Below, piece after piece: positions 1 to 64,000 of a stretch of DNA of 64,000 nt. Made by a program: the position numbers and the translations under genes. Source of the stretch: Tetramitus jugosus (lineage: Eukaryota; Protista; Heterolobosea). The stretch is taken from contig OW569362.1 of the NCBI GenBank assembly GCA_937625935.1, positions 186,001-250,000 on the forward strand. The letters are read 5' to 3'. The notes below the pieces were generated by a model that saw only the letters and a list, made by a program, of their open reading frames with translations, was not told where the DNA came from and searched no databases. The stretch's first letter is position 1. Every line of letters starts with the position of its first letter.

Positions 1-249
1 TCTTGAGTAAGTGACAGGTTGGAAGGATGAAACCCTAACTGAATCAGGCACTTCGTTTTCCAAGCGAGAACTGAAGATTGGAGGTATATTTTCTGAATAA
101 TGACGAGAGTTTTGTACGGCAATGCTTGTCGGTGCAAGGATAGGAATTTGTTTTTCAATGTCTCTTGCTGATGCTGTTTCCACTTTTCTCCTATAGACAC
201 GACCCGGTGTTGTTGAGGAGCTCACATAAGTGTTCTTGATTTGAAACAT
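1..249 (-). CDS. 5' part of an unknown protein running off the window edge (MFQIKNTYVSSSTTPGRVYRRK...)
   Basis: ATG at 249-247 and an open frame of 83 codons to the window edge; divergent from IQCH. Not in the ORF track because the stop lies outside the window. Confidence 0.55.
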   Translation of the reverse strand, partial: MFQIKNTYVSSSTTPGRVYRRKVETASARDIEKQIPILAPTSIAVQNSRHYSENIPPIFSSRLENEVPDSVRVSSFQPVTYSR

Positions 250-424
250 TATTAGATAATATATTTTGAAGACAATGATATAGCATCAGACCATAAAAGT
301 ATGCCTGATTTCTTTCTTAACGGTCAATTAAAACCGCCGAGTCTTCTACAATCAAAAAGACCTAGAAAACCATGAGGTCGCACAATCTCGATAAAATACC
401 GATACCAACTGCGCCGTTGTTGAT

Positions 425-3400
425 ATGTTGAAAGAGAATGGTCCTGGAAGTCAGAATACACAACTATCCAAAGAAAGGAGTCAGTTTCTCCCGACCATAA
501 AGAAAAAGAGAAACTATTGGATTAACAAAGAAGAGACCACGATGAATACTCAGCGAAGAATTTATCGAACTAATCAAGCTGACGAGATTAGTCAACACAA
601 TGGAATTCTTTCTCTAATCAACAAGCGTCAGATTTCCAAGTCTAGTGACTTAGTCGCCCATATGTTACATTCGGGATCTGCTATTATGCATGTAGAAAGA
701 ACAATTATCTATCCAGGGCTCAAACAATTTGAGAAACGACAGATTCATACAATAGCGGAGTATGGTGCTGATTATTCGAACTTGAAATTTGATCATGATA
801 ATCCCAACAGTTCTCATACCCACCGTAAAACCAAGAACCCAAAGTATGATCCACGACAAACACCAGTGAGTGTTGTTCCCTTCGGAGAACAGGTTCAAGC
901 AACTATCTATTCAAGAAAAGAAGAAACAGGTTTATCATTTCCGAATCTACAACCTCCACCAGAGAGCATTGCTGATGGTATCACCAGCTCAGAATCTTCT
1001 CCAAGGAGCACAGAGAAAGAAAATCCTTTTCCAAGAAGATATGGGGAGTTACTTGATGAATATTCCCTTCATGAAATAATTATTAGGAAAGGGACTACGT
1101 TGACTTCAACCCCAGAATATATGTCGTTTAAGAGAAAGTACAAGTACAATTGGAACTCAATATCTCTAATCATCAACTTGCTCCAGATACTAATGAATGA
1201 ATTGCATGTTCCCACGGCTTATGTTGATGGAAAAGCAGTTGCTCGTCTTGCCCAATGTCGTCAAGAAAGAATTTCAGTTGACCAGTTACTCGATTGCTTA
1301 ATCAACTATGATACTGTAAAGCCATTGGTGGATGTTTCTAAATACAGAGACTTGAAGGGTTCGAGAGCTTGGGCGAGTACAATAATTAGCAAATACTGGA
1401 GAATGCATTCAGCAAAGAAAATGTTAAAACAACTGAAACAGCTAAACAGTTTCGCTACAACAATTCAGAAATGGTGGAGAATCAAACTGGCCTATGCTTT
1501 CACTCGACGAACTACAGAGAGGGTGAGGATAGCAGAAGAGATTGGATGGAAGAACAAAATGTCTGAATTTGTGAAGAATTGGAATACTATTAAGCGCCAA
1601 GGATATGTCGCTTTGCATATTCCATCTCACTCGTTTGATGAAGATGTGAGGAAAGGAATTGTTAAACTTTCTCAGAAACAAAATTCTCAAATACTAAGGT
1701 TGTTGGATCTTGTATTCAATTCTCAAATACTGCGAATCATTTACATTTGCAGTGTTCCTTGTGATGACCAATTCCTTAAATATTTTTTTCATTTACTACT
1801 GCTACATTGTGCGACTTCTGAAGGAAACACTGAGAAAGAAACAAAGAGTAGGGAGCGAAGAATGATTCAATCCTTCAAAAAGAAGATTTCATTCATCCAT
1901 CCCAGCGAGTTCAATCGTCTTCCTCAGTACTACTCCCTCTGCCAAAAACTGTTCCTATCGGAACGAAGTCTGAGATTGCTCCGAACTCAAATTATGTTAG
2001 AAAAACAAAAACTCAAGCACTATCATGACCTGACCGAAACAACAGAGTGTAGTATCATAATGATCCCTGGAGTTAGAAGTAGTTACTGGGAGTTGAGACT
2101 TGCTCAACGACTGCAAATTCCTTTGATGGGCATATACGAACGCTCCTCACTCCACTACAACACAAAGTCTAGCTCTAGGAGATTGCTTGAGTTTTCAGAG
2201 GTTAATATCCCTCCAGGAGCTATTGATCTTTATAATCAACAAGAAATTCTAATCTACTTGAGCAAATTGATTGTTCAGTATCCCCAATACAATAGATGGC
2301 TCCTTAAAATTAATCATCAACATGAATCAAGAGGTCATGGATACATTGATGTTCATGAAGGTATTGAATGTCTTAGCGAGCAAGGACGGTCTAAGATATA
2401 TGAAAAATTAAGACGACACCGACAGGAAGGAGGCTTTCTGGAAGCACTCCAAGACAGCTTGTATTACGAACTTGAAACAACAATTGCGAGCAAATTCAAA
2501 ATCTGTAGAAATGACTATAAAAACTGGAAGGAGTTTACCATGGCAATATCCAAGGCTGGTTGTGTGATAGAGGCAGTTCCCGAGAATATTGTTGGTAACA
2601 CATCCGTAAATCTACTCATTGAGCCTAACGGTAAAGTTGTTATGCACTCGATACAAGAGAATATACTATTCCCCAATTATTGTGTCATAGGTTGCGCACA
2701 CATTGGAGGTTACGATGATACTATGCCAAAAATGTCTCCAAGTGAATGTGATCAAGATACTAACCTCGAAATTGAAGAAGGAGTGACCGACGATCAAACA
2801 GTATCGAAAAAGATTCTGGATAGAAACTTAAACAAGGTAATGAAGGGAACAAAAGGATTAGGAAATCCGGTGCCCTATGAAGTGCTACTCGAAGCATCTT
2901 CCAGTGTAGCCAACGTTTTGTACTCAAAGCACGTGATGGGATATGTAACGATTGATTACATTGCTTTTGCCACCGAGAATAACTCTCTCAAGCTATGGGG
3001 AGTTGATTTAGACCTTGGAATGTCTGATCGTGCCCTCTTTCACAGTGTTTATCGACATGTTGTCCGAGATCTACCAGTAGGACAGCGATTAACCAAATCA
3101 TACATCTATGGGAATTTAATGGGACACTCTGCTTTTTCTCAATGGATGCATGAGACCTTTTTTGCTTTGTGTAGACAAAAGGGCATAGGATTCGATCTGG
3201 ATGCTCTCAAGGGAACTCTCTTTCAATTGGTTGATGGCATGCTCCAAAGTTTTCTTGGAGTAATATGCATAGGTGACAGTGTGGTCGAAGCGATCACTGA
3301 ATACAAGAATGTTATCACATTCATTCACTCACTCGTTAAGGATGAAACAGATAGTCAATCAAACATTGATCATGCCTACCATTGTATTCATGAGATTGTT

Positions 3401-3442
3401 GGAAAACTGATTGACAAATCAACTGAGTCGTCTTATCAGTAA
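425..3442 (+). CDS. IQCH: IQ domain-containing protein H-like (cilia/flagella-associated)
   Basis: 1005-aa ORF. N-terminal LLDEYSLHEIIIRKG..TPEY.SFKR block, IQ-like motifs (ATTIQKWWR), then IPPGA.DLY, WLLKI...SRG.G, LWGVDLDLG and GFDL...KGTLF blocks typical of IQCH. The start may be ATG 542. Confidence 0.75.
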   Translation: MLKENGPGSQNTQLSKERSQFLPTIKKKRNYWINKEETTMNTQRRIYRTNQADEISQHNGILSLINKRQISKSSDLVAHMLHSGSAIMHVERTIIYPGLKQFEKRQIHTIAEYGADYSNLKFDHDNPNSSHTHRKTKNPKYDPRQTPVSVVPFGEQVQATIYSRKEETGLSFPNLQPPPESIADGITSSESSPRSTEKENPFPRRYGELLDEYSLHEIIIRKGTTLTSTPEYMSFKRKYKYNWNSISLIINLLQILMNELHVPTAYVDGKAVARLAQCRQERISVDQLLDCLINYDTVKPLVDVSKYRDLKGSRAWASTIISKYWRMHSAKKMLKQLKQLNSFATTIQKWWRIKLAYAFTRRTTERVRIAEEIGWKNKMSEFVKNWNTIKRQGYVALHIPSHSFDEDVRKGIVKLSQKQNSQILRLLDLVFNSQILRIIYICSVPCDDQFLKYFFHLLLLHCATSEGNTEKETKSRERRMIQSFKKKISFIHPSEFNRLPQYYSLCQKLFLSERSLRLLRTQIMLEKQKLKHYHDLTETTECSIIMIPGVRSSYWELRLAQRLQIPLMGIYERSSLHYNTKSSSRRLLEFSEVNIPPGAIDLYNQQEILIYLSKLIVQYPQYNRWLLKINHQHESRGHGYIDVHEGIECLSEQGRSKIYEKLRRHRQEGGFLEALQDSLYYELETTIASKFKICRNDYKNWKEFTMAISKAGCVIEAVPENIVGNTSVNLLIEPNGKVVMHSIQENILFPNYCVIGCAHIGGYDDTMPKMSPSECDQDTNLEIEEGVTDDQTVSKKILDRNLNKVMKGTKGLGNPVPYEVLLEASSSVANVLYSKHVMGYVTIDYIAFATENNSLKLWGVDLDLGMSDRALFHSVYRHVVRDLPVGQRLTKSYIYGNLMGHSAFSQWMHETFFALCRQKGIGFDLDALKGTLFQLVDGMLQSFLGVICIGDSVVEAITEYKNVITFIHSLVKDETDSQSNIDHAYHCIHEIVGKLIDKSTESSYQ

Positions 3443-3467
3443 AAAATATCGCGAACATAGAAGCTTG

Positions 3468-5246
3468 TCACTTTACTCTCTGATTGAGAAGACAATACTG
3501 GTTCACTCGCAACCGAATGTGCTCCCGATGGAGGTAATCTCTGATGAGAGATTTCAGTTTTTCAACATCTGCTCTGTGGTTGATCGAATAGCGAACTCGT
3601 TCATTAAGATAGAAAGAATTGCCTTTCTGTTGGACGTGTTGCAAACGAGCAACAGTTTGTAATCGAGTACCACATAAAGTCTCATCTCTCTCATTTCTCA
3701 GCAATAACTCTGTGTTCAAGTCTGTGAGCTCTCTGTGATATTGGAGCACTCTCAATCCCAATATTCGATTGTAAAGAGAGTACATGTTGTGATGCTTTGA
3801 TGACAAGCATTGGAGCACCTTGATCGAGACACCATATTTGAAAATGAACCAAGGAACAATGACACCTCGAATCGACTCTTCAGTATAATTCATCCACGGT
3901 ATGAAATAGGTGCGAGACAAGTAACCAATGCACTCGATACTAATGGGCACACTGATCGGACCAAAGTATAGATCTCGGGGATACACGTTTTTGATTCGAC
4001 GTTTCTTTCTTGCTCGCTTGTTAATAAAGTGTACCATGTCGCTCAATGATGATGATGATGATGATGGTAAATTGTTGTTCTCTTGTTCTTGATCATAATG
4101 ACTCATACTCGTTTTCTCCTTATGCTTCTTCTTCTTGACACGACAACACAACAAATAGTAATCAATGCATCGCAAGTAATGAAAATAGAGAGATTTGAAT
4201 TGAGATGAACAATTCAACATAAAGTTGTGATTGTTCCTAGCGCTTGGATAATCAATCTGCATATTGTGCTTGCTGTTCTTGTTGTTGTTGTTGCTGCTGC
4301 TGCTGTCTGAATTCAGATTGTACAACACTTGTTGCAACACACTCTGATGAGTCAACACAATGGTCTCCTTTTCTCCCATCAATTCATTGTACATGTCCAA
4401 CTGTTGATCTTGGTTCCATTGATCAATCAATCGATAATTGGTGAAACAAGTTTCATTTCCCCACCACTTGTCACTCATTTGACTCTCTTGATCACCACCA
4501 CCACTACCACCACTACCACCACTATACATGTTTTGCAATTTTTGATTGAGTTGAATAGCTTTTTGTTGTTCAACATCATGTAAATATGATGATGATTCAT
4601 CACCATCACCATCACCATCATTGTGAGTAGTAGATGACAAGAGAGAGAACAGTGGTTGAATATCCTTGTGCAAGTCCAAGTGAAACTCTCGCATCATGCC
4701 TCTCGATCTCATAATGTTCACACTGAGGTTCGCTCTTTGAAAATAATCATCCATCGATTCCATGTGTAAATTCTCATTTGGATTCACAATGAATGTATTG
4801 TATTTGGGAATGTATGGTTGTTCATGTTGTTGTTGTTGGTTCATCATATCATCATCATTCTCATCATTCTTCATTGGTCTTGTTGTATTGTTCAGGAATT
4901 GGATCATGAGATGAATCAACTGTTGTTGTTGCTGCACATCATCATTGTCATCATCATTTGATGAATCAACAACATCATAGTGCTTCAATAGATGATGATA
5001 GTAGGAGAGAAATGGGAATGAATCTAGTTTACTTGGATCACTATCATCATCATTGGCATCATCAATATCACACATGACACACAATCGATGATAAATGTTC
5101 GTGTCTTCATGATTGTTGTTGTTGTTTGCAGTGATCAATTGATGAAAGAGAAATGGAGGGAAGCACTGTTCAAGATTTTTCAAGTGAGATTCATGGGAGT
5201 TGTTGTTGCTGTTGTTGTTCAAGGTATGATTGTTGTGATTGATCAT
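3468..5246 (-). CDS. Hypothetical protein, N/D/Q/S-rich with an ordered C-terminal region
   Basis: 592-aa ORF with homopolymer tracts and a non-repetitive C-terminal ~170 aa; no family recognised. Confidence 0.6.
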   Translation of the reverse strand: MINHNNHTLNNNSNNNSHESHLKNLEQCFPPFLFHQLITANNNNNHEDTNIYHRLCVMCDIDDANDDDSDPSKLDSFPFLSYYHHLLKHYDVVDSSNDDDNDDVQQQQQLIHLMIQFLNNTTRPMKNDENDDDMMNQQQQHEQPYIPKYNTFIVNPNENLHMESMDDYFQRANLSVNIMRSRGMMREFHLDLHKDIQPLFSLLSSTTHNDGDGDGDESSSYLHDVEQQKAIQLNQKLQNMYSGGSGGSGGGDQESQMSDKWWGNETCFTNYRLIDQWNQDQQLDMYNELMGEKETIVLTHQSVLQQVLYNLNSDSSSSNNNNKNSKHNMQIDYPSARNNHNFMLNCSSQFKSLYFHYLRCIDYYLLCCRVKKKKHKEKTSMSHYDQEQENNNLPSSSSSSLSDMVHFINKRARKKRRIKNVYPRDLYFGPISVPISIECIGYLSRTYFIPWMNYTEESIRGVIVPWFIFKYGVSIKVLQCLSSKHHNMYSLYNRILGLRVLQYHRELTDLNTELLLRNERDETLCGTRLQTVARLQHVQQKGNSFYLNERVRYSINHRADVEKLKSLIRDYLHREHIRLRVNQYCLLNQRVK

Positions 5247-5322
5247 TTCGCAGCATTTTGGTTGGCATCAAGATGTTTGATAAGTAGGTAATTTTTATTT
5301 GTATGTGTTGTGTGGATTGGAT

Positions 5323-7575
5323 TCAGCTTCGGAATGAAATACTGTCATCACTGTCGCTGTCAAACTCACATTCACCCAATCCATTGGTACTCATGTGTTG
5401 AGTAGGTGACTGTGGTGTTTCAATAGAAGATGCACTAGCCAATTGTTGTTGCCTCTCTTGCTTTCTCTTCTGAGCTTGCCTCAGTTCGTCCTTGGATATG
5501 ACTACACCGTACTTTTCAGGCTCGCTGTTTGCTAATTGTACATACTGGGTGTATCGGTTCATTCCGTGGGTCAAATAAGCATGGAAGGTATCAATGCTTG
5601 TGTTGGTTACTGACAAGAATGGATTCAACACGGCACTATTGTCTGCTTCATCACTACTGGTAGAGTTCTCTGAGATGTACACTGAGCAAGGTACCTTCTT
5701 AAAATTATATGTAATATACAGTGAATGATAGGGATCTTCAATGAGCTCCACCTGAGAAATGTGATCAAATGGAATCTCTCTCTCGACATAGAGATTGTCC
5801 ATTTCTGTTCGTTGTGGATTCTCATCGTCAGTGTCTACGGCATAGACGTTGAGGAACACTAGAGACTCACCAACCAATCGAACATATCTCAATTCGTATT
5901 GACAATCATTTGCCAACGATTCATTGTTGTAATGATAGACAGCTCTTGGTAGATGACCACGAATCTTCTTGATCGAGGACGCTGATGATTTGCTCTGTGA
6001 TGATAATGAGGAATGACTGCTGCTGTTTTTGTTCTTGTGGCTTTTGTTGTTTGGATCGAGAGACAACTCTTCGTAGCCCTTCAATTCTGTATCATAGGGT
6101 GAATTGTGTCGGAAGAGGCGAGAGTAGTGGAGAATCAAGAAGGATGCCACCTTACAAATCAATGGAGTGTCCTGCAGTGTGGCATTCGTGTCTTCTGTTT
6201 GATCAGGCAACAGAGGAGGAACCATGATATTTGGTCCAATCACAATACTCAGCGTTTCATGAGTCATCTTTGTCTCCTGCTTGTACTTGATCATCAGATT
6301 ACACAGTGCCATCAAATGCTCCAACACTGCATAATGCTCCAGAGGTATGGTGTTGATGAGACGTCTCACGGCACTGATTCTGCCACGAACACGAGCGCGA
6401 CGACCACTGCGACGAGCACCGACTGATGCAACCTCTGGCTGATCCGTGGTATCCACGTTGACCGATGTCAAAAAGCTGTCGTTTCCACTGATGCTGGCCA
6501 TGGAAGATGACACAATTTGATTCAACTTGCTCTGTAGTTGACTCTGTCTCTTGTTACTTGACCTGTTATTACTGCTGCCTTCATCTGTTTCATCATTTTC
6601 ATCCTCAACAGAATCGCCACCACCATCAAAATCATCATCATACTCGTAGTCCTCTGCTTCTTCCTCGTCATCCTCCTCGTCACCAATCGAAACAATCTTC
6701 TTCAACGGTTCATACAATCGATAGGTCAACAATGGCTCTGGCAACTCTCTCAGGTACATTTTGACGAGACCAGTGATCGCATTGGGATCAACATCCGGCT
6801 TCACTGGCAAAAACATGTTGGTATCGACTCGTTTCTTGAACGCTTCCACAATTCTCAGTGCACCACTCACTCTGAAAATACCAGTCGTGTCCATACCCGT
6901 CTTACTAATGAAACTGAAGCACAGTTTTAGAAAACGTGGCAATGGTTGATTGTACACATCATAGTCACAATACAGTGGATTTCGACTGGTGAGAACGAGA
7001 TAGTTGCCGAATATGGGACTCAGCTTCTCATGAGGGATCTCTGGTTTGAGATGCAGAACCATGACAGGTCGATAGAAGGGAGCATAGATGGATGAATTGA
7101 GTTGATCTTCCATTTTCACAGGCACCATATCACCACCACCACCACCACCACCACCACTATTGCTGCTCGCATGACTAATACTACTACCGCTGTTATTACC
7201 ACTTGTATTACTACTGTTGTTACTATTGCTACTGTTGTTGTTGTTGTTGTTATTATTATTAGATGAACTACTGCTGCTATTGCTACTGCTATTCGATGGA
7301 TTGTGAGCATTCTTGAGATTGAGAGAATAGGATTTGTCAATGGGTTGTTTCATGAGCAAGTTGAGTCCTCGTTTCCTGACGAGCATGGCAAACATTTGTT
7401 CAAATGTGAGACTGGCATCCAATCCGTCCATCAAACAATGATCCATGCCTGAACTGTTGAAATAGACGTCGATGGAGACTCTGGGACGATGAACAGCATT
7501 GACTGATTTCTTTCTGGGCCTTGGATGCTGACCACTACTGCTACCCGTGTTGTTGTTGTTTGTGGAGAGTGCCAT
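5323..7575 (-). CDS. RhoGAP domain protein (GAP domain split by an acidic insert; possible C-terminal PH-like domain)
   Basis: GIFRVSG arginine finger, LVKMYLRELPEPLL and KMTHETLSIVIGPNI motifs. Confidence 0.85.
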   Translation of the reverse strand: MALSTNNNNTGSSSGQHPRPRKKSVNAVHRPRVSIDVYFNSSGMDHCLMDGLDASLTFEQMFAMLVRKRGLNLLMKQPIDKSYSLNLKNAHNPSNSSSNSSSSSSNNNNNNNNNSSNSNNSSNTSGNNSGSSISHASSNSGGGGGGGGDMVPVKMEDQLNSSIYAPFYRPVMVLHLKPEIPHEKLSPIFGNYLVLTSRNPLYCDYDVYNQPLPRFLKLCFSFISKTGMDTTGIFRVSGALRIVEAFKKRVDTNMFLPVKPDVDPNAITGLVKMYLRELPEPLLTYRLYEPLKKIVSIGDEEDDEEEAEDYEYDDDFDGGGDSVEDENDETDEGSSNNRSSNKRQSQLQSKLNQIVSSSMASISGNDSFLTSVNVDTTDQPEVASVGARRSGRRARVRGRISAVRRLINTIPLEHYAVLEHLMALCNLMIKYKQETKMTHETLSIVIGPNIMVPPLLPDQTEDTNATLQDTPLICKVASFLILHYSRLFRHNSPYDTELKGYEELSLDPNNKSHKNKNSSSHSSLSSQSKSSASSIKKIRGHLPRAVYHYNNESLANDCQYELRYVRLVGESLVFLNVYAVDTDDENPQRTEMDNLYVEREIPFDHISQVELIEDPYHSLYITYNFKKVPCSVYISENSTSSDEADNSAVLNPFLSVTNTSIDTFHAYLTHGMNRYTQYVQLANSEPEKYGVVISKDELRQAQKRKQERQQQLASASSIETPQSPTQHMSTNGLGECEFDSDSDDSISFRS

Positions 7576-7858
7576 TTACAAAATGTTGGTTATTATGATG
7601 ATTATTATGATTGCGTACGACGATGATTGTCGTTGTTGCTCTATGGTTGGTTGTTGTAGAGATGATTCTCTTTTTTATTTTTCCCTCCGGTGTGCGGGAA
7701 TCATTGTTTTTTGTCAACAACATTTTTCAAAGTTTGACGTGTGACGTGATGGTCGGATCTTTTTCAAAGTTAACAGCAGGCTTTTGAAATGATGAATGTG
7801 ATGATTTATTGGATTAACGACAAGCGTTTCAGCTTAATGAAACGAAGAGATAGTTACT

Positions 7859-10800
7859 TCACGTTCGAGCAGTCATTGGAAGTTTGATGGGTTTCGATTC
7901 GCCACCGCCTAACTTTAGAGTTTTTGTAGTCTTGTTGCTGGTTAGTGGCTTCGTTGTATTCGTCTGAGCAGCAGGAGCATTCTCCTTATTTCTCAAATTG
8001 GCTTGCCAGGCACTAAAGTCAAAACTCTGACTAACGGGAGGTGATGTCTTGGGTCGAAGATTCAGTGTGTGAGAAACGCGACTCTGAGCAGAGGCAGTTG
8101 ATTGCATGTAGCTCGGTAGACCATTGCTATTGCTGGATTGGGATCGAGGTGTTGTTGCACCACTGCTTGGCTGCAGTGGATTCGTTCCATCCAGTGGCAG
8201 CGTAAATTTTACCTTCTTGGAGTTACCGTTCAAAGAGCTCGTCTTTTTTGGGTCATCGCCCTTCCGTGTTGACTTTTCACCCCATGCTTCTGTCGGCAGT
8301 TTCTTCAGTACCAGTGTGTGCTTTTGCTTGACCTTTTCCTTTGTTCTCGTTCGGGCCGAGTTATTCATTTGGACAAAGTCTTCGAATTGTTGGAACTTTT
8401 GCCTCAGCGAGTCTGTTGTGGCCGAAGAACGTGGAACTGAACCTTCAAAGGATGTAGAATGAGGAGAATGAACAACATGAGGTTCTCGAGGTGATGTCTG
8501 AAGTGATCTTGCGGTTGCGTTTTCACTTTCGTCTTCAGATATATCCATTCGACTGCCTTCGTGATCCTTATCGAGATCGTCTAAAGACATCATCGGAATC
8601 ACTGGCACATGCCTCGTCTTTTGTGGTGTATTAGCACCTGGTGGTGTATTCGAGCTATGAATTCTAATCTTCTTTGGTTTTTGCATTGGGGATGTGTGCA
8701 TCGGAGAGTTGGACAACGAGGAGTTTGGAGCAGAGTGATGGTCAGGTGATGATGGTTCTCCAAAACGAAGTTTCCGCTTGCGAGCTCCTGGGACGCTAAT
8801 ATTGGTCGGTGTTTTCAGAGCGTCATGCATGAGAGCATTGTTTAACTTTGAAATGGGCGACTCTCCTTCTCCTTCATCCTCAGGGACACTATCATTCATA
8901 TTTTCTGCAACAAATGTACAATGCATCAGAGCAGTGTTGTATTCCATTTCAACATCTGGGGTTATCAAATCGGATTCTCTCAATCTTTCAAAGAGCATGA
9001 TAAGTGTACCTTGGATCTTGTTTGTTGAGTGCTGAGCATCCTCAACAACAAGCTTCAATCGTTGTTCTCGAGCTCTATGATGTTGGGACATTCGCTCTAG
9101 ATCCAAATTCATAACTTCGAGATCATGAATACGCGTTTGAAGACTGATCATTTGTCTGAGATCTTCATTCTGAAGGGCAACCAGTGCTTTCTCTTGCATT
9201 GTCTTTGATTGACTGATATTGGCATGGAGGTTATCTCTTATTCTCTCCTTTTGCATCACATACTGTTCAGTACACTGCAGCAGAGCTTCTGCGTCAGTAT
9301 GTAAAGTGTGAATCCGAAGGGGCATTTCGTCATATGGAGTATCAGAGTGTTCTCGCTCCCACCTTCGAATTTCATTTCGAATAAAGAGAACCTTAAGGGC
9401 ATTTTGACGGTCATTTTCTTCAATTTCCATCAGTAACTTTCTGTCACTGATTTGTTCTTGATATGATCGTGCTAATGTTGCCCTAATATTGTACATCAGA
9501 GTTCGTTCTCTTTCGAAATCGGCCATTTGACTTGAATCACGTTGATCAACCTCAGCTGCTTTGATTGCAAGCTTCCTCTTCAGTTCGCTGACTTCTGCAC
9601 GAAGCTCGTCAATAATCTTCGTGTATTTGGTGATGTGGAAGTTGACGTTGTGAACATTCTTCACAACAGATGTCTTGATATTTTTGGATCGGTTGGCATA
9701 TTTCAGAGTATTAAATGTATCGTCGTAGCAACAGCTATTAGGACTTACATTTGCAATCATTACTGTTCTACAGTTTCCTCCCAAAGAATCCTTGAGTAGT
9801 CTTGTTAACTTACTGTTTCTATAAGGAACATAACCTTTGCCCTTATTCTTGCCAAGAGCGTTGATGCAATTAGCCAAAGCGAGCAGCGATTTGTTAATGT
9901 TAGCACCTTCAACGAGTCTAGCACCTCGGTTCTTAGTTACAGATGCCCTTTCTGATCCTGCCAGATCGATCAAGGATAATTTACCAACCTTGACGTCTGT
10001 TTGAATGTTTGCTGTTCGATCACGTTGTTCAATCAAGATTTGGAAGACGGCGTGAGATCTGGAAGAAGTTAAATTGGCAGCAGTGCCAAATTGTGTTCTG
10101 TTAGCAGTACCCTTTGTCACGAGTTCCAATACCTCGTCTGCATTCGCAGGACAATGTTCTGATAAGCCAGACACAGAAACACCCTTGATCTTGTCCTCTC
10201 TGAGTTCCAATACTTGAGGCTTTGAAGATGGATCAGCCAATAGATCCCGCAATGTTTCATTGTACACTTCAAGGAATGAAACAACAACCTTGTACTGCTT
10301 TTCAGCACTTGTTCTTTCCATTGTGTTGAACAAATCAATCATTGTCAAGGCTAGTACACCTGGTCCATTGTCGTTTCCCATCATTGTAAAAGTTTTTCCT
10401 GCACCTGTAGCACCATAGGCAAACACTGTTGCATTATATCCGTCCATGACACCATCAATCAAACCCTTTGCCGTTTCATTGTACACTTCCATTTGAGTGC
10501 TATTTTCATCGAAAACTCTGTCAAATGCAAAACGGAGATCCTTTCCCCGTCTTACTCCTAGTGCTCTTCTCTTGTGTGGACTAGACATGTCCATATTGTC
10601 TGATGGATCAAAAACGAGCATATTGTTGTCCATGACTCGTACGATGGGTCCTCTACGACCCTCTAGTCCCTTTTCACGAGCAGATTCAGGCCTCAGTCTA
10701 TGCATTTTTGATGTTATAATAAAGAATACGAGCGTTTTTAGCTTCACATTTCTTACTTGAAAAAATGAAATTCATATTTCTTAAGTTCATACCTCACGGA

Positions 10801-10980
10801 GACTAATATATTGTTATTGGATTGATTAGAGAGAATATTGGACATGGCTATATCGGTATCTGCCAGTATCGAGCTATTCGAGCTCGAAGATATTTTCGAT
10901 TTTAAGACTTGTTGTGCTGACGATGGTTTGTTTGAGAGCAGATTCGAGTGACTGCTTGTTCGTGAATTTAATCTATTCAT
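7859..10980 (-). CDS. Kinesin-8 family motor (KIF18/KIF19/Kip3-like), 2 exons; intron 10698-10792
   Basis: P-loop GATGAGKT, SSRSHA, LIDLAGSER, EGANINKSLLAL, VPYRNSKLTRLLKDSLGGNC, NTLKYANR. Splicing the GTATGA...CATAG intron restores ILVSVRLRP. Confidence 0.92.
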
Positions 10981-11250
10981 CATGGTGTGGTACGAATGTT
11001 GTTGTTGTTGTTGCTGATTTCGTTTGTTCTCTCTGTATTCAATGTGTCACAAGTAGTTTGAGCGGTTTGTAAGTTTGTTGTAGCTCAAGTTAATTATTCA
11101 TAAATATAATAGAAAATAGAGGATGCGTTCAACGTTGTCGTTCGATGACTCTAAGGTTTTCTTTTTTCCACGGGTCTTTTCTGTCGTTTGTTTTTGTTTT
11201 TTCGTTAAACGCCAGAAGTAAGGGACAATTAGTTTTGGCTCCAACGATTG

Positions 11251-11270
11251 TCAACGGTTTTTGGCGCGAA
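11251..11270. promoter_or_regulatory. Adjacent MSA/Myb-like (TCAACGGTT) and E2F-like (TTTGGCGCG) motifs in the kinesin-8 / ADPRH divergent promoter
   Basis: The sequence tcaacggtttttggcgcgaa matches both consensus sites and lies upstream of a mitotic kinesin. Confidence 0.35.
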
Positions 11271-11352
11271 TATTACGCCGCTTTTGTTATCCCGACCGAA
11301 CATTTCTGATTAGTTCGTTCCAAGAAAACAAAGCAAAACAACCAATACCACC

Positions 11353-12651
11353 ATGTCCCAACGAATCTCTGGGCACTCACCCAGCACACCAACGACCACG
11401 ATCGACCCTACACCAACCCAGTCGTCATCCCAAGACTCCACATCTCCCTCTTCGTCTTTCACACTTGTTCTGCCAACTGCACAAACTCCCACCACTGGTG
11501 CAACTCAAACTGTTTCAATGGAGGAGAGATATAGAGCAAGTATTGTGTTGGCTGCCGTAGGAGATGCAATTGGTTACAACAATGGCTCCTACGAGTTCAA
11601 CACGGACACACAAACTATTCATTCTCATGTTCAGTCTACCTATGGCGGTGTTCCGAACATTCAGATCAGAGGATGGCGAGTAAGTGATGATACTGTGATG
11701 CACTTGGCTACCATGAGAGCATTGGTGAGTTCTTTGTCTCAACAACAACAACTTCAGAGTATAGCCAATGATGATGAGGCAACAACGATCCATCGCATCA
11801 TGACTCACATGGCACAAGAGTACATTGATTGTTGGGATGACATGGGTGGTAGAGCACCTGGTGCCACTTGTGGTTCAGGTGTGCGATACTTGCAGCGCGC
11901 AGGTACAAATCAATGGCACACGGTTCCATTCTCTTCGTTTGGAGGTGGTTGTGGTGCGTCAATGAGAGCACAGGCCATTGGCCTTCAGTTCCATGGGGAG
12001 CAGTGGAGAGACATGTTGGTTGCCATCGGTATTGAATCTGGTCGATTAACCCACAATCATCCCACAGGATTCATGGGCAGTATGGTGTCTGCCGCGTTCA
12101 CAGCATTTGCAATTGAAGGCATACCTGTGAATCAATGGGGCTACCATCTGATGAATGATCTCATCCCGAGAGCCATGAGATATTTGCAGAGGGCCAACGG
12201 TGGTAGAGACTGGACTGAAAATCGATCTGCCATCAAAAACTTTATCAATGCATGGCAAAAGATGTTAGAGGCAAGAGGATTGACCGAATTGAACAACTCT
12301 GGTCCTAGATTCCCTGATCCTTATGGCATTGATGAGAGAGATGAGTTTTATCATCAATTTGCATTCCGGGGTTGGCCTGGAGCATCTGGTGATGATTCAG
12401 TCATCATTGCATATGATGCACTGTTGGGTGCAGGTAACAATTGGGAGGAGTTGATGTTGAGAGGTGCACTCCATGGTGGTGACAGTGATTCCACGGGAAC
12501 AATTGCTGCTGCGTGGTTTGGTGCTCTGTACGGATTCCATGGAGTTTCCGCCTCCAACTACGAACAGATTGAAAAGAGAGAAGAGCTAGACCAATTGTCA
12601 AAGCAAATCTACCAATCCTACTACCGCGAAGATGACCACACTTCCGATTAG
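11353..12651 (+). CDS. ADPRH: ADP-ribosylarginine hydrolase (ARH1-type ADP-ribosylglycohydrolase)
   Basis: GDAIG, SDDTVMHLAT, DMGGRAPG, GGGCGASMR, THNHPTG and GGDSDSTG motifs. Confidence 0.85.
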   Translation: MSQRISGHSPSTPTTTIDPTPTQSSSQDSTSPSSSFTLVLPTAQTPTTGATQTVSMEERYRASIVLAAVGDAIGYNNGSYEFNTDTQTIHSHVQSTYGGVPNIQIRGWRVSDDTVMHLATMRALVSSLSQQQQLQSIANDDEATTIHRIMTHMAQEYIDCWDDMGGRAPGATCGSGVRYLQRAGTNQWHTVPFSSFGGGCGASMRAQAIGLQFHGEQWRDMLVAIGIESGRLTHNHPTGFMGSMVSAAFTAFAIEGIPVNQWGYHLMNDLIPRAMRYLQRANGGRDWTENRSAIKNFINAWQKMLEARGLTELNNSGPRFPDPYGIDERDEFYHQFAFRGWPGASGDDSVIIAYDALLGAGNNWEELMLRGALHGGDSDSTGTIAAAWFGALYGFHGVSASNYEQIEKREELDQLSKQIYQSYYREDDHTSD

Positions 12652-12906
12652 TTGGTATCATCATTCACACATGCATACTTGTATTCAACCTTGATCTTCC
12701 AGTCATTCAGAATCGGATTGTGAACCGCGAGGTCAACTTTGTTATCTCTCTAAAAATAAAAAGGGACCAACTTTTTCATGCAAGTTTGTTTTTGCGAACA
12801 ACAAGTCACTTCTCAACACCAACAACAACAACAATATTCGCAAATCAACACTCATCATAGCACACTACTGGCTGATCCTTTCGAGACAACAACAAATCAA
12901 AGCAAC

Positions 12907-14135
12907 ATGACATCTCAGACGTCATCATCATCAACAACAGTAGCACCTACAACAACAACAACAACAACAACAACAACTGTCAATGCAAACCCAACAACAA
13001 CAACAAACTCTACTCAACAACAACAACAACAACAACAACAATGGCTCTTCCAAAAATTTGTAACCAAGGGCAATGACAGCACCATTGGCTTCATGTTTTG
13101 TGGTGGTGTCAGTGGTACAGTCTCCCGAACAGTTGCTGCACCGTTCGAGCGACTCAAGATTCTGTTTCAAGTGCAAGACGTTGGCTATCACACATCGGCC
13201 AGTCATGGCGTGACTGCAAGTGATGCACTCATGGGAACAAGGTACAATGGTATCGTATCTGGACTGGTGAGAATCTATAGAGATGACGGGTTCTGGGGAT
13301 TTTTCGTTGGTAATGGAACGAATTGTGTTCGTGTCATACCCTACACGGCTGCTCAATTTGTGAGCTATGAAAAATTTAAGGTGTGGATGGTTCAGAGATC
13401 GAGAGATGGTAAAACTCTGAGCACAGTCGATCGATTGATATGTGGTGGATTGGCTGGTATGACCAGTGTGTTGGTTTCTTATCCATTGGATGTTGTTCGA
13501 TGCAGATTGAGTGCTCAGAATGATGCTACGACAAAGGTTTATTCCGGTATTTGGAATTGTTTAAAGTTGACATATCAACAGGAAGGTACTCGAGGTCTCT
13601 ACAGAGGCCTCATACCGACACTGTTGGGTATTGCGCCCTATGTTGCCATCAATTTTACTACTTATGAATATTTGAAAACAACAACGATAAAATACAAGCA
13701 GACGAGCGATTTAGGAGTGATCACTAAATTGGGATTGGGAGCAATGAGCGGAACATTTGCACAGACAAGTATGTTTTATGATTTGTGTTTTGATTTCAAA
13801 TGATGAATCTTGAAGTTTCTTTGATTATTGGTATGTTTGTTCGAACAAGCACTCACAATATCCATTCTCTTTGACGATTGAATTTTGAAGTTACATATCC
13901 ATTGGATGTTGTGAGACGTAGGATGCAGATGCAAGGTGTTGGAGGAAGACCTGTCGAATACACATCAATCATGGAAGGATTTAGGAGAGTATATGTGAAG
14001 TATGGGTTTAAAGGATTCTACAAGGGATTGATACCAAATTATATGAAGGTTGTGCCTGTTGTTTCCATCAATTTTGTCGTTTACGAGTATATGAAGAAGC
14101 TACTCGGTCTGGCTAGAGCAGGAGGTGAAGTCTAA
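12907..14135 (+). CDS. Mitochondrial carrier (SLC25A42/Leu5/ADNT1-like CoA or adenine nucleotide carrier), 2 exons; intron 13769-13890
   Basis: Three PX[DE]XX[KR] signatures (PFERLK, PLDVVR, PLDVVR) and GNGTNCVRVIPY. Splicing GTATGT...GAAG joins the two ORFs in frame. Start is ATG 12907 or 12778. Confidence 0.9.
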
Positions 14136-14160
14136 GCGTATTCTAATAACAAAAAGGCTT

Positions 14161-15459
14161 TTATTTTGTATTTGTCTTTTGCTGTTTAGCCGTCCGTTGT
14201 ATAGCATGTCTTTCCGCGCCTAGTTCCACTTGCTCAAACTTTTTCTTCTCATTCATCAGCCTATCTTGACCCAATAGTTGTTGTTCGCGCAAACGTTCGG
14301 ATGATTCCTTGGCAAGCCTCCTCATCTCTTTCCGTTTCTTCTCACGTTCTTTCTCAAGTTTTTCTTGTGTAATGAGAGCCTTCTCATTCATAAGTGTATT
14401 CGCTACAAGTTTTGAAGACGCTTCTAGTTTCTTCTTTTCCAATCTCCTGTTTATCCTGTCTGCTTTGGCTAAATTTCTAAATTCAGCTATTTTCCTAGCT
14501 TTTTGAAGGAGTTCTAACTCCCTTTCTTTCTTTTGTTCAATAATCTCCTTGTTTTTTGCTTCCCTCTCCTCCTCTTTTCTCTTTTTCATATAGTTTAATC
14601 GTTCTTGAAGTTCAAGAAATGACATTTCCGTAAGTAATCCGTGAGAAGGTACTTCTGTGGGATCAAACAGTTTGATATCGACAGATGGGACAGTTTCCAT
14701 TGCTCTTATTTGCAATATCAGTTCCTCTTTCCTTTGTCTCTCTATTTCAATTCTCTCGGCAACGAGAGTTTCATTTTGTATCCTCTCTTCTCTTAATTTC
14801 CCAGCATTCTCGGCCTTCTTTTGAGAATAATTCTTTTTCGCTTTATCAACATTCTCGACAAGTGATTTAGATTGTTCTTTTGCTTTCTTCTCCATCAATA
14901 CCTTCTCATTCTTTCTCTCTTTCTCAACAACAAGAAGCTCTTTCTCTGTTTTCTGTTTATATTTATGAACTATTTCTTCATTTCTTTTCTGTTGTTCTTT
15001 CCTTGCCTTTCTCGCTCGAAGATCTGTGTCTCGTATATCTTGTTTAACTTTCTCAATCTGAACTATCCTCTCCCTGTCTTCTTTTTCTTTCACTTGCTCA
15101 AAATACTTTTGATTCTCTGACGCATCTCTCAATTCCATTTCGTATCGATTTAACAATGCAGCCTCCTGTTCCTGCTTCCTTCGATACAGAGCTTCTTCTC
15201 TCAGTATAGTTGCAGCTGTTAGTTTCACATCTGCAGGTTTATTGAGAAGCTTTTGAACGAGCTTGATATCTTTCGATCTAACTTTCTTCCGTTCCAGTTC
15301 TTCTTCAGCTTCCCTTTGTTCTCTCTCGATTTTAGCTTTGAATTCAACTTCCGATAACTCCTTTCTCTTTTGTATTGATTGGAACGGAATTGATACGTTC
15401 GCCATCATTTTCTTCTTGTTTCCCTCGATTGTAGTCTGAGCATTTGGTTCTCGAAGCAT
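14161..15459 (-). CDS. CFAP99: Cilia- and flagella-associated protein 99-like coiled-coil protein
   Basis: VKLTAATILREEALY and FDPT...HGLLTEMSFLELQERL blocks match CFAP99; E/K-rich coiled coil. Confidence 0.7.
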   Translation of the reverse strand: MLREPNAQTTIEGNKKKMMANVSIPFQSIQKRKELSEVEFKAKIEREQREAEEELERKKVRSKDIKLVQKLLNKPADVKLTAATILREEALYRRKQEQEAALLNRYEMELRDASENQKYFEQVKEKEDRERIVQIEKVKQDIRDTDLRARKARKEQQKRNEEIVHKYKQKTEKELLVVEKERKNEKVLMEKKAKEQSKSLVENVDKAKKNYSQKKAENAGKLREERIQNETLVAERIEIERQRKEELILQIRAMETVPSVDIKLFDPTEVPSHGLLTEMSFLELQERLNYMKKRKEEEREAKNKEIIEQKKERELELLQKARKIAEFRNLAKADRINRRLEKKKLEASSKLVANTLMNEKALITQEKLEKEREKKRKEMRRLAKESSERLREQQLLGQDRLMNEKKKFEQVELGAERHAIQRTAKQQKTNTK

Positions 15460-15530
15460 CACTTCCGTTACACCGACAAGGAAAAATCTTCCCGATACTC
15501 TCTACGGGAAAAGACACTCAAAAGAAGTCA

Positions 15531-17068
15531 ATGTGCTTAGCTTCATCCAGTTTTGGATTAGCAAGACGAACAGAGAGGAGAGATTGTAGTTTACAATGGC
15601 CACTTGATCCCTTTCAATTACTTGCATGTCTTGGAATCTTCTTCGTCTACATCGAGTTCCCTATTTTTACTGCCACGATAGTGCATATCCACGCAATTGC
15701 ACCTCTATGCTTAGTAAGTATCGGAGATTTTGAATCAATCATGACATACTTCCAAGTTAACCCTTTCCAGATATATTTAGGGATGGCAGTGATTAATTTT
15801 GTCACACTGGCTTTACTAGCTCTTAAAAACTCCATCGATCCTCAGGTATTGAAAACTGAAAACCTGAGACCTGAAGAAAAACTATCCATTGATGTAACTC
15901 AGTTTCTATTTTGTAGTCATTGTAATTCCCATGTGTATGTTCGTCGAGAAGATAGGATTGGTCACAAACTGGCATAAATCTAACTTCAACATTTTGTTTT
16001 ACTACAGAGACAGAACCAGTAAACACTGTAAACTTTGTAACAAATGTGTCCCGAATTTTGATCATCATTGCAGATGGCTAAATGTGTGTATCGGGAAAGG
16101 CAATTATCGTGCCTTCTTCGTTTTTCTGCACAACTTGTACTGGACATTGGTGTATAGTGTTCTTGTGAAACTCTATTTAGTAATAGACTGCATCGTTGAG
16201 AAAACAGTATTTGATTCAAGAGGTATGATTTCCTGTTACTTGTATGCAACTGACAAAATCTAAATTCAGTATCAGTGAGGGCAGTGTTTGCATTTTCTAA
16301 ATGGTACGCTCATCTCCCGATACTCATTGTGTTTGGGATTGTCTTAGTTTTAGGGATTCTGGCGTTATCTCAGCTCTACTTCCTTCATATCCGATTGAGT
16401 ATGTCATCTGTACAATTGATACACTGTGTTACACTTCTCTAAACCTTGTCCTTCTATCAGAATTTATGAATATGACCACCTATCAATACGTTCTTCATCA
16501 GAGGAAGAAAATTGAAGAAAACAAAACCAAACCAAAGATCGGATTCTGTGTCAGCCAGAATAAGATTGTTGACTATCAGCCAGGAGACAATCAGTTAGAG
16601 AGTGAAGAAAACGAGCCTCATAAGAAGCAGCAGTACTCCTTCAAGATTAATATCTCCTCTCTGAACGGTAATACTCCAGATTGCTCAAAGGAAAGGACAT
16701 CCTCAGATGAACAAAGTGGATGCTATATACAAGTCACTACTGCCAGAATTTCGGCTGTAAAACGAGAACCTCCTCCGAATTTAAATTTGAGAGATGATCC
16801 AAGAGAAACCAAGTCTCAACTCTACACAAACTCGATACATGCTCAGTCGCTTGAGTCTTTCTTCTCTCACAATAACAATGCCTCAGACTCCGCAGGGGTG
16901 CGACGCTTCAATACTGAACAGTTCAAGCAAACGAGAAGAAACTCAAGCGTCCTTCAACCATCCAGCTCTTTTTCTTGTGTATCCTTTGATATTGAAGAGA
17001 CAGGTTTGGATTCCTTTGGAGTGGATCTCTCTGACGCAAGTTCGACCATCTCGGCACAAGGGGACTAA
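15531..17068 (+). CDS. DHHC palmitoyltransferase, 4 exons; introns 15935-16007, 16223-16269, 16399-16460
   Basis: The spliced product gives [43 protein letters not shown] helices and the TTY motif. All three introns are GT-AG and frame-preserving. Confidence 0.88.
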
Positions 17069-17069
17069 C

Positions 17070-17081
17070 TTGGCGCCAAAA
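17070..17081. promoter_or_regulatory. E2F-like site TTGGCGCCAAAA upstream of RIF1
   Basis: Matches TTTSSCGC on the minus strand and sits in the 43-bp gap before the RIF1 ATG. Confidence 0.4.
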
Positions 17082-17111
17082 TTTGACAGTTACATCGGAA
17101 AAAACAAAAAC

Positions 17112-20100
17112 ATGAAAGAACCAAAGCAAGTCATTGATCAGCTTTTGTCGGTTCTCGCATCCTATGACACAAATGTACAAAAGAGACAGAATTCCTATCA
17201 AGAGCTATTTGGTGTACTGAGAGAGAATGTGGAAGAAGTCAACATTGCTCATCATGTCGGACAAAATTTGTGGAAGTGCTTACAGATCCTGACAGTAGAC
17301 ATTACTAACTCTGATCAGAGTAATCCATGCCTCCAAAAGGCGTTTACGATCTTGAGCTTCTTGGTGCACAATCCTATCATTTGTCCCATGTTCTCACCAA
17401 CTCAAGTGAAACAATTCTTCTCATTACTATTTAATAAGATCAATGCCGATAAGAGGTCATGTGTTTTAGCTGTATGGTGTCTAGGTGCTCAGCAATTTCA
17501 GGCGAGTCAGCTCGCACCCTATCTGCGCCAAATATTTGAGTCATTAAACCTGGCTTTGAAGAATCCATTCCACTCCCAAAACGCTGTTTCCGAAGTTATC
17601 AAAACCCTCTCCAATTTATTCAATCGCATATCTGAGGATGACATCTTGAAATATTCAGAATATTGGATGATTGAGATTATGAAGAATGCTCTCAATCCCC
17701 AACTACCGTATGTTCTTACACTCTACTCCCGTTGTAGTTATACTTAGTATAATGTACTAAACTTTCAAAAGAGCTCATGAAAAAGCAAAACAATTTATGG
17801 ATTCTAATGCAACGATTCAAAAGTTATTACTGTTGGATGAAGAGGGAGACAAAACAAGAACAAAGCTACCCTCCTCCCTCGTCTCAAAGCTTGCTCCCAT
17901 CGCGAGTGATCTTTCAGAACATACCTCTTTTACTGTCTGGAAACTTGTATGCGCAATTGCAATCCCCTCTGATATCAGTACGAGTAATGTAAATTTACTA
18001 GCGCAACTATGGAGAAGATACTATGTTCATGATATCATTACAGCTATGGATGCCTGGAGATACATCATTCAGGGATTATCCCCAAATCTCAACAAATCTA
18101 GGATCAACTTTTTACTCAAACCCATTTCTAATATCTTCGATAAGCACTCAGAGGATGGTGCTATTGTCTCTGTCACATTTAAAGTTTGGGCATTTCTAAT
18201 GAATCAGATAGTGAAGAGTTGTAAGAATCCCTCTGAAGGGGTTGGCTTTGCCTTAAATAGTATAATTGCATCTTTTAACAAGATCAGTACTCATATCGTA
18301 CAAAATTTTGTGCATACTATCACAGACATACCTAAGGATGTGCTTGCTCAACATTGGAGAGTTCTCTCTGATCTGAATGATGACTTTGTAACACGCGCGC
18401 TCATAGAGAGAATACTTTATTTGGGTTTTGATTCCCAATTTAGTGTAAGTATTATGTTTTGATCTTATGTGTGAGTAGTATAATAACGTCTTTCTTCAGG
18501 ACTACTTGTCGGAGTGTGTGACCAAACTTCAACATAAGGATGATGAAAAGTTGTGGCTAACCATTTGCAAGGCAGTGAACAAATTGCTCTCGACCGATCC
18601 TCTGCAACTTATTCCACATACAACTCCCTCAAACTCTAAACTTAACATTCAACCACTTTGCTGCACGATAGAGCATCTACTACTTCACCCACTCAAAACA
18701 GGGGGTTCTCAGTATACAATCCAGGAAAATATTTACGTATGGAAGCAATTATTGACGAATACCGGTCGGTTATTGCGTCACTATAACTCTCCACCTATTC
18801 ACTATCCAGATAGTGAAACTACAATGAAACTTCCTATCGCACATGTAGATAACTTGCTTGACGAGCTGGCTCCGCATCTAAAGTATATGATAGCTCTCTC
18901 AGATTCTGATAATGAGATACCTAGTGAGATGATCGCGACATATCTTGGATACATACTCGATGAATTAAACAAGGAGTCTAAACTAATGATCGAAAATAGA
19001 GGAAGTGTGGCTGAATCTGTATTTTCGAATATTTACGAGATTTGGCTACTCCTCATTGAAAGAAATACATCGATAGCATTGATTGTTGACTACTGTCACA
19101 AAACTTCGAAGTGGAGTGGTTTTGCTCGGTTTTTGCAAAAAGTTGCAGTGCTTCCCCATCATACAGATCAATTTGCTCAGTTCTGGGAAATAATTCTGCA
19201 GAACTACAATTTTGACATCTTGGCAGCTGGATTTCAATCCACATCGGGTCTTATCAAAGAAAAAACTACTAAGTGGTACACTCGTGAATCGGGCACTTGG
19301 ACCATTCCCACAGATGATCAACAAAAACTTCATGCAATAATGCCATCGGTTGTGCCAAATCCTAGTCGTACTCAGTCAGCCAATGTTCAACCCAAACAAA
19401 CAAGATTCATACTGAGTGATACTTCCCCTGTACCTATATCGCCCACGACACCTTCTGACCCAAACCATGACAGCTTACTCAGTATCGATGATAGTCCCAT
19501 GGTTGATGTTGTTCCACTCTTGAACTCGCCAATGCTACTGAAATCTGCAACTAAGAAGATGTTGGGTGAAAAGAAGCGACATCTACCTGATGAACCACCA
19601 AACCGAGAGTCCACCGTAAAGAAACGGAAGTTGTCGAAATCACAATACGTAATAATTGAGGGAGAAGATTTGCAGGAGCCAAATATTTACGAACCCGATA
19701 TAGAAAAGCGGCGAGAACAACGGCTGCTATTCACCGAATTTAATCCAACCCTTCCCAGCCTTGATCCTTCAACGCCTGTAGAAAAGAGTCAGACGGGTAC
19801 AACCATCTCTCATCCGACCGAGGGCAAAGAGGAAGTGGAATCACTCTTTAGCGACCTAAACACAGGGTGCACTCCTGCAAAATCAGTACCTCCAGATTCT
19901 CCAGTTGCCTGTCTATCTGTTCTTCAACCAAAACTGCTCTTTGAGCAAGAAACTGATAACAACGAAAAGGTTGATACCACCGAAGAGAAATTAAGTCAAG
20001 CTCTGATTGAAATCGAAGTAGCTGATGTCTTGAAGACGATACGAGCAGCTAAAAGCAGATTCAAAATCTTGGAAAATGCTTCTTCAACAACCAAGGCATC

Positions 20101-20188
20101 GTTGCAAGCCAATCTCCTCAAAATTCAAAGAGAGGCATTAGATCTAGCCATTTCATGTAATCAACACATTGAAGAGTCAAATTTGTAA
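17112..20188 (+). CDS. RIF1: RIF1-like replication timing / telomere-associated HEAT-repeat protein (~985 aa), 3 exons; introns 17708-17771, 18445-18499
   Basis: KRSCVLAVWCLGAQQF...LNLALKNPFHS..AVSE and AMDAWRY...INFLLKPI blocks resemble the Rif1 N-terminal domain. Two GT-AG introns join three ORFs in frame. The tail is S/T-P-rich. Confidence 0.65.
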
Positions 20189-20224
20189 TAATAATTCTTC
20201 TTGACAATATTCTCTTGTGGAACT

Positions 20225-21860
20225 TTACTGTTTGAATGCTTCTTGTGGTAAGGTAGCCCTGACAGATTGGAATAAATTGAAAGCACCATTAGGATCCCAG
20301 TTAGCTGACGCTAGACATTTTAGGGAATAATCCATGTTCATTCCGGTGTGATTGGATAGAGCTTGAACAAGAGACATTTGTTGACTCGTCAACGAAGGTG
20401 TGCTAGGGGCATTCGTACTTGTAGATGCAGGTGAGCTAGGAGAAACGGTAGAAGCACCCGTAACAAATTGCTGCAAATTGAGTTCGCTCATTGGTCGAAT
20501 GTGCAATTGATCATTCAGGATAGTCAGTGGCCATCCAGCTTGTTGAGAGGCAGGTGTTGGGGGAGACAATACAAATACTCTATCATAAGATCGATTGAAT
20601 CCATTGCTCTTCGCAGCACCATGGATGGTCACAAGTAATGATATTTGAGTATTGTTTGGAATTTGAATTTGCACACAGTCGGCAACAGCAGCTGATAAAT
20701 CATGTTGTGTCTGTGGTAACAATGCAATGACTCTGGCTATACTTGCTCCTCCCTTTGCAATCAGGTTGTTAGCAGTCGAAGGACTAATACGATTCAAATT
20801 TCTTGAACTGCTCACGGAATTTGCCAAATCGTTCTTTGAGTTCTCTGGCTCTGGTTGAATGGACCATTGTCCAACTCCTACTGTAAATGTAAAGCAGGCC
20901 GTGTCGCTGTATGCTGCGGCCAAGGAGGCTCTGTTCCTATCATATGCATCAAAGAATCTATTCATGTTTGAAAAAAACGGCATTCAACCTTTGGTTAGTC
21001 TACAGTCTGCTTACACGTGCAAGAAATGACAAAAAAAACTGCGCTCTCGTGATTCCTCTCCACGCTCACTCATTCACTCACTCACACACATCAACATACT
21101 TTACCACAAATTGATTCACCATGTTTGCATAGGTCGGATCACTGAAATAGGAATTTGGATTCACAGGTGGCAAGTTTGTACTTGCGGCAGCACTGGGCAC
21201 AACAGCCATCGCAGGCAATGCAGTGTCATCCAACAGAGTCAACGTTGGTATTCTTGATTTCACCTCTTGGAACACTTGTTGATTTAAGTCGTTGTACATG
21301 GGATTGCCTCTCAGAATCATCTCTCTCAATTGAAGTGTCTTAATGTGATCCAATTCAGAGAAACTGGCCAATTGATTGTTTGCCAGTGATAGATTCTTGA
21401 GACATCGTATGTTTGACAGCATTGGTCCCACAGAAGCCAACGTTCTCAACTGGTTATTACTCAAATCAATCGTCTGTATGTTGTCACTGATCAAATGCTG
21501 AGTAAATGATTGGAAAAAGTACTTTGCTGATTTTTCATGATTCAAATCGAATCGTTGCAAAAATGAATTGATCTCAGGATCGCTCACCACACCAGACAGA
21601 GACAAAAATTTGGCGGCAGAGTTGTATCGTTTGGCGACATATTGATTGACTTGATCTTTTGGATAGCCACCTCCGCCGCCACCACCACCGCCACCAAAAC
21701 CACCACCTCCGCCGCCACCAGAGTGTCCACCACGAGAGAAACCTCCACGACCACCTCCTCTACCGCCTCTTCCACCACCTCTGCCTCTGAAATTACCACC
21801 ACCACCACCACTACTACCACTGCCACCACCACCACCTGAGAAAGCGTTATTAAACTGCAT
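20225..21860 (-). CDS. NXF1: Nuclear mRNA export factor NXF1/Mex67 (RGG, LRR, NTF2-like, TAP-C/UBA), 2 exons; intron 20958-21099
   Basis: LRRs (IDLSNNQL, LSLANNQL, LRGNP), NTF2-like FFDAYD..R..L..Y / LPQTQHD / ILNDQLHIR, and TAP-C TGMN.DYS.KCL..ANWD...LPQEAF. Confidence 0.9.
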
Positions 21861-22042
21861 TTGATTGTTGTTTTTTGTTGTTCGTTTTTTTTGTTGTTGA
21901 TCTCGTTTTGTTGCGATTTTTTGTCTCTCTTGTTTTTCAAGAAGAAATGTTCTTTTTGCGCCGCCGTCGGGCAAAGTGACAATTTACTATTTACCGCGCT
22001 CTTCTCATAGCGAGTCATTTATTTATGTGTGAGAAGAAGAAT

Positions 22043-23302
22043 TCAAGCGTCAAAGTCTGATTCATCAGAGCTGTCAGAATGTCTTCTCGTTGGATAAGAG
22101 GGGCATTCTGGTACGGTTTGCTTGGCCATCCGTGCATGAGTCTTCACATCGTCGAGGCACATTTCAATCCTTGCTAGATCCATCTCGTATTCTGAATCAT
22201 CAACAGGTTCTTGCTGTTGTCTTGCTGTTAGAACCAACCTGGCTGCATAGAGGTTGTTAATTGCCTCTGTGAATTGTGTTTTTGAAGCAAGACAAATGGC
22301 TCTTGTGAACAGTATCTTGTGTGAAAGATAACCACCAGCCTTCATTGCCTTTGTTAAATCATCGAGTGCTTGATCAATGGACCAATTTACACCATTCTGT
22401 CGCTCATTATCACTGATATCGGGCCGACTTCTGTTTTCAAGAATAGCCTTTGCTCTTAGATAATAAGCTTGAGGATCATGGCATCCATTCTGTATCGTCA
22501 TTGTGCAATCATTCATCATCTCTCCCAACTCTGTTGCTGATTTTGCACCAACCATGTCTCTTGCCTCTGCTCTTCTCAAGTAGGCCAATGGTTGAGTAGG
22601 ATTCAATTCAATCGCTGTGTTGAGATACACAAAGCACAAATCAGCCTTCTTCAGACTCAGCAAATAAGCAGCATAAGAGTAGTAAGACCTTGCATCATAT
22701 GGACTCAACTGCATCGCTCTCTGAAAGTCACTGTGTATCTCAAGCAAATCTCTCTGCTCCTCCAAGCTCTTGCACATTGCTCGATTCAAATAAGCTCTCG
22801 ATTCAGCCAGCTTTGTCCTCTCCGAAATGCCATCTCTCAATCGATCACTCAACGTAAGTCTCAAGAGTGTGTTGTTGATCATACCGCACACATCAATTGC
22901 TCTCGTACACTTTTGAGCTCCATCACGAAATTCGTCCTCCTCCAAACACTCTTCACCCTGCTCCACCAAATCTAATGCACTCTGAGTGAGACGCTCCAGA
23001 TCCGAATATGACAAGTCACCCACTGCTTGACGCGTTTTTTCAATGTCTCTCTTGTGTTGTTCGTACGCTTGTTGCTGTTCAAAGTTGTTGTGTGGTTGTA
23101 GATGCTGCTGATGCTGCTGCATGAAGTGATCATCATGATGACTATTGTTGTTATGATTCATGAGAAAGATAGAATGATGATACGATTGTTGTTGTGTGGT
23201 GGACAGTAGCAGGTGTGGTGCTTGAGAAGAAACGATTCTGAGTGATGAAAGAGTGGCTCTTCTTTTTGCGAAGGTGGCACTATGAAGCATTTGACGCAGC
23301 AT
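22043..23302 (-). CDS. TPR-repeat protein with probable mitochondrial presequence
   Basis: TPR motifs (AYLNRA, AIELNP..LAYLRRA, AYYLRA); R/S/L-rich N-terminus lacking acidic residues. Confidence 0.7.
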   Translation of the reverse strand: MLRQMLHSATFAKRRATLSSLRIVSSQAPHLLLSTTQQQSYHHSIFLMNHNNNSHHDDHFMQQHQQHLQPHNNFEQQQAYEQHKRDIEKTRQAVGDLSYSDLERLTQSALDLVEQGEECLEEDEFRDGAQKCTRAIDVCGMINNTLLRLTLSDRLRDGISERTKLAESRAYLNRAMCKSLEEQRDLLEIHSDFQRAMQLSPYDARSYYSYAAYLLSLKKADLCFVYLNTAIELNPTQPLAYLRRAEARDMVGAKSATELGEMMNDCTMTIQNGCHDPQAYYLRAKAILENRSRPDISDNERQNGVNWSIDQALDDLTKAMKAGGYLSHKILFTRAICLASKTQFTEAINNLYAARLVLTARQQQEPVDDSEYEMDLARIEMCLDDVKTHARMAKQTVPECPSYPTRRHSDSSDESDFDA

Positions 23303-23473
23303 TGTTGACTTGTTTGTTGAAATGTGGCTGTTTTGTTTCTTGTGTGGTTGTTGTTTGATGCTTGCTCAAAATTTTACCGGCTTCGTTGAAGTGTGAAAAA
23401 TATTCCACATTTATTTTGTTCTTATTATTGGTTAGGTATGTTGTTAGGTATGATGTGATAGAATTACATGATT

Positions 23474-25426
23474 TCAACTTTGACTGTCAACAACATCTGT
23501 CGATGAGCGAGGGGAGACATTTGTGTTCTCTTCTTCTTGAGTTGTTTCTTTGGTTTCTTTGGTTTCTTCAGCAATTGGCTCCACAGGTGAGCTGTTTTGG
23601 ACGTCTTCTGTCACATGTTCATCGGAGGAGTCAGTCTCTTCATCTTCCTCCACGATGTGCATGTCTGATAATCTTTCGAGCACTTTGGTTAATCCCAGCT
23701 CCTTCAAAAATATGGTTCCTCTGTATTGATTCAACTTGACAGCTCCAACAAAGAGTTCCTGACAATGCACAATCAAGAGTTCACATATTTTGTTGATGTG
23801 CTTCGTGCTTTGAGCCAGTTTTATGTGGTCCTCCAACTCTGGTCTCATTCTCATCAGATTCATTCCAAAACTGATGGCAATCGTGGCAGCCGTCATCTTT
23901 GTTGCAGGACTTGAAGCTATCCTAGAGAAGAATTGAATGAGTCTAGCAAGACAGTTGCGGTTGTTGAGCGGTACTTGAGCCAACAAACGCTTAATCTCTG
24001 CTAGTTGTTCCTCAGGCGTAGCCAAAGTAACTGCATTTATCCATTGGTCGAACAAGTCAAAGGTCAACAGAGGCTCAGGCAACTCTCTCGTAAACATTTT
24101 GATCAGTCCACAAACCGTGTGGGGCTTACTTGAAATCTCAAGCCTATAGTAATCTACTCTCTTACCCTCGTCAATCATTGTCCTCAGTCGTTCCATCTCG
24201 GCCGTATGACCCGAAATTCTCATCAATCCCTCATTGTTCAAACAATTCTTCTCCAGATATGACAACATCTCTTCAATTACCACTGGTACTGGACCAGGTT
24301 CGTCCCATCTCTGCAATATGACATCGATATGCACACCAAAAATCTGAATCTCATTTCCATAGTCGAACAAGCCTCTTTGAATCTTGGGCAATTCATTGAC
24401 TCTTGGCAGATCGTTCATCTTGTTCTGTACGTTCTTCAAAGTGGTCAACGCAGTCTCAAAATAGGAAATATAGTGACTCATCATGGTGTTCAACACTGAG
24501 TAATAATCATGGTCACGCTTCGCAAGTTGATAATCAATTTCGGCGTTGAGTCTATGCTTTGCTTTGGCCTCCACGATTTCATTGTCCTCCTCCAGTACTT
24601 TTAACTGACCGACAACATCGACGGCCAATCGTTCACCTAGATTGGCTCTCGTCATGCTTAATCGACTCAGTGCTTCACTAATGTGAACACCGCACTTTTT
24701 CAATGATTCGGGCTGGGAGGATGTGGTGGGTGAACTTGGTTCTTCACTCACACTGTTCACTGCCGATGTAGGCAACTGTACGCCTCTCATGTAACTGTTG
24801 AGTGACTTTGAGAGAGCCATTTCCATTTGACTCATCTCCTTGTTCTTATCAATGAGTTCCTTGATGGTGTCACGAGCTGTCTCATAATGAGCAAACATTA
24901 GTCCAGTCTGTTCCAACTTGTTGTCCAATGTTTCCATTCTTCTCTGAGGCTCTCCAAAACTCAATGATTTTTGAATTCTGGTCGTACTGAGATTGCTATT
25001 GTTGCTGCCAGTGCTATTGGTGGAGTGATGCTGTTGATTACTGCCATTGTTATTGCTGTTGGTGTTTGGCGGAGGATTGCCAGTGAGCCATTGTTCGACA
25101 AGAGCTTGATGCTTCTCTCGTTCCTTGTTCAACTTCTTCTTTCTTCCATTTTTGAACAGTGATGCAAATGTTTTGCTCTTCTTACGTGTGATTGATGGTT
25201 GTTGTGCATCGTTGTTGGGTACCAACCGTGGTGATGATGATCCATGATTGTTGCCTGAGGATGATGATGATGATGTTGTGGATGTGGATGCAACCGCTGT
25301 GTATGGAGGGATTGGAGGCGTTGTTGTATTTGTGCTATGACTCATATTTGTTGCTACTGCTGATGATGATTGGTTTTCTTCCTCTTGTTCTTCTTGGTTT
25401 ATGATAATAATAATTCTTCGTATCAA
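23474..25426 (-). CDS. RhoGAP protein with an N-terminal helical (BAR-like) region
   Basis: IFGV.I, EGLMRISG arginine finger, LIKMFTRELPEPLLT and KMTAATIAISFG, preceded by a long helical segment. The true start may be the downstream MSHST. Confidence 0.85.
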   Translation of the reverse strand: MIRRIIIIINQEEQEEENQSSSAVATNMSHSTNTTTPPIPPYTAVASTSTTSSSSSSGNNHGSSSPRLVPNNDAQQPSITRKKSKTFASLFKNGRKKKLNKEREKHQALVEQWLTGNPPPNTNSNNNGSNQQHHSTNSTGSNNSNLSTTRIQKSLSFGEPQRRMETLDNKLEQTGLMFAHYETARDTIKELIDKNKEMSQMEMALSKSLNSYMRGVQLPTSAVNSVSEEPSSPTTSSQPESLKKCGVHISEALSRLSMTRANLGERLAVDVVGQLKVLEEDNEIVEAKAKHRLNAEIDYQLAKRDHDYYSVLNTMMSHYISYFETALTTLKNVQNKMNDLPRVNELPKIQRGLFDYGNEIQIFGVHIDVILQRWDEPGPVPVVIEEMLSYLEKNCLNNEGLMRISGHTAEMERLRTMIDEGKRVDYYRLEISSKPHTVCGLIKMFTRELPEPLLTFDLFDQWINAVTLATPEEQLAEIKRLLAQVPLNNRNCLARLIQFFSRIASSPATKMTAATIAISFGMNLMRMRPELEDHIKLAQSTKHINKICELLIVHCQELFVGAVKLNQYRGTIFLKELGLTKVLERLSDMHIVEEDEETDSSDEHVTEDVQNSSPVEPIAEETKETKETTQEEENTNVSPRSSTDVVDSQS

Positions 25427-25800
25427 TCTTTTGTGGTGAATGTGGTTGAAACGAACGTTTGTGTGTGTGTATGAGAGTGTATGTATAGATGAGTTTGGTA
25501 GTAGCTACTCACACACTAAAGTAGTGGTTGATGTGGTTGAATCGATTTGTGGAGAGAATGACTTGTCAAACGTCTCTTTTTGTTTTCAGTTGTTTTGTTT
25601 GTTGTTTTTCGTTCTTCCACGCCGGAGCGAATCCTTTGGTCGTTTTTTGTTCTGGGGCCCAGATGTTATCTCTGTTGGTTGGAACGGTTTATCTCGGGCA
25701 GCGTGTGAAAACGAAAGAGCTCTAGATGAGAGGAAACAAACAAGATAGCAATGCTGTTGATGTGCTGTTGTTTTTTGTGTAACGACCTGATCTTTATTCT

Positions 25801-25930
25801 GATGCAGGGGTTCTTCGCGAATGGAAATGTGTGCTTTCAGAAATAAGTGCTTTGTCAAAGACCCATCGCATATCAGATACTTGACATGTGACACATTCAT
25901 ATTCTCCATCGGGAACCCCAACTCCGCATC
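25801..25930 (+). ncRNA. Candidate structured ncRNA / fold-back element
   Basis: Nested complementary arms GATGC/GCATC, GGGGTTC/GAACCCC, GAATG/TATTC, AATGTGT/ACACATT and TGTCAA/TTGACA in an intergenic region. Confidence 0.35.
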
Positions 25931-26052
25931 CGAACTTTTTGGCGCCAAACAAACTCCAAGTCGGAAAATTTATGTTCTAGAAAAAACTAACAAACCAGCG
26001 ACTGCCAAATAGAAGCCTGTATCCACACAAAACATCCCACCACGAACAAAAA

Positions 26053-29000
26053 ATGCGACTACAAACGCCCATAGCTCCCATATCAAAAATCATAACAACG
26101 AGGTCAATGGGTCGTTTTTCTCTGTTTTCACCAACAACAATGACACTTTTTGTGTTTCTTATTCTCCTTTCTGTGATCATGAATAATCATAGTAGCAGTA
26201 GTCATAGTTTTGCGGCTGGTCCAGTCATTGAATATATGACATCAAAGGAGATGCAGACAACAGGTGAGATCAAGAGCATGATTATGGATCCAACACCAAG
26301 CGCAAACAACGAGGTTCTCATCATCAGCAACAATGCTCAACCCAATGCAATGATTACAAGAGTCAATTCAACATTTAATCAAACAGGTCAAACGAGCTTT
26401 ACGCTGCCCTATGAACTCACCTATTTGAATTATGGTGAAACAAGGGTGATTAAGATGTTTAGTGTACCATTTTTGAGCGAGGAGAGCGGGTCCGAGTATC
26501 AACTATTGTGTCTTGTCGATGATTCGATAAACAAGCGATACAAGCTTGTGCGATTTAGAGTATTAGCTACGACAATGGATAGAATCGATGAAGTGTTGGT
26601 GACTCGGTATGAAGATGTATGTATATCAAAGTGTCTTGTCTTGATTGTTCATTTTCGCACATTTCACTCACTCATTTCTGTCATATTGTTCTCTCATATG
26701 ATTGCCATGTGATGAATAATGATTACTTTATTCTTGAATGTTGTTCTTGTTGTGTTAGAGCGCGGTAACACCCATTACTGTCAGTATTTCTCAATCAAAA
26801 ACAGATGCCAAACAATTTGTTGCAGTCTATAAGGATTTGGATGGCTGGTTCATGAAAAAGGTGCAACTAGCGAGGGATATCATGAAATCCGATCAGAAGC
26901 AATTGAATATTATTCATAGGCACTCCGTGAATGTGTTATGGACAAGTGATGATGACTATTTGTATGGTGTGGAGAGTGCTGGTGTGAGTTTGTTTCTTCG
27001 TACATACCAGGGTAAGAGGATAACATATTTTGAACTTTGAGTCAATTTTTTTAATGATCTGACACCTCATATTTGATGCTATACAGTCGATATCCATACT
27101 CCAACGTTGATTAGGGACGTATCAATCAGATGTAATGATGACACAACAAGTGTTCAGGCAGTTACCACAACTTCTGTCGTATTGATTGAACAAACAAACA
27201 CACTGGCGATAACGATACGATTTGGTACTGGTACGAACAGTATTGTGTTTGTTGACACGAATGCGATGACAATGACAGCCAGTATGTGAATTTTTGTTTA
27301 TTGTCAGTTGAATGAGTTCGATGCTAACTGCCTTTCTCTGAAGATTACCCCACCTCGTTTGGAGCTATTCAGTTGGCCCATGTCATTGGTTCAGATCTTT
27401 TATTATACACCAGCTTCAGTATGCCTGGTCACTTTCATCAAATTGAAACAGTCGCTAATTTTTCTTTGTTTAATCAATCTCACTACAATCTCACGAGCGT
27501 TGTGGCTAGGAATACGGTTTCTGTGACTACCGCTAGTACCATTAATTTGGCAAAACACTGTGTTCATTTCGTGACCACATCTAAACGAAAGGGTTCATTC
27601 AACACCTTGACTCAACAGATGCTCTATTCGTATGATCTAGTTACAGACACATTCGAGGCTAGTTTGTTTATGTTGGATGCTTTCATTGATCGACCTTCTT
27701 GTCTCCTGTCGCACGGAGATATTATATCGGTTGCCACAAGAGACTTGCCAGGCAAGGTTATTCAATATAGATTGAATGAAGCAAACGTAATGGAGCGGAT
27801 TAGGACACTTGTTCTTTCTGGCAACGACATTACACACTGTTTGCAAGACAGTAAGCAAAATATTGGATACTTCATATCTAGGCGAGCTGCGTCCATATCT
27901 AAGGTTGATTTAGAAACAGGAACTATTTTATCTGAATTTGATGAAGGAGATTTCTTTACTCCATACGATACTGATAGCGCTGAATCTCCTTTCATTGCTC
28001 ATTTGCATGATGAATACATTTACTTGCTCGGTATAAAAGAAAGAAAGAGTGTCATGCTGCGACTAGAGACTGGTAACATCAGAAATAGAGTTGCCACAGG
28101 CCTGCAGCTTGAACAACATGTACCTCCTCCGCTCTACTTTGGTTATGGCAGCTTTTTAGATCATTCCCCCGTTCCTGGCATTTATTTTACAATTTTGTAT
28201 CGATCATTGGATCATATTTGGAAACGAAACTTAGTTAAGATGCCTTTCGCAAATATTCATGATATAACAATGGGTACGATTAGTGAAACAGAAGATGAAA
28301 AAATTCAGCCTCAGATACCATGCATGTTTAAGCATGGAGGTTATGTGTATGCTGCACTCAATCTACCTAACAAATCCAACTGCACGATTATACGAGTCAA
28401 GTTGGATTCTGATCTCGAGAGCGGAAGATATCAAAGCGATGTGATAACCTACCTATATACAAGGAATGTGAATCACCCGTCGTGTTCTATCTATTCGTGT
28501 GTTGTCGGAAAGTATGGGATTAATGCGTACTTTACTACAAGACACTCAAAACTTCTGTTGAAAGCTGATCTAACAGAGCAAAAATTAGTGGTGAGAGCAC
28601 ATTATGATGTCGGAAAAGAACTTGGTTCTGCAATTTTAGTTCCAGAGAGACAAGTATTGATCGCAGCATCGTACTGGGATATTATGGCTCCAGAACTATT
28701 CCTTTTTGATGCAGAAGAGAATCCACCACGCAAGAACAAAGCCCTCCTAACAGCAATTATTGTCCCCGTGCTTGCTGCGTTAGTTGGGCTTGTTGTGTTG
28801 CTCTTGGTAGTGTTTGTTCCTGTTTCCATCAAAGCTTGTGTACAACACAGGAAACTGAAGAGGCAAAGAGAAATAGAGGCTGACTTAAATCGTCAATTAC
28901 TCTCTACATTTGACATGCTCGAAGATACTACGACCTCATCAAAGAGATCGGTGTACAGTCTCGACACTGGTAAGAACTGGATCATCAGTATGCAAGATAT

Positions 29001-30035
29001 TGAGATTCAAAAACGTATCAGCGAAGGTGCGTTCTCAACTGTGTTCCGTGCAAAGTGGAGAAAAGGTGGTGTTGATGTTGCAGTCAAACGAATGAAACAT
29101 TCGGACTCTGAAGAAGATGAAGAAACTTTCTTGAATGAGGCCAGAACATTACTTTCAATTCGTCATGGTATGAAAAATTTTATTCGTTTAGGTTTGGTTC
29201 ACATGTTTAGAAACTAACACAACATTTTTTTAGTTAATATCCTACTCTTCCTTGGAATTAGTGTGGAGGGAAGTCATCGTTTTATCATCACTGAGTACAT
29301 GAAGAATGGCTCTTTAGACGACTTGTATCGGTCCTCAGTTGGAAAGCAATCACTCAAATGTGTATTGCCCTTCGCTGAAAAAATCCGAATGTTGTGTGAA
29401 ATTTGTCAAGCTTTACTCTATCTCCATGTAAGTATGCTTTGTAGTAACTTTTATTCGACAAACATTGAACAAACCACCATTTAATGTTGAATTCCTTATA
29501 TTAGACACATGATCCAGTGATTATCCACCGAGATTTGAAACCCCAGAACATTTTGTTGGATGAGCACTTGCATGTCAAATTGTGCGATTTTGGCTTGAGC
29601 AAACCAGTTGCGAATAGTATGACGAGTGGCGTAGGAACATTTGAATATTGCAGTCCTGAAGTTTTGGTCAACTCTAGATACAGCGAAATGGCAGACATTT
29701 ACTCATTTGCTATTGTTATGTTTGAACTCCTTTTTGAGATGCATCCATTCCATAATTTGACTGGAAGTACCCAGAGTGGTATCCAAACAATGCATCAATT
29801 CCAATTGGGAATAGATATTGTTAATAACTCAAGAAGACCACAAATTCCATATGCAGGAGAAGAGTTGGAGCGTTGGGCTGATATCAATGAGATTCCTTTA
29901 CCTGTTCTGGACACGTACTTGGATATTATGCGGAAATGTTGGCTGAAAGAACCAAGGGACCGGTATCCTACGTCTGATCTCCTCCGTGTCTTAACTGAGC
30001 TTAAGGAAGACCTCAACAACCATAGTTCGACATGA
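26053..30035 (+). CDS. Single-pass receptor-like TKL protein kinase, 6 exons; introns 26617-26758, 27012-27086, 27282-27343, 29168-29233, 29428-29504
   Basis: Signal peptide (TLFVFLILLSVIM), large ectodomain, TM helix ALLTAIIVPVLAALVGLVVLLLVVFVPV, then VAVK, HRDLKPQN, DFG and GTFEYCSPE. All five introns are GT-AG and frame-preserving. The start may be 26107. Confidence 0.88.
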
Positions 30036-30039
30036 AATT

Positions 30040-32710
30040 TTATTGATCCTTCTTGGCTATTTTGATACAGAAGCCAATGGCCTCTAGCCATGCGTCTCTG
30101 GTCTCCTCGAATTCACAAAACATGTATGTTTTCTTGTCTCGGATGGTATCATACACAGAAAATACAAGAGGATGTGTCACGGTCCCTCGCTTTTGAGGCT
30201 CCTTTTGAACGATTGCGTTGTACAGATAAATTTCTCCACTTGGATTCTTCAGTTTGCGGATATCCTTGTAATAACTGAGGACACCAGTCTTACTTAAAAT
30301 AAAGTATCGTTCGCGTAATGTTTTGTACACGTGCCCTTCTTTACACAACCAACCCTCTCTCACAATTTCACTGTAAACTCTCTTGTTTTGCGCACCATTC
30401 GCAATGAGAAGCTCTGTGAATTGTTTGTAGTCTTGTGCTGCCATCTGCCCGTTGAGGTGGAGCTCGTGAGCCAGCTGTAGTGGTGTAAAGAATTGCTTCT
30501 GGTTTGTTGCGTTCATTAACACTGCCAAGTCTTCTGTTCCTTTAGCCTGGACAACAAAGCCCTTCAGTACATCCACAAATGAGTTATTAATCGCAATATG
30601 GAGGGCCGAATTACCAGACACAGTCTCAATCTGATTCATGTTGGCTCCCGATTTAACAAGGACCTCAGTGACACCTCCAGACCCATATGCCATAGAATTT
30701 AAGATCAGTGGGGTTACACCGTTGATATCAGTCATGTCAACATCGAACTTGGTTGGCGATTCCTTTGACACACTTAATAAATATTGGGTCACCTGATCAT
30801 ATCCCATAGCACAGCTTAGAGTCAGAGGACAACACATCATTCTGCAATCTTTGCTCGTAACTTTCACCTCAATAGTAGGCTTATAATCCATGATTATTCT
30901 GAGAGTAGTCATACTACCACCCATAACAGCAAACAACAAAGGATTCACATAGTGCTCACAGGTATTCAAGACATAGCTCGCGACATAACAGAATTTTTTG
31001 TTGCCGTTACTATTGCTTGTTTGTGATGTCCAAACATGATTTTTCCAATAGTTTATCACTTGCAAGAATCCAGCCGCAGATGTAGATGCTGCTGTTGTTG
31101 GTGATGTTGATGGAGAAGCTGACAAGGCAGTTGTTGGAGACAAGAGCGAGGAAGAGGATAATGATCTACCAAGAGCACCACCCATTACATCTCCTCCCAT
31201 CGCAACCGCTGTAGCAGTGGCACTTGCTGATTGCTTTCTCTTCAAAAAATAGGGCAATCCGGAGCACTCTGTCTCAAGGTATGCCTTCTGATCCAACAAC
31301 AGCTTCACAATAGCATCGAGACCAAATAGACAGGCTATGTGCAACGGTGTCAAATTATTGTTTGCTGGACGATCCAAGATTCCTCTAAAGAAATCGAGCT
31401 TGTTCATCAATGCAATCACTGCTTGATCATTACCACTACCGACCAACACGTGAGCCAGACAGAGATGTGATGTCGGTAGGATGGCCTTTGCTAAATCAGG
31501 GTATTTCTCAACTGTTTCTTCAATCAATGCAGTTGATCTACCATACAAGCAAACACGAAACACGATATTGGCAAAGAGTTCTTCTTCGAATACATTGAGC
31601 TTGACTTGATCTTCCTTGGATGTCAAATGAACCAAGTGCAAAACAATTAATTTCTAAATATTGTGTGTGTGTTAGCTCGACCAGCCTTCGTTAACAAACA
31701 AGCAGACAAGCAAAAGTAACAGAGAACACCGTGTGTTGATTGATATATACATACTTCCTTGGGTGAAAATGGCCGCCTGGCATCAAAATTCTTCAACTCA
31801 TGAATCACAGCATCAGCGTTCGTCTGGTCATCGTTCTCATCATTCAATCTCTCTCTGTTCAACAATGAAGTGAACTGTTGAGACAATGTCAAAACCTTGC
31901 TGTAGGACAATGATGATGAGCTGGATTTTGAGATGGTGAGTCGCGTATTGTCAACACTCAATGACCTTGTGTGCTGATGGTGAGGAGCACGAGCAGCCGT
32001 TGTTTTTGTAGTCGACGTCGGAGTCGGAAAAGTCGGTGTTGTTGTTGTAATGGAGGGCGATTGAATGACTGGTAGTTCCAAGGATGGTGGCGGCGGTGAT
32101 GATGGATAGTTGTTGAATGAAACAGTAGTTGTTGCTATTGGTGATGAGGGCGGTGAGATGGTGGCAGTCGTAGACATTTCTGATGAAGATGATGATGGGA
32201 GCGGAGAAGATGACAAGCAATCATCAGTCAATGGTACACTGGTTCTGAACATCATCGTCTGATGTACTGGGGGGCTAATGCTGTCCCCATCATCAGCATC
32301 ATCACTACTATTGTGATTGATTGGTTCGTCGGTTGTTGTCCCTGCTCGTTGCTCTTGCTCCACTATTTGAGTGGACAATTCTACAGTTGCAGCAGCAATT
32401 GAAGTTTCTGTTGTGGTAGTTTCTGTTGTTGCTGTGATGTCAGTTGTTTCCAAAGATGATACTGTTGTGCTTCTCGAAGGGTGATTCCATTGCGTTTCTT
32501 TTGTTATTGGATTGTAACTACATAATGACATGATATCGTGGTTAGTGGTTTTTGTTGTGGCCCAGAAATGCGATAATGTGACACACTGAAGAGAAGGCAG
32601 CAGGCAAACAAAAAAAACACGTACTAGTAAAAACGGTTTGATTTTTCATCCAAGTATTCAATAAAACCCATCAGACTAGGACGTCTGCTGTTGTCAGTGG
32701 CCGAAGTCAT
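30040..32710 (-). CDS. WW + ankyrin repeat + PH domain protein, 3 exons; introns 32518-32624, 31654-31754
   Basis: The spliced N-terminus gives GFIEYLDEKSNRFYYYNPITKETQWNHP (WW-like). Ankyrin motifs TPLHIAC, GVTPL, GNSALH; PH domain REGWLCKEG...ERYFIL...WLEAI. Confidence 0.8.
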
Positions 32711-32777
32711 ATTTTAGTGAAACAAAGATACTTCTTCTTTCTCGGTTTTTCTCACGCAATAATTTTTGAGTGGATTG

Positions 32778-35393
32778 TCAGATGTCAGGGATGTCTGGAA
32801 ATGTCCGCCGTGTTAGGAAGCCCTGAGATTCAAGAAGTTCTTCAATGATCTTGCTGACTTCAGAGTTACCACAAAACGATGGCACTCCTGTAAATAACTC
32901 CTCCAGTGTGCCATCTTGATGCCAAAGAAATTGTCTAAAGAGTTTGTGAGAAGATTTATCTTCAGTCATGGTGTAGATGAGAATATGAACAGTTCGTTCA
33001 ACTTCGTTGTCACTGTGTGAAGTTGTGTACTCCAAAGCCACTACTCTTCTAAAATCACCATGTTCAGATCTATAACGCAAGGATTTCTGGATAATGTACT
33101 CGAATTCTGAGTAAGAGAGTTCTTGGTCACCAGGTACGAAAAAGTCATCCTTCTTTCCGAGGAGTCGTGTGTAAGCATCCAGGAGCAACCCATTCATGAA
33201 AACTCGAAAACAAAAGAAGTGCATGATGATCACGGATATCAACATTGTCCACAAGTGCATTGATATTGTGATAAATATGCCCCAAATAGGAGAGTTTGGA
33301 GAGTCTGACCTTTCATCTGCTAGTTTCCGGTATAACTTGAATGAATCTCCATTTCTCCAATCTTTGTAGCAACAATCCACAATCAATGTAAGGATTGGGT
33401 CGAGTATGACAAGTAACCCGTAAGCAACTATAAACCTTGAAGCAAAGAAGGGAACATTCACCCTCATCTTTTGGAAAAAGCCGATTACACCAATCATTAT
33501 TAGCAAGATAATAATATTGGTCATGGCTCCAGATATTATCACTAAACTTTCTCCAGCTAGTGACAGATAATTTGATTCATAAACTACAGTTACTCTTATT
33601 CCTGTTGGCTTGTAGAGGATATCGGGAGTTTTAAAGAACTTGAGTAAACACCACTGCCCGAAATAATGCACAAATATTCTCATCCAAAAAGCAACAAGCA
33701 TCATCAGAATAGCAAACATAAACTGAAGGGAGATCGGAGAGAGGAAACCCATCTCTATTGTGATTGTTTGGAGTACAAATCGTATTCTCCCCAATGCCTG
33801 ATGAACAGCAGAAGCTTTGTAAGAATTTTTGATTTCATACTTGTATCGACTTAGCTCTTCTGAAGTTGGTGGTGCTAAAAAGTTACTTTCTGTTGAATTT
33901 TCTGATTTGTTTTCTCTCTCTGTCGTGTCCAACTCATCACCCCATAGATGTTGATCATGGTTCTCCTCGAGCAGTTCATACGCCTCCGAATCAGAGAGAA
34001 GTTTCTTAGCATGGATAGAAAAGTAGAGGTTTCCCATCCAGCAATCCAAATCCTCACAATAAGTATTTTCTATTTTACAATACTGGTCAATGGCTGAGTC
34101 TACCCACCCTCTAACTAATGGTGTCTTGCAATTCCCATCAATGACTTTAAATTCTGGGTTCTCCACGGGGTAGACTCCCCAGCCGACACATGCTCCTGCA
34201 TTTTCTCCCGAGAGTTTCACGATTTCAAAACTGTACACGTAGTGCGGTTTTCGGTCCAGTTGAGATGGAAGAAGAAGTTGTATAGTATTAGTAGAGTCGA
34301 GAGCCGTTTCAATAGTGCAGTGAGTTCCATTATGGTGAAACACTGAAAAGAAAGGACCCTCCGATCGCTTTAGTATCTCGCCCTTAAGTTTGGAAAGTAG
34401 GGACTGATCGATACCACCAACGACTTCTCTCCCAGATACTCCATCTCTAATCGATACCACTATAGCATATTTGGACGGTGGTATTTTATCCTTCATACCC
34501 CGAATGTACCTCAAGGAAATCTTAACCTCATGACGTTCAAATTTGCTCGAATAAAAGTTTGATAGGGCAGTACATAAACACGAATAATTGTATCGATGTC
34601 GAAAGGCTCCATACTTATCCGCAAATGTTTTCTTTCTTCTTCCCATTTCAGTTATCATCTCTCCTTCCATGTTGTGAAATGCTTTGGATAGTTGAGATCT
34701 AAACTTTTCATTTCGATCATCCATTTCCTTCATTACATCACTAACTATCTTCTCACGCTCTTTCTTTCTTTCTGAAAGTTCTTCATTGACTCGCATGTCA
34801 GTTCTTTTCAACCTTGTTAACTTTTTCACATGACTAGTTCCTTTCATCTCTTGTTCCTGTTGAACATGTTCTTGTGTATTGAATCGTGTTTTGTCTAAAT
34901 CATGTTTTTCAATGCTACATATCGTCACGACTCTTGTGGACAAATCATTATCAAACTCGACAAGATACTTCGATGCCCGATGACTCACTATCTTGTGTTG
35001 AATCCTTTCAAGGAAGCTGTTCCAGTTTTTATGATCACTCTCCCATCTTTCATATGGAAAGGTAGGAAATAACTCTACTTCTTCATCGTCTTCGTATCTC
35101 TGATTCGTCGTATCTTGGTCAGATACTTCATTAACATTGTCACTACTTCTTACGTCTGACTCAGAACAGAAGATGGTTGAGGAGAAGAGAGGTCTACTCT
35201 CTGGACTTTCAGAACTCGCTAGTCTGTTATTCAATTCGAAGGAGATGACAGTGTCTCCGTGTTCATTCACAAGAGGCTCCATCAATTCACTGTCGTCCTG
35301 ATAGTAATTATCATCTTCTGCATACAGATCGATGGTTTGGGAGCGAGAGGAGGAAAGAGGTACAACTTGTATCTTCCTTTTGCTTCGAAGCAT
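32778..35393 (-). CDS. OFCC1 (orofacial cleft 1 candidate)-like membrane protein
   Basis: IRGMKDKIP..Y, VGWGVYP..F.VIDG..KTPLVRG and DLDCWMGNLYF blocks, followed by several TM helices and GDSFKLY, resemble the OFCC1 family. Confidence 0.65.
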   Translation of the reverse strand: MLRSKRKIQVVPLSSSRSQTIDLYAEDDNYYQDDSELMEPLVNEHGDTVISFELNNRLASSESPESRPLFSSTIFCSESDVRSSDNVNEVSDQDTTNQRYEDDEEVELFPTFPYERWESDHKNWNSFLERIQHKIVSHRASKYLVEFDNDLSTRVVTICSIEKHDLDKTRFNTQEHVQQEQEMKGTSHVKKLTRLKRTDMRVNEELSERKKEREKIVSDVMKEMDDRNEKFRSQLSKAFHNMEGEMITEMGRRKKTFADKYGAFRHRYNYSCLCTALSNFYSSKFERHEVKISLRYIRGMKDKIPPSKYAIVVSIRDGVSGREVVGGIDQSLLSKLKGEILKRSEGPFFSVFHHNGTHCTIETALDSTNTIQLLLPSQLDRKPHYVYSFEIVKLSGENAGACVGWGVYPVENPEFKVIDGNCKTPLVRGWVDSAIDQYCKIENTYCEDLDCWMGNLYFSIHAKKLLSDSEAYELLEENHDQHLWGDELDTTERENKSENSTESNFLAPPTSEELSRYKYEIKNSYKASAVHQALGRIRFVLQTITIEMGFLSPISLQFMFAILMMLVAFWMRIFVHYFGQWCLLKFFKTPDILYKPTGIRVTVVYESNYLSLAGESLVIISGAMTNIIILLIMIGVIGFFQKMRVNVPFFASRFIVAYGLLVILDPILTLIVDCCYKDWRNGDSFKLYRKLADERSDSPNSPIWGIFITISMHLWTMLISVIIMHFFCFRVFMNGLLLDAYTRLLGKKDDFFVPGDQELSYSEFEYIIQKSLRYRSEHGDFRRVVALEYTTSHSDNEVERTVHILIYTMTEDKSSHKLFRQFLWHQDGTLEELFTGVPSFCGNSEVSKIIEELLESQGFLTRRTFPDIPDI

Positions 35394-35584
35394 AATGTAC
35401 AATCCCACACAAGAAGAAACGAGCACTTGGGAGTTTTTTAACTAAAAAGCGCAATTTTTCTGTAGTTGGCGGCAATTGGCCGCAGCACCACGACAATGAT
35501 TGAAAAGAGAGACAAGGTTGAAATCGTTTCACAGTTTTTGTTTTTTTATGAGATATGGTGGTGTGTTGGGGGTTTTTTTGTTGT

Positions 35585-35875
35585 TTAATTTGGCAGAGGC
35601 AACAATTGCAAGCATCTGGCCACAATCTTCTCAAATGTTGTCAGTGGAGGCATTCCCGTCTGTTCAGCCATGGAGTCTTCGTGACCTCCGTTCAATCCAC
35701 TTGTTACACCAATGAATGCAACAAATGGTATCCACATCCATGCCATACTCTTCATATTGCCTGAAACGTTGTCAAAAAGATAGGTAAGCTTTTCTTTTGG
35801 TGTTCTCTTGGACCATGGTTTTTCAGGTTCAGCGGCGATTCTCAAGCCTTGTCCTCCAAATGCGAATGGGTTCAT
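35585..35875 (-). CDS. TOM7: Mitochondrial import receptor subunit Tom7-like (96 aa)
   Basis: KEKLTYLF...AWMWIPFVAFIG...LQLLPLP parallels yeast Tom7 KERISKIL...HYGWIPFVLYLG...LNLLSPLP; single TM helix. Confidence 0.65.
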   Translation of the reverse strand: MNPFAFGGQGLRIAAEPEKPWSKRTPKEKLTYLFDNVSGNMKSMAWMWIPFVAFIGVTSGLNGGHEDSMAEQTGMPPLTTFEKIVARCLQLLPLPN

Positions 35876-36009
35876 GATGTTTTGATGTTGATTGGTGTGG
35901 TGGTTTCGGGTATTGTTGTTGGTTGTGTTAAAATGATCACGTTTTGTTTGAGGAGGAGTATTTTTTGTGGGAAAACAAAAAGTGACTTTACTCCGATGGT
36001 ATTCATTTT

Positions 36010-37194
36010 TTACATTTGTTGTAGTTGGTAGAGGAAACAAGGAACAGTTGCCGATTCCTTCTCGTACCTGACAATCTCTTTGAAAATTATTTGTTGGAAC
36101 TCGTTGATTCTCTCTTGTGTTTTAGAGCTCCAATTGGCTGCCACGAGCGGATCGTCAAACTCTTGCTCTTCCAGGATCAATTGAATTCCTGGAGCTTCCG
36201 GCACAGCAACGATATTCCCCTCTAGGAGTGACTGTGGAATGATGGCTTCTGTAAATTTGTTGCGCATCACAGCAGCGACAAGCCCAATGATGCCTCTGAT
36301 GTGATGTTTCATAAATCCTTCTCCGTGCAATCGAAGCACAAAGAACTGTGACCCATCAATCACGGTCATGGGATCGCTACGGTCCAATCCAACATAATAC
36401 AGGGTACGCTTGTACGACGCTCGAACTTCACCTCCTGCAAAATTGTGAAAAGAGTGTTCTCCCTGAAACTGTCCAAACAGCAAATTCAATCTGTCAATGA
36501 TTTTCTCGTTGCTCAATGTATCTCTGTCGTGTTTCGTTGTCACAAGATTTCTCGGCAACAGATACAAGTATTTTCTCGCCTTACAGTGATTAATAGCACA
36601 GAATGAGTCACTTACAGGTCTCATCTCATGAATCCAAATAAACCTCGGCGGGTCATTCTCACTAATGACTCGACCGGGCAATATTGGGTGCTTACTGAGA
36701 ACTCGTTTCACCTCCTGCTCCAACTTTTCGCAAAATGCACTCAAATCACCAGAATTCGATGATTGGATTACACGCGGATCCACTCTCGTGATCATTAAAT
36801 TCCTCAGAGCATGCACGTTTCGATCAGTTCGACTCGCGAAATGCATTCCGAGCTCGGAAAACTTTTTCGCACACTTTAAATTCCTCATTGCCTCCCAGAG
36901 CACATTCTGAATGGCCAGTAACCGTGCTTGTAGCTGAAGACCATAGAAATAGGTGCCTGTGTATGAGAACAGTATTGCATACTTTGGCCATTGTGTGTGA
37001 TCTCTCTCCTTTGTTTTGGGCAGGGGTTTATTGAGATTCTTGATATTGAACGGAGATGGTCCGCATATCGAACTGCTATGTAGTTTTGCTGTGTGGTAGC
37101 TAGGTAATTTGATTTCCTCAATCTTGTACAAGGCAGATGCTTCTCTCTCCAACCAAAATTTCGATGCCCTGAAAATAAATAATTTTTACCGCAT
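36010..37194 (-). CDS. tRNA pseudouridine synthase, TruA/Pus1 family
   Basis: YAILFSYTGT.F.GLQ, catalytic ASRTDRNVHA, RKYLY.LP, GEHSFHNF, G.GFMKHHIR.IIG and AP...L.L. Using the ATG at 37194 requires a 21-nt intron (37169-37189). Confidence 0.85.
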
Positions 37195-37269
37195 TCGATG
37201 GAATTTTCGCTCTTTGCGTGCGATGCATCCGATCTTCGAATGCGGGATGTTTCAAATGTCTCGCGAAAT

Positions 37270-39273
37270 TCACATTTGTTGCTCTTGCTGTTGTTGCTTC
37301 TGATGCTCATTGTACAATGCCGTACCCCCCTTGACGGCAAGTGAGGCACCTGACTTTGCACCCTTGAACCCCAGTTTTGCTGCACCCAACAATCCATAAG
37401 CAACCTTTTTTTGCACTTCCTTGTTGGTAGCAGCTGACGCGACAGCTGAACCAACCTTTTGTTGAACCTCCTTGTTTCCAATCGTCTTTCCTATGGCAGT
37501 GCCAACATGCCTCTGCACAGATTCGTTTTGAGCCAAGTTTTTCACCAGCACATTGTCACTGTTGGAGGCGATCGTGTTTCCAACCATTGATTGATATTGC
37601 CGATTATGGGCAGCGTTCGATACAGTGTTGGCCACTGCTGATTGCACTTTTTCGTTTGTTGCCAGATTGGCAACACCTCTTCCAACAGTGTCCTGTACCT
37701 TATCATTCATTACAACAGATCCCAATGCTCGTTCCTGAATGGTCATGTTTGGATCATTTGGATCATATTGTGGAACGTTTGGAATAGAACTGACAAGTGC
37801 GTTTCCAACAGCGCTCTGAACAACTTCATTGCTCGCTGCATGCCTCACAATAAAATTATCACTACTATTGGCAATGGCATTACCCATTTGATTTTGCATT
37901 GATTGTTGTTGCTGTTGTTGCTGTTGATAGTATTGATAATGTTGATATTGTTGCTGAGTATGGTTTGGAGCTTGAGGTTGCTGTTGAGCATACTGCTGTT
38001 GTGGCTGATACTGTTGCTGCTGCTGCTGTTGTTGATGCATTCTCTGTTGATGATCCACCACATGCCTTGGTACCTGAGGAGGCACACTTGTCGTTGGCCT
38101 TGTTTGGCTATTGTACATTGAATTATTCATATTGTTATTACTTTGATGATGATGATTCGTGTGCACTGAATGAGTTGACACTGGTTGTTGCTGCTGATGG
38201 GCGGATTGAGCAAGTATTTGTTGATACAATTGTTCATATGGTACCTCTGTTTCAATCTTGTGCTTATTTGCAGTTTTTAGCATCTTTTGTTTCGCTTCAT
38301 AGTCCTCGGACCATCCATGTATGCGACGGAATGGAACAATTTTTTGAAAGTCTCTATGTGTCAGAGAAGAGTGAATGATTCTCGATGCATGTTGAATTCC
38401 TGGCAATGGCTTCACTTCTTTCATCAAAAGCTTGTCGTCTGTAATAGTGTACATTGTTTGAGGACGTTGTTTGCCATTGTAATTGTTCATGTGAGTGTGA
38501 TCGAGTGATGAATGAAGAATCTGTGCCTGCAATACTTCGGCTTCTTGATGACCACCAACATACAATGTTTGTGGTTGTTGTTGTTGTTGCAGTGCTTGTT
38601 GTTGTTGTTCATATTGTCTCTGTTGTTGTAATTGCTGTTGTTGTTGTTGTTGTTGTTGCAATAGTCTCTGCTGGTGTTGCTGCTGTTGTTGTTGTTGAAG
38701 TAGCAATTGTTGTTGTTGTTGATATTGTTCATTTTGCGCTCGCTCTTCTCTGATCTTATCTTGTTCATGTTGAACAAAATCAACATGTTCTTCTTCGTCT
38801 TCGTGATTGTTACCATTGTGGTTTTTAGCAGAGTAGTGTTCCACTTCTGTTGTTTCTTCTTCTTCCTCTTCTTCTTGCTCTTCTTCTTGTTCCTCCTCTT
38901 CCTCATCATCATTCTGCTGTTGATACAGTGGAATGAGAATGTTTTTCACATTGCTCAACTCTGTCTTCACAGCAGGACACTTGTTCTTCCATATCTCATA
39001 CTGTTCCTCATACTGTTCAATATCAGGATGATTCGGCAATTGTTTGAGCACGAGAACCAAGTATTGAATCAAATAGGCATAGCATCGTTCATAATTGTTT
39101 TCCTTCATGCACTTTCCTGCATTTTTGATCAAGTTTTTGCAAGCATTCAACAAGCTTTCAATATCAATACCATTTTCCAAATCAAACAATTCGTTTGCTT
39201 TCTCTAGAGAAACCTCATTGAGTTGGTCAATGGAGTTGCATCGAAGTGGGACAATCTCTTCTTCTTCAGTCAT
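37270..39273 (-). CDS. USP8-dimerisation/MIT-like domain protein with poly-Q linker and C-terminal helical repeats
   Basis: LLNACKNL...ENNYERCYAYLIQYLVLVLKQLPNHPD resembles the AMSH/USP8 N-terminal domain. The C-terminus has repeated N.EVQ..VG.A motifs. Likely start is MTEEEE at 39273. Confidence 0.55.
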   Translation of the reverse strand: MTEEEEIVPLRCNSIDQLNEVSLEKANELFDLENGIDIESLLNACKNLIKNAGKCMKENNYERCYAYLIQYLVLVLKQLPNHPDIEQYEEQYEIWKNKCPAVKTELSNVKNILIPLYQQQNDDEEEEEQEEEQEEEEEEETTEVEHYSAKNHNGNNHEDEEEHVDFVQHEQDKIREERAQNEQYQQQQQLLLQQQQQQQHQQRLLQQQQQQQQQLQQQRQYEQQQQALQQQQQPQTLYVGGHQEAEVLQAQILHSSLDHTHMNNYNGKQRPQTMYTITDDKLLMKEVKPLPGIQHASRIIHSSLTHRDFQKIVPFRRIHGWSEDYEAKQKMLKTANKHKIETEVPYEQLYQQILAQSAHQQQQPVSTHSVHTNHHHQSNNNMNNSMYNSQTRPTTSVPPQVPRHVVDHQQRMHQQQQQQQQYQPQQQYAQQQPQAPNHTQQQYQHYQYYQQQQQQQQSMQNQMGNAIANSSDNFIVRHAASNEVVQSAVGNALVSSIPNVPQYDPNDPNMTIQERALGSVVMNDKVQDTVGRGVANLATNEKVQSAVANTVSNAAHNRQYQSMVGNTIASNSDNVLVKNLAQNESVQRHVGTAIGKTIGNKEVQQKVGSAVASAATNKEVQKKVAYGLLGAAKLGFKGAKSGASLAVKGGTALYNEHQKQQQQEQQM
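38575..38722. repeat. (TTG)n/(CTG)n trinucleotide tract encoding poly-Q
   Basis: Imperfect ttg/ctg runs within the 37270-39273 CDS; representative of many such tracts in the window. Confidence 0.8.
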
Positions 39274-39551
39274 AGTTTGAATGTGTTGGTTTATGTGTTG
39301 GCTTTGTGACAAAAGAAGAGTGTTGGTTGTTTTTTTGTGTTTTCTCTTGGATATTTTTTGTTTGATATAAATTGAGCTGCCAACACGTTTTGATTTTGAT
39401 ATCCCGGCCGATATCAACTTCTTTTCCTGAAGCTGAAATCGGAGATGAATGTTCAACCAAAACTTGCACGAAAATTCACACAAGAAGAAAAAAGCACCGA
39501 AAAACGAACAACAAATTTATCAACAATAACAACAAATAACCGGTTAACAAC

Positions 39552-41194
39552 ATGCAAGCCAGACCATCTGAAAACTGTATCGTTTCTTCTTTGCGTTGGG
39601 TTCCAAAGGGATGCTTCTCCCTCCATCCAAAAAAAGCCGACTTGTTCACCACCAATGAAGAAATTGAAAAATATAAGCAGGATATGGAAGAGCAAGAACA
39701 GTATGAAATAATGAGAAAAAAGTATGAAGAGAGCAGTGCAGCCATGACTGACGTAGATATTGATAATGATGAAGAATTGAAAGAGTACAATATGGCTGAT
39801 TATGACAATGAAGAAGAAATTGATGTTCGTACGTATTATTTTTATCGATCTCTTGTCACACACACACGCATTCACATGTTTTTGGTGTTTGCAATTTTTC
39901 TCTCTGTATCTCTCCACGATCATTGTCTATTGACACATATTCGCTCTTTCACCATTATCATCGAACTCAAAAAACATGCCTCTACTATTTTTTGTTGAAC
40001 AACATGTCTCGATGTCTCGATGCACATTTATACAAACATACAGAACAAGAATTGTTCAAGAGCTTGGGAATGTCTCATGTTGCACCAGAGAATGATGTCT
40101 ATCTAAAGAGAAATGAAGGCGAAATGGAAGAGGACTCTGATGAAGAAGAAGAAGAATTGAAACCGACTGATTATCAATTGGTATCGTGTCACAATGAAGA
40201 CGAAGGTGTTTCTACTCTACAAGTGCACATTTATGAACCAGATGATCAAAATTTGTTTGTTCATCACGATGTCATGCTTCAAAACTTTGCCTTGTGCGTT
40301 GAATGGTTGAGTTATTTGCCTGGATCCGCTGCGAACAACACTAGCGGAAAGAGAAATTTGGCTGCTGTTGGTACATTTGATCCAATCATTGAGATTTGGG
40401 ATTTGGATGTGGTGGATGCGTTGCAACCAGTGGGCAATCTAGGTTCTGTAGCCGAACCAGAACCAGCCACAAGCAAATCAAAGAAGAAGAAGGCATTTGT
40501 CAAACCGAACACTCAGAACGATAAGACACACACAGCACCAGTGTTGAGTCTCGCATGGCATCCATTGCATTACAATATTTTGGCCAGTTCCAGTGAAGAC
40601 AGAACGATTAAGATTTGGGATTTGCAGACGTGCGAGTCAAAGTTTTCATTGAATCAGTTGCATTCGACGCCTATTACTGGCATCTCTTGGCATCCACGTG
40701 AGGCAAATGTGTTGTTGAGCGGTGGTTTCGACAAGAAGTGTCTCGTGATCGACTCCAACAGTAAATCAAAGATGGAATACTCTGTTCCTCATGATGTGGA
40801 ATCTGTCGCATGGAATCCACATTTCCTCAATGCCTTCACAGTTAGTTTGTCCAGTGGTATCATGATGACTTATGATATTAGGAATCAAAAGACCCCAATA
40901 CACAAGTGGCAAGCCCATGCACCAAAGATGGCAGTGTCTGACTTCTCTTACAGTGAAGTTGCTCCTAACTTGTTGGTGACTTGCTCACACGATGGAACAG
41001 TCAAGTTCTGGAATCAGAACTGTGCTGAATCAGCTCAACAACCTCAAGAGATTGAATCTGCTGATATAGGATATGGACAGTGCTACACCGTGTCCTTCTA
41101 TGAGAATTTCTTGGCAATCGGAGCACAAAAGGGTAAACTTCAGGTCTTAAATTGTCTGAAGAACGAGAAGTTACGACCATTGTTTGCTAAATAA
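39552..41194 (+). CDS. PWP1: Periodic tryptophan protein 1 (WD40, ribosome biogenesis), 2 exons; intron 39829-40043
   Basis: IVSSLRWVPKG, LKEYNM.DYD, NLFVHHD, ALCVEWL, AVGTFDP.IEIWDLD..D.L.P and WD40 repeats; the intron is in frame. Confidence 0.9.
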
Positions 41195-41195
41195 A

Positions 41196-43475
41196 TTACA
41201 TATTTACTGAAGTTGCGGGTACGTTGCTTTCTGGTTGTTGTGGTTTGTAATCAAAGATGGCTTCTGCTGTCACCCGAACGCGATTGAAGTCTGCTTCGTC
41301 TTTGACTTCGACTGAGAGAATGTACAACAAATCGTGAATGTACTTGTGAATCTCGTATTGAGAGAGAAGCATCTCCCGAGCATCACTATTCTCATTAGCA
41401 CAGGTAGACAGGAGGAAAAATAGAGAAATGACTAGCTGCAGACAATCGGACACATACTGAGCACGATCTTCCATTGTTGATGTCTGAGGTTGAGGAGTCT
41501 TATGTTGTTGATCAAAGTGGGAGCTCAGAAACGTCATATAATACCGTAACGTTTCTATTGCTTCAAACAATAGATTAAAGTGGTTCAAGAATAAAGTTAA
41601 TTCGTACCGACTATCTTCCGTTGGTTCCTGGATGGACGGAGTACGACATAACTGACGTACAATTTGTACTGCCAGTCTCTTGATAACTACTTCCTGCTCC
41701 TCCTTGAGGACAAACATCAAAATATTGATCAGCTGCTCATTCTTTGTAACGAATCGCCGAAACGTACCACCATTCACAAATGTGTCCCACGTGAGCAAAC
41801 TATAGTATCTTATTAACGGACTGACCGATATGAAAGTTAACCTCCGCAGCTGTTGAAAGAGAAGAGAATCTTGAGTTTTCTTCTGCTTTGTATAGAAATC
41901 AATGACCAGCTTTTGAGTGCTTGATCCATGTTGACACAAACCATAGAGTAGCTGCAGGGCACTGAATGTGACTTGGAGGAATGTCAATGGTTGTGATGAG
42001 TTAGCAAGTTGGAGCCAAGCACAGATACAGGACAGTAGATTAATGGTAGGATTCTCCATAACCTGTATTGCTATTGGTTCTGAGTGAAGTATCACCAGAT
42101 ACAATACATTCATATATTGGGTCTGAACATAATAGCTGTTTGTTGTTTCTTTCTCTGGTATTTCGGCCGATGTTGCGAGGTAAGTAATCTCGTTCAGAAG
42201 TGTTTTACTCGCCATCAACTTATTAAGCAAGAAGCCCTTGTCCCTCATTGATATGGAGAACAAGCACTTTGCTAATGTTTGTAGAATCTTTTCATCATCG
42301 CATAAGATCAGTCTCTCAAATGATTGCATGATGGACACAGTTTTTTGCACATAGAGTAAATAGTATAGCAGATCATTATTGCAACTAGAACAGATCTGTC
42401 CTAGAGAAGTCAATGATAATTGCACCATAGAGGCATCATCACAATTCATAAATTTGTTTGTATATTTGAGGAATTGCTCAAACGTTCTCTGGGCGTATTC
42501 TCCGCTACTAGAATCGACAATAACTTCGTTTCGTGAGTAGGCACCGCCTGTTTTGTCAATAGGCATCGAGATCTTTGTAAGTGTAGCCTTTTGAGTCTCA
42601 AAAGTGAGCATACCGAGCAACGGCTTATTTTTCTGTAAGAGAGCTACGTCTTTATCAATTGCTCTCACACTCTCTTCTTTTGCGATTGATTTTACTCGTA
42701 CAAGCACAGATGAGTTCAAAGCATAGAAGTGCGCTACAATGGCATAAGCTAACCAAGCTATCTCCACAGGATATTTTAGGGCCTCTACTGGGAATGTATC
42801 ACTACTATATTGATCTGATCGAAACAATACTCTCGCCTTTTGGTTTGTCATTGGCGCTTCGCTCAAAAACTCGTAAAAATCACTCAACTTGAACACATGC
42901 AAGAACAGTGAGTGAATATTCATAATCGAAGAAATTGTATCCTTTGCATTCTTTACCGAAAATGTACACAAGCGCAACAAACAATGCAACACAATCCACA
43001 ACGAGCAGTGCACTTCTCTCTCGGTTGGTACATGGTCGCCACTGAACAACAACCGATAAATTCGATTAAACATCATCGATTCATACACGGATACATAACA
43101 CTCATTGGTATCTTTTTGTAATCGAGCCAACAAATCATCAATATAATCCAAGTTCATTCGTATCTTCGTGCGATCATCATCCTGCTGCTCATTCTTCTCC
43201 GAAGACACAGTTGTCAACATGTAAGAAAAGGGAAATGTTAAATCTACGAGTTCTTGGATGGATAAACCATCTGTATTAAGCTTCCCCTTTGTTCTACTGC
43301 GAGGATCCTTCTTTGATGGAACAAAATAACTGTAGAGCTCATTGGACAGATAAACGATCAATAGTCCGCCACCAGCAAACAGAGATGTCTTGATCAGGGA
43401 CTGAGAATTGAGAAAACCATTTGCACGTAACCACTTTGAGAATGCTCCATCATCTCTTGACGCTGCTCGATCCAT
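41196..43475 (-). CDS. ARM/HEAT-like helical repeat protein with an N-terminal hydrophobic anchor
   Basis: 759-aa Leu-rich helical ORF with N-terminal SLFAGGGLLIVYL..LYSYF; no specific family recognised. Confidence 0.5.
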   Translation of the reverse strand: MDRAASRDDGAFSKWLRANGFLNSQSLIKTSLFAGGGLLIVYLSNELYSYFVPSKKDPRSRTKGKLNTDGLSIQELVDLTFPFSYMLTTVSSEKNEQQDDDRTKIRMNLDYIDDLLARLQKDTNECYVSVYESMMFNRIYRLLFSGDHVPTEREVHCSLWIVLHCLLRLCTFSVKNAKDTISSIMNIHSLFLHVFKLSDFYEFLSEAPMTNQKARVLFRSDQYSSDTFPVEALKYPVEIAWLAYAIVAHFYALNSSVLVRVKSIAKEESVRAIDKDVALLQKNKPLLGMLTFETQKATLTKISMPIDKTGGAYSRNEVIVDSSSGEYAQRTFEQFLKYTNKFMNCDDASMVQLSLTSLGQICSSCNNDLLYYLLYVQKTVSIMQSFERLILCDDEKILQTLAKCLFSISMRDKGFLLNKLMASKTLLNEITYLATSAEIPEKETTNSYYVQTQYMNVLYLVILHSEPIAIQVMENPTINLLSCICAWLQLANSSQPLTFLQVTFSALQLLYGLCQHGSSTQKLVIDFYTKQKKTQDSLLFQQLRRLTFISVSPLIRYYSLLTWDTFVNGGTFRRFVTKNEQLINILMFVLKEEQEVVIKRLAVQIVRQLCRTPSIQEPTEDSRYELTLFLNHFNLLFEAIETLRYYMTFLSSHFDQQHKTPQPQTSTMEDRAQYVSDCLQLVISLFFLLSTCANENSDAREMLLSQYEIHKYIHDLLYILSVEVKDEADFNRVRVTAEAIFDYKPQQPESNVPATSVNM

Positions 43476-43622
43476 TTCTTTTTTGTTTTCTCCACTTGTC
43501 GGAGCGGCTAAATGGTTATTCGGCGCTTCATCAAAAGCATTGAATTTTCACACAAAGCTCCTCTCTCACAATTCCTCAAACAACACGCATCATCAAAACA
43601 ACTTGCAACTACTACATGAAAA

Positions 43623-43794
43623 ATGGTGGTCATGACAATGAAACGAACAACATCCTCAATCCTCTCAAAACTCTCATCATCATCACTCATCTCCCTCCAG
43701 CGCCCTCACATTAGCTATTCTCATTTTCCAGCTTTACAATGTCGTTCCTACTCTTCCATTGATGACAACAACAACAATAGCAACACCAGCAATA

Positions 43795-43826
<32 letters not shown>

Positions 43827-45647
43827 TTCAATCACATTACAACAACGATATCCAACGAGTTATCCCCTCATGTCAGCACTGATGCATCCTACAAGCTCAG
43901 AACAAGCACAAAATGGGACACTGTTCAATACAGTAGGAAAAAACAAAATTCTCTCATGAACAACAATAACAGTACAAAACAAAAAAAGTATCCAGAGCTA
44001 ACAGACAATGTAGCTCTTAGACCATTGGCCACAACAGAGCTATCGATTGCCTACAAGAATGGTAAAGTGTTGTCTCAGAGTGCAATCGACTTGTTTAATG
44101 TGGAGGACAAGTCCACTCACTATGATATTTTTCCAAAGGGTGACCCAGAGTGGATGAAACTGACGGAAAGCTTGCTCGCACCAGCAGAGTTGGCTCTCGA
44201 GTTGAAACAGAGAGCACTGTTGGAGATGGACACGGATGAAACTGCCTTTTTTTCACAACAACAATTGACTGCCACTGCAAAACGAGTGAGATCACGGTAC
44301 GATATCAATGATTGGAACTTGTTGATTAGAGCACAGACTGCACAATCAAAGTTTGAATTGGCACAGCAAACGTTTGACAAGGTGTGCAATGAATTGAGTA
44401 TGATTGGTGTGGTGCCGAATGCGGTGACGTTTACAGCGATTATTCATGCGTGTGCATTGTGTGGTGGTGAGAATGCACATTCATTGGCCTATGATTACTT
44501 TAAGCAAATGAAGTTGATGAATGTGGAGCCGTCGATTGGTACGTATGGTGCACTGGTTCATGCCTTTACCAATGCCAACAAGATTGATCAGGCATTTGAG
44601 TTGATTGAGGCCATGAGATCGAGAGACATTGAACCGAACAATGTCATTCATAGCACAGTTCTGGCTGCTTGCGTCCGAACAGGTGATTTAACAAGAGCAT
44701 GGCAACATTATGAATTAATGAGCAGCAAGTATGCCATTAAACCAGATGAAGTCTCACTGTCCATCATGATGCATGCTGCAGCAAGAGCTGGTCAAGGTGA
44801 GAGAGCACTACGTATCTTTAGACATTTTTCTCAGTTGATGCTGTCACCGACAAAGGTAACCTATCACACATTGATGACTGCTCTAGCGAAGCGTAAGGAT
44901 CTGAGATGGAAGGTGTTTGAAACAGCGGATCAAATGGAAGCCAACGGTCACACTCCGACCATTTACACATTTAACATTTTGTGCTACGCGTGTGCAAAGG
45001 ATGGTGCAATCGAAAAGATTCCTCGTATTCTGAGCAAGCTTCAAAACATGAACCTGCAACCAGATTCCTACACATTCACATCATTGATCTCTGCTTTCAA
45101 GACTGCCAATGTGAAGAACAGACCAGAGACTCACAATCAAAATATTACTGATGCGCTTGCAATGTTCGATTTGATGATTTCAGATGGGATAGAAATTACG
45201 ATCCATACGTTGAATGCCACTCTAGGAGTATTGGCAACAGCAATGCGTATCAACCGAGCTTTGGAGTTTTTTGAGACAAAGTATGAACAACATGGCATTG
45301 CTCGTGATGCAGTCACATACACAACAATGATCACCATGTACGTGCGAGCAAAGAAACTACATGAGGCAGAAAGAATGTTTATGAAATTCCGAAGTGAACA
45401 TGCATCTCAGAAGCCAACATACGCCATGTACAAGCAAATCGTGTTAGGATATGCCAGAAGTGGAGAGACTGAAAAATCAACGAAATGGCTCAAGGAAATG
45501 TTTTCCATTGATGGGTTCAAGTTGAATCCGATGGATATGGTTCTCTATCAATCAACTGTGCGAGGAGCGGATAATGTGAGAAGAAACAATGTGGAGAAAT
45601 TGAAGGACATTCAGAGCAATGTGGATTCCTTCCTGAAGGTCTTCTAA
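43623..45647 (+). CDS. P-type pentatricopeptide repeat protein, probably mitochondrial
   Basis: About ten 35-aa repeats (PNAVTFTAII.AC, PSIGTYGALV, PD.VS.SIMM, PT..TY..LM, PDSYTFTSLI); presequence-like N-terminus. Confidence 0.9.
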
Positions 45648-45678
45648 GTAAGGTCTAAGCGACTAGTTAAATAATTCT

Positions 45679-46524
45679 TTACAATTTATTAATGAACTTT
45701 GGTTTTCTCTTCTCCATGTAGCTCATGACAGCTTCAGTCAAATCTTCACTCTTGATCAATGCACTGTTCCACAAAGCAACATGCATCAAACCATCATCTG
45801 TCGTGTGCTCCTCAGCATAGTTTAGCATGTACTTTGTTCCCTGGACAACCAATGGAGAGTTGCTTGCAATGTTAGCTGCCATCGTGCGCGCAGCCTTCAG
45901 GCATTCCTCATGTGACTCGTACACATGATTCAAGAAACCGTGTTGATACAGTGTCTTTGCATCATAATCTGATCCTGTGAATGCCATTTCCCTTGCGAAT
46001 CCCTTTCCGACAACTCTCTGAATTCTCTGCAGTGTGCCCAAGTCAGCTACAATGGCCAACTTTGTCTCACGAATCGAGTACGTAGAATCGCGAGTACCCA
46101 ATCGAACATCGCAAGCACTCACCATATCAATACCACCACCAATGCATGGACCTTGAATTGCAGTAATCACTGGCTTCTTACACTTTGCAATGGCAGAAAA
46201 CGGTGCCTGCATGGCTTGAATCTTCTTCAATAGCTCCAGGTTTTGAAGGGCAGGCGAAGCAGATGACTCATCATTGGATGATGAGAGAAGTATGGACATG
46301 GCAGACTTTAGATCTAATGAGGTAAATGCCTTGCCTTCTGACCACAGAACCACAGCGTGCACATTATTGTCATTTGACAATTGAACAAAAGCTTGTTCCA
46401 ATTCAGAAAAGAACAGTAGATCCATGCTGTTTAGACGTTGAGGACAGCAAAGAATGACTTCAGCTACATGGTTTTCTTGTTTGACTACACGGATTCTCTT
46501 GAATGAAGCACTCATTGTTGACAT
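45679..46524 (-). CDS. ECH1: Delta(3,5)-Delta(2,4)-dienoyl-CoA isomerase (crotonase family)
   Basis: KPVI.AI.G.CIGGGID...ACDVR, ETKLAIVADLGTLQR and SPLVVQGTK; C-terminal PTS1-like NKL. Confidence 0.8.
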   Translation of the reverse strand: MSTMSASFKRIRVVKQENHVAEVILCCPQRLNSMDLLFFSELEQAFVQLSNDNNVHAVVLWSEGKAFTSLDLKSAMSILLSSSNDESSASPALQNLELLKKIQAMQAPFSAIAKCKKPVITAIQGPCIGGGIDMVSACDVRLGTRDSTYSIRETKLAIVADLGTLQRIQRVVGKGFAREMAFTGSDYDAKTLYQHGFLNHVYESHEECLKAARTMAANIASNSPLVVQGTKYMLNYAEEHTTDDGLMHVALWNSALIKSEDLTEAVMSYMEKRKPKFINKL

Positions 46525-46634
46525 TGTTGTGATGGTTTTCTGTTCGCTTCTTTGGGAGAATTTTTAGATCTCTGCGGAGAATAGGAAGCTTGAGGAAGAA
46601 CCATCCAAAACCAAAACAACAACAGAGAAAGGTC

Positions 46635-46913
46635 ATGACAAAGCTGTATGAACTGTCGATTGAAGGAATGAAGTGTGGGTCTTGCGCCAAAAAAGTGGGA
46701 GATTCGCTGAAGGAAATGACTGGTGTTGAAGTGATTCGATTCGTCAGTCCAGAACGAAAGAGTGCTCTGGTACAAGTTGATGAGACAAAGTTTGAGCTCG
46801 AAGAAGCATCAAAGATGATTCAGGAGAAAGGATATCAGTTCTTGGGAGCAAAAGAGGTTGACGAAGCAAGTTTAAATCAAACAAAAACTGATAGTGGTTG
46901 CAATGTTCAGTGA
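46635..46913 (+). CDS. HMA-domain metallochaperone (Atx1/CopZ-like) with C-terminal CaaX
   Basis: IEGMKCGSC metal-binding motif and KGY loop; the protein ends CNVQ-stop. Confidence 0.85.
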   Translation: MTKLYELSIEGMKCGSCAKKVGDSLKEMTGVEVIRFVSPERKSALVQVDETKFELEEASKMIQEKGYQFLGAKEVDEASLNQTKTDSGCNVQ

Positions 46914-46990
46914 GTGATCTGAGAAGTAGAATAAAATTCAAGACAACCTTTGTACATTAATTCAAACTCGTTTTATATTCATCAATACAC

Positions 46991-48510
46991 TTACTCTAAT
47001 TGCTTCAATTCAGCTTGCAATGATTCGAGCATGGCCTCAGTACATGCACTAGGTGTTTTCATCACCATCTCATATACGCACCGACTTGGCTCATCCACAC
47101 TGACAATTTCTTCGGTGGAGCCACACTCCATCTTGACATCGCAACTTCTGTCAGGTCCCTGCCAGCATCTTGTTCCATGTTGGAACTTCATTGTAGTCTT
47201 GTCTTCATTCCAGCCAGAGAAAGTTCCCAAATATGTGCTGCCATGTTCCTTTTGGTTGGCTTTACCGTACATGCATGCCTCATAAGTATATTGACGTTGC
47301 TTCATGGAGAAACATCTCTCGTAGATTGGATAGTACTCGTTCTCACTGCCGAAATCAATGTTAAACAATGATTCAATCTTGGAGATTTGGCTACTCAAGG
47401 AATCAGTGTCCTTTTCCAATTGTTGAACAGTTTCTCTTGCCTTATCAGCCTCTGTTTTTGAATACAGTCCATGTAATGACCGAATCATTGAATAGTAGTA
47501 GTGCCACATGGAATGCCACATGAACGATAGAGAAGAAACGACTGTGGGTGTGAGTGAATCAGTATGTGATTAATGAATCGTTTTTGGACAAATAACAATA
47601 AATTGGTATTCAGGAGGGAGAACTAGTTCACCACCAAATAGATTACACAATAAATGAAAACATACCTTCAGTCTTAAAGCTCATCCATTCACTGTCCTCG
47701 TCTGCATTGTTGGCATCTTGTTGTTCTTCAGTTGCCTGTTGCTCTGCTTCTTCCTTGACTTCCTTTGGTTGTTGTTGAGCCTTCTCCAACTCCTTCTTCT
47801 GCTTCAACAGATTCTTCTCCACTTCTTCAATCTTCTCCACTCTTTCCTTCTCGGCTTCTGCTGTATTCTTCTCCGTTGTCTTTTCTTCCAATTGACTCTT
47901 CAATTGTTCAAGTTCCTTCTTCTTGGCATCGAATTCAACCTTGGCCTGTGTAGAGCGGTCCTTCTTAATCTTGAGACCAGTCTTTACGATATCAATCTTT
48001 GTCTTGATTTCTCTTCTCATGTCCTTGCCCAAATCACGACAATTGGATGGACATCTGCCCTTTGGTTCATCACTACCGTCACAACAATCTGTGAATCATA
48101 AAAAAGAAGAAGAAAATAATAGAGTTAGATTGATTCACATGATCATTATCACCAATATCAATCAATCAATCCATCCATCTACATGTTTGGTACTTACCAC
48201 AAATAGCATCATTCACTTTGCTTGGATGAATAAAGGATTCAACATAGCCTTGATTCTTGCAATGGAATCGGTTGGATTGTTTTTCAGCACTCACGTTTGG
48301 TGTTAGAATATGGATGTGAGAGCAAGCAGACGTCTCTGTTTCATCACTACCATCCGATTCACAATCACAGTAGTCGTCATTGATTTTGGAAGGATCGAGT
48401 GTATCACGACAGAGCTTTTGTTGTTGGGCAGAGACGATGGTTGTGCTTGCTAGAGCCATACAGGCAATGATCACAAGCAATAGTGTGAGAAAATGTTTGA
48501 TTTTGGTCAT
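46991..48510 (-). CDS. PRKCSH: Glucosidase II beta subunit, 3 exons; introns 48089-48197, 47542-47665
   Basis: Signal peptide, INDDYCDC..DGSDE.TSAC, VND.ICDCCDGSDE (after splicing), coiled coil, and MRH domain CWQGPDRS..V...CG...VDEPSRCVY..TP.AC. Confidence 0.9.
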
Positions 48511-48709
48511 GGTCGTTGTTGCTGTTATTGTTTTTTGGTGGTGTAAGCTTTTTGATTGCGCTTGGAAACACGTGGCGGAATTTCACTCGCGAGTGGAAAA
48601 CTGTGCGATTGCATCTACGAAGCTATTTCTGGAAGAGAAGAAGATTTCATGACAGGGTGGAAATTTTCGAGATATAATACATGAGAGAGATAAGAGGGTG
48701 TGTCACAAT

Positions 48710-49876
48710 TTAGTAGTAGATAGTGAGGGTTCTGTGATGAGGTTGCACTTCGTGTCTCATCTCTTCACCACGTTGCCACAACAACCAATCCAATTCAACA
48801 CTCTTGCATCTGATTCTGTGGTTCTTTTGCAGCACGTACTTGAGACGCTCTACGACCTGAACAGTTGCAGCTCTAATCTCTAATTCCTCAATGCTTCCAG
48901 AAGGTACCAACTTTTTCGAGTCAATCGTGTTCGACAATTGAGGAGAGTAAGTCAAGATTCCATAATGACGAAGAATTTGTGGTACTCTGTAATCGGCAAA
49001 CATGGTCAACCTGTGTAAATCTGTAAATTCTCCCAGTCCTTGATGCTTGAATGCACCCCAGACATCTGCACAAAAGATTTGAGCTCTCTTGTAGAAGAAT
49101 GCCTGTCTTCCATCAAGAGTATAAATGGCATGATCTCTGAATCCAGGGAAGAATGCAGTGACCAAGCTCACAAGTTTCACAACAGACTTGTTTGCAGATT
49201 GAATCAACTTTGATGCCTTTCCATCAAAGTGACGCTGTAAATTGAGACCAACCTCCCGTATCAACCGAGCTCTCTCCGATACCAATGGTACTTGTCTGCT
49301 CTTGAACCATCGGAACAATGTCTCCTCGGAGCAATGAATCAAATTGGATGCCTTGAACGCATTCTTGTCCTCCAACAACACATCTCTCAATGATCCCGCC
49401 AAGTCACAGTACTCAAACTCTTCTTCTGTGTCTCCTTCATTGTCACTGACTCCATCTTGAGCCAACGAAGGAACTACGTTGGACAAGGTAGCGCTCAAAT
49501 TTTTCTTGTACGGCCAAAAACAGAAATTCATGGCACTCAACACCAAAATGTACTGCGCAGTGGTGTCCTCATCGTTCAAATCTCTGAAATGAACCTTTTC
49601 ATTGTCCCATTCAATAAACAAGCTCTCAACAAAGCCGTCATGACTGATGGCATTGTTCAGTGAGAAGGAAGGATCAGAATTGGCATCACCAGATGATTGA
49701 TTATCGTCCTTGGATTGTTGTGTGGCATTGTCCTTGAGTGAACTCAATCGTTGAAAAACATCCTTTGACATGTCTGCTGCACACTGGTCAATGAGTGCGT
49801 CATTGATGGTGACATGATGCGATTTGAGCATGATTGCGTTGGTGGTGTCGAGCACTTGTTGGAGTGGATCTGCCAT
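48710..49876 (-). CDS. QNG1: Queuosine 5'-phosphate N-glycosylase / queuine salvage protein (DUF2419)
   Basis: NFCFW, FPGFRD, FYKRAQI, LTMFADYRVPQIL, EIRA, LD..LW and HHRT.TIYY. Confidence 0.92.
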   Translation of the reverse strand: MADPLQQVLDTTNAIMLKSHHVTINDALIDQCAADMSKDVFQRLSSLKDNATQQSKDDNQSSGDANSDPSFSLNNAISHDGFVESLFIEWDNEKVHFRDLNDEDTTAQYILVLSAMNFCFWPYKKNLSATLSNVVPSLAQDGVSDNEGDTEEEFEYCDLAGSLRDVLLEDKNAFKASNLIHCSEETLFRWFKSRQVPLVSERARLIREVGLNLQRHFDGKASKLIQSANKSVVKLVSLVTAFFPGFRDHAIYTLDGRQAFFYKRAQIFCADVWGAFKHQGLGEFTDLHRLTMFADYRVPQILRHYGILTYSPQLSNTIDSKKLVPSGSIEELEIRAATVQVVERLKYVLQKNHRIRCKSVELDWLLWQRGEEMRHEVQPHHRTLTIYY

Positions 49877-49971
49877 GATGGTTTCAATTGATTGATTTAT
49901 TCTTGTTGTTTGTCTTGTGAAGTTTTTTGGGTGCGTGTGGAAAATTGAAAAAGTGGAACCGTTCAAGTGGT

Positions 49972-51290
49972 TTATTCGGAGGAATGTTGAAGTAGCTTGC
50001 CGAGGATCCAATGCTTGATCTGGTTGGCTTTTGCGATGGTGGCAGAGTCATGTTGACTTTGTGACAAGAGACCATCCACCGTTTGATTGCTCTCCTTGAG
50101 CACTTCCATGGCTGCGTCTTTTCGGCCTTGCTTCATGAGGGCATCTGATCGCTTGACATTGGCATTTAGGGCTTCAATGTGCATTTCGTGCTTCTGACAC
50201 AACTCCAAAGCATCCAATAACCATTTTTCAGCTTCTTGTGCACTGTTCATTCCATACAATAGCAAATCAGAAAGCTTAATCATTGTAATGTACATTGATA
50301 CATACAACTGATCATTCAAGAGGAACTGATCGACGCTATTGTGGTAGTAATGTCTTGCATCATCAAATTGACGCGTCATTTGAGACCAATCAGCTAATTT
50401 TCCATAAAGAACACCCAACAGTTCTTCGTTGTCTGCTGTTGAATTCTCTGTTTGTAAGGGTGATGATGCATGAATCTCCAAAGCTTTTCTTGCATAATGG
50501 ATTGAACGCTGAACATCTGATTGCTGCAGAGCAAACTGAAATTGCAAAGCTACGGTGGGATACAGCGTATTGATATAAGAATCCACCAAAAATTGCTTGA
50601 ATTGATCATTTAACTTGTTCTTAACTTCACATTTACATCTAATATCACAACAACCAATCAACAATAATCAATCATACTGTCAGTCATATTACTTCTTTGA
50701 AAAAACACAATCACAGACGTGCATCGTATTAACAAACAAACATCATACATTTTACAGCTCAATTCACTCTCCTTATCATTATCACCTCCATTACAACTGC
50801 GAATATAACTCTGATAGCAATGAGCACAGTACGAGTGATGACATGGAGTCAACGTTACACAATTCACAATAAACTGATCACATATATTACACTTGAATTC
50901 ACTTCTATCGATTTGTGCCTTTTTCATATCTTTCATATAAGGGCAGAGACGCGCTGGATCATCATCATCATTCGTATTCTGATGACTTGCATTCATTGCT
51001 CTTGGTTTATCAAAGCCATAGGGACATGATGCAACAACTTCTGTTTGTGAGGATTGTAAGTGCGCTTCTTCTTGTTTCTCTTGGTTGAATGATGACTGTT
51101 CAACATCATCATGATTCGATATTTCTTGTTCTTGTTTGTCTGATGATGAGAATTGAGAGAGAAGCTGTTGTGCTTCATCAACAGACAAGTTGGATAAGTG
51201 AGGGCATTGGGCCATGAGAGATTGTAAGTCAACCATGGTTGTTGCTGCAGCAGCTATTGAATTGGTTGATGTTGCTCTATCGATCGTCAT
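49972..51290 (-). CDS. RING + TPR protein resembling plant NCA1 (catalase chaperone), ~402 aa, 2 exons; intron 50639-50748
   Basis: N-terminal CP motifs including SCPYGFD. RING CNIC...PCHHSYCAHC...CKIC, with the last CxxC formed by splicing. TPR segments LGVLYGKLAD and IKLSDLLLY parallel NCA1. Confidence 0.7.
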
Positions 51291-51390
51291 GTTGCAAATG
51301 CTGTTTTTGTTGTTTTTTCGAATACCGATTTTTGACCAAAAATAGGAGCAAAAATCCGACAGACCTATTTCCGTCACAGTGAGCGGCTCA

Positions 51391-53169
51391 CTACTGTAGA
51401 GAGCAGCTGGATGAAGGAGCAAGTTGATTTGGGTCAGTTGACGGCAAATGAGAGGCTGACTTGGATGTTGATAGGTTTTGTTCAATTGCACAAATGGTAT
51501 CAGAGTATTTAGCGTATTCACTCATTCGAATCGGGTGATAGTTGGATATTGTTGGTGCATGCTCTTTGAATGAGTGGATATGTGGCTCAAAGTCTGTGGT
51601 GGTGTTTCTGGGAACATACACAGACACCTCTAGGGAATCTAGCTGCAATGTTAGTTTTGCAGTCTTGCCAAGGTGTTTCAATCGTTCTACTACCATAGGA
51701 TATGGGATAGGTAGATCTTTGATTGCTACATGTCTCAGTGATTTGTGTTGCCACTGGAGTATATCAAAGAATGCTAGGAAATCCCCAAATTGTTCCCTAT
51801 TTTGGATAACTTCTTGAGTTGTGCATATTTTCGAATGTGATATAGTATAGGAGAACAGGAATGGAAGGATCTTGAACACCTGTTGGTTGAATAGGTTGAT
51901 GTCAGACATGCCCATAAACTCGAATACATCCAGATCTAAATCCAATACACTGACATTGTGGCTCAACGAGTGATGCTGGAGGATTTTCAACATATGCCCA
52001 TGAATATTGATATCTCTGATGGTCAGATGAAAATGCGACGTAAACAAGAATTTTCTGAGCAATGAACTAATGTTATCAACTTGACGTTGCGATTCAACAG
52101 TCAGGTGAAACAAATGTTTGGGCCACAACAAATCACTCTCATACTCATCAACTTCTTCCACATTTTCAATCTCAAAGTCGCGACCAAATGTAATTGAAAA
52201 GGGTTTCGTTCGTCTCCTATGTTCCTTCAAAATCTTGTTGTCTCTTTCATACAGATATGATAAAAGTTCTCTGAATAGCTTGAAAGACCACGAGGATGAT
52301 AGCCTGATATTCAAAATATTTGCATTGTTTGCTAACAGAGAAACACCTCCATATTGACAAGGAGACAGCAGTTTCGAATTTGTCACACCATAAAGGAATT
52401 CGGGCTGTTCGCATGAGAAACAAACTTGTTCGATCGTGTAGGGCTTGTACTGAGTCACAATCGAATAAATATCCAATGTGTTGAGAAATAGCTCTGATAG
52501 ATAGTTCAATGGTATGTTAATCATAATACTCTTTGTCTTATCTTCTCTATCATCACTAGATAACTTTTTCATTGCCTTCACATGGGTGATAGAACAGAGG
52601 AAACTGCTCACTTTCAAACTCAACAGACGAGATGTCTTGGACATATCGAGTCCCATTTTATCATTTGGCATTCCAGTCAACATGACGCTTGAGTAATCAC
52701 CTGCCTGGTTAAGGTTGACTGGGAAAGCACAGTGAAACTTGCTCTCAAAGAACAACTCAGTGAGGCTTCTGGAAAAATAATCCGATTGGAGATCCCACAA
52801 CTCAACCAAATCGGATCCCAGAAACCGAAACAACTCATGGTCCGTTATCTTGGCATTTGCATTCCACTTCTTGATCAAATGCATTTCAACACCCTTGAAT
52901 TGCTTTGGATTGCGTTTGAAAAATGTAGCAAACTCACATAGCATGTTATAAAAGCTGTGTAATCTCAGAGCTTCCTCATTACTGAATGGCTGCTGTAACG
53001 TGTTCCATATACCTCTGCGAGGCAGCAAGTAGCTTGCAGCTGTACGGCGGAATTTATGACAAGTTGGCGCGAAACCGGAGATGACCGTGTGAAGGGGGAG
53101 AAATTCAAGGATGGAAAATAAAATGTCTTTGCAGATGTAGACCTGTGCTCCATTGATTGTCCAGTTCAT
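51391..53169 (-). CDS. F-box-like protein with a divergent LRR-like body
   Basis: N-terminal ICKDILFSILEFLP...FAPTCHKFR F-box pattern. Confidence 0.55.
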   Translation of the reverse strand: MNWTINGAQVYICKDILFSILEFLPLHTVISGFAPTCHKFRRTAASYLLPRRGIWNTLQQPFSNEEALRLHSFYNMLCEFATFFKRNPKQFKGVEMHLIKKWNANAKITDHELFRFLGSDLVELWDLQSDYFSRSLTELFFESKFHCAFPVNLNQAGDYSSVMLTGMPNDKMGLDMSKTSRLLSLKVSSFLCSITHVKAMKKLSSDDREDKTKSIMINIPLNYLSELFLNTLDIYSIVTQYKPYTIEQVCFSCEQPEFLYGVTNSKLLSPCQYGGVSLLANNANILNIRLSSSWSFKLFRELLSYLYERDNKILKEHRRRTKPFSITFGRDFEIENVEEVDEYESDLLWPKHLFHLTVESQRQVDNISSLLRKFLFTSHFHLTIRDINIHGHMLKILQHHSLSHNVSVLDLDLDVFEFMGMSDINLFNQQVFKILPFLFSYTISHSKICTTQEVIQNREQFGDFLAFFDILQWQHKSLRHVAIKDLPIPYPMVVERLKHLGKTAKLTLQLDSLEVSVYVPRNTTTDFEPHIHSFKEHAPTISNYHPIRMSEYAKYSDTICAIEQNLSTSKSASHLPSTDPNQLAPSSSCSLQ

Positions 53170-53342
53170 GATTCGGTCACTCTTGCCAACTATTGGTCTT
53201 CACTTGTGTCAATTAGCAAGTTCGGACCTGTGTTTTTTTGGCTTTTTCTGCTGATCGGAGAAAACAGAAGAAAGGATTAATTTTGATAATTGGAGTTATT
53301 CATGAAGGAACAAAAGCTTGCCATTGACAACAAAGAGAGAAG

Positions 53343-54764
53343 ATGAGTCTCCAAGCGGATCATGAAGAAATGATTGCATTTCAAGAAGCAGCAAATGAAC
53401 AGGAACAACCTCAAAATGAGACAGAGCTGCCAAAAGAAGTTGAGCAACCATTACAAAAAACGGAGCAAAAAGAAGAAGGAGAAAATTCTCCAATCGAAGC
53501 ACAGGAAGAACAACAAGCGGTAGAAACTGAAGTTTTGCAGCAATCACCGAGATCATTCTCTCCAAGACCCATATTCATTGATGAATCCATACCTTACATG
53601 ATCATTTGTTGTCACAATCAATTTTGCTTGGATTGGAACACGAAACAGGCAAGACAAGTGGATCGTTATCATCCTCGTACATGTTTATCGAGTCAATTGA
53701 ATCCGTGTGTACGGAGTCAACTTTGGAATTTGCGTCGCGTGTTATTAAACTCTTCTGATCTGTCGGTAGAATCAGGAACGTCATTGAGCATGCCGGTGAC
53801 TATTGAGACATTTTTGTTGTGTGCAAATGAGTCGCAAGATTCAGTCTATGCAACCAATAATGGTAGTGGAAATGGCGGTAATGGTGGTACGCCCTCTTTC
53901 GCCGAAGTAGAAGAGCGTGCATTGGATGCCAATATTCAATCTCATATTTCGCAGTGGGATTATGCATTTCCAATGCCATTCTTGTACGGAAAACGTGAAA
54001 CTCACTTGAATCAATTATGGAGATTGCATCATGTGGGTAATGAGAACGCAAACACATTCTTTATCGTGAATCAGTCTCATGGGAAGTGCCTAGATGGCAA
54101 TGTCGATCTATGTGGACATGCAGATTTGAATTACAAGAGTCCTTATTTGAGACAATTCAAAGAGCAACAACCGATACGGAGTCAAATGTGGAAGATTCAT
54201 CCAGTAATTGCAGTGGGTTATGACCGGATTCCTTCGGGCAATTACTTAATTGTAAATGTGTCGAATGGAAGGTGTTTGGACAGTCAACCAGACAAAAATG
54301 GACAGACTTCATCGCTTCACCCTTGTGTATTCCTGGGTGAAAAATCAATGTACAATCCGTGCCTACATTGGCACTTGAAAGCCGCAGGCAACGATTCCTA
54401 TATTCTATCACCGAGATTTGATCCCGACACTAGACAACTGAGTGGAAAGCAAGAAATCAATGAAACAACTACGATACCTTTCCTTGTTCACAACGAAAGT
54501 TTGTTGCATGTGCACGTTGAAGAAGATGTGCCATATCGGCTGTGGAAGATATTTGCAGCACCTGGAGATGACACATTCTTCATTGTGTGTACAGCTAATG
54601 GGTTGTGTATCTCTGGATCATCTTACTCGTACCCAACAATGGAAAAAGTTGATTTGGTAGATCCCACTGCAACAGAAACAATGTGGAGATTGATACCAAT
54701 ACTGAAAAAGAGACAATCCTCGAGAATTGAAATTGATGAGATTTATCTGGAAACCAAGCAGTAA
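53343..54764 (+). CDS. Ricin-B (beta-trefoil) lectin-like repeat protein with acidic N-terminus
   Basis: Repeated I.N...G.CLD and Q.W motifs (SQLW, NQLW, SQMW, LHW, RLW, TMW). Confidence 0.65.
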   Translation: MSLQADHEEMIAFQEAANEQEQPQNETELPKEVEQPLQKTEQKEEGENSPIEAQEEQQAVETEVLQQSPRSFSPRPIFIDESIPYMIICCHNQFCLDWNTKQARQVDRYHPRTCLSSQLNPCVRSQLWNLRRVLLNSSDLSVESGTSLSMPVTIETFLLCANESQDSVYATNNGSGNGGNGGTPSFAEVEERALDANIQSHISQWDYAFPMPFLYGKRETHLNQLWRLHHVGNENANTFFIVNQSHGKCLDGNVDLCGHADLNYKSPYLRQFKEQQPIRSQMWKIHPVIAVGYDRIPSGNYLIVNVSNGRCLDSQPDKNGQTSSLHPCVFLGEKSMYNPCLHWHLKAAGNDSYILSPRFDPDTRQLSGKQEINETTTIPFLVHNESLLHVHVEEDVPYRLWKIFAAPGDDTFFIVCTANGLCISGSSYSYPTMEKVDLVDPTATETMWRLIPILKKRQSSRIEIDEIYLETKQ

Positions 54765-54818
54765 TATTTTATAGATAACAGACAATGGACCCAAAGTCAT
54801 TTTTGCTGGAACAAAAGT

Positions 54819-57712
54819 TTATGAAGTTCTACGCTTTCGATTGTTTCCTATGTCATCATCAGACTCGGAACTATTCGCATCTGTTGCAATATCTGCGATG
54901 TGCACTACTGGTGGTCGTAAATTATTCCATTCATTCGCTATGCAGTTTTGGAGCATAGCAGCAACAGAATACGCTTGTTCTAATGCACTTTACGGACAGA
55001 GTTAGTATTATGTGGAACAAGGTAATAAATAAAATATGCATAAACATACCACTTGAATCCTGGTTTGTTCTTGTGAAGAACAGCACACCTCCTCTCAGGA
55101 GATAAGTATGTGGCTGTTTGAAACTTTGCTCTAATGATTTGATCATGACTTATGGGTGTTGTGGGATATCTCTCCAAAAAGGTATTGACATCGAGAACAA
55201 CATCATTCATCGCCACATGATCAAACATAAAGTTATACCACACATCTCCAACATCATTATAGTCATAACTAGTTCGTTTCTGATTCATATCATCAGTAAA
55301 TGCTCTATAAAACCAGCGCATACAAGCATTTGCAGCTCCAGCATTCTGTGATACGAGGATGCAATTTTTTGCTGCGTCACAGCTGTCTACACCCAAGAAT
55401 GATAGAAAAGCTGACCATATACCAATCCAGTCATGCGAGCCGTCCTTCTCCGATACTCCATGGACATAAGCTCTTGTGTATTCCGCTATGGATTCTTTGT
55501 CTCTTGGTATTTTATGAGGATTTAAAATTTTGTGGAATCCATGCGTAATTGTTCCGTTCATGTTGAGTTGTATTGCTGCGATCTCAACAGGAATCACTGT
55601 CTCGATCGTAGCATTCGACAATGCAACCAAGCACTCAAAATCAATAATAAATATGCTGTCAATTCGATCAATTGCCCTACCCTCAGCTCTGTTTAACCGT
55701 ACACATACTTTGTCGAACACAGGCTTGTAGGATTTGACAAAAGTTTTGATAGTTCCCTTTGGATGAGAGAACAGCTCCTCGACAAAGCAATTTTGACTGT
55801 TCAAACCTCTGAGTACTTTCATAAAATATTTTACATCTCGTTTCTGTGCCAGTCGAGGCTGAAGTTTCTCTGCTTCCTCTCCCAACATGGCAGTAATTGT
55901 TTGCAACGTTAAAGTACGATAACCTTGGGGAATATCTTCCAAATCATAATCTTCATCATCGATGATTGGACAAGAGAACCCGATAGTGGCAATACAAGGG
56001 AGCACAGGATGATGAACAACCTTAATGTACTCCTCAATCACCTGTGAAATGCCACACTTTTGAACTAAAAGAGTCCGCAAGTCAGTCTTTCCTAAAATTC
56101 GCTTTGGATTCGCCACAATAATAAATCGGTCAATGTTGCTATCCATCGTTTTACTGAAGTTCGTATGTCTTCGATAGATGTGATTCATATTCGTTTTCAT
56201 TTTACTCACTTCGATTTCTTGAGTAATGTTCGATACAACGTCGCTAAACTTCCTCGTCTTCATATATCGTCTCCATGTTCGATCTTTCGTATTCATCTCA
56301 AAGAATACGCTATTCACAGTCATTTGTACATTGTCCATGAATTGATGCAACAAAATTTTCTCAACTTCACCAGCACCAGATGAAATGTATGTTCCAGATA
56401 AAAAATTGAGAATTCGCTCTTTGTTATGACTACTCACCATTTCGCAACCCTTAAACAACACTTCATTCAAGTAACGTGATATAATGCTCTTCTTTTGTGA
56501 TTCAGTGAATCCGTGTGCAATACTGGACAGAGAAACTTCTGTCGTTCGCTTTGTTGCTCCACTTGAATCAACAACGACCTCTGTAGATTCCAGCAAACGA
56601 ACAAGAGACTGTAGTAACATCATTGCTGTGCGCTCTGAGATAACTACACCAGATACGTGCTCCTCTGTCATAGTTTGTGTATCAATACCTCTACTTCTTC
56701 GATCAGACGATGAAGAATGTGCTGTTGTGGTTGAAACGCCTACCTGTTCATTGGTACGTCCGCCTCTACTATTGTAATGAGGATAACTCGAAGAAGATTG
56801 ATTGTTTCTATGACCAATACTACCTTCGTTATTGTATCCTAGTCTACGATCACCCCTTGATGCACCTCCCTCTCTGTTTTGCGGCGGGAATCGAGAAGGT
56901 GGTGGAGGTGTTGTTCGACCACTGCCATTCGAACGAGCACGTTCTGCAGCATTCGTTGGTAGAGGCAGTGGTGGTAGTACTGGCTTCTTTCGAATGGGAA
57001 TATTGAGTATATCATCCTCTCTCCGTGTAGGAGATGGATTCGCTGTTCCTTGATTCTGATCTCTATTGTCCATTGTTGCAGGAGCAGCTACTGTAGCTGT
57101 CACTGTTATTGCAGCAGTTTCAGATGCAAAAGTTGACGAAGACGGCGAACCTCTTCGTAATGCCGATTCCTGCTCATCCATCAATGAGTCTTCGTGTGGT
57201 TGCACCTTTACTCTTGCACCAAGATAGGAAGCATCATTTTGATCAACTCCACTGACATCATACTCACCACCATGTTCTGACAATCTCATTTCCTTCATTT
57301 CAACCCATTCACCCACATTGATGTTCTCTGAAAAATCAAACACTGAAACAATCATGGGCGTACTGTAACGATTGATTTGAATGAACACTGTCTCATCTGT
57401 GCTTGGTCTATTTAGCTTATAGTAGGAAAAATTACCTTCTTCTTTGACTGTGGTGGTAGTCAATTGACCCTCTTGGGCATAGTGATTATTGGTCATATTA
57501 TTGTGAATGTCATTGTTGTTGTTATGATGGATGTGATTGTTGGAAAAGCTTTGAGCTTGTTCTTGGTCCTCATCTTCGTCATCATCATCATCGTCATCAT
57601 CATCCACAACAGTGTTTAAATCAATGGGTCTACTTGGTGTGACTGACTGTTGTTGTTGCTGTTCATTGGAAGACATTATTGATGTGTCAGCTATTGTGTT
57701 TTTGTGGTGCAA
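54819..57712 (-). CDS. Maelstrom-domain protein with NELF-A C-terminal-like and RRM-like domains (~943 aa), 2 exons; intron 54988-55049
   Basis: IFIIDFE, IPVEIA, FHKILNP..IP, HG, CMRW and the spliced CAVLH......CAL (Maelstrom ECHC). The intron has a GTATGT donor, TACTAAC branch point and AAG acceptor. Confidence 0.7.
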
Positions 57713-57804
57713 TGAGATCGGAGTTCACGTCTTTGCTCGAACAATTCTTGTAATTTCCCAACAGCGGACTTTTATAAAATCACCAAAGAAAAATTCAACA
57801 ACAA

Positions 57805-59316
57805 ATGCAAAAAGTCAGAAGATTTGTGCCACTGTGGCAAGGTGTCACTCGTTATCGTTCATTCATCACCACCACTCACACACAACAGCACAAACACCAA
57901 CCAAAGCTATTTTCTTCCTTCATTTCATTGCACCAACAAACTGCAACAAACATTAAATCATTGTCTGAAGATGCAAAATCTGACATGTTGGCATCGATTG
58001 ATCACGTAAAGAGAATATGGAACGATGGATCTTCAGATAAGGCCATAAAATTTGCAAAAGAAGAACTGACCACCATTCAGAGTATCATTGATGGAAAGCA
58101 GTATGTGAATGATGTGAGAGGAACGCAATTTTTGCTCTCTAATCGATTCAAATTGAATGATCAGTTGGCAAACATGTTTTTGATTACGAATCAATATGGT
58201 GAGGCACTTGAGATTTATCGTGATTTAATCAAGGCATCAGAACAAGAGTACGAATCGTTTGATAAGGATCAGAAGCGATACAATAGAGCACAGTATTTGA
58301 GAGATCGAGTTCAGTTGGTGCTGAGAGCGGCAGAGTGTTTGAGACACACAAAACAATTTGATGAATCTGTCAAGGTGCTGCTCCAGTTGTGTGATGAGGT
58401 GTCTGAAGAACCAATGCTGTTAATTTATATTAGAGAACGTCTTGGATGGTCCTATTCTCAGATTGCATCGGATGCTGCATCGAATATCATGCAAGTGAGT
58501 GACAAGGCAAAGCGATTTATGATTACGGAAGAGGCACAATCCAATTTTAGACAAGCCATTCATCATTTGGATGTCGCTGCTGCGTTGAGCAAGCAGATTG
58601 GAATCGAGGACAATTATATAGAGTTTACTTCGGACGATGTTCGATCTGTTGTTGATGTACTTTTCGCTCGAGGTCTCTGCTACAAGGATTTGGCCAGTCT
58701 TGAACCAACACGAGAGGAGAGCGATAAGCTCTACAAACTTGCAATAGCTGATTTCATCGAAGTAACAAAGAAGCAGCCAAAATATTATGCTGCCTATTTC
58801 AATTGTGCTGACTGTTGCGCAAAGATTCGAGAGCATGGTATGGCAGTTGGTTTCTATGACTTCTTCATGAACAACTTCCAAGAGTACGTGAAAGAAATGA
58901 GAGCGAGAGGAGATAATGTAACAAGAATCGAAGAATTGTACATTGAAACACGACTTAAACGAGCTGTATGTACGATCAACAACGAGGATTTTCCAATGGC
59001 ACAGGATGAATTAAAAGAATTGGTGATTCTCATTGAAGATTTATTGGGTCACCAAGAGGGCTCTCGTTTGAATCGTGATCGTCTGATCCGATATAAAGCC
59101 ATTGCTCACAACAAACTCGGTTATTGCTACTACCGGAGGTACAACTATGCCGAAGGAATTGCAGAGAACACTAAGGCTATACAGATCGATCCTACAATGA
59201 TGGAAGCGTTCAGAGATCGTTGCGAATGTTATGAATGTCTATCTTTTGAAACTGAGGCAGCAGAAGACAGAAGAATGGTAGAATATTTGAAGAGAAAGAT
59301 TGCCATGAGTCAATAA
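57805..59316 (+). CDS. TPR-repeat protein, probable mitochondrial presequence
   Basis: TPR motifs (VLFARGLCY, AYFNCADC, AHNKLGYCY..AIQIDP...AF.DR); basic N-terminus. Confidence 0.75.
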   Translation: MQKVRRFVPLWQGVTRYRSFITTTHTQQHKHQPKLFSSFISLHQQTATNIKSLSEDAKSDMLASIDHVKRIWNDGSSDKAIKFAKEELTTIQSIIDGKQYVNDVRGTQFLLSNRFKLNDQLANMFLITNQYGEALEIYRDLIKASEQEYESFDKDQKRYNRAQYLRDRVQLVLRAAECLRHTKQFDESVKVLLQLCDEVSEEPMLLIYIRERLGWSYSQIASDAASNIMQVSDKAKRFMITEEAQSNFRQAIHHLDVAAALSKQIGIEDNYIEFTSDDVRSVVDVLFARGLCYKDLASLEPTREESDKLYKLAIADFIEVTKKQPKYYAAYFNCADCCAKIREHGMAVGFYDFFMNNFQEYVKEMRARGDNVTRIEELYIETRLKRAVCTINNEDFPMAQDELKELVILIEDLLGHQEGSRLNRDRLIRYKAIAHNKLGYCYYRRYNYAEGIAENTKAIQIDPTMMEAFRDRCECYECLSFETEAAEDRRMVEYLKRKIAMSQ

Positions 59317-59322
59317 TCATCA

Positions 59323-60456
59323 TTAAATATCTTGTTGAGGAACATTCCTACGTAGTTGCAACCGTCCACATAACGATAACTCAGTTATGTACTTTGATCT
59401 CTCTCGTATCGTGTTTCTCATATCTATTCGTCTGATTCTTCGAATCTTCTTCACAATCAGTCGTGCCCTCTTTTTCAAAAGTCTGAAGCAATACTTTGCA
59501 AATAATTCTCGTTGTTCACTCTCAATCACATGACTGACGCCCTCCTTTTGAGCCCACACAGCCTTCAACTTCTTGTATCTTTGAGGAATTGTTGTGTTTG
59601 GATTAATAAATAAGAAATAATCCAACTCGGCTTCGTCTTGCTCTGTAAACTGAAATCGTTCACTCCGATCATACGTGTAGCCACCACCATACATGGATGA
59701 TCGAGAGGCCATATTGGATGTGTTGTACAACAAGACATTGCGAAGAGCAGGATTCATCTGAGTGTAGTCCAAATCTGTCAATATCCAAAAATATGGAGCA
59801 TATTTGTTCTTCAACAAGAAGGGCAACCTTGGGGGCAATCGTCTTCTCAATTCTCTAATTTGCTGCTTCTGAATCAGTATTTGCAGATTGCACTTTTCTA
59901 TGAAATCAGTCAAGTCTTGCATCAGTAACTCCTTGGCCAATTCCACCTTTTGTTCAATCATGATCACTTTTAATCTCTTCTGGAGCACGTAGGCCGGTAT
60001 TTGAGTCAAATTCTTCAACCGATAATGCATATAGTTCTTGTGCAAAAAGTCAAACGCTTGACTGATATGATTCAGATACTGTACCATGTAATTTGATGGA
60101 TCTTCACTCATCGCTCTTTGAATGTTTGAATCATCTTGTTCCTGTTGTTGTTGTTGTTTGTCGTTGTCTGTCATCACATCATCTGATGCTTGTTTCGTGA
60201 TCCGTGGAGCAAGTGGTTGTGGCACAAGTGGCTTGTTGTTGAACCATGGTATAGGCACATAGATCTGAAACATATCTTGACCTGCATTGTTCGCACTTCT
60301 TTGTGAAGGAGTTTTGTCTCTCTTGTTGAAAAAGCTTACAATCAACCACTTGATGACTGCTGAAACCAATAGAGTGACTCCTGTTAAGATCCCAGTGTAA
60401 GTAATGACATTGACCAATACGCGCCAATTCAATCTCTTTCTTAATGGATTATTCAT
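59323..60456 (-). CDS. Hypothetical protein with N-terminal TM segment
   Basis: ~377-aa ORF with hydrophobic VITYTGILTGVTLLVSAVIKWLIV; no family recognised. Confidence 0.55.
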   Translation of the reverse strand: MNNPLRKRLNWRVLVNVITYTGILTGVTLLVSAVIKWLIVSFFNKRDKTPSQRSANNAGQDMFQIYVPIPWFNNKPLVPQPLAPRITKQASDDVMTDNDKQQQQQEQDDSNIQRAMSEDPSNYMVQYLNHISQAFDFLHKNYMHYRLKNLTQIPAYVLQKRLKVIMIEQKVELAKELLMQDLTDFIEKCNLQILIQKQQIRELRRRLPPRLPFLLKNKYAPYFWILTDLDYTQMNPALRNVLLYNTSNMASRSSMYGGGYTYDRSERFQFTEQDEAELDYFLFINPNTTIPQRYKKLKAVWAQKEGVSHVIESEQRELFAKYCFRLLKKRARLIVKKIRRIRRIDMRNTIRERSKYITELSLCGRLQLRRNVPQQDI

Positions 60457-60671
60457 GACAATGATCAACACATTGTCTGTCGTGCGTTTCTTGTTCGATG
60501 TTGGAAGCTTTTACCCGCCAAGAAACAAATCTTCCGACAAGAACACCAGCAAACACAACAAAAGAAACAACTACTCCATCAACAACATCATGACATTGTC
60601 GTATCAACAACTACCGAGCGACTGTCATCAAACCACACTTCCACCACCCTCTCCTCAAAAACCACAACAAC

Positions 60672-62375
60672 ATGTTTTCTTCCTTATTCGGTCATAAACC
60701 CTCACCCATCCAAATTCAAATCGATTTACTGGGAAATCATCATCGTCAAAAACAACAAAGAGAACAGCATGAACACATTAGAATCAATGATTCTTCAACT
60801 CCTGATCAATTACCTCTATTCCTCAGTAATCAGAGCATCAGTGGTCACATTAAGCTTCGATCTCTCAAAACCATTCATCATCATGGCATTCAAATTGAGT
60901 TGATTGGAGAAATGAACATTACAAATGATCACTACACGAACAATAGTGACACAACAAAGAAGAATAAGATGGAAGAAACAACATCGTCATCATTGATCAA
61001 TCGTCGTTCAAGCAAATCCTATTTTTCTCTCTTTTCATCATCATCATCCTCAAGTGCCTCATTGAATGATGCTAGTAGTGATGATGATAAGCATACTCGT
61101 GTGGATGGTCATGGTTATACACATCAATTCACTCATAGTGTTCAAGTCGTGTCAGGCAGTGGAGTCATTCACAGTTCGGAACAACAACCAGACACTGTTC
61201 TCTTCTTTCACTTTTCACCACAGAGTTATCAAAATCATTATCAAGTGAGTAAGGATCACAGTCATGATCATGGTTATTGTTATGAGTCGTATTATGGCAA
61301 ATGGATCACGTGTCGTTACTATTTAATGGTCAAAGTATTGGATGGGAAGAGTAAGGGCAGCAGTGGCAACAGTAGAAGTGTTCGTACGGAGCAACAACGA
61401 TCGAGATCAAACAGTAATAGTTCAATAGTGAATGTGCATGATTCGAATCATGAATCATCATTTGTGAATGGAACTTCGCTAATATCCTCACAATCTTCTG
61501 CGATACTGCATCAATGCACAAGAGAGATTCTTGTGCAGTGTGTCAATGATCCGAACCATATCAATCACCTTGGCAATCATATTGGTATCGCTGAAAATAC
61601 AAGATCTGATAATGGTAGTACTACTTCTTGCAAGAAATCTGATGACAGTAAGAATAATCATGATGAGGATAAGAATAAGAATGAAGGAACGAGTGATAAC
61701 ACAGAAGAAGAAACAACTTCAAATAGAGTCATATTTCGAGGCTCATCTAGGCTACAACCGATTGCTGCACTTGGTTACAACTCTCTGTCAAATGACAAGC
61801 AAATTACACTGGAAGTCGGACTAGGAAACGACCTTCACTTTGTAATCAAATTGTACAAGATGTTTTATCATGTCAATGATGTACTGCTGGGAAAGATTGT
61901 GTTTGTTCGGAACATAATGCACTTGAAACGAATGGAAATTGGTATTATTAGAAGAGAAAGAGTGTTCCAGAGGAATGGAAATGATTTGTCGTTGTCAACA
62001 GGTGCACTCGCTCGCAGCAGTAGCAGCGCATCGTTATTCGATGAATCCAATAGTGTCTCTCATGAAGAAAACGGACCAACAACAGTCAACGATGACTCCC
62101 ACCCTCATCAGAGCACACTCACATACGAAACAAACACGGAAACATTATCAAAGTTTGAGATTATGGACGGTGATCCATGCAAGAATCAAATGGTGCCAAT
62201 TCGGTTGTACTTGGCTGGCATACCACATTTGACTCCGTCCTATGCAGTGAAAAATATGTTTGATGTGTCATACTTTGTGAACGTTTGTTTAATCGATTCA
62301 CACGATAGACGATTGTTCAAGCAACAAGAGATTTACGTGTACAGAAAGGAGTGGCCCAATTGGCGCCATCGATAA
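60672..62375 (+). CDS. VPS26: Retromer subunit VPS26-like (A/B type) with long low-complexity insertions
   Basis: HHGI.IELIG, YESY.G...RY.L.V, LEVG....LH, GKI.F, EIMDG.P....VPIRL.L, LTP.Y and D...RR.FKQQEI..YR. Confidence 0.85.
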   Translation: MFSSLFGHKPSPIQIQIDLLGNHHRQKQQREQHEHIRINDSSTPDQLPLFLSNQSISGHIKLRSLKTIHHHGIQIELIGEMNITNDHYTNNSDTTKKNKMEETTSSSLINRRSSKSYFSLFSSSSSSSASLNDASSDDDKHTRVDGHGYTHQFTHSVQVVSGSGVIHSSEQQPDTVLFFHFSPQSYQNHYQVSKDHSHDHGYCYESYYGKWITCRYYLMVKVLDGKSKGSSGNSRSVRTEQQRSRSNSNSSIVNVHDSNHESSFVNGTSLISSQSSAILHQCTREILVQCVNDPNHINHLGNHIGIAENTRSDNGSTTSCKKSDDSKNNHDEDKNKNEGTSDNTEEETTSNRVIFRGSSRLQPIAALGYNSLSNDKQITLEVGLGNDLHFVIKLYKMFYHVNDVLLGKIVFVRNIMHLKRMEIGIIRRERVFQRNGNDLSLSTGALARSSSSASLFDESNSVSHEENGPTTVNDDSHPHQSTLTYETNTETLSKFEIMDGDPCKNQMVPIRLYLAGIPHLTPSYAVKNMFDVSYFVNVCLIDSHDRRLFKQQEIYVYRKEWPNWRHR

Positions 62376-62506
62376 ATCACACATGCATTGTTTGTATTGA
62401 ATACACTATTTACCCTATTTCTATTATACAATTCACGTATCACTTTTACACTTATTTTACAACTAATCTACACAGTGGGAGTCACGAACACCATAACGTT
62501 TCATTA

Positions 62507-62866
62507 TCAACCAGAGAAGTCAATGATGGTGTCCTTGTCATCAAAGTGACCCTCCTCGTCAATTGCTTGGTGCAATGGGCCAGTGGTTGCATCTTCCATG
62601 TGGTGATGTTGCTGGCGATCCAAGGATGTGCCTTGGAGCTCTTCTCTGATGTGTTCAATCTCACCTGGATGTGCACCCAACTCAATGCTCTTATTCTCCT
62701 TTTCCATTGTTCCAAGTGTGTCCTTGTCATTATTCAGGTGGAGTTCAGTGCTGGATAAATGATCTCTCTGACCCAGATGTAGTCTGGGAGTAACTGAGAA
62801 TGCCCTGTAGGAGCACGATCGGGTGAGAGGTCTCATCAATACATTGATTCTTGTCAACATGGTCAT
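62507..62866 (-). CDS. Small acidic protein with mitochondrial presequence-like N-terminus
   Basis: MTMLTRINVLMRPLTRSCSYRAFSVTPRL followed by an H/E/D-rich body; ends TGA TAA TGA. Confidence 0.55.
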   Translation of the reverse strand: MTMLTRINVLMRPLTRSCSYRAFSVTPRLHLGQRDHLSSTELHLNNDKDTLGTMEKENKSIELGAHPGEIEHIREELQGTSLDRQQHHHMEDATTGPLHQAIDEEGHFDDKDTIIDFSG

Positions 62867-62940
62867 TCTCTAAATATTGTTTCAAAGTACTTGATCAAGA
62901 AGCGTTTTTCATGAGATCATGCGAAGAATTTATGAGAACT

Positions 62941-63101
62941 GCCTGATCGGTCAACCACGAAGCAATAAAAAGGAGTTCTTCGGTGGCTATTCTCGTACTA
63001 TTGTCCGACTGTCGGTGTGTAACGTGTGTCAGTCAATTTCAATAGGACGTTCCCTTGCCATATTTGAGAATTTTCGTGTGGAACATTTGTCCTGATCAGG
63101 C
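62941..63101 (+). ncRNA. Candidate four-way-junction structured RNA
   Basis: Closing stem GCCTGATC/GATCAGGC enclosing three hairpins in a long intergenic gap. Confidence 0.3.
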
Positions 63102-63502
63102 GAAGACAAGTATTGGAAATCTGGAGTCAATGAATCAAAAACATCGTTTCACCTCTTAAGAGAAAACCAATTCTCATGCCTCGACCGTAACACCATTTGT
63201 TGCACCACTTGGATATCCACCAATAGAACCTTGTCAAAAACACGCAAACAACAGCAACCACCACAGCAACATCCTCACTGAGTTTTACACTAACAACTTC
63301 TTGTGAATCTCAAAAGCTAAAAGACACATATCTTCCTGTTCATCCAAAACACGTGTAAACACAACACACGCCATCCCTGGCCTTCAAGAGAAAAAATAGG
63401 ACGCTGTCTATTTTTTTTGGTTGCAGCAACGACATACACCTCATACAACATAATATTGACATCTTATAAGATTTCAAAGTCAATTGTGTTCCAAGAAAAA
63501 AG

Positions 63503-64000
63503 ATGTCTCATCAGCATCATCATCACCACCACCACCACCAACATTCAATTTTAACCATGAGCTCTTCATCTCCCTTGTCCAAGGTAGGTAAGTCATCGTC
63601 TTCCTCTACGACTACGATAACTTCAAATAACCACAGTAGCACCACTAGCACGAGCAGCAGCAACAATCGTAACTCTTCCTCCTCGTCTTCTTCATCATCT
63701 CACAATGTGTTTCAATGTGAATTTAACATTGATAAGAAGCTGGAGGAGTTTGCTTATTTGGCCTGCGATATTACCAACTGTGCCAGTAGTTTCCTATTCA
63801 CGGTTGATCACTCGAACTCTAATCAAAAAAGAACGATTAGGGCCATGTGTGGTGTCGAAGTCAACTCTGTGATGCAAGAAATTGCCTTGTTCCCTGTGCC
63901 TCTCATTGATGACAATGAACACTCTGCACCCAATCACAATTTAACTGACTTGGAGCACTTGTATAGTAGCTTTGAGAGCTCTAGTCATCGGACTGATTCA
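63503..64000 (+). CDS. 5' part of a protein with poly-H/S N-terminus and possible GAF-like domain, running off the window
   Basis: Open frame from ATG 63503 to the window end; KLEEFAYLACDITNCASSFLFTVD resembles the start of a GAF domain. Confidence 0.55.
   Translation, partial: MSHQHHHHHHHHQHSILTMSSSSPLSKVGKSSSSSTTTITSNNHSSTTSTSSSNNRNSSSSSSSSSHNVFQCEFNIDKKLEEFAYLACDITNCASSFLFTVDHSNSNQKRTIRAMCGVEVNSVMQEIALFPVPLIDDNEHSAPNHNLTDLEHLYSSFESSSHRTDS

Follow-up and report, generated by a model that had tools for sequence, protein, structure and literature searches.

A single gene of the heterolobosean Tetramitus jugosus encodes a protein in which a homologue of the C-terminal domain (CTD) of the transcription-pausing factor NELF-A, an RRM-like fold and a Maelstrom (MAEL) domain are fused. 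Maelstrom is a helper of RNA silencing known from animal germ cells. The gene lies within the window, i.e., the whole stretch of 64,000 nucleotides that was analysed, and the fusion is old and is shared by at least three lineages. It is apparently undescribed: literature on Maelstrom and NELF in protists and Heterolobosea, covered incompletely and mostly without subscription papers, yielded no description of it. We infer, with a probability of about 0.4, that the protein acts in the nucleus as an RNA-binding adaptor without catalytic activity and couples PIWI silencing to the machinery of the paused polymerase.

Gene structure and transcription

The genome assembly (26.35 Mb, 56 contigs) is gene dense with short introns, and the gene was searched exon by exon. 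One minus-strand open frame spans positions 57712 to 54980, and the motifs named in an earlier, sequence-only reading of this DNA sit where it had placed them (NELF-A-like, 56464-56249; RRM-like, 56128-55847; Maelstrom, from about 55650). The product of 943 amino acids proposed there requires correction. Position 57712 is TTG, the first ATG is at 57676, and the spliced product comprises 875 + 1 + 55 = 931 amino acids, with its stop at 54821-54819 in exon 2 (Table 1).

Table 1. Features of the fusion gene and related genes of the Tetramitus jugosus genome (window positions unless a locus or contig is given)
Feature	Position	Strand	Description
Whole fusion gene, ATG to stop	54819..57676	-	Two exons, 931 aa
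Exon 1	55050..57676	-	875 codons plus two bases of Cys876; CTD, RRM-like part and most of MAEL in one open frame
Intron, 62 nt	54988..55049	-	GTATGT donor, TACTAAC branch point, AAG acceptor; splits last Cys codon of ECHC zinc site
Exon 2	54819..54987	-	Last MAEL helix, acidic patch, short basic C-terminal tail
Acidic, Asn/Gln-rich low-complexity N terminus	57437..57676	-	aa 1-80
Small conserved beta-meander microdomain	57293..57433	-	aa 82-128; common to orthologue P0003
Ser/Arg/Gly/Pro/Thr-rich linker	56657..57271	-	aa 136-340; probably disordered, from composition
NELF-A C-terminal domain homologue	56249..56509	-	aa 390-476; two helices and three-strand meander
RRM-like fold	55847..56128	-	aa 517-610; beta-alpha-beta-beta-alpha-beta, degenerate RNP motifs
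Maelstrom (MAEL) domain, across intron	54930..55651	-	PF13017 match; ECHC and DEDDh alignment
Ricin-B-like repeat protein, convergent neighbour	53343..54764	+	Synteny marker only
L001, second and only other Maelstrom gene	L001:1297-3108, contig C5	-	RRM-like fold with long acidic insert, then MAEL with D-E-E-H-D and ECHC; no CTD
L005, stand-alone NELF-A	L005:4179-6716, contig C19 about 92180-94715	-	845-codon frame; PF23553 NELF-A_N above cut-off and C-terminal domain
L044, probable NELF-B	L044:85-3114, contig C3	+	Only PDB sequence matches are NELF-B chains (E 0.0015); below Pfam COBRA1 cut-off
L015, Integrator subunit 2 (INTS2)	contig C9:293364-296156	-	Pfam E 6.7e-99; one in-frame TAA inside match (probably intron)
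L008 and L009, two PIWI-clade Argonaute genes	contigs C41 and C52

The splice joint 54987/55050 is present in three runs (X1, X3, and X9), of which two are RNA runs and the third has no recorded type. A single spliced transcript contig, 54400-56754, spans the CTD, the RRM-like part and MAEL together. Transcript contigs hold no information on transcript ends; the three domains share one frame regardless. The prediction of a single transcript, rather than two genes, is therefore borne out by the spliced contig and the uninterrupted frame. Transcript contigs of the fusion gene and of its ricin-B-like neighbour run into one another.

The linker tolerates in-frame indels between strains. The basic tail encoded by exon 2 is a possible candidate for a nuclear signal; it is not conserved in orthologue P0003. 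At amino acid 408 (window position 56455), other strains and all other aligned CTDs have Leu, and the Phe of the assembly is a variant.

A domain homologous to the NELF-A C terminus

A phmmer search with the CTD against 1.84 billion representatives returned seven matches: two further fusions (P0001 and P0003), four NELF-A-type C termini and a bacterial LRR protein (P0002), the last rejected as a repeat-driven match on 37 residues. The four NELF-A-type C termini (E values of 2e-6 to 6e-6) include a protein named negative elongation factor A from Acrasis kona and a Naegleria fowleri cluster, and the closest named protein relatives come from these two species. When the T. jugosus genome itself was searched with segment 56521-56201, the second place (E 7.5e-6) was the C terminus of the 845-codon frame of L005. 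A profile of five NELF-A C termini aligned with the fusion CTD at an hhalign probability of 98.7%. With profile A1, a mixed set of eight CTDs, human NELF-A 439-522 ranks first among 177,635 PDB sequences at an E value of 0.0053, and the NELF-A-only profile A2 gives the same stretch at an E value of 1.1, which indicates that the link to animal NELF-A is real but distant. Single-sequence PDB searches found neither NELF-A nor Mael, which only profiles retrieved, and Pfam gave no match for the CTD or the RRM-like part. The earlier claim that 56249-56464 resembles the NELF-A C terminus thus holds, and the likeness, as judged by these sequence comparisons, is beyond chance.

The folding alignment (A4) was built without the row of L001, whose N terminus MAFFT had placed onto the CTD. 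In the resulting AlphaFold2 model (mean pLDDT, 70), the CTD forms two helices and a three-strand meander. The top match of an Atlas shape search was an arthropod NELF-A cluster, with 96 residues aligned at an rmsd of 3.9 within model residues 4-142; its whole-model TM of 0.27 reflects the presence of two domains in the model. No solved structure matched the CTD in Foldseek or in a wide structural search of the two-domain model, Foldseek giving no match at an E value of 0.001. RuvB-like and Spy matches were nonsignificant, and AAA-lid look-alikes from an Atlas feature search, all with scores below 0.9, were likewise set aside.

The modest direct match to human NELF-A with either profile is what could be held in favor of an artefact, be it chance similarity, mis-assembly or two adjacent genes. 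This is hardly credible given the single open frame, the spliced contig across three domains, the occurrence of the same fusion in two independent samples and the agreement of sequence, profile and shape searches.

PF23553, the NELF-C-binding domain at the N terminus of NELF-A, has no match in the fusion protein, which is therefore not a NELF subunit. INTS12 docking as the function of the NELF-A CTD became known only recently, from a 2026 preprint: human NELF-A 431-528 binds the INTS12 PHD finger via R453, neither NELF assembly nor Pol II binding depends on this segment, R453A mimics NELF loss, and the authors propose that the CTD favors premature termination over pause release (bioRxiv 10.64898/2026.06.30.735463). 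The link to Pol II pausing drawn in the sequence-only reading needs correcting here, since the human CTD is a microdomain for docking on Integrator and is distinct from the part of NELF-A that binds Pol II. According to published surveys, NELF-A is of more recent derivation, and its non-core regions are divergent in unicellular organisms (bioRxiv 10.1101/2023.02.19.529146; PMC4940160). The column of human R453 holds Ser, Asn or Gln in the three fusions (Ser416 in T. jugosus) and Glu, Gln or Pro in heterolobosean NELF-A, and Arg occurs in no heterolobosean CTD seen. As R453 is not conserved, the human INTS12 interface is not transferable as it stands, and the partner of the CTD in Heterolobosea may be a diverged INTS12 or something else.

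The CTD could instead have been re-purposed, serving a structural role or lineage-specific protein binding and keeping no tie to NELF, Integrator or Pol II; the protein would then be a small-RNA biogenesis factor, perhaps cytoplasmic. The fusion CTDs do have longer branches in the CTD tree, the HEE motif that is invariant in heterolobosean NELF-A CTDs is altered in two of the three fusion copies, and an extra conserved helix precedes the fusion CTD; in addition, mouse Mael acts in piRNA biogenesis (PMC4408791) and Maelstroms acquire varied partner domains (PMC2628886). Nevertheless, we regard such re-purposing as rather unlikely, since the core residues persist although the fusions diverge from one another by 32-52%, and since the whole genome contains only two copies of the CTD, which is therefore not a promiscuous module here.

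RRM-like fold and N-terminal microdomain

The RNA-binding fold proposed earlier is upheld in its fold and not in its RNA-binding signature. The AlphaFold2 model shows beta-alpha-beta-beta-alpha-beta topology at about amino acids 517-610, and in the wide structural search nearly all of the 50 top-ranked rows are RRM-type chains (best Z, 7.4, a moderate value; rmsd, 3.3; 93 residues aligned). Pfam RRM has no match in the fusion, and the RNP1/RNP2 stacking positions are mostly aliphatic, with one Phe kept in P0003 only. Elsewhere in the genome, the RRM-like segment is found only at the N terminus of paralogue L001.

The N-terminal microdomain is 31% identical to that of P0003 and is modelled as four strands (pLDDT of about 75 over the first 40 residues). 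It had no match in Pfam, Atlas or PDB folds (best fold-search Z, 4.8), and its candidacy as a second CTD copy gained no support (hhalign probability, 0.1%).

A Maelstrom domain with an incomplete nuclease site

The C-terminal domain is Maelstrom-type, as had been proposed: exon 1 alone matches PF13017 at an E value of 2.8e-8 and 34.1 bits, above the curated cut-off of 22, and P0003 scores 61.7 bits. The ECHC zinc site is intact: its ligands (E698, C864, H868, and C876, whose codon is joined by splicing) do not vary in the alignment and are kept in all three fusions. Three of the five DEDDh positions, assigned by alignment and not by structure with the motif layout of PMC4408791 and PMC2628886, are lost (D679, E681, A782, K875, and Q880). 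The set reads D-E-A-K-Q here, D-Q-N-K-E in P0003, D-D-A-E-H in the other orthologue, P0001, and D-E-E-H-D in paralogue L001; the catalytic His is thus gone from all three fusions and retained in L001. With its PF13017 match and incomplete DEDDh set, the domain does not classify as an ordinary DEDDh exonuclease. By these residues, the MAEL domain of the fusion is probably a pseudo-nuclease, and L001 is probably an enzyme, a candidate active exoribonuclease.

Retention of 3'-5' exoribonuclease activity with a shifted site (D679, E681, and E879), which would make the protein a Pol II-tethered nuclease, is very improbable. D679 and E681 are present, an acidic residue adjoins the last-Asp position, and protist MAEL can be active (PMC4408791). 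Against this, the general-base His is replaced by Lys, Lys or Glu and motif II by Ala, Asn or Ala in the three fusions, and the second acidic residue is Gln in P0003.

No HMG box was matched in the fusion at E values up to 1, and none occurs in either Maelstrom gene of the genome. The idea that a NELF-A-like module and an RNA-binding fold had replaced the HMG box is not sustained: L001 already combines an RRM-like fold with MAEL, so that the addition of a NELF-A CTD copy to an RRM-MAEL protein is a simpler reading.

Conservation and history of the fusion

In orthologues P0001 (from a Logan run) and P0003 (with P0008-P0011, from JGI and Logan samples), which are 48% and 27% identical to the fusion protein, respectively, the CTD, the RRM-like part and MAEL follow one another in the same order. 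The intron falls at the same Cys codon in both (loci L006 and L049), the P0003 sequence itself being spliced, and the P0003 contig carries the same convergent ricin-B-like neighbor (45% identical; E 8e-107). Two metagenome contig scans found no further fusion loci; P0001 was the only fusion in a word-index search, with none from Naegleria or Acrasis among the matches listed.

In an unrooted tree of nine CTDs, the three fusion copies lie on one side of a branch with weak support (75/82). This separate grouping, together with an identity of only 26% between the fusion CTD and the NELF-A CTD of the same genome, suggests that the CTD was copied long ago and has been retained. The simplest history is an old RRM-MAEL duplication, with gain of a NELF-A CTD copy and loss of catalytic residues in one daughter, the order of events being a reconstruction.

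Pausing, Integrator and PIWI genes and a possible function

The search for partners suggested by the sequence-only reading was productive: besides stand-alone NELF-A, the genome encodes NELF-C/D, a probable NELF-B, INTS2 and two PIWI-clade Argonautes (Table 1). None of its 28 PHD matches is recognizable as INTS12. In two other genomes, one of them A. kona, a RalGAP-like gene is the immediate downstream neighbor of NELF-A (loci L054 and L055), an arrangement not seen around L005.

The adaptor function that we propose would date from the duplication of an RRM-MAEL gene: L001 would have remained a DEDDh exoribonuclease, and the other copy would have turned into a nuclear adaptor that binds RNA without catalysis, a change that animal Maelstrom would have undergone independently. 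Its pseudo-nuclease MAEL domain, aided by the RRM-like fold, would hold nascent RNA marked by PIWI-small RNA complexes, and its CTD copy would dock on whichever partner is bound by the CTD of the stand-alone NELF-A; in humans, that partner is INTS12, a subunit of Integrator. Docking could then bias Pol II at PIWI-marked loci toward prolonged pausing or premature termination, with the fusion acting beside NELF and not as a NELF subunit.

This proposal is supported by the domain identities, the spliced transcript contig, the conserved fusion with its old CTD copy, the loss of the catalytic His in all three fusions and the presence of the NELF, INTS2 and PIWI genes, although the co-occurrence of PIWI, NELF and Integrator genes in one genome is not evidence of interaction. 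Support also comes from animals. There, Mael takes part in transcriptional silencing guided by PIWI, at an unknown step that lies downstream of H3K9me3 or in parallel with it (PMC3504300), and tethering Mael to RNA reduces the output of Pol II (PMC7732180). Given the two PIWI-clade genes, a link of the fusion to small-RNA silencing is plausible. The proposal is weakened by the missing R453, by the lack of a recognizable INTS12 among the PHD matches, by a Maelstrom-PIWI link that is established only in animals, the amoebozoan MAEL tested being a plain exoribonuclease (PMC4408791), by the lack of most RNA-stacking aromatics in the RRM-like part and by a basic tail that P0003 does not conserve.

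The same domains could serve PIWI-independent co-transcriptional RNA quality control, in which the CTD attaches the RNA-binding MAEL/RRM part to Pol II during pausing or termination, or else contends with NELF-A for the NELF-A partner. Prematurely terminated transcripts or snRNA-type ends would then be handled and possibly fed to the active paralogue or the exosome. The CTD does point at pause/termination machinery that the genome possesses, and MAEL is a DEDDh-fold domain for handling RNA ends, for which PMC4408791 and PMC2628886 hold no PIWI link in protists. We nevertheless consider quality control doubtful, as every genetically studied Maelstrom belongs to the piRNA pathway (PMC4408791, PMC3504300) and two PIWI-clade genes are present.

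The fusion hints, from its domain composition, that small-RNA silencing may be able to plug into the pause-or-terminate step of the polymerase. In its boldest form, which we hold to be unlikely, a catalytically dead Maelstrom would stop Pol II at small-RNA-targeted loci by showing a NELF-A CTD mimic to the Integrator/pause machinery within one polypeptide. If so, this protist lineage would have hard-wired into one chain the step still unexplained in animal piRNA silencing, and the docking function of the NELF-A CTD would predate the Discoba-animal split. The field still lacks an explanation for the shutdown of Pol II by Maelstrom downstream of PIWI (PMC3504300, PMC7732180), and the conserved fusion provides a testable hypothesis for both fields, namely, that Maelstrom-dependent silencing may act via a pause/terminate checkpoint. 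Regardless of function, the NELF-A CTD exists, without R453, in Heterolobosea (L005, Acrasis, and Naegleria), far beyond animals.

Comparison with known systems

The human NELF-A CTD (431-528) and that of the fusion have homologous sequence and a common predicted fold, and both follow a long disordered tether. In contrast to the human domain, the fusion CTD is internal and not terminal, has Ser in place of R453, is joined to an RRM-like fold and MAEL, and is not accompanied by the NELF-A N-terminal domain.

With animal Maelstrom (HMG plus MAEL), the fusion shares the ECHC zinc site, the loss of DEDDh residues and the presence of PIWI-clade Argonautes in the same genome. Unlike animal Maelstrom, it has no HMG box and carries an RRM-like fold, a NELF-A CTD, a beta microdomain and a long disordered linker. 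Because the same genome has an intact paralogue, the loss of catalytic residues looks independent of that in animals; regardless of function, the nuclease site of a protist Maelstrom thus seems to have disappeared in parallel with that of animal Maelstrom. The protist MAEL nucleases, represented by Entamoeba EHI_192630 (PMC4408791), share with the fusion a MAEL fold with ECHC in a protist. Paralogue L001 (D-E-E-H-D) fits this type, whereas in the fusion the His and two acidic positions are gone and three further domains are present.

Domains reported to accompany MAEL are HMG, HDAC_interact (in mosquitoes) and SR-25-like (PMC2628886); such fusions of MAEL with a chromatin or RNA-processing module offer the same kind of Rosetta-stone clue, and no NELF or Pol II elongation module is among the partners in that survey. 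The fusion protein is a member of the MAEL family joined to a member of the NELF-A CTD family, distinct from an animal-type Maelstrom, from an intact protist MAEL nuclease and from a NELF-A subunit.
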